DNA of 13,363 nucleotides from Thermoplasmatota archaeon (lineage in GTDB: Archaea > Thermoplasmatota > E2 > DHVEG-1). The notes under the pieces are model-generated. The model was not told the origin of the DNA, did not search any database, and saw only the letters and a list, made by a program, of their open reading frames with translations. The position numbers were made by a program, and so were the translations under genes. The DNA is taken from contig JARVGL010000035.1 of NCBI GenBank assembly GCA_029762575.1, forward strand, positions 1-13,363. Reading direction: 5' to 3'. Positions 1-13,363 of this stretch are shown here, piece after piece; within the stretch, counting starts at the first letter, position 1, and each line of letters begins with the position of its first letter.

Positions 1-543
1 ATATTGCAATTGTTTTTCAAGATAAAGATAGGTGTTTGTGGTCATGGTTTTTGTTGGTGGTATGATACCATATGTTTTTAGGAGCTTCATGATGTGGGTA
101 TCAATGATAGCATAGTGTAGGTATCCAATATTTCTTAGGAAGTGACTTGCTTCTTTATATCCTATTCCTTTTATGGATTGTATCAACCAGAGTCGGCGTT
201 GTTGTCCCTCCGTTGTTCTCAGTGCGTCTGGAATATTCTCTAGATGTTTTCTTGATGTTGTGATGTATTCTGCTCTAATATGTGGGAATCGGTAGCCGTG
301 TTGTTTGAGTTTTTTTGAGAGTGTCTCTGTTGAAGCAAGGAGAAAATCTTCTGAGAGGTGTTCTTGGATTTTCAAACAGAGACTTGCAGGGCAATTAGCG
401 GTGAGTATACAGTAGCAGAGTTCTTGAAAGAGAATATTGGGGGATGCATGTTGTAACAAGAGAAATGATTGTATCTTCCTAGATATTTGTGTTGATATCT
501 CTGTTTCTTTGATTTTTTTGATATCTGTTATGAGACGATTCAT
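1..543 (-). CDS. ogg: N-glycosylase/DNA lyase, archaeal Ogg2-type 8-oxoguanine DNA glycosylase. Partial: the gene runs off the left edge and roughly the last 25-30 aa are missing.
   Basis: Absent from the supplied ORF track because there is no stop codon in the window. Hand reverse-complement translation from ATG (543..541) gives 181 sense codons with no stop: MNRLITDIKKIKETEISTQISRKIQSFLLLQHASPNILFQELCYCILTANCPASLCLKIQEHLSEDFLLASTETLSKKLKQHGYRFPHIRAEYITTSRKHLENIPDALRTTEGQQRRLWLIQSIKGIGYKEASHFLRNIGYLHYAIIDTHIMKLLKTYGIIPPTKTMTTNTYLYLEKQLQY. The F.ELC.CILTAN block and the HhH-GPD block KGIGYKEASHFLRN.GY..AIID.HI (catalytic Lys/Asp region) match the Methanocaldococcus-type Ogg family as I recall it. 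Confidence 0.8.
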   Translation of the reverse strand, partial: MNRLITDIKKIKETEISTQISRKIQSFLLLQHASPNILFQELCYCILTANCPASLCLKIQEHLSEDFLLASTETLSKKLKQHGYRFPHIRAEYITTSRKHLENIPDALRTTEGQQRRLWLIQSIKGIGYKEASHFLRNIGYLHYAIIDTHIMKLLKTYGIIPPTKTMTTNTYLYLEKQLQY

Positions 544-582
544 TTCATGTTCCCGTTTCTTATTAATAAACCAAGAATCAAT

Positions 583-593
583 TAACAATGTTA
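583..593. promoter_or_regulatory. Near-palindrome TAACAATGTTA, just upstream of a TATA-like TTTATTAATAA (minus-strand reading of about 559..570) in front of ogg. Candidate operator.
   Basis: Read directly from the sequence. The TAACA / TGTTA half-sites also occur at 805..816 and 2985..3000. Confidence 0.25.
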
Positions 594-612
594 CTATAGT
601 TTTTTAGATTTT

Positions 613-681
613 GGAGAGCAAAAAGGTAAAGAAGTAAGGTGGGGTAAGAAGGCAATGAAAGAGGAAGGAGGAAAGGAGGGA
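613..681 (+). repeat. Polypurine (GA-rich) low-complexity tract. It includes a 25-nt pure purine run at 657..681 and is followed by T7 (684..690) and a pyrimidine-rich block.
   Basis: Read directly: ggagagcaaaaaggtaaagaagtaaggtggggtaagaaggcaatgaaagaggaaggaggaaaggaggga. GAGAGCAAA (614..622) is complementary to TTTGCTCTC (751..759). Confidence 0.6.
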
Positions 682-804
682 TGTTTTTTTCATTCTTTAT
701 TCTTTAGAAGACTTCTTCACCTTTTATTGATTTTATCTTCATGGTTCTTCTTTGCTCTCACCTTTCTGATTGTATGATCCTTGTCCCCGAAGATCACCAA
801 TCAT

Positions 805-816
805 TAACAATTGTTA
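805..816. promoter_or_regulatory. Perfect 12-bp palindrome TAACAATTGTTA in the ogg / HTH-regulator intergenic region. Candidate operator.
   Basis: Self-complementary when read on both strands. It lies next to an AT-rich TATA-like stretch (aattaatactatatataat, about 821..839). Confidence 0.3.
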
Positions 817-919
817 TTGTAATTAATACTATATATAATTTTTTATTTTTTGTCAATGGTTTATATATGAAATACTGATTTTTGTTTATTTGCAAGCAAT
901 TTTGAATCGTAAAAAAGAA

Positions 920-931
920 TAACGGCCGTTA
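920..931. promoter_or_regulatory. Perfect 12-bp palindrome TAACGGCCGTTA, 34-45 nt upstream of the regulator ATG. It overlaps or abuts a TATA-like GTTAATATTAAG. Candidate autoregulatory operator.
   Basis: Self-complementary. The outer TAAC/GTTA arms match the palindrome at 805..816. Confidence 0.3.
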
Positions 932-964
932 ATATTAAGTAGTTAAACGCATATTTAAAAAAAT

Positions 965-1306
965 ATGAAAGCGACACCATGCGAATTCATGATGTGGAAT
1001 GGACTACCGGTCATTCGACGTGAGATCGCAGAGAGTATGATACAGGATTACAAACTCAACCAAAAACAAGCTGCAGAAAAACTTGGCGTAACCCCTGCGG
1101 CGATATCACAATACATCTCAGGGAAGCGCGGTAAAGTTAAGATCATCGATGAAAAACTCCTCAAAGAGATCAACATTTCAGCAAAAAAGATCATTGAACA
1201 GGGAGAAAGCGCGGTCATCGGAGAAACATGCAGGATTTGCAAAATAATGAGAAAAAGTGGATTGTTCTCATTTTACTGCGATATGTGTACATTAATTAAA
1301 AAATAA
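965..1306 (+). CDS. Small archaeal HTH transcriptional regulator (COG2522-like) with a C-terminal CxxC-x12-CxxC cysteine cluster.
   Basis: 113-aa ORF. It has an N-terminal PCE...LPVIRREIAE motif and an HTH segment NQKQAAEKLGVTPAAISQYISGKRG, which fit the archaeal predicted-regulator family as I recall it. Cys residues are at positions 6, 89, 92, 105 and 108 (CRIC...CDMC, nt 1229..1288). Confidence 0.6.
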   Translation: MKATPCEFMMWNGLPVIRREIAESMIQDYKLNQKQAAEKLGVTPAAISQYISGKRGKVKIIDEKLLKEINISAKKIIEQGESAVIGETCRICKIMRKSGLFSFYCDMCTLIKK

Positions 1307-1322
1307 CGATATATGCTAGACC

Positions 1323-2942
1323 CTACTCCTTTGTTTGCATAGATTGTTTGGTCATGTCATCAAAAACGGAGATAGCTGCTGCGGCCCCTTCACCAACAGC
1401 CGTTACTATCTGACGGATACCTCCGGTTATATCCCCTGCTGCATAGATGCGAGGTATGATGGTTCGGCCAACCCTATCTATCTTGATAAAACCTGCTTCA
1501 TCCAAAGGGAGACCTATATCAACAGCTAGTTGATTAGCCGGTATTTCACCGATAGCCACGAACACTCCATCGACAAGTAGTTTTTCCTCCTTTTTGGACA
1601 CTGTATGGTGGATAGTAATGGATTGTACAGAGTTCGTACCAGATATTTTCTTTATCTTCGTATTGAATACGATCTTGATTCTTTCCCTGTTTACAGAATC
1701 CTGCAGTATATGTTCTGCTTGGAGATGACCCTCTCTATGGATGATTGTGACCCTTGCACCGATGGTATGAAGATATAATGCATCGGTAAGAGCGGTATTC
1801 CCACCACCGATAACAACCACATCTTTTCCTTTGAACAGATTTCCATCACATGTGGCGCAATAGCTTACTCCCCTTCCTGCGAAACGTTCTTCTCCTTCGC
1901 TCCCTAACTTTCGGTGTGATGCACCGGTTGCAAGTATCAACGCTTTTCCAAGGAATCGGTGTCTTGATGATACTGCTTCGATGTTCTTTCCTATCTTAAT
2001 CTCTTGGATGGCCTCATTTTCAAAAATCGTTACATAATCCCGAGCTTGCAAACCGATCATCTCCATCAACTGTTGACCGGGGATGTTCTTGAAACCAGGC
2101 CAGTTTTCCACAACTGGTGTTAGAAGGATCTGACCACCAACCACACCTTTTTCCACGACAACAACCTTTAAACCACTTCTTGAAGCATAGATCCCTGCGG
2201 TTAAACCTGCAGGCCCCGCGCCAACGATGATGACATCGGCACTAATAACCTCTTCATCACTCTGCTCGTCCACAACCTGTTGCTGCAATGATTTCATTTG
2301 GAGAAGTTCATCGATGAATAGATCTTCCGGTTCCAATCCTTTACTAATTGAAACATTATTGATGACCGTATGGGGTACCGCACCAACAAGGAATCTATCT
2401 GCAAGATCTGGGTGTTCTCCTGCATCGATACATTCAGCTGAGATCAGATCGGGTCGTTGGATAGCAGCTTTGAAACCATTGAGGACTTGACTGGGACAAT
2501 AAGGACACGAGAGGGTGACAAAAACCTGGATATGACGTTTTTCATTCAAAGCACCCAATGCTTCTCTATTTTTCTCTCTCATTCCACTATCTTCTTGAGA
2601 TGCCAAAAGAATTACATCAATGAATGAACGACCCTCCTCTCCTAAAGGGGCTCCCGTATATCGAATAGAATAGTTATCAGGTTGTATCAATATCGTTGGA
2701 GATCTATCCACTGAATATCTCTTAGATTCTTCATCACCGATATGATATTCTCTAACGACTATCTTATCAGAAAGCTCCTGTAGTTCACTCAGTAAATATA
2801 AGGTTATTTGATCTAGCTTACTTTCTTCATCTTTTCTAGTAAATACTGCGAGAACAACCTTTTCTTTTAAAGCTTTGAATCGATCCTTTATGACCTTTTT
2901 TGCTTCCTGGGGCAAAATCTTTTCATCAGGGGTATTCATCAA
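1323..2942 (-). CDS. Fusion oxidoreductase with AhpF-like domain order: an N-terminal PDO/glutaredoxin-like double thioredoxin fold (single CPYC site) and a C-terminal thioredoxin-reductase-type FAD flavoprotein.
   Basis: 539-aa ORF. Motifs seen, in order: N-terminal redox motif VTLSCPYCP; FAD motif VIIVGAGPAGLTAGIYASR; redox-active CATCDG; second dinucleotide fold VVVIGGGNTALTDALYL; C-terminal AAGDITGG..RQIVTAVGEGAAAA. The track start 2942 is TTG. The adjacent ATG at 2939 has GGTGGG (SD-like) just upstream and is the more likely start. Confidence 0.8.
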   Translation of the reverse strand: MMNTPDEKILPQEAKKVIKDRFKALKEKVVLAVFTRKDEESKLDQITLYLLSELQELSDKIVVREYHIGDEESKRYSVDRSPTILIQPDNYSIRYTGAPLGEEGRSFIDVILLASQEDSGMREKNREALGALNEKRHIQVFVTLSCPYCPSQVLNGFKAAIQRPDLISAECIDAGEHPDLADRFLVGAVPHTVINNVSISKGLEPEDLFIDELLQMKSLQQQVVDEQSDEEVISADVIIVGAGPAGLTAGIYASRSGLKVVVVEKGVVGGQILLTPVVENWPGFKNIPGQQLMEMIGLQARDYVTIFENEAIQEIKIGKNIEAVSSRHRFLGKALILATGASHRKLGSEGEERFAGRGVSYCATCDGNLFKGKDVVVIGGGNTALTDALYLHTIGARVTIIHREGHLQAEHILQDSVNRERIKIVFNTKIKKISGTNSVQSITIHHTVSKKEEKLLVDGVFVAIGEIPANQLAVDIGLPLDEAGFIKIDRVGRTIIPRIYAAGDITGGIRQIVTAVGEGAAAAISVFDDMTKQSMQTKE

Positions 2943-2984
2943 TTCCCACCATACAAATACGCTGGTACATTCGATATGAAAATT

Positions 2985-3000
2985 ATAACATATTTGTTAT
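2985..3000. promoter_or_regulatory. Inverted repeat ATAACA-TATT-TGTTAT in the promoter region of the TrxR-fusion gene. It overlaps TATA-like GTTATAATTTT on the minus strand. Candidate operator.
   Basis: Read directly as 6-4-6 dyad symmetry, 46-61 nt upstream of ATG 2939. The TAACA/TGTTA half-sites match those at 583..593 and 805..816. Confidence 0.3.
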
Positions 3001-3038
3001 ATTAAATCTGTTATCTTGATATTATGATCTCATGAGAT

Positions 3039-3797
3039 CTATCGGTACATATTGCTTGGAAGTGGTGGTGCGGTTGGTTTTGATTGCTCTAAGAATTTTC
3101 TAATCTTTTGTTCGATTTCATCTGCTTGTTCGTACAAAGGTTTCGCATCTATTTTGATACCTGGGAGCATGATATCAAGTTTTGTGACGATATTAGCTGC
3201 TGCACGGGAATCCGGATAATCTGCGTTAGCCTGAGCAAGAAGACAGATAGCATCCTGTTTCAACAAAGCCGCATTATACAAGAGAACACCAGTAACACCA
3301 GTTATCATACCTTCTTTTGTTTCTTTAATATCATATTTTTTTAACATCTCCTTCATCAACTTCGTGCTTGCAACACCAAAAACACGTACGTTTTTCTCAG
3401 AAATATCACCTTCAGCATGAGTTCCTTCAAGGGCTGTAATGATCCGACATCCTTTCTTTTTGGACCATGATAGAATTTCATTAACTAATGAGGTGATGAT
3501 CTCGTAAGGGGGCATAAATTCAGACATTATTACGGCTATCTGATCGCAAGAATCTTGAGGGCCACAGATCTTCTTCCCAGCATATATCCGTACAGGAGGC
3601 GAGGGATACCCATCATGGACTACAGCGGTTGGCATGAACTGGGAAGAGATGATTGCACCTATCTCCTTTAATCGTAATGATTGAACGATATGATGACCAG
3701 CAATGGAACTTATCAAACCTACCGTTGGAAAAGCGACAACCAGTAAACAATTAGATAGATCTATCTTTTTATACTCAATAATGGAAACATCAGACAT
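3039..3797 (-). CDS. PAC2-family protein (proteasome assembly chaperone 2-like; COG1938 type).
   Basis: 252-aa ORF. The N-terminal pattern LLVVAFPTVGLISSIAGHHIV..L.L.EIG.I.S..F.P..VV.DG...PPVRIY matches the archaeal PAC2 family as I recall it. AGGTGA lies 5 nt upstream of the ATG. Confidence 0.65.
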   Translation of the reverse strand: MSDVSIIEYKKIDLSNCLLVVAFPTVGLISSIAGHHIVQSLRLKEIGAIISSQFMPTAVVHDGYPSPPVRIYAGKKICGPQDSCDQIAVIMSEFMPPYEIITSLVNEILSWSKKKGCRIITALEGTHAEGDISEKNVRVFGVASTKLMKEMLKKYDIKETKEGMITGVTGVLLYNAALLKQDAICLLAQANADYPDSRAAANIVTKLDIMLPGIKIDAKPLYEQADEIEQKIRKFLEQSKPTAPPLPSNMYR

Positions 3798-3974
3798 TCA
3801 TTTCACCTATACGACCGTATTGTAACAGTTCCCATGATAAAACATTACCGTCTATAAAAGTAAGCATTTATACATGCATTTAATGTCATCAGATGGTACC
3901 GTCCGGTTTATTATTTCATAGAAAGAAAACTATTAATATTATAAATCTCTGTTCTATATATACTACCACTTAAA

Positions 3975-5603
3975 GTGACAATGGTGGAAAAAATGTCTCG
4001 AGCTATAAATCCAATTCACTCAAGAAAAAAACAAGTAATACTCATAACTGTTCTCCTTGTATCAACCCTTTTCTTCTTTCAGTCGGTCACAAGCGTTGAG
4101 AACGAAATGACCCTGCACGATCATATTAGATCCAAGAATAAAGATAAGATTGCAAGTTTAACCCTTACCGATCTTGATCCATTGGTCGATATTCATGTAA
4201 CCGTCGCCATCAAAGAGATCCATGCACTCGATGAAATCGATATCCATAGTGATCCTGATTTTTATGTCAAAATATTCATCAACGACGATCAATACACTAG
4301 TCCGGTGTGGAAGAATCAAAAATATATAACTGACCCACAGTGGTCCTGTACAAGTAATGTTCCTGATGACGAGGAATTCGTATGGATAACCATACAACTT
4401 TGGGATTGGAACATAGGCGTAGATACCCTATGTGATATCGCGGCAAACGATAATAGTAACGCAGATAGAAAGGACCTAACAGTTCTTTATAGCATCAAGA
4501 CCGGGCATTGGTATGGAGATGATATGGTGTATATACCACATTCTTGGTATATGGATCTTAGTGGGTATGGTCGTGGCAATGGATGTGATGACAACAGTAT
4601 TTACATAAAGGATAATGATTGTGAGATATGGTTTGATATCACACAAAACGACTATGATGGTGATGGGATACCATATTGGACAGAGACAGAGATATATCAT
4701 ACAGATCCAACAGTAGATGATAGAGGACGAGATGATGACAATGACGGTATCCCTATCGAATGGGAGCATAAGTGGGGTCATATGTTTGATTGGCAGTATG
4801 ATGAAGAAACCGAACAATGGAAACCAATCCATAGATGGTTCTACCACCCCTTCATATGGGATGATCATATGAATCTTGACCCCGATAACGATGGTCTAAC
4901 AAATTATGAGGAATATCTTACCTCACAATGGGGGTCAGATCCATTCAGAAAGGATTTATTCGTCGAACTTGACCAGATGCAAGCAGGCCCAGATGGGCAA
5001 CAACCAAGTATACTTCCCCAGGGGGCAAAGGACTTAATGAGGGACTCATTCAATCGACAAAACGTTGTCTTTCATCTTGATGATGGTACCTGGGAAGGCC
5101 AATCAGGATCAGACATGATCCCTTTTGCTGAAACTTCTACTTGGGAGCAGATTGATCAAATGTATCTAGATTATTTTCTACATAACGATGAAAATAACTG
5201 GCGGAGAGGAATCTTTCATCATGGCCTTGTCATCTATAATGCTGAATGGGCATGTGGGTTCTGCTTCAGACCTGATGCATTCCAGATATCTGTTGTCGGG
5301 ATGGAGAAAAAGGTTCGAAGCCCTATCTGTGGCAGTAGAGATGTCGTTTACGCCTCAGCTTATATGCATGAACTTGGACATAGTCTCGGATTGATGTTTC
5401 TAGGAGGGCATACCGAGGCTGCCTATTATCCTTGGCAGCCATTATGGTGGAAGTTCCGACCATATAAGAGTATCATGAACTACGGATATATGTACGGGTT
5501 TCTTCATGATCTTGTGGATTACTCTGATGGATCTAGAGGGAAAAACGATTTTGATGACTGGTCCAACCTTGATATGCATTATTTCCAATCATATTTCTCT
5601 TAA
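3975..5603 (+). CDS. Secreted or membrane-anchored zinc metalloprotease (metzincin-like). It has an N-terminal signal/anchor, a C2-like beta-sandwich module and TSP3-like DxDxDG calcium-binding repeats.
   Basis: 542-aa ORF.
- Hydrophobic N-terminal segment VILITVLLVSTLFFF.
- C2-like strings HALDEIDIHSDPDFYVKIFI and ITIQLWDWNIGVDTLCDI.
- Repeats DYDGDGIPYWTETEIYHTDP, DDDNDGIPIEWE and DPDNDGLTNYEEYLTSQWGSDP.
- Zinc site HELGHSLGL (nt 5367..5381), followed by a His at +10 and a Met-turn-like SIMNY.
- The track start is GTG. ATG 3981 or ATG 3993 (GGTG 6 nt upstream) are alternative starts. Confidence 0.6.
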   Translation: MTMVEKMSRAINPIHSRKKQVILITVLLVSTLFFFQSVTSVENEMTLHDHIRSKNKDKIASLTLTDLDPLVDIHVTVAIKEIHALDEIDIHSDPDFYVKIFINDDQYTSPVWKNQKYITDPQWSCTSNVPDDEEFVWITIQLWDWNIGVDTLCDIAANDNSNADRKDLTVLYSIKTGHWYGDDMVYIPHSWYMDLSGYGRGNGCDDNSIYIKDNDCEIWFDITQNDYDGDGIPYWTETEIYHTDPTVDDRGRDDDNDGIPIEWEHKWGHMFDWQYDEETEQWKPIHRWFYHPFIWDDHMNLDPDNDGLTNYEEYLTSQWGSDPFRKDLFVELDQMQAGPDGQQPSILPQGAKDLMRDSFNRQNVVFHLDDGTWEGQSGSDMIPFAETSTWEQIDQMYLDYFLHNDENNWRRGIFHHGLVIYNAEWACGFCFRPDAFQISVVGMEKKVRSPICGSRDVVYASAYMHELGHSLGLMFLGGHTEAAYYPWQPLWWKFRPYKSIMNYGYMYGFLHDLVDYSDGSRGKNDFDDWSNLDMHYFQSYFS

Positions 5604-5626
5604 ACCAACTACTAATAGTTCATATG

Positions 5627-5660
5627 AAAACCACAAGAGATGGTTTTGATAAGTTTTTTT
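5627..5660 (+). terminator. Hairpin (AAAACCA / TGGTTTT, 7 bp, 7-nt loop) followed by T7. Terminator-like element after the metalloprotease gene.
   Basis: Stem arms at 5627..5633 and 5641..5647 are exact complements. The T7 run is at 5654..5660. Confidence 0.35.
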
Positions 5661-5684
5661 AGGTAAATTATATGAACATCTTTT

Positions 5685-6332
5685 GTGTTTCAAGGGAAAA
5701 TTCAGGTAATTCATATGACACCGACAAAGAATTCAAAATCAGATACACATGCCAATGCTTTGACGACCACCTATGCTGAACCAGCGGCCTTAGGGTTGAT
5801 CGGTCTAGCGGTTGCTGCTCTTTTATTAGGGTCTGCAGATCTAGGTTTGACGGCGGCGCATTCGAAATCGTTGATGATCCCTTGGATATTGTTCTTTGGA
5901 GCAACCGCTCAATTGATAGCTGGTCTTGTTGAATTCAAAAGAAACAATGTTTTTGGTGCAACGGTATTTTCAACCTATGCGATGACGATGTATGCGATAG
6001 CACTCACACTGTTTATCACTATGTTTACAGATGTAACAACAGATATCAGTCATTATGCATATGGATTGATTGGCATACTCTTCTTTAGCCTGATAGCAAC
6101 AATCGCCTCACTATTAACAAACAAAGCATTGTTCAGCATATTGATTGCAGTTGATATAGCAGTCATTCTGCTCATCCCACATTATCTCTCAGGGTTCTCT
6201 GCAGTTCCAGCAGGAATCTTTCTGATGATAACCTCGGTCTTATCGTTTTATACTTCAACAGCGATACTTCTTAATACCATGACCGGGCGATGTATCCTTC
6301 CCTTAGGTGGCCCGATCTGGATACAAAAATAG
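5685..6332 (+). CDS. GPR1/FUN34/YaaH-family acetate (succinate-acetate/proton) channel, SatP-like.
   Basis: It aligns by eye along its length with E. coli YaaH/SatP as I recall it. AEPAALGLIGLAVAALLL matches ANPAPLGLMGFGMTTILL. FFGATAQLIAGLVEFKRNNVFGATVFSTY matches [29 protein letters not shown]. The C-terminal GRCILPLG matches GRTVLPIG. The track start 5685 is GTG. ATG 5715, preceded by CAGGTAA with a 7-nt spacer, is the more likely start. Confidence 0.8.
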   Translation: MFQGKIQVIHMTPTKNSKSDTHANALTTTYAEPAALGLIGLAVAALLLGSADLGLTAAHSKSLMIPWILFFGATAQLIAGLVEFKRNNVFGATVFSTYAMTMYAIALTLFITMFTDVTTDISHYAYGLIGILFFSLIATIASLLTNKALFSILIAVDIAVILLIPHYLSGFSAVPAGIFLMITSVLSFYTSTAILLNTMTGRCILPLGGPIWIQK

Positions 6333-6336
6333 ATCT

Positions 6337-6378
6337 GGATGCCACTAATGCATCCTGTCTTTTTTCTTTATTTCTTTT
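6337..6378 (+). terminator. Hairpin GGATGC-cactaat-GCATCC followed by a T-rich run (tgtcttttttctttatttctttt). Terminator-like element after the SatP-like gene.
   Basis: Stem arms at 6337..6342 and 6350..6355 are exact complements. A T6 run follows within 6 nt. Confidence 0.45.
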
Positions 6379-6504
6379 AATCACAAGAAAATCGATTACT
6401 TTTATAGAAGAATTAAATAATTTTTAATGTTCTGAGTTAGACACTAAAGTTTATATTATATAAGTGCCTATATTCATACGGGACAATTAAAAAAGGTATC
6501 AATA

Positions 6505-8088
6505 ATGAGAAAGAAATCAGTTATCATTATCCTGATAGCCATGTTGACTGTATCAACTCTTTCTTCCCTAAGTGGGCAGAGTCAACAGGATGATCATATG
6601 ACCTTGTATAGGTCAAATTATGAAAGACTTCGTCTTATACAGGATTCTATTGACCAGAGCCAAGCAGCATGGATAGCAGATTATAATACTGTTTTTACAA
6701 AGGAATATGATTATATGCAAGAGTACCTTGGTTGTAACCAGGTAGCCTTTGATCAACCGGACACTGATCCAGGGACAACAACTGCGTCACTGCCAGATGC
6801 TTTTGATTGGAGAGATGTCGAAGGGTTGAATTATATCACCCCGATCAAGAACCAAGCCAGTTGTGGAAGCTGTGTAGCATTTGGCGCTATAGCCGCATTA
6901 GAAGCGGTCGTACAAATAGAGTCAGGTGTAATCTTTGATTGCGATCTCTCTGAATCCCATCTATTCTTCTGTGGTGGTGGAACGTGTGGTGGAGGCTGGT
7001 GGCCAGATGCAGCTGCAGATTTTATACTATCTGTTGGGGTCGTTGATGAACTCTGTTTCCCTTATGAACCTCAAGATCTTGATTGTGCCGAGTTGCAATC
7101 CAATTGGAAAAAAAGGACCATCTCAGTGGAACGTAGTGGTTCAACACAGGAAAACCAGAATATCAAGGATGCCTTGCTCACGTATGGTCCGTTGTTAACG
7201 ACCTTTTATGTCTATGAGGATTTCAGTAGTTATTCCAGTGGTATCTATGAACATGTCTGGGGAAAACTGGTTGGTGGACATGCAGTTGCTATCGTTGGAT
7301 ACAACGATGACCCCGGATATTGGATATGCAAGAACAGTTGGGGTAAAGGTTGGGGAGAATCTGGGTTCTTCAATATAAACTATCGATCATGTAACATAGA
7401 CAGTAAGGTATATTATTTTGATGAGGTACGTGGAAACATTCAGCCAACGAAACCTCAGAATATCACTCCCGCCCATGGACAGCGATCCCTAGAGACCTCA
7501 GTTCTTTTCGAATGGTCTCCATCAATCGATATCGATGGAGGTGCGGTCACCTATACCATCTATCTTAATGAAGGATATCACATAGACTTTGATGCAGAAC
7601 CTCTTATCAGTAATCTTTCAACAAATAAATATTGGATCACCGATCTAAAGAAGAATACCCGTTACATCTGGCAAGTTATCTCTGAGGATGAAGATGGTGC
7701 TCAGCATAGTTCAGGACCACAATCATTCATCACAAAAAAACCGGATGCTCCATATGTAAACGGTCCGACAAAAGCTAAAGTCGATAAACAGCATACCTAT
7801 ACCGCTTCAACTTCTGATGCCTCAGGTGAGGAATACTACTGGTATTTTCAATGGGGTGACCAAGGGACATCTGGATGGTTAGGTCCCTATGACAAAGGCC
7901 AACAGGTTTCTGCAAACCATATCTGGAAGGACACCGGTAATTTCACGATAAAAGTAAAATATACAGAGGATGGGATCGAAAGCGAATGGGGAACGTTACA
8001 AGTAAGTATGCCCTATAAGGATTCATATGAACTCATCAACCATTTCCTCTTAAGGTTACGGAACCGCTTTCTATCTCTAATTTATTGA
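6505..8088 (+). CDS. Secreted papain-family (C1A) cysteine peptidase with C-terminal FN3-like and PKD-like domains.
   Basis: 527-aa ORF.
- Signal-peptide-like N-terminus MRKKSVIIILIAMLTVSTLSSLSG.
- Catalytic motifs NQASCGSCVAF (Cys codon 6871..6873), GGHAVAIVGY (His) and ICKNSWGKGWGESGFF (Asn).
- FN3-like segment PTKPQNITP...VLFEWSPSIDIDGGAVTYTIY.
- PKD-like segment YYWYFQWGDQGTSGW...ANHIWKDTGNFTIKVKYTEDG.ESEW.
- AGGT lies 7 nt upstream of the ATG. Confidence 0.85.
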   Translation: MRKKSVIIILIAMLTVSTLSSLSGQSQQDDHMTLYRSNYERLRLIQDSIDQSQAAWIADYNTVFTKEYDYMQEYLGCNQVAFDQPDTDPGTTTASLPDAFDWRDVEGLNYITPIKNQASCGSCVAFGAIAALEAVVQIESGVIFDCDLSESHLFFCGGGTCGGGWWPDAAADFILSVGVVDELCFPYEPQDLDCAELQSNWKKRTISVERSGSTQENQNIKDALLTYGPLLTTFYVYEDFSSYSSGIYEHVWGKLVGGHAVAIVGYNDDPGYWICKNSWGKGWGESGFFNINYRSCNIDSKVYYFDEVRGNIQPTKPQNITPAHGQRSLETSVLFEWSPSIDIDGGAVTYTIYLNEGYHIDFDAEPLISNLSTNKYWITDLKKNTRYIWQVISEDEDGAQHSSGPQSFITKKPDAPYVNGPTKAKVDKQHTYTASTSDASGEEYYWYFQWGDQGTSGWLGPYDKGQQVSANHIWKDTGNFTIKVKYTEDGIESEWGTLQVSMPYKDSYELINHFLLRLRNRFLSLIY

Positions 8089-8333
8089 TGACTGGTTAGA
8101 TACTACTAAAATGTATCATACATATAGATACCATTTGTATAAATAGAACTAACAAGATCGTTTTATTATTTCTAACAGTAAAGAATCAAATATTGTATAC
8201 ACCGTTTTTTCATCTAAAGGTATCTGAATATTGAAGTAAGAAGAATTCACATAATCACGGATAACATAAAATGCTTGATATATCAACAGAAGAAATAAGT
8301 TAGGTATCAGGACAAAAAAAGGTATATAAACCA

Positions 8334-8939
8334 GTGTATGCTAGCTTGTTTAAAGTGCTGCCTATGAATTCTGTAGAGATTAATAGTGATAAGGATTTTT
8401 GGCCAGGTTTTATTACGCGTCATTGGAAAGCATTCATTGTCTTTGTAGTTGGATGTAGCGCTTCTCTTGCTGGAGCAGTATTAGTGCTTTTTTGGTTTAT
8501 GGAGACTTCCACGATTGGCGCGATGGGTACGGCAACTATTGGAGAATGGTCGGTTGCAATGATCTGGTTTTTCCTCATATATTTGATTTTTTGGGAATTA
8601 GTCATCATTGGTATCCCTGCAGGGATTGGTTTTGGTGTTGGTTGGTATATCTTCTGGAAACAATTATCGGATCAGGATAAAGCGATGTTTAAAGCAAGAG
8701 ATAAAAAGAAACATCGTGGTTCTTCTGCAAGTGGTGGATTCGGTCTCTTTATGTTCATCGCGTTTTCCATTTATTTATATCTTATAGGGAAGATTAACAC
8801 TCCTCTTGGTGATCATTCCTATTCTTTTTGGGTTTATTCCTGGTTCACGGCACTTGGATGGTTATTGATTATTGCAGGTGTTCCTGCAGCGCTCATCTTG
8901 ATTCTAGTCTATTTTACAGTTTGGAGGAAAAAAGAATAG
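8334..8939 (+). CDS. Polytopic membrane protein of unknown function with an internal two-fold repeat.
   Basis: 201-aa ORF with four or more hydrophobic segments. The first half ends ...LVIIGIPAGIGFGVGWYIFWKQ and the second half ends ...LLIIAGVPAALILILVYFTVWRKK. A basic linker, KARDKKKHRGSSASGG, separates them. The track start is GTG 8334. In-frame ATG 8364 (MNSVEINS...) is an alternative. I recognise no family. Confidence 0.5.
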   Translation: MYASLFKVLPMNSVEINSDKDFWPGFITRHWKAFIVFVVGCSASLAGAVLVLFWFMETSTIGAMGTATIGEWSVAMIWFFLIYLIFWELVIIGIPAGIGFGVGWYIFWKQLSDQDKAMFKARDKKKHRGSSASGGFGLFMFIAFSIYLYLIGKINTPLGDHSYSFWVYSWFTALGWLLIIAGVPAALILILVYFTVWRKKE

Positions 8940-9148
8940 AGATCCAATAATCAAGGGATTTAAGCTTGGACCCCTGGGTATTAGAAGCAATTTTCGTGAT
9001 ATCGTGGCTTCTATTTTTTTATATACTTCTCTAATGTTCATTAGCTGTGATATAATAAAATTAATTTCAAACAGGGTTGTCTGATTTACTCTGTATAGAT
9101 TTTCGTTTGTAAAAAGTGTTCTTAAGGAGGTGTTTAATAGTAAATTAG

Positions 9149-9223
9149 TGCTCCCGTCGGGATTCGAACCCGAGTCCCCAGCTCGAAAGGCTGGAATGAT
9201 TGGCCGGACTACACTACGGGAGC
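9149..9223 (-). tRNA. tRNA-Glu (anticodon UUC), archaeal type, no encoded CCA.
   Basis: Minus-strand reading: GCTCCCG TA GTGT AGTCCGGCCAA TCAT T CCAGC CTTTCGA GCTGG GGAC TCGGG TTCGAAT CCCGA CGGGAGC A. It forms a full cloverleaf with a 7-bp acceptor stem, a perfect anticodon stem, anticodon TTC and T-loop TTCGAAT. The D-arm GTGTAGTCCGGCCAATCAT is the typical archaeal tRNA-Glu form. Confidence 0.9.
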
Positions 9224-9244
9224 AAATGAAAATATTTATTTGAG

Positions 9245-9316
9245 CAGCCCTGCCCAGATTCGAACTGGGGTCGCTGGCTCCAAAGGCCGGCGTGTTAACC
9301 GCTACACTACAGGGCT
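9245..9316 (-). tRNA. tRNA-Gln (anticodon UUG), copy A: A1-U72, discriminator G73, perfectly paired D-stem GUGU/ACAC.
   Basis: Minus-strand reading: AGCCCTG TA GTGT AGCGGTTA ACAC G CCGGC CTTTGGA GCCAG CGAC CCCAG TTCGAAT CTGGG CAGGGCT G. The anticodon loop CTTTGGA gives UUG. The anticodon stem has one C28xA42 mismatch. No CCA is encoded. Confidence 0.85.
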
Positions 9317-9402
9317 ATCATCCACTTCTATATAAATGGTGTTGATACACCCGAAACAAGGATATCCTATTTATAATTTACAGATTTCAATCTTTAATAG
9401 AA

Positions 9403-9475
9403 TAGCCCCGTCTAGATTCGAACTAGAGTCACTGGCTCCAAAGGCCGGTATGATTGACCGCTACACCACGGGGCT
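9403..9475 (-). tRNA. tRNA-Gln (anticodon UUG), copy B: A1-U72, discriminator A73, archaeal Glu/Gln-type D-arm.
   Basis: Minus-strand reading: AGCCCCG TG GTGT AGCGGTCAA TCAT A CCGGC CTTTGGA GCCAG TGAC TCTAG TTCGAAT CTAGA CGGGGCT A. Its 17-nt anticodon arm is identical to copy A, including the C28xA42 mismatch. No CCA is encoded. Confidence 0.85.
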
Positions 9476-9498
9476 ATGAAATTCCCCCATAGTTTCTG

Positions 9499-9509
9499 AT
9501 ATTAAAAAT
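9499..9509 (-). promoter_or_regulatory. TATA-box-like element (minus-strand ATTTTTAATAT) centred about 29 nt upstream of the mature 5' end of tRNA-Gln copy B.
   Basis: Read directly. The spacing fits an archaeal TATA box at about -26/-27 with a 2-3 nt leader. It lies in the 50-nt gap between the GlnRS stop and the tRNA. Confidence 0.35.
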
Positions 9510-9525
9510 GTTGGTTTTTTTGCGG

Positions 9526-11211
9526 TCAGTTCTTTCCCTGATCTTGGACTTTTGCCCAGGTGTCTTTGAGATTGACCGTTCGGTTGATCACTAGATCATC
9601 CTTGTTTGTCTCTGGGTCGATGCAGAAATAACCGAGTCGTTCGAACTGGAATCGTTCAAATGGTTTTAACTGTTTTAGCGTTGGTTCCACCTTGCATGAT
9701 TGTAAGATCTCTAATGAAGCAGGGTTGAGGAATTCTTTGAAGTCAGTATCTTTTTGTCCTGTTGGTTCTTTGACCGTGAACAATCTATCATATAATCTTA
9801 TCTCTGCATCTACTGCATTGGATGCTGAGACCCAGTGAATGGTTGATTTCACCTTTCGGCCGTCTGGTGCATATCCTCCTTTTGAGGCTGGGTCGATGGT
9901 TCCATGTAGTTCAACGATCTCATCATTTTCTTCAATTACATCAGTACATGTCAAGAGATATGCATATCGTAATCGAACCTCTCTTCCTAAAGTTAATCTG
10001 AAGAATTTTTTTGGTGGGTCTTTCATAAAATCTGTTTTCTCTATATAGAGTTCTTTTGTGAAATGGATGTTCCGAGTTCCTTCTTCAGGTCTTTCAGGGT
10101 TTATCATTGCCTCTAGTTCTTCTGTTGTCTCTTCTTGGTAATTATCGATGATGACCTTTAGAGGATGTAACACACCCATATATCGTGGGCAGGTTTGGTT
10201 GAGGTGTTCTCGAACGCAGTGTTCAAGGAATTCAAAGTCAACGGTGCTGTTGACCTTTGCTACTCCGATACGGCTGCAGAAGGCTCGTATGGATTCAGGT
10301 GAATAGCCTCTTCGTCTCATCCCACTAATAGTTGGTAATCGAGGGTCGTCCCATCCGTTGACATGGTGTAACTGGACAAGGTTTAGAAGCATGCGTTTGC
10401 TCATGATGGTATAGCTAAGATTTAATCGAGCGAACTCTATCTGTTGAGGATGATATATCTGTAGTTTATCTAAGAACCAGTCGTAGAGTGGTCTATGATT
10501 CTCGAATTCAAGGGTGCAGATGGAATGGGTTATGTTTTCTATGGAATCTTCCAGGCCATGGGCCCAGTCATACATTGGGTATATACACCATGTATCCTTT
10601 GTTCGATGATGGGTTGCATGAAGTACCCTATACATGACTGGGTCTCGCATGTTCAGATTTGGATGGTTCATATCTATCTTTGCACGAAGGACCTTTTCCC
10701 CATCTAAGAATGCTCCTTCCTTCATTTTTTGAAACAACGAGAGGTTCTCATCCACCGATCGATTACGGTATGGGCTGTTTGTTCCTGGTTGGGTTATTGT
10801 TCCCCTGGTCTCACTGATCTCTTTAGCGCTGAGATCATCAACATATGCATACCCTGCCTGTATCAGCTGAATGGCATACTCATACATCTGTTGAAAGTAA
10901 TCTGAGGCAAAGAACAGACGGTCCTCCCAGTCGAATCCAAGCCAACGTACATCTTCAATGATCGAATGAACATATTCATCTTCTTCTTTAGTTGGGTTTG
11001 TATCATCAAATCGAAGATTACAGAGACCACCGTACTCTTTTGCGATCCCAAAGTTTAAACAGATAGATTTTGCATGACCGATGTGTAGATACCCGTTTGG
11101 TTCAGGTGGGAATCGAGTATGGATACGACCCTGATAGGTATTGTTTTTTATGTCTTCATCGATTATCTCTCGTATGAAATCCTTTTTTTCAGTTAGATCA
11201 TCTATTGCCAT
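9526..11211 (-). CDS. glnS: Glutaminyl-tRNA synthetase (GlnRS), bacterial-type length and sequence.
   Basis: 561-aa ORF, colinear with E. coli GlnRS as I recall it. [10 protein letters not shown]...[44 protein letters not shown] matches FIRQIIDEDL...[44 protein letters not shown]. The HIGH motif is present. The MSK motif is IMSKR, against VMSKR in E. coli. Other matching blocks are [64 protein letters not shown] and [13 protein letters not shown]. There is no eukaryote-type N-terminal extension. Confidence 0.95.
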
Positions 11212-11345
11212 GGGTTCACTCTTTAAAATTCTATAATGAAACTGGTCTTCTTAGTTTTTTTATCCGGGAAGCATGATTGATAGTATGCTATATAACCTTT
11301 AACTTTTTTAACTATAGAGCGCATGTATATGCTGGTTGATTCTTT

Positions 11346-11822
11346 ATGAGTGATAGACAGCTTCTTTCATTGATTAGTCGAAAACTAACGGAGAAGAATT
11401 TGAGGATTGCAACCGCTGAATCATGTAGTGGTGGTCTTATAGCTCATAGCCTTACCAATATATCTGGTAGTTCTTCGTATTTCGACCGAGGCGTGGTCTC
11501 TTATAGTAATCGATCAAAACAGGAGCTGTTAGGTGTCCCTGAGATTCTTTTACAGACATATGGGGCGGTAAGTGAACAAGTTGCTAAAGCTATGGCGGAA
11601 GGGATAAGAGCTCGTGCAGAGGTAGATATCGGTGTTGCATCAACTGGTATCGCTGGTCCGACCGGTGGATCAAAGGAGAAGCCGGTTGGTCTTGTCTATA
11701 TCGGGGTCTCTACTGGTTCTAAAACGATGGTGAATCGTTTCATCTTTCAAGGCACCCGTCTTTCCATTAAGAAACAGACGTGTCGGGCAGGTCTAATGAT
11801 GATTCTAGAAGTATTAGATTAA
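11346..11822 (+). CDS. CinA C-terminal-domain protein / PncC-type nicotinamide-nucleotide amidohydrolase family.
   Basis: 158-aa ORF with family-typical blocks IATAESCSGGLIAHSLTNISGSSSYFDRGVVSYSN..K...LGV, GAVSEQVAKAMAEG, and TGIAGPTGGSKEKPVGLVYIGV. Confidence 0.85.
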   Translation: MSDRQLLSLISRKLTEKNLRIATAESCSGGLIAHSLTNISGSSSYFDRGVVSYSNRSKQELLGVPEILLQTYGAVSEQVAKAMAEGIRARAEVDIGVASTGIAGPTGGSKEKPVGLVYIGVSTGSKTMVNRFIFQGTRLSIKKQTCRAGLMMILEVLD

Positions 11823-11834
11823 AGGGTAGATCGG

Positions 11835-12869
11835 ATGATAACCATTGATGGATCATATGGTGAGGGAGGTGGACAGATCCTTCGAACCGCAGTGTGTCTT
11901 TCAGTTATCACTCAGACACCGGTCAAGATCATTAATATCCGTGCGAATCGTCCGAATCCAGGGATAAAACCACAGCATTATACCGCGCTATTGTTACTGA
12001 AACAGCTGTCCCAAGCAAGAACCGAGGGTCTAGAGATCGGTTCCACAACGCTCTCTTTTTATCCTCAAGATATCAAAAGCGGTCGATATACCGTTGATGT
12101 TGGAACTGCGGGTAGTATCACTCTTATCTGCCAAAGCATTCTTCCCTGTGTTTTACGAATATCAGACCCCCTTGAGGTCATAGTGCGAGGAGGTACGGAT
12201 GTACACTGGTCACCATCATGGGATTATCTCTGTTCTGTGTTCTTATCAGCGTTACAACGATGTGGTGTAGAAGTGGATGCAACGCTCAATCAAAGGGGGT
12301 ACTATCCAAAGGGAGGTGGAGAGGTCTTTCTTAGATTTTCTCCCTGTAAAGGGTTCCAAAACATATGCTTTGATACACCTGCTTCCTATGATCATGTTAA
12401 AGGGATTGTTCATATCGGAAACCTTCCCTCTCATGTAAGTACTCGGATGAAACATCAAGCAGTCAGATCATTACTCACAAATAATCTTCAATCAGATATC
12501 TCTGTTGATATGAGGTCAACGCTTTCTTCTGGTGCTGGTATCACACTTTGGTCTCAGAACAGAAGGGGAGTTATTGGTTGTTGTGAATTAGGCGAAAAAG
12601 GGGTTCCTGCAGAGACCGTTGCAGTAAAAGCTGTTGCTAGGTTGATGGAGGATATCAGTTGTAAGGCGACCGTTGATGAACATCTTTTTGATCAATTGCT
12701 CTTTTATCTTGCTCTTGCGAAAGGTAGATCGATTTGCCTAGTGAGATCGATAAGTAGTCACGCTGAGACCACGATGTGGTTGTTACAACTTTTTTTCCCT
12801 TCGGATCATCTTTTTTCGATTGAAAAGTATGACGAATTCTTTCGAGTGGTTGTTGAGGGGATCGGATGA
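11835..12869 (+). CDS. rtcA: RNA 3'-terminal phosphate cyclase.
   Basis: 344-aa ORF. The N-terminal block IDGSYGEGGGQILRTAVCLSVITQTPVKIINIRANRPNPGIKPQH is the RtcA signature. The block GGTDV.WSPSWDY is also present. The His-containing DEHLFDQLLFYLALA corresponds to the adenylylated-His region. Confidence 0.9.
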   Translation: MITIDGSYGEGGGQILRTAVCLSVITQTPVKIINIRANRPNPGIKPQHYTALLLLKQLSQARTEGLEIGSTTLSFYPQDIKSGRYTVDVGTAGSITLICQSILPCVLRISDPLEVIVRGGTDVHWSPSWDYLCSVFLSALQRCGVEVDATLNQRGYYPKGGGEVFLRFSPCKGFQNICFDTPASYDHVKGIVHIGNLPSHVSTRMKHQAVRSLLTNNLQSDISVDMRSTLSSGAGITLWSQNRRGVIGCCELGEKGVPAETVAVKAVARLMEDISCKATVDEHLFDQLLFYLALAKGRSICLVRSISSHAETTMWLLQLFFPSDHLFSIEKYDEFFRVVVEGIG

Positions 12870-12980
12870 AAAACATACAATATTAACGTTAAATGACGTA
12901 TCATTTATCGACACATATATAAATTATGTGGAAAATACTATATCAAAGGAAGGTTAGAATCATTTAGAGGATCATAATTA

Positions 12981-13023
12981 TCCCTTCTTCCCCCCTCTTC
13001 TTCCTTTGCCTCCTTTTTTTTTT
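12981..13023 (+). repeat. Polypyrimidine tract (43 nt with a single G) ending in T10 (13014..13023). The T-run is a plausible archaeal oligo-T terminator for plus-strand (rtcA) transcription.
   Basis: Read directly: tcccttcttcccccctcttcttcctttgcctcctttttttttt. It lies between the convergent rtcA and PrsW-like genes. Confidence 0.4.
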
Positions 13024-13036
13024 GAGTTAAATACTC

Positions 13037-13363
13037 TTATCTGTTCTTTGAATCAAGTTTCCGAATCTTACCTCGTACATATCGTATGGATACATAGGCA
13101 AGGAACAACGCAAGGAAAAGTCCTGTCAATACCCCGATCTTTTCCCATGAGACAAGAAAATTATACAACCCATGCATAAGCATCGCAGCGACAAAATAGG
13201 GTATCACCCTTAGTAGTGATGTATGTTTGAGTAACGTTTTTCCATATCCATAACCAGTAAGTGCGGTCGCGGATGCATGAAGCAGGCATCCTCCAAAACT
13301 CCTAATGCTCATGAATACAAGAAAAAAAACAAGACCTTCAGATAAAAAGCTCATGCCATACAA
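13037..13363 (-). CDS. PrsW-like intramembrane protease family protein. Partial: the N-terminus lies outside the right edge.
   Basis: C-terminal 108 aa of a polytopic membrane protein. The motifs LLHASATALTGYGYG and MLMHGLYNF (H...N) resemble the C-terminal conserved His motifs of the PrsW family as I recall them. The apparent M at 13363 is only the window edge (TTG). Confidence 0.5.
   Translation of the reverse strand: MYGMSFLSEGLVFFLVFMSIRSFGGCLLHASATALTGYGYGKTLLKHTSLLRVIPYFVAAMLMHGLYNFLVSWEKIGVLTGLFLALFLAYVSIRYVRGKIRKLDSKNR

Follow-up and report, generated by a model that had tools for sequence, protein, structure and literature searches.

Thermoplasmatota archaea include a large and diversified clade that carries a bacterial-type glutaminyl-tRNA synthetase (GlnRS), contrary to the statement in reviews up to 2022 that no archaeon has this enzyme (PMC9499178, PMC5388404). 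The explanation relayed in those reviews, the hypothesis of Tumbula et al. 2000, is that archaeal tRNA-Gln, with its A73 and A1-U72, is incompatible with GlnRS. In the clade described here, the tRNA-Gln linked to the synthetase gene has changed exactly the discriminator named in that hypothesis, and the canonical copy decays alongside. We consider it probable that glnS passed from a bacterium to an archaeon long ago and that the host tRNA-Gln genes were subsequently retuned for direct glutaminylation.

A bacterial-type GlnRS in an archaeal contig

The window, i.e. the whole 13,363-nt stretch of DNA analysed, carries glnS (9526..11211, minus strand; 561 aa), followed on the same strand by a tRNA-Gln(UUG) after 50 nt, a second tRNA-Gln(UUG) after a further 86 nt and a tRNA-Glu(UUC) after another 21 nt; these gaps, given in a preliminary description of the locus, are exact. 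An Ogg-HhH gene occupies 1 to ~543 on the minus strand, and further neighbors encode PAC2, CinA, RtcA, PrsW and an HTH protein, all confirmed by domain searches.

The window protein scored 719 bits against the glnS model TIGR00440 (equivalog cutoff 425.8), compared with 354.7 bits against the archaeal glutamyl-tRNA synthetase (GluRS) model TIGR00463, below its cutoff of 401.75, and 72 bits against the bacterial GluRS model. It is thus a true bacterial-type GlnRS, and the possibility raised at the outset that it might prove to be a GluRS falls away. Pfam recognized the Rossmann-fold catalytic domain PF00749 (tRNA-synt_1c, residues 30–338) and both anticodon-binding barrels (PF03950, PF20974). 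Among solved structures, E. coli GlnRS was the top match (677 bits, 55% identity); the two proteins are colinear over E. coli residues 8–552, with window residue 10 pairing with E. coli residue 8. The class I signatures HIGH (residues 43–46; 11074..11085, minus strand) and MSK of the KMSKS loop (residues 270–272; 10396..10404, minus strand; E. coli M268/K270 columns) are both present, bearing out the earlier reading of a full-length enzyme with both motifs. The 776–799-residue chains 4ye6 and 4r3z matched at 462 bits and 4h3s at 402 bits; these are probably the human and yeast enzymes. The eukaryotic N-terminal domain is absent from the window protein. The best NCBIfam model was the Deinococcus-type GlnRS/YqeY fusion (NF011291/PRK14703, PDB 2HZ7; 848 bits), which also supplies NCBI's product name for the window protein. 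However, the match spans only model positions 10–562 out of 769. The protein stops at residue 561 and lacks the C-terminal YqeY/GatB-like domain (~200 aa), which makes that name a misnomer.

With E. coli GlnRS (PDB 1GSG/1QTQ) the window protein shares domain order, HIGH and MSK motifs, the wedge (L/I136) and the glutamine-binding and anticodon-reading residues. Across 119 clade sequences there is no variation at R30, H40, H43, Y211, C229, Q255, K270, R341, R402, R410, Q517 or R520 (E. coli numbering). R30, Y211, C229 and Q255 are the glutamine-selecting active-site residues, and R341, R402, R410, Q517 and R520 are the readers of U35 and G36; both sets are unchanged in the window protein as well. 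By alignment, the enzyme retains all known residues for binding glutamine, ATP and U35/G36, and we infer that it would load glutamine onto tRNA-Gln directly.

Unlike the E. coli enzyme, the window GlnRS has Asn rather than Asp at position 235 (E. coli numbering), a state shared by 22 of 75 bacterial relatives. In E. coli GlnRS, D235N is a mutant of relaxed specificity; PDB 1QRS differs from the wild type by Asn at this position. N235 and S130 were considered as archaeal adaptations and rejected, since both also occur in some bacteria. Only three substitutions at conserved columns were clade-specific (E. coli positions 437, 510 and 538), none of which is known to be a tRNA contact, and no archaea-specific adaptation of the enzyme was found among them.

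A bacterial protein in archaeal surroundings might reflect a mis-binned or chimeric contig, in which misassembly has fused a bacterial glnS to archaeal DNA. The sole point on that side is the protein's own affinity to bacteria. Yet the same glnS junctions recur in independent JGI, ENA, NCBI and Logan assemblies, among them a 67 kb contig with 94% identity. Clade glnS also lies on two complete chromosomes of 1.8–1.9 Mb (CP070712.1, CP070798.1) which, like the window protein, NCBI labels Thermoplasmatota/Thermoplasmatales. GC content ranges from 0.34 to 0.45 in 1-kb windows, with no composition break along the window. Clade loci are flanked by PAC2, NAC, ELP3, MCM-like and MJ1316 genes, and the tRNA-Glu of one of them (L088) contains a 55-nt intron at 37/38. 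Because the arrangement repeats across independent assemblies and both chromosomes, the contig is archaeal and not a chimera; replicated synteny has already refuted an assembly error, to which we attach virtually no probability.

Probable single acquisition of glnS and its place among host tRNA-Gln genes

More than 119 related GlnRS clusters, with identities of 72–94%, form one clade, with 72–100% identity inside it, at most 74% identity to bacterial sequences and 55% to E. coli GlnRS. The window protein itself shares 60–68% identity with bacterial homologs among the matches listed in a scan of GTDB genomes. In a neighbor-joining tree, the only tree method used, the clade was monophyletic in 100 of 100 bootstraps and nested among bacterial GlnRS, in agreement with the bacterial type proposed for the window protein before any tree was available. 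Nearest to it were sequences from Pirellulales, Anaerohalosphaeraceae and planctomycete loci, with weak support for the sister group (21–40%). On sequence comparison, glnS can be taken to have been acquired once, from bacteria, by the ancestor of a sediment-dwelling Thermoplasmatota lineage, the donor type being closest to Planctomycetota. Since then, glnS has diversified along with this lineage, and its base composition now resembles that of the host. A metagenome scan with the C-terminal GlnRS alignment added two clade loci (L088, L098) among 80 listed, the remaining 78 falling outside the clade.

The surroundings of glnS were readable in 14 distinct clade loci. All 14 had an archaeal-type tRNA-Gln within ~250 nt of glnS, while the outer neighbors varied; because adjacency recurs in 14/14 loci as outer flanks change, it reflects more than chance. 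The commonest layout is tRNA-Gln(CUG) – glnS – tRNA-Gln(UUG) – tRNA-Glu(UUC); glnS is embedded in a cluster of tRNA-Gln genes that belong to the host. In E. coli, by contrast, all four tRNA-Gln genes are ~9 kb from glnS. The preliminary description had called the linkage of synthetase and cognate tRNA genes unusual: adjacency is indeed constant in the clade, but it is not unique to it, as 12 tRNA-Gln genes were found among ~119 bacterial glnS loci. The tRNA-Glu, previously counted as part of the module, directly follows tRNA-Gln in only 7 of the 14 loci. The tRNA-Gln/tRNA-Glu pair, spaced by 3–22 nt, also occurs in L082, L084, L174, L168, L171 and L088, and in the window the tRNA-Glu(UUC) is probably co-transcribed with the tRNA-Gln preceding it.

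Two non-equivalent tRNA-Gln genes

All three minus-strand tRNAs of the window were called by both ARAGORN and Rfam RF00005, and the features attributed to them earlier hold: none of the three encodes CCA, both tRNA-Gln have A1-U72, and the tRNAs are archaeal in type. The earlier description did not distinguish between the two tRNA-Gln(UUG), which are not equivalent. Copy 1 (class I; 9403..9475, 54.0 bits) combines A1-U72 with discriminator A73 and the long D-loop GGTCAATCAT, the canonical archaeal type. The archaeal-type control tRNA-Gln, a small set from viral or proviral contigs, align with it in 6/6 cases and share its A73 and D-loop. Its anticodon stem contains a C28·A42 mismatch. A TATA-like element, TTTTTAATA (9500..9508, minus strand; read by eye), is centered ~29 nt upstream of copy 1 and may represent its own promoter. 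Copy 2 (class II; 9245..9316, 61.2 bits) has an archaeal body with A1-U72, G2-C71 and C3-G70, but carries G73 and a D-loop, GGTTAA-CAC, one nucleotide shorter than that of copy 1. Of the criteria for archaeal tRNA-Gln, A1-U72 and A73 (Marck & Grosjean 2002, as given in PMC9499178), copy 1 has both and copy 2 only A1-U72. The tRNA-Glu(UUC) (9149..9223, 59.4 bits) is archaeal, with G1-C72 and A73.

The origin of these genes bears on the earlier proposal of an acquired module comprising the synthetase and its substrate tRNAs. A donor fragment could have carried a tRNA-Gln, given that ~10% of bacterial glnS loci have one adjacent, and the present linkage would then be a relic of a cassette transferred whole. 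However, the tRNAs flanking clade glnS are archaeal throughout, with A1-U72, an AGCCC acceptor stem and archaeal D- and T-arms, and in alignment they match the archaeal controls and not the bacterial UGGGG type. Judged from these features, co-transfer appears close to refuted, and we regard it as highly improbable. Since the window tRNA-Gln start with AGCCC and have A1-U72, whereas bacterial tRNA-Gln start with UGGGG, the best reading is that the tRNA genes are host-type and not co-acquired; of the proposed module, the foreign glnS stands and the foreign tRNAs do not.

The features of copy 2 extend across the clade. G73 was present in 18 of 18 distinct sequences of CUG-upstream and UUG-downstream tRNA-Gln genes flanking glnS, and this family also shares the D-loop shortened by one base. 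Helix cells are paired in 99.5% of cases and compensatory changes affect 9 of 21 pairs; given this near-complete pairing and compensation, the G73 genes can be regarded as functional. Their first pair is G1·U72 instead of A1-U72 in L173 and L175. A 2022 review gives A73 as the discriminator of tRNA-Gln in archaea and G73 as that in bacteria (PMC9499178), and the discriminator belongs to the Gln identity set of E. coli (PMC9976931). Clade flanking tRNAs share with E. coli tRNA-Gln G73, G2-C71, G10, U35, G36 and a weak 1-72 pair, and differ from it in having A1-U72 rather than U1-A72, C3-G70 rather than G3-C70, and G37/A38 rather than A37/U38. In bacteria, glnS loci with N235-type enzymes (L014, L017, L037, L062) likewise carry G73 tRNA-Gln. 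As bacterial N235 enzymes adjoin G3-C70 tRNAs, D235N was rejected as an answer to C3-G70. Bacteroidota-type loci (V/I235) carry A73 tRNA-Gln, so that G73 may not be strictly required.

Copy 1 has undamaged orthologs in L082, L084 and L174; those of L168 and L083 are damaged, and the other loci have none. The L168 copy has a 6-nt anticodon loop, and the L083 copy (30.5 bits) has G2·A71 and C27·A43 mismatches; the two loci sit in separate parts of the GlnRS tree. The window sub-lineage possesses an intact A73 copy at the locus and lacks a CUG copy there; a remnant of the CUG tRNA was searched for upstream of the window glnS (11212–11345) and not found. In this sub-lineage, the intact A73 copy speaks against simple obsolescence.

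A proposed shift from indirect to direct glutaminylation

Under the history we favor, the ancestor of a Thermoplasmatota lineage would have taken up a single, Planctomycetota-like bacterial glnS, to which the host tRNA-Gln genes would then have been refitted by a change of A73 to G73 and loss of one D-loop nucleotide, while keeping G10, G2-C71 and a weak first pair (A1-U72 or G1·U72). The resulting G73 would match the tRNA-Gln found beside donor-type enzymes. It may also shift tRNA-Gln away from the A73-dependent archaeal GluRS/tRNA-Glu system and so separate Glu and Gln identities. The A73 tRNA-Gln immediately 3′ of glnS would be the ancestral gene, which most lineages have lost or retain in a state of decay.

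The order of events could have been different. If G73 predated the transfer, it would represent pre-adaptation rather than co-evolution: the lineage would already have possessed tRNA-Gln with G73 and a short D-loop, the transfer would have succeeded here alone for that reason, and the tRNAs would have stayed unchanged afterwards. In favor of this order of events, G73 is already present throughout the clade, the basal L175 and L176 included, and no intermediate state was seen. Against it, scattered branches still carry the canonical A73 paralog at the glnS locus, which places A73 in the clade ancestor. We judge such a pre-adapted host improbable, and retuning after transfer remains the preferred reading.

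For the window sub-lineage, two insulated routes may operate side by side, copy 1 being served by a non-discriminating GluRS plus GatDE and copy 2 by GlnRS, with discriminator and D-loop length keeping them apart. Consistent with this, the window, L082, L084 and L174 all have an intact copy 1 that retains the canonical D-loop and A1-U72, which are elements read by GatDE (PMC9499178), and copy 1 has its putative TATA-like element; a precedent cited in the same review is the pair of PylRS systems in HMET1 parted by G73 versus A73. On the other hand, copy 1 carries the C28·A42 mismatch, its orthologs are decaying or lost elsewhere, and GlnRS may charge A73 tRNAs too, as it apparently does in Bacteroidota. 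We hold two parallel routes to be a rather unlikely, tentative alternative. No gatD, gatE or non-discriminating gltX was present in the window or, for 12 related contexts, in the ±10 kb around glnS, and K01886, K09482, K03330, gatD and gatE were not found in the supplements of Thermoplasmatota genome papers. A related and similarly speculative idea is that the side-by-side, orthogonal tRNA-Gln(UUG) pair could represent a living halfway stage as the direct pathway replaces the indirect one, with tRNA-Gln(G73) – glnS – tRNA-Gln(G73) forming a self-sufficient cassette that is kept while its surroundings change.

Transfer followed by retuning differs from the systems known to us for comparison. 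The archaeal indirect route, via non-discriminating GluRS and GatDE, yields the same product, Gln-tRNA-Gln in an archaeon, as the direct charging suggested here by sequence. The substrate features of that route (A1-U72, A73 and D-loop) are all retained by window copy 1, whereas a direct synthetase gene is present in the clade and most tRNA-Gln at the locus depart from them through G73, the shorter D-loop and, in L173 and L175, G1·U72. In Helicobacter pylori, Glu/Gln charging was likewise re-partitioned through identity changes at the acceptor end, GluRS2 and tRNA-Gln co-evolving (Salazar et al. 2003, as cited in PMC9976931); by that account, a duplicated GluRS was involved within bacteria and the indirect route was kept, whereas here the change would be on the tRNA side after inter-domain transfer of GlnRS. 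In the searchable full-text literature, which excludes subscription journals, we found no description of GlnRS in Thermoplasmatota, and the only archaeal mention concerned Asgard: GlnRS genes beside cox genes in Hodarchaeales/Kariarchaeaceae (bioRxiv 10.1101/2024.07.04.601786). These, too, are archaeal metagenome-assembled genomes, but the report concerns another phylum and another gene neighborhood, and mentions the genes in passing without tRNA analysis.

With this clade, the 25-year-old argument over what kept the direct pathway out of archaea becomes testable. The locus would offer a natural case of a synthetase/tRNA pair re-fitted after inter-domain transfer, which is relevant to the engineering of orthogonal pairs.

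The bacterial-type GlnRS and its archaeal host

The 561-aa glnS ORF on the minus strand (9526–11211) encodes an ordinary bacterial-type GlnRS. With the NCBIfam equivalog model TIGR00440 (glnS; cutoff 425.8), its product reached 719 bits; it fell under the cutoff of every GluRS model, and Pfam recovered the class I E/Q catalytic domain plus both anticodon-binding barrels. Among solved structures, E. coli GlnRS was the top match (677 bits; colinear over residues 8–552), ahead of 776–799-residue GlnRS chains that we take to be human (462 bits) and archaeal GluRS (187 bits). The preliminary description as a full-length GlnRS with HIGH and MSK motifs (here located at residues 43–46 and 270–272) and colinear with the E. 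coli enzyme was thus confirmed. The NCBI name ‘GlnRS/YqeY domain fusion’ is wrong, as the match stops at model position 562 of 769. One close homologue (P0003 in the protein search) is listed as 832 aa vs. about 561 aa and has the same three Pfam domains; its extra length may reflect gene-call read-through or a fusion.

Alignment of 119 members of the archaeal clade, 75 bacterial relatives and E. coli GlnRS revealed R30, H40, H43, Y211, C229, Q255 and K270 (E. coli numbering) to be invariant, as were R341, R402, R410, Q517 and R520; from the E. coli complex, we take the former to be glutamine/ATP-site and the latter anticodon-reading residues. At position 136, the hydrophobic wedge, 115 clade members have Leu, and the window protein has Ile. 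Judged by these residues, the clade enzyme looks fully functional. Position 235 is Asn in every archaeal sequence and Asp in E. coli, where it reads G3-C70. An archaeal adaptation was rejected here, since 22 of the 75 bacterial enzymes in the alignment, including most of the closest relatives, share Asn235 and adjoin tRNA-Gln genes with G3-C70. Comparison of the 119 clade sequences with the 75 bacterial relatives and E. coli yielded no substitution specific to the clade at any known tRNA contact.

Mis-binning or a chimera can be excluded for practical purposes. The identical protein in NCBI derives from a MAG of ‘Candidatus Thermoplasmatota archaeon’, and at least 119 further 90%-identity clusters are 75–94% identical to it, two of them encoded on 1.82 and 1.92 Mb chromosomes labelled Thermoplasmatales archaeon (CP070712.1 and CP070798.1). 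Most genes of the window recur, slightly rearranged, on a 67-kb JGI contig (94% identity), and GC content is even throughout the window. Flanks of related loci encode archaeal or eukaryote-type proteins (PAC2, NAC, ELP3, MCM-like AAA protein, MJ1316, DUF131) as well as secreted peptidases (C1, C11, C25) of the kind typically encoded by benthic Thermoplasmatota that degrade protein. In the related locus L088, the tRNA-Glu(UUC) gene beside glnS (4330–4459) contains a 55-nt intron at the canonical position 37/38; its orthologues in the window and other loci are intronless. The archaeal assignment of the locus therefore stands. The identities of the window neighbours (Ogg-HhH, HTH protein, PAC2, CinA, RtcA, PrsW) were likewise confirmed.

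Other window genes include a 539-aa fusion (1323–2942, minus strand) of a protein-disulfide-oxidoreductase module with two thioredoxin folds (TIGR02187, 180 bits) and a thioredoxin reductase, an AhpF-like architecture kept beside PAC2 in loci L084 and L174. On the plus strand, 3975–5603 encodes a secreted-looking 542-aa protein with a weak C2-domain match, many Asp-rich, DxDxDG-like repeats of calcium-binding style and a HELGH zinc-protease motif close to the C-terminus, which was placed in no family, and 6505–8088 encodes a C1 peptidase of the papain family that includes fn3/PKD domains. Peptidases of types C25 (gingipain-like), C11 and M14 occur in related loci (L081, L084, L174, L176), a set consistent with detrital-protein-degrading benthic Thermoplasmatota, tentatively MBG-D-like.

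In a GTDB scan covering one genome per species, the 80 best loci listed were all bacterial (59–68% identity), headed by Pirellulales, Anaerohalosphaeraceae and other Planctomycetota. A neighbour-joining tree (156 sequences, 549 columns, 100 bootstraps) placed archaeal GlnRS as a single clade (100/100 bootstraps) nested among bacterial GlnRS, nearest to a Planctomycetota-type group with weak sister support (21–40%). Clade members are 72–100% identical to one another and 55% identical to E. coli GlnRS, and no bacterial sequence exceeds 74% identity to them. Both the nested clade and the identity pattern fit one old bacterial transfer followed by vertical diversification.

Linkage of glnS to tRNA genes

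ARAGORN and the Rfam tRNA model agreed on tRNA-Gln(UUG) copy 1 (9403–9475), tRNA-Gln(UUG) copy 2 (9245–9316) and tRNA-Glu(UUC) (9149–9223), all on the minus strand like glnS and, as initially proposed, spaced from it and from each other by 50, 86 and 21 nt, with unencoded CCA and with A1-U72 in both tRNA-Gln. Inspection of synteny in 14 distinct loci of the clade (the window, L082, L084, L174, L168, L083, L081, L169, L171, L173, L088, L098, L175 and L176) showed that every glnS has one or more tRNA-Gln genes of archaeal type on its own strand, no more than about 250 nt away; the outer genes differ (CinA-RtcA, FG-GAP/PEPCK, an MCM-like gene or C11 peptidase). The commonest layout comprised tRNA-Gln(CUG) 25–110 nt upstream and tRNA-Gln(UUG) 64–220 nt downstream of glnS; tRNA-Glu(UUC) directly followed tRNA-Gln(UUG) after 3–22 nt in seven loci and lay 1.1 kb away in L083. 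The window sub-lineage (window, L082, L084, L174) has two downstream UUG genes and no upstream CUG gene.

Such linkage had been considered unusual in itself. It is not confined to archaea: 12 tRNA-Gln genes were counted in about 119 bacterial glnS loci, roughly tenfold above the approximately 1% expected from a rough estimate of chance. The four tRNA-Gln genes of E. coli are all located about 9 kb away from its glnS.

Two classes of tRNA-Gln

Alignment of all copies defined two classes of tRNA-Gln and separated the window's two tRNA-Gln(UUG) genes, a difference missed in the preliminary description: copy 1 belongs to class I (A73) and copy 2 to class II (G73). All upstream CUG copies and all downstream UUG copies, together 18 distinct sequences, fall into class II, which has an archaeal body (A1-U72, G2-C71, C3-G70, G10), discriminator G73 and the D-loop GGTTAA-CAT, one nucleotide shorter than canonical. 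G1·U72 replaces A1-U72 in two lineages (L173:9893–9964, L173:11784–11855 and L175:1771–1842). Standard pairs make up 99.5% of class II helix cells, compensatory changes occur at 9 of 21 pairs, and the sole unpaired cells are a C28·A42 mismatch in the window sub-lineage, which marks them as constrained, working tRNAs.

Class I genes lie immediately 3′ of glnS and have A73 and the D-loop GGYCAATCAT. Six independent archaeal-type tRNA-Gln genes, retrieved by a pattern scan of IMG/VR contigs, all possess A73 and this D-loop type, and a 2022 review assigns A73 to archaeal and G73 to bacterial tRNA-Gln (PMC9499178). Intact class I genes occur in the window (9403–9475), L082, L084 and L174. L168:1857–1929 is class I-like, with A73 and good acceptor, D and T arms, but its anticodon loop (CUUAGG) is only 6 nt long, and ARAGORN labels it ‘tRNA-?(Stop|Leu), anticodon ta’. 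This gene is probably a class I copy in decay, though it may have an odd decoding or regulatory role. The L083 copy scores only 30.5 bits and carries G2·A71 and C27·A43 mismatches, and the remaining loci leave no space for a class I gene. As class I-bearing loci are scattered over the GlnRS tree, class I must have been present in the clade ancestor and has been decaying since. Both window tRNA-Gln genes share an identical anticodon arm including C28·A42, and L174 copy 1 has a perfect U28-A42, suggesting gene conversion between classes in the window/L082 branch.

Discriminator identity and routes to Gln-tRNA

The locus thus combines an intact bacterial-type GlnRS with constrained G73 tRNA-Gln genes. 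As known from the Rould/Steitz structures, a weak 1-72 pair is favoured because GlnRS has to open this first pair, and the hairpinned 3′ end is stabilised by G73. In E. coli, Gln identity resides in the anticodon, acceptor stem, discriminator and 10-25 pair (PMC9976931). Following transfer, host tRNA-Gln genes would have shifted towards the identity of donor-type enzymes, with class II tRNAs charged directly by GlnRS; bacterial Asn235 loci (L014, L017, L037, L062) all carry G73 tRNA-Gln. Alternatively, G73 could be older than the glnS transfer. Under a post-transfer shift, G73 may also lower glutamylation of tRNA-Gln by the host GluRS, as the adjacent tRNA-Glu has G1-C72 and A73; it would part Glu from Gln identity with GluRS unchanged.

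G73 is no absolute requirement of the GlnRS family, as Bacteroidota-type GlnRS loci carry A73 tRNA-Gln. In four of these (L040, L053, L059, L133), the enzyme has Val or Ile at the E. coli Asp235 position and the tRNA U1-A72, G2-C71, U-A or C-G at 3-70, and A73, so that Gln identity elements here differ greatly from those in E. coli.

The D-loop element shortened in class II is read by GatDE (PMC9499178), and G1·U72 differs from the A1-U72 recognised by GatDE; the two features are indirect hints of a relaxed GatDE constraint. Neither gatD, gatE nor a non-discriminating GluRS gene was found within 10 kb of glnS in the contexts examined. In the window sub-lineage, both tRNA-Gln classes may be GlnRS substrates, or direct and indirect routes may coexist, each on its own tRNA; with class I intact and no linked CUG gene, both readings stand. 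CAG makes up 43% of glutamine codons in the window ORFs and must therefore be read by a U34 tRNA or an unlinked CUG gene.

Reviews and surveys hold that no archaeon has GlnRS and explain this by tRNA-Gln incompatibility (PMC9499178 of 2022; PMC5388404 of 2016; PMC3439900). In the searchable literature, subscription journals aside, the only contrary report was a passing mention of GlnRS beside cox genes in Asgard MAGs (bioRxiv 2024), and the Thermoplasmatota clade, its tRNA–glnS–tRNA unit and the discriminator switch were undescribed; clade proteins are already auto-annotated in NCBI. What is unusual is the enzyme's host domain and the fate of the host tRNAs. This would surprise specialists in synthetase evolution, and the hypothesis of Tumbula et al. 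2000 becomes directly testable.

Follow-up and report, generated by a model that had tools for sequence, protein, structure and literature searches.

Two classes of tRNA-Gln side by side at an archaeal glnS locus

Introduction

The glnS locus of a Thermoplasmatota archaeon carries two adjacent tRNA-Gln(UUG) genes that belong to different classes, one with the discriminator G73 (copy A) and the other with A73 (copy B). Our main reading, to which we assign a probability of about 65%, is that two tRNA-Gln classes co-exist and are each represented once at the locus, with the direct and the indirect route to Gln-tRNA running on different isodecoders. Both genes encode intact tRNAs of their respective classes; among relatives, G73 tRNAs are linked to glnS, the two classes are co-distributed with glutaminyl-tRNA synthetase (GlnRS) and GatE, and copy A is of archaeal origin.

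GlnRS is still said to be missing from all archaea in reviews published as recently as 2022 (PMC9499178; likewise PMC3439900). Following Tumbula et al. 2000, this absence has been explained by the A73 and A1-U72 of archaeal tRNA-Gln, which mismatch the bacterial and eukaryotic enzymes (PMC9499178). A GlnRS beside cox genes in Heimdallarchaeia has been mentioned in passing (bioRxiv 10.1101/2024.07.04.601786). The literature searched contained no description of archaeal GlnRS-linked G73 tRNAs, nor one of an archaeon with GlnRS and a second, shorter-D-loop tRNA-Gln class beside GatDE. What is new here is the adjacent A73/G73 pair, the retained GatDE, the order-wide co-distribution, and the D-loop deletion as a second class-defining change. 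The lineage shows that the barrier to GlnRS was crossed, and the window holds both states side by side, the native and the retuned tRNA.

Results

Layout of the locus

The window, i.e. the whole stretch of DNA that was analysed (13,363 nt), is an entire contig (C90) of a 1.58-Mb, 161-contig archaeal MAG with 39.5% GC, 94% completeness and 1.8% estimated contamination. The genes follow one another on the minus strand in the order glnS, copy B (A73-UUG), copy A (G73-UUG) and tRNA-Glu(UUC), with glnS located ~210 nt upstream of copy A:

9526..11211, minus strand: glnS, bacterial-type glutaminyl-tRNA synthetase, 561 aa (TIGR00440, Pfam, alignment to E. coli GlnRS)
9499..9508, minus strand: TATA-like box TTTTTAATAT, centred ~28 nt upstream of copy B (read from the sequence; candidate promoter)
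9403..9475, minus strand: copy B, tRNA-Gln(UUG), A73 class, native archaeal form, 73 nt (Rfam RF00005, 54.0 bits)
9328..9383, minus strand: 56-nt conserved block in the spacer between copies B and A, with two TATA-like motifs, AAATTATAAATA and TTTATATA
9245..9316, minus strand: copy A, tRNA-Gln(UUG), G73 class, GlnRS-linked, 72 nt (Rfam RF00005, 61.2 bits)
9149..9223, minus strand: tRNA-Glu(UUC), 75 nt, G1-C72, enlarged D-loop (Rfam, 59.4 bits)

Transfer RNA genes were called with ARAGORN and with the Rfam RF00005 covariance model (cmscan, gathering score 29 bits). The two methods agreed on the pair of cloverleaf-forming tRNA-Gln(UUG) genes reported in a preliminary description of this DNA: ARAGORN assigned both copies as tRNA-Gln(UUG), and both scored above the gathering threshold, each over model positions 1-71.

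Sequence anatomy of the two copies

The structural differences listed in the preliminary description were likewise recovered. Copies A and B have an identical 17-nt anticodon arm, CCGGCCUUUGGAGCCAG, and in both of them cmscan flagged a C28·A42 mismatch. Pair 6:67 is U-A in copy A and C-G in copy B, and the T-stem is CCCAG/CUGGG in copy A versus UCUAG/CUAGA in copy B. Copy A combines A1-U72 and G73 with a fully paired 4-bp D-stem (GUGU/ACAC) that includes G10-C25, and its D-loop, AGCGGUUA, is one nucleotide shorter than that of copy B, which accounts for lengths of 72 and 73 nt. Copy B combines A1-U72 and A73 with a GUGU/UCAU D-stem interrupted by U13·U22 (D-arm GUGUAGCGGUCAAUCAU), and contains the Glu/Gln-type D-arm sequence GGUCAAUCAU.

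The earlier remark that tRNA-Gln with a CUG anticodon is missing is true of the window but does not extend to the genome, which has one on contig C84 (23785-23857). This is the only CUG isoacceptor found in the genome; it is of the A73 type, and its acceptor and D-arm are identical to those of copy B. CAG makes up 35% of the Gln codons in the long ORFs of this genome.

Copies A and B have A1-U72, G2-C71, G10 and the anticodon in common. Against a partition of charging, these common features may perhaps allow GlnRS to charge copy B and GluRS to charge copy A. Within the E. coli GlnRS identity set, a weak 1:72 pair (here A1-U72) and G2-C71 are present in both copies, and G73 is present in copy A but not in copy B. 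[quoted passage not shown] The features associated with the GatDE route (A1-U72, A73, the D-loop AGYGGUCAA and U13·U22) were all found in copy B and in the C84 CUG tRNA, a form shared with the 73-nt A73 genes of relatives, the GlnRS-less sister families included, while copy A departs from them in its G73, its shorter D-loop and its U13-A22 pair.

Two tRNA-Gln classes among relatives

We collected 55 genes of the G73 class, most of which flank glnS in relatives, and analysed their 42 unique sequences; for the A73 class, 41 genes were collected and 31 unique sequences (73-nt forms) were analysed. The two classes compare as follows:

Length: 71-72 nt in the G73 class; 73 nt in 37/41 of the A73 class
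Pair 13:22: paired in 42/42 of the G73 class (U-A, C-G, U·G); U13·U22 in 30/31 of the A73 class
D-loop: 7-8 nt in the G73 class (AGYGGUUA, AGYGGCA); 9 nt in the A73 class (AGYGGUCAA)
Pair 10:25: G·U or G-C in the G73 class (G-C in copy A); G·U in 29/31 of the A73 class
Pair 1:72: A-U in 42 genes and G·U in 13 of the G73 class, never G-C; A-U in all of the A73 class
CAAUCAU motif, common with tRNA-Glu: lost in 55/55 of the G73 class; present in the A73 class and in 20/20 sampled tRNA-Glu

The D-arm of the G73 class, with its 4-bp D-stem, differs from that of the A73 class essentially by a one-nucleotide deletion that turns GGUCAAUCAU into GGU(C/U)AACAU. Both changes, G73 and the D-loop deletion, are seen in the CUG and the UUG isoacceptors alike, each of which has the anticodon stem of its own A73 counterpart. 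Every stem of both classes displays several compensatory pair types, which points to structural selection on each class.

Pair 28:42 is the least constant in both classes, where it occurs as U-A, G-C, C·A, U·U or U·G. The mismatch that had been called conserved is thus common to copies A and B but is not general, and C28·A42 can be ruled out as a conserved identity feature. Within the wider set, it is a local feature of these two copies, seen also in part of the genus g40 sequences.

Linkage of G73 tRNAs to glnS

Flanking tRNA-Gln genes were found at 28 of the 30 glnS loci of relatives, as a CUG gene upstream and/or a UUG gene downstream, often followed by tRNA-Glu; the remaining two loci had no tRNA within their 1.5-kb flanks. 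Each tRNA-Gln directly flanking glnS at the 28 loci is 71-72 nt long and combines G73 and (A/G)1-U72 with a shortened D-loop. The suggestion that copy A has co-adapted to an acquired GlnRS is strongly supported by this co-occurrence of G73 and a short D-loop at glnS.

At four loci, glnS and the G73 UUG gene are separated by an additional gene of the A73 type, and the order glnS, A73-UUG, G73-UUG, tRNA-Glu is kept in the sister genome G042 and in G086, G057 and G033. The A73 copy is intact in G042. It has U10 in G086, U10 for G10 together with a C·A mismatch in the T-stem in G057, and a 6-nt anticodon loop in G033. From most lineages the glnS-adjacent A73 copy has been lost by deletion.

An upstream CUG-G73 gene, present in most relatives, is absent here and also in G042; a short-word BLAST of 11212-11345 revealed no remnant of it. 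This genome (G000) and its sister G042 thereby differ from other members of the genus, having kept an A73 CUG tRNA in its place.

Distribution of GlnRS, GatE and the two classes

GlnRS was detected in 74 of 401 sampled genomes of the phylum, in about a dozen families. Within the order, a census of 118 genomes combined searches for GlnRS and GatE with a pattern-based screen for tRNA-Gln 3' halves; a reversed control pattern gave zero matches over the 118 genomes. GlnRS was present in 66 of these, all in one family (f1), and in 0/8 and 0/2 genomes of the sister families. The counts below come from related MAGs, so that they do not represent independent events and absences may reflect incomplete assembly:

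GlnRS present, native GatE (n = 11): G73 only 1, A73 only 0, both 10, no match 0
GlnRS present, GatE-L only (n = 9): G73 only 9, A73 only 0, both 0, no match 0
GlnRS present, partial GatE match (n = 3): G73 only 2, A73 only 0, both 1, no match 0
GlnRS present, no GatE match (n = 43): G73 only 41, A73 only 0, both 1, no match 1
GlnRS absent, native GatE (n = 32): G73 only 0, A73 only 21, both 1, no match 10
GlnRS absent, GatE-L only (n = 1): G73 only 0, A73 only 0, both 0, no match 1
GlnRS absent, partial GatE match (n = 1): G73 only 0, A73 only 1, both 0, no match 0
GlnRS absent, no GatE match (n = 18): G73 only 9, A73 only 1, both 0, no match 8

G73 genes occur in 65 of the 66 GlnRS-positive genomes. 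Twelve of these carry A73 genes alongside, namely ten with native GatE, G042 (GatD found, no GatE match) and G057 (a GatE fragment only, and a damaged A73 gene). A73 genes therefore persist in GlnRS-positive genomes almost only where native GatE/GatD persists. Three single-contig genomes (G053, G054 and G093) have GlnRS and G73 genes only, and G053 retains a 51-aa gatD relic.

The GlnRS-negative genomes with native GatE include both sister families, in which A73 is the sole tRNA-Gln form, and none of them has G73 alone. The idea that G73 might simply be the norm in GlnRS-lacking relatives is contradicted by this pattern, as those bearing GatE carry A73, one of them with G73 as well. The nine genomes in which G73 was found but neither GlnRS nor GatE was detected are drafts of 56-93% completeness, with G088 a single contig.

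GlnRS and the enzymes of the GatDE route

The glnS product scored 719 bits against TIGR00440 (NCBIfam cut-off 425.8) and 354.7 against the archaeal GluRS model TIGR00463, below the cut-off of 401.75. Pfam identified tRNA-synt_1c and two anticodon-binding domains, and the protein aligned end to end with E. coli GlnRS structures (677 bits). Its identity to the GlnRS of Planctomycetota, Chloroflexota, Acidobacteriota and other bacteria amounts to 60-68%; among named sequences, those closest to it (75-77% identity) bear the label 'Thermoplasmatales archaeon', and a homologous-locus search with GlnRS as the query returned bacterial loci only. Judged by these models and alignments, the synthetase at the locus is a true bacterial-type GlnRS. 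A FastTree phylogeny of 31 archaeal and 80 bacterial sequences placed the 31 archaeal copies in one clan with a support of 100, compatible with a single acquisition; the donor phylum was not resolved in this tree.

The E. coli GlnRS complex has its 1:72 pair opened (Leu136), and at the equivalent position 30 of the 31 archaeal copies have Leu or Ile. The equivalent of Asp235 is Asn in 31/31 archaeal copies and also in 23/80 bacterial ones, so an archaeal-specific change at the acceptor-binding residues is not diagnostic. A single alignment column, at query position 515, separates the archaeal from the bacterial sequences.

The genome also encodes the enzymes of the indirect route. An archaeal GluRS on contig C150 (TIGR00463, 507.8 bits), GatE on contig C76 (TIGR00134, 655.5 bits) and GatD on contig C95 (TIGR02153, 498 bits) all scored above the respective cut-offs and have no internal stops, so that an ND-GluRS, GatD and GatE are found together in the same genome. 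GatD and GlnRS of this genome are 76% and 79% identical, respectively, to those of G042, a match in divergence that points to vertical inheritance of GatD rather than a binning error.

Origin and maintenance of the copies

Copy A matches copy B at 82% identity, whereas its identity to the tRNA-Gln genes beside bacterial glnS is only 51-53%; those genes, at nine bacterial loci, are of the UGGGGG...CCCCCA-G (or UGCCCGA) type with U1-A72. These identities rule out a bacterial origin of copy A through co-transfer with glnS and indicate a retuned native tRNA without import. In GlnRS-less relatives (L117, L119, L120 and L124), an A73 tRNA-Gln(UUG) is directly followed by tRNA-Glu(UUC); the order in the window is thus what the native locus would look like after a tandem duplication and the insertion of glnS. 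The locus as a whole has the appearance of a halfway stage at which one Gln-tRNA pathway is giving way to another.

Comparison with G042 bears on the maintenance of both copies. Copy B is identical at 73/73 positions and copy A at 71/72, although the immediate tRNA flanks have diverged; tRNA-Glu shows a compensatory change at 7:66, and the A73 CUG tRNAs differ by a compensatory change at 28:42. Identical or compensated tRNAs amid diverged flanks and proteins argue that copies A and B, as well as GatD, are selectively maintained in this lineage. The preliminary description had proposed that both copies are functional rather than one of them decaying, and the compensatory changes across relatives together with the unchanged copy B of G042 favor this proposal. 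Copy B as a pseudogene is ruled out, as it is intact and of the canonical A73 form.

Discussion

A proposed division of charging

E. coli GlnRS relies on G73 as a major identity element and on pair 10-25 as a binding site, and the acceptor end, pair 10-25, U35 and G36 all contribute to identity (PMC2777447, PMC9976931). GatDE recognises A1-U72 together with D-loop shape, and tRNA-Glu is rejected because its D-loop is enlarged (PMC2943598, PMC9499178), while D-stem architecture sets GluRS specificity in bacteria (PMC9976931). With these elements in mind, copy B would be the ancestral archaeal tRNA-Gln(UUG), at its native site by tRNA-Glu, and is most likely glutamylated by a non-discriminating archaeal GluRS and then amidated by GatDE. 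Copy A descends from the native tRNA and would have been retuned for the bacterial-type GlnRS. The A73G change may have made the native tRNA acceptable to the acquired enzyme. Loss of one D-loop nucleotide closes the fourth D-stem pair, U13-A22, with G10-C25 arising and CAAUCAU disappearing; this plausibly places copy A beyond the reach of GluRS and of GatDE, which reads D-loop shape, so that the D-loop change may serve as an anti-determinant. The new pair would initially work alongside the old route and later allow the old route to be lost.

The preliminary description suggested that the two copies may divide direct and indirect charging between them, a plausible arrangement with which these data are consistent. 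The genome probably runs both routes, the G73-UUG tRNA being charged by GlnRS and the A73-UUG and A73-CUG tRNAs through GluRS and GatDE. CAG-specific decoding would then be left to the A73-type CUG tRNA, unless the UUG tRNAs wobble onto CAG. We advance more tentatively, at somewhat less than even odds, that two mutually orthogonal Gln-tRNA systems share one archaeal cytoplasm, with isodecoders set apart by N73 and D-loop size and with the CAG-specific tRNA served by the indirect route only. Bacterial GlnRS would then serve G73 tRNAs with a short D-loop, and ND-GluRS/GatDE would serve A73 tRNAs with a long one. If this were true, the two nucleotide changes, which are fixed in both isoacceptors throughout the lineage, would constitute a minimal switch that breaks the barrier long proposed against archaeal GlnRS.

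Alternative explanations

The arrangement could also represent a transitional redundancy without any partition, in which GlnRS charges A73 and G73 tRNAs adequately and copy B, the A73 CUG tRNA and GatDE persist as remnants still to be lost. Such a course would fit the loss of A73 genes and native GatE from most GlnRS-positive genomes, the visible decay of glnS-adjacent A73 copies in three other genera (G057, G086 and G033) and the gatD relic that is all that is left in G053. It fits less well with this genome, where copy B is canonical and intact and has stayed 100% conserved with G042 despite 21% divergence of GlnRS, where the sole CUG isoacceptor found is of the A73 type with CAG accounting for over a third of Gln codons, and where GatD and GatE are full-length open frames; moreover, G73 is a major determinant for bacterial GlnRS (PMC2777447). 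We therefore regard redundancy as unlikely, at about the level of one chance in five. Less probable still is that G73 tRNAs are dual substrates, copy A being charged by GlnRS but also glutamylated by GluRS and repaired by an amidotransferase, such that G73 would add a route without creating an orthogonal pair. The G73 class does keep A1-U72 (42/55) or G1·U72 (13/55), and A1-U72 is the GatDE acceptor element. In addition, 16 genomes have a divergent GatDE paralog (GatE-L 35% and its GatD 46% identical to the native proteins); nine of them are GlnRS-positive with G73 tRNAs only, and in G059 a third tRNA-Gln(CUG), with G73, lies 30 nt behind the paralog, so G73 tRNAs may not escape every amidotransferase route. 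Nevertheless, this genome has no GatE-L, the D-arm motif of tRNA-Glu has been lost from all 55 G73 genes, and 41 GlnRS-positive G73-only genomes, including the single-contig G053, G054 and G093, lack any GatE match; in these, G73 tRNAs must escape GluRS, since Glu would otherwise be misincorporated.

An artefact, with one copy a pseudogene or with the GatDE and A73 CUG contigs derived from another organism, would be conceivable in a MAG of 161 contigs with 1.8% contamination that has GatD, GatE and the CUG tRNA on contigs other than that of glnS. We consider it highly improbable, because copies A and B share one contig with glnS, both tRNAs score 54-61 bits with intact stems, the CUG tRNA has exactly the acceptor and D-arm of copy B, and the same set of three tRNA-Gln genes, along with a 76%-identical GatD, recurs independently in G042.

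Relation to known systems

The division of charging between two tRNA-Gln classes that we favor shares elements with several characterised systems. The E. coli GlnRS/tRNA-Gln pair (PDB 1GTS/1QTQ family, TIGR00440) resembles the present one in its enzyme, which is full-length and bacterial-type here (677 bits), and in the G73, weak 1:72 pair, G2-C71, G10-C25, U35 and G36 of copy A. It differs in that the host here is an archaeon, that the tRNA body is archaeal (AGCCCYG acceptor, C3-G70, G37, A38) rather than UGGGG...CCCCA, and that the Asp235 equivalent is Asn in all archaeal copies, as in some bacterial ones (23/80). The archaeal ND-GluRS/GatDE transamidosome of Methanothermobacter thermautotrophicus is said to have been the subject of work by Oshikane in 2006. 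That route (Rampias 2010, PMC2943598) is matched here by the A1-U72 and A73 of copy B and the CUG tRNA, by their D-loop, which is smaller than that of the 75-nt tRNA-Glu, and by the encoded GluRS, GatD and GatE; unlike there, it co-exists with GlnRS and another tRNA-Gln class, the D-loop of which is shorter by a further 1-2 nt.

The PylRS/tRNA-Pyl pairs of HMET1 (PMC9499178) likewise involve same-anticodon isodecoders within one archaeon that differ in G73 versus A73, each with its own proposed enzyme. There, however, the enzymes are paralogous and orthogonality was measured, whereas here the routes are mechanistically unrelated (a ligase versus mischarging and amidation) and their separation is predicted. 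GluRS1/GluRS2 of Helicobacter pylori and GluRS1/2 of Acidithiobacillus (PMC2777447, PMC9976931) are also cases of a Glx system split into tRNA-specific branches for which the acceptor stem or D-stem decides, but in those bacteria the enzymes were duplicated and the tRNAs remained unchanged, while here the tRNA was duplicated and diverged around a horizontally acquired enzyme. Deinococcus, Thermus and Bdellovibrio (PMC4206432) have GlnRS and a tRNA-dependent amidotransferase in one genome as well; their GatCAB serves Asn-tRNA and no second tRNA-Gln class is present, in contrast to the Gln-specific GatDE with its own tRNA-Gln genes found here.

The locus offers a natural example of a new synthetase-tRNA pair set up beside an old one with the code unchanged, and N73 and D-loop length, as candidate orthogonality elements, may be of interest for engineering orthogonal pairs. 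A direct test of the hypothesis would need only three tRNA transcripts and three or four recombinant enzymes.

Putative promoter elements

The spacers around the two tRNA-Gln genes contain short segments that are shared with G042. Within the TATA-like box at 9499..9508, TTTTTAATATCA is unchanged in G042 despite the diverged spacer around it, and the box may represent copy B's own promoter. Further downstream, the first ~20 nt after copy B are only ~45% identical between the two genomes, while the 56-nt block at 9328..9383 is nearly identical, making it a candidate promoter or leader of copy A.

Distribution and genomic linkage of GlnRS

In the phylum-wide sample of 401 genomes, 74 encoded a glutaminyl-tRNA synthetase (GlnRS) scoring above the cut-off, and these were concentrated in some families, namely f7 (10/12), f23 (14/24), and f1 (33/53), the family that holds all GlnRS-positive genomes of the order. 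In the same sample, GlnRS above the cut-off was not found in families f10 (0/48), f13 (0/36), and f31 (0/58). Among 80 bacterial glnS loci, nine (L049, L050, L052, L072, L074, L088, L094, L097, and L106) carried a tRNA-Gln gene within 3 kb of glnS, and the linkage between the two genes thus occurs in bacteria as well.

Altered A73-type tRNA-Gln genes and GatD-related sequences

In three other genera (G033, G057, and G086), U10 replaces G10 in the glnS-adjacent A73-type copies of tRNA-Gln, which differ in their further changes:

L011 (G033:C16), 1343-1415: U10 and a 6-nt anticodon loop
L021 (G057:C23), 688-761: U10 and a C·A mismatch in the T-stem
L033 (G086:C158), 3157-3231: U10, otherwise without defect

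These copies look like successive decay stages of the gene that is preserved intact in the window as copy B, its A73 tRNA-Gln gene. A further aberrant A73-type tRNA-Gln(UUG) gene, in a genome possessing both GlnRS and GatE (L133, G101:C110, 446-521), displayed a 9-nt anticodon loop (CUCUUUGGA) and was labeled tRNA-Lys by ARAGORN; it is either a decaying gene or an unusual decoder.

In the single-contig genome G053, where GlnRS is present and the tRNAs are of the G73 class only, a 51-residue match to the GatD C-terminus (58 bits) was identified within a 67-aa open frame (G053:C1:536851-537003) and seems to be a remnant of a gatD gene since lost. Moreover, a conserved open frame of ~170 aa that weakly resembles the asparaginase-like portion of GatD was found in three genomes, two of which carry one in-frame TGA each:

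G000:C13:405-842 (the window's genome)
G038:C23:10489-10926
G042:C48:6671-7096

A divergent GatDE pair

Sixteen genomes of the family encode a divergent GatDE pair, whose GatE member (GatE-L) scored 517-566 bits against TIGR00134. The divergent GatE and GatD share 35% and 46% identity, respectively, with the native proteins, and nine of the 16 genomes are GlnRS-positive with G73 tRNAs only. Examples of the pair are:

L153 (G059:C198), 238-2266
L159 (G038:C55), 235-3691

In G059, a third tRNA-Gln, with a CUG anticodon, G73, and the D-loop AGUGGUCA, is located 30 nt past the GatE-L gene.

tRNA-Glu forms and the spacer between the tRNA-Gln copies

Comparison of L121, L126, L127, and L132-L135 with the window's gene (9149-9223) revealed two forms of tRNA-Glu(UUC) in the family, of 75 nt and 73 nt. 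The 75-nt form, to which the window's gene belongs, possesses an enlarged D-loop (GUAGUCCGGCCAAUCAU), while the D-loop of the 73-nt form (GUAGYGGCCAAUCAU) equals in size that of the A73 tRNA-Gln.

Between copy B and the G73-class copy A lies the following element:

9328-9383, minus strand: 56-nt spacer block with two TATA-like motifs

This block, which may serve copy A as its promoter and leader or be some other element, is almost identical between the window and the sister genome G042, while the neighboring spacer has diverged.
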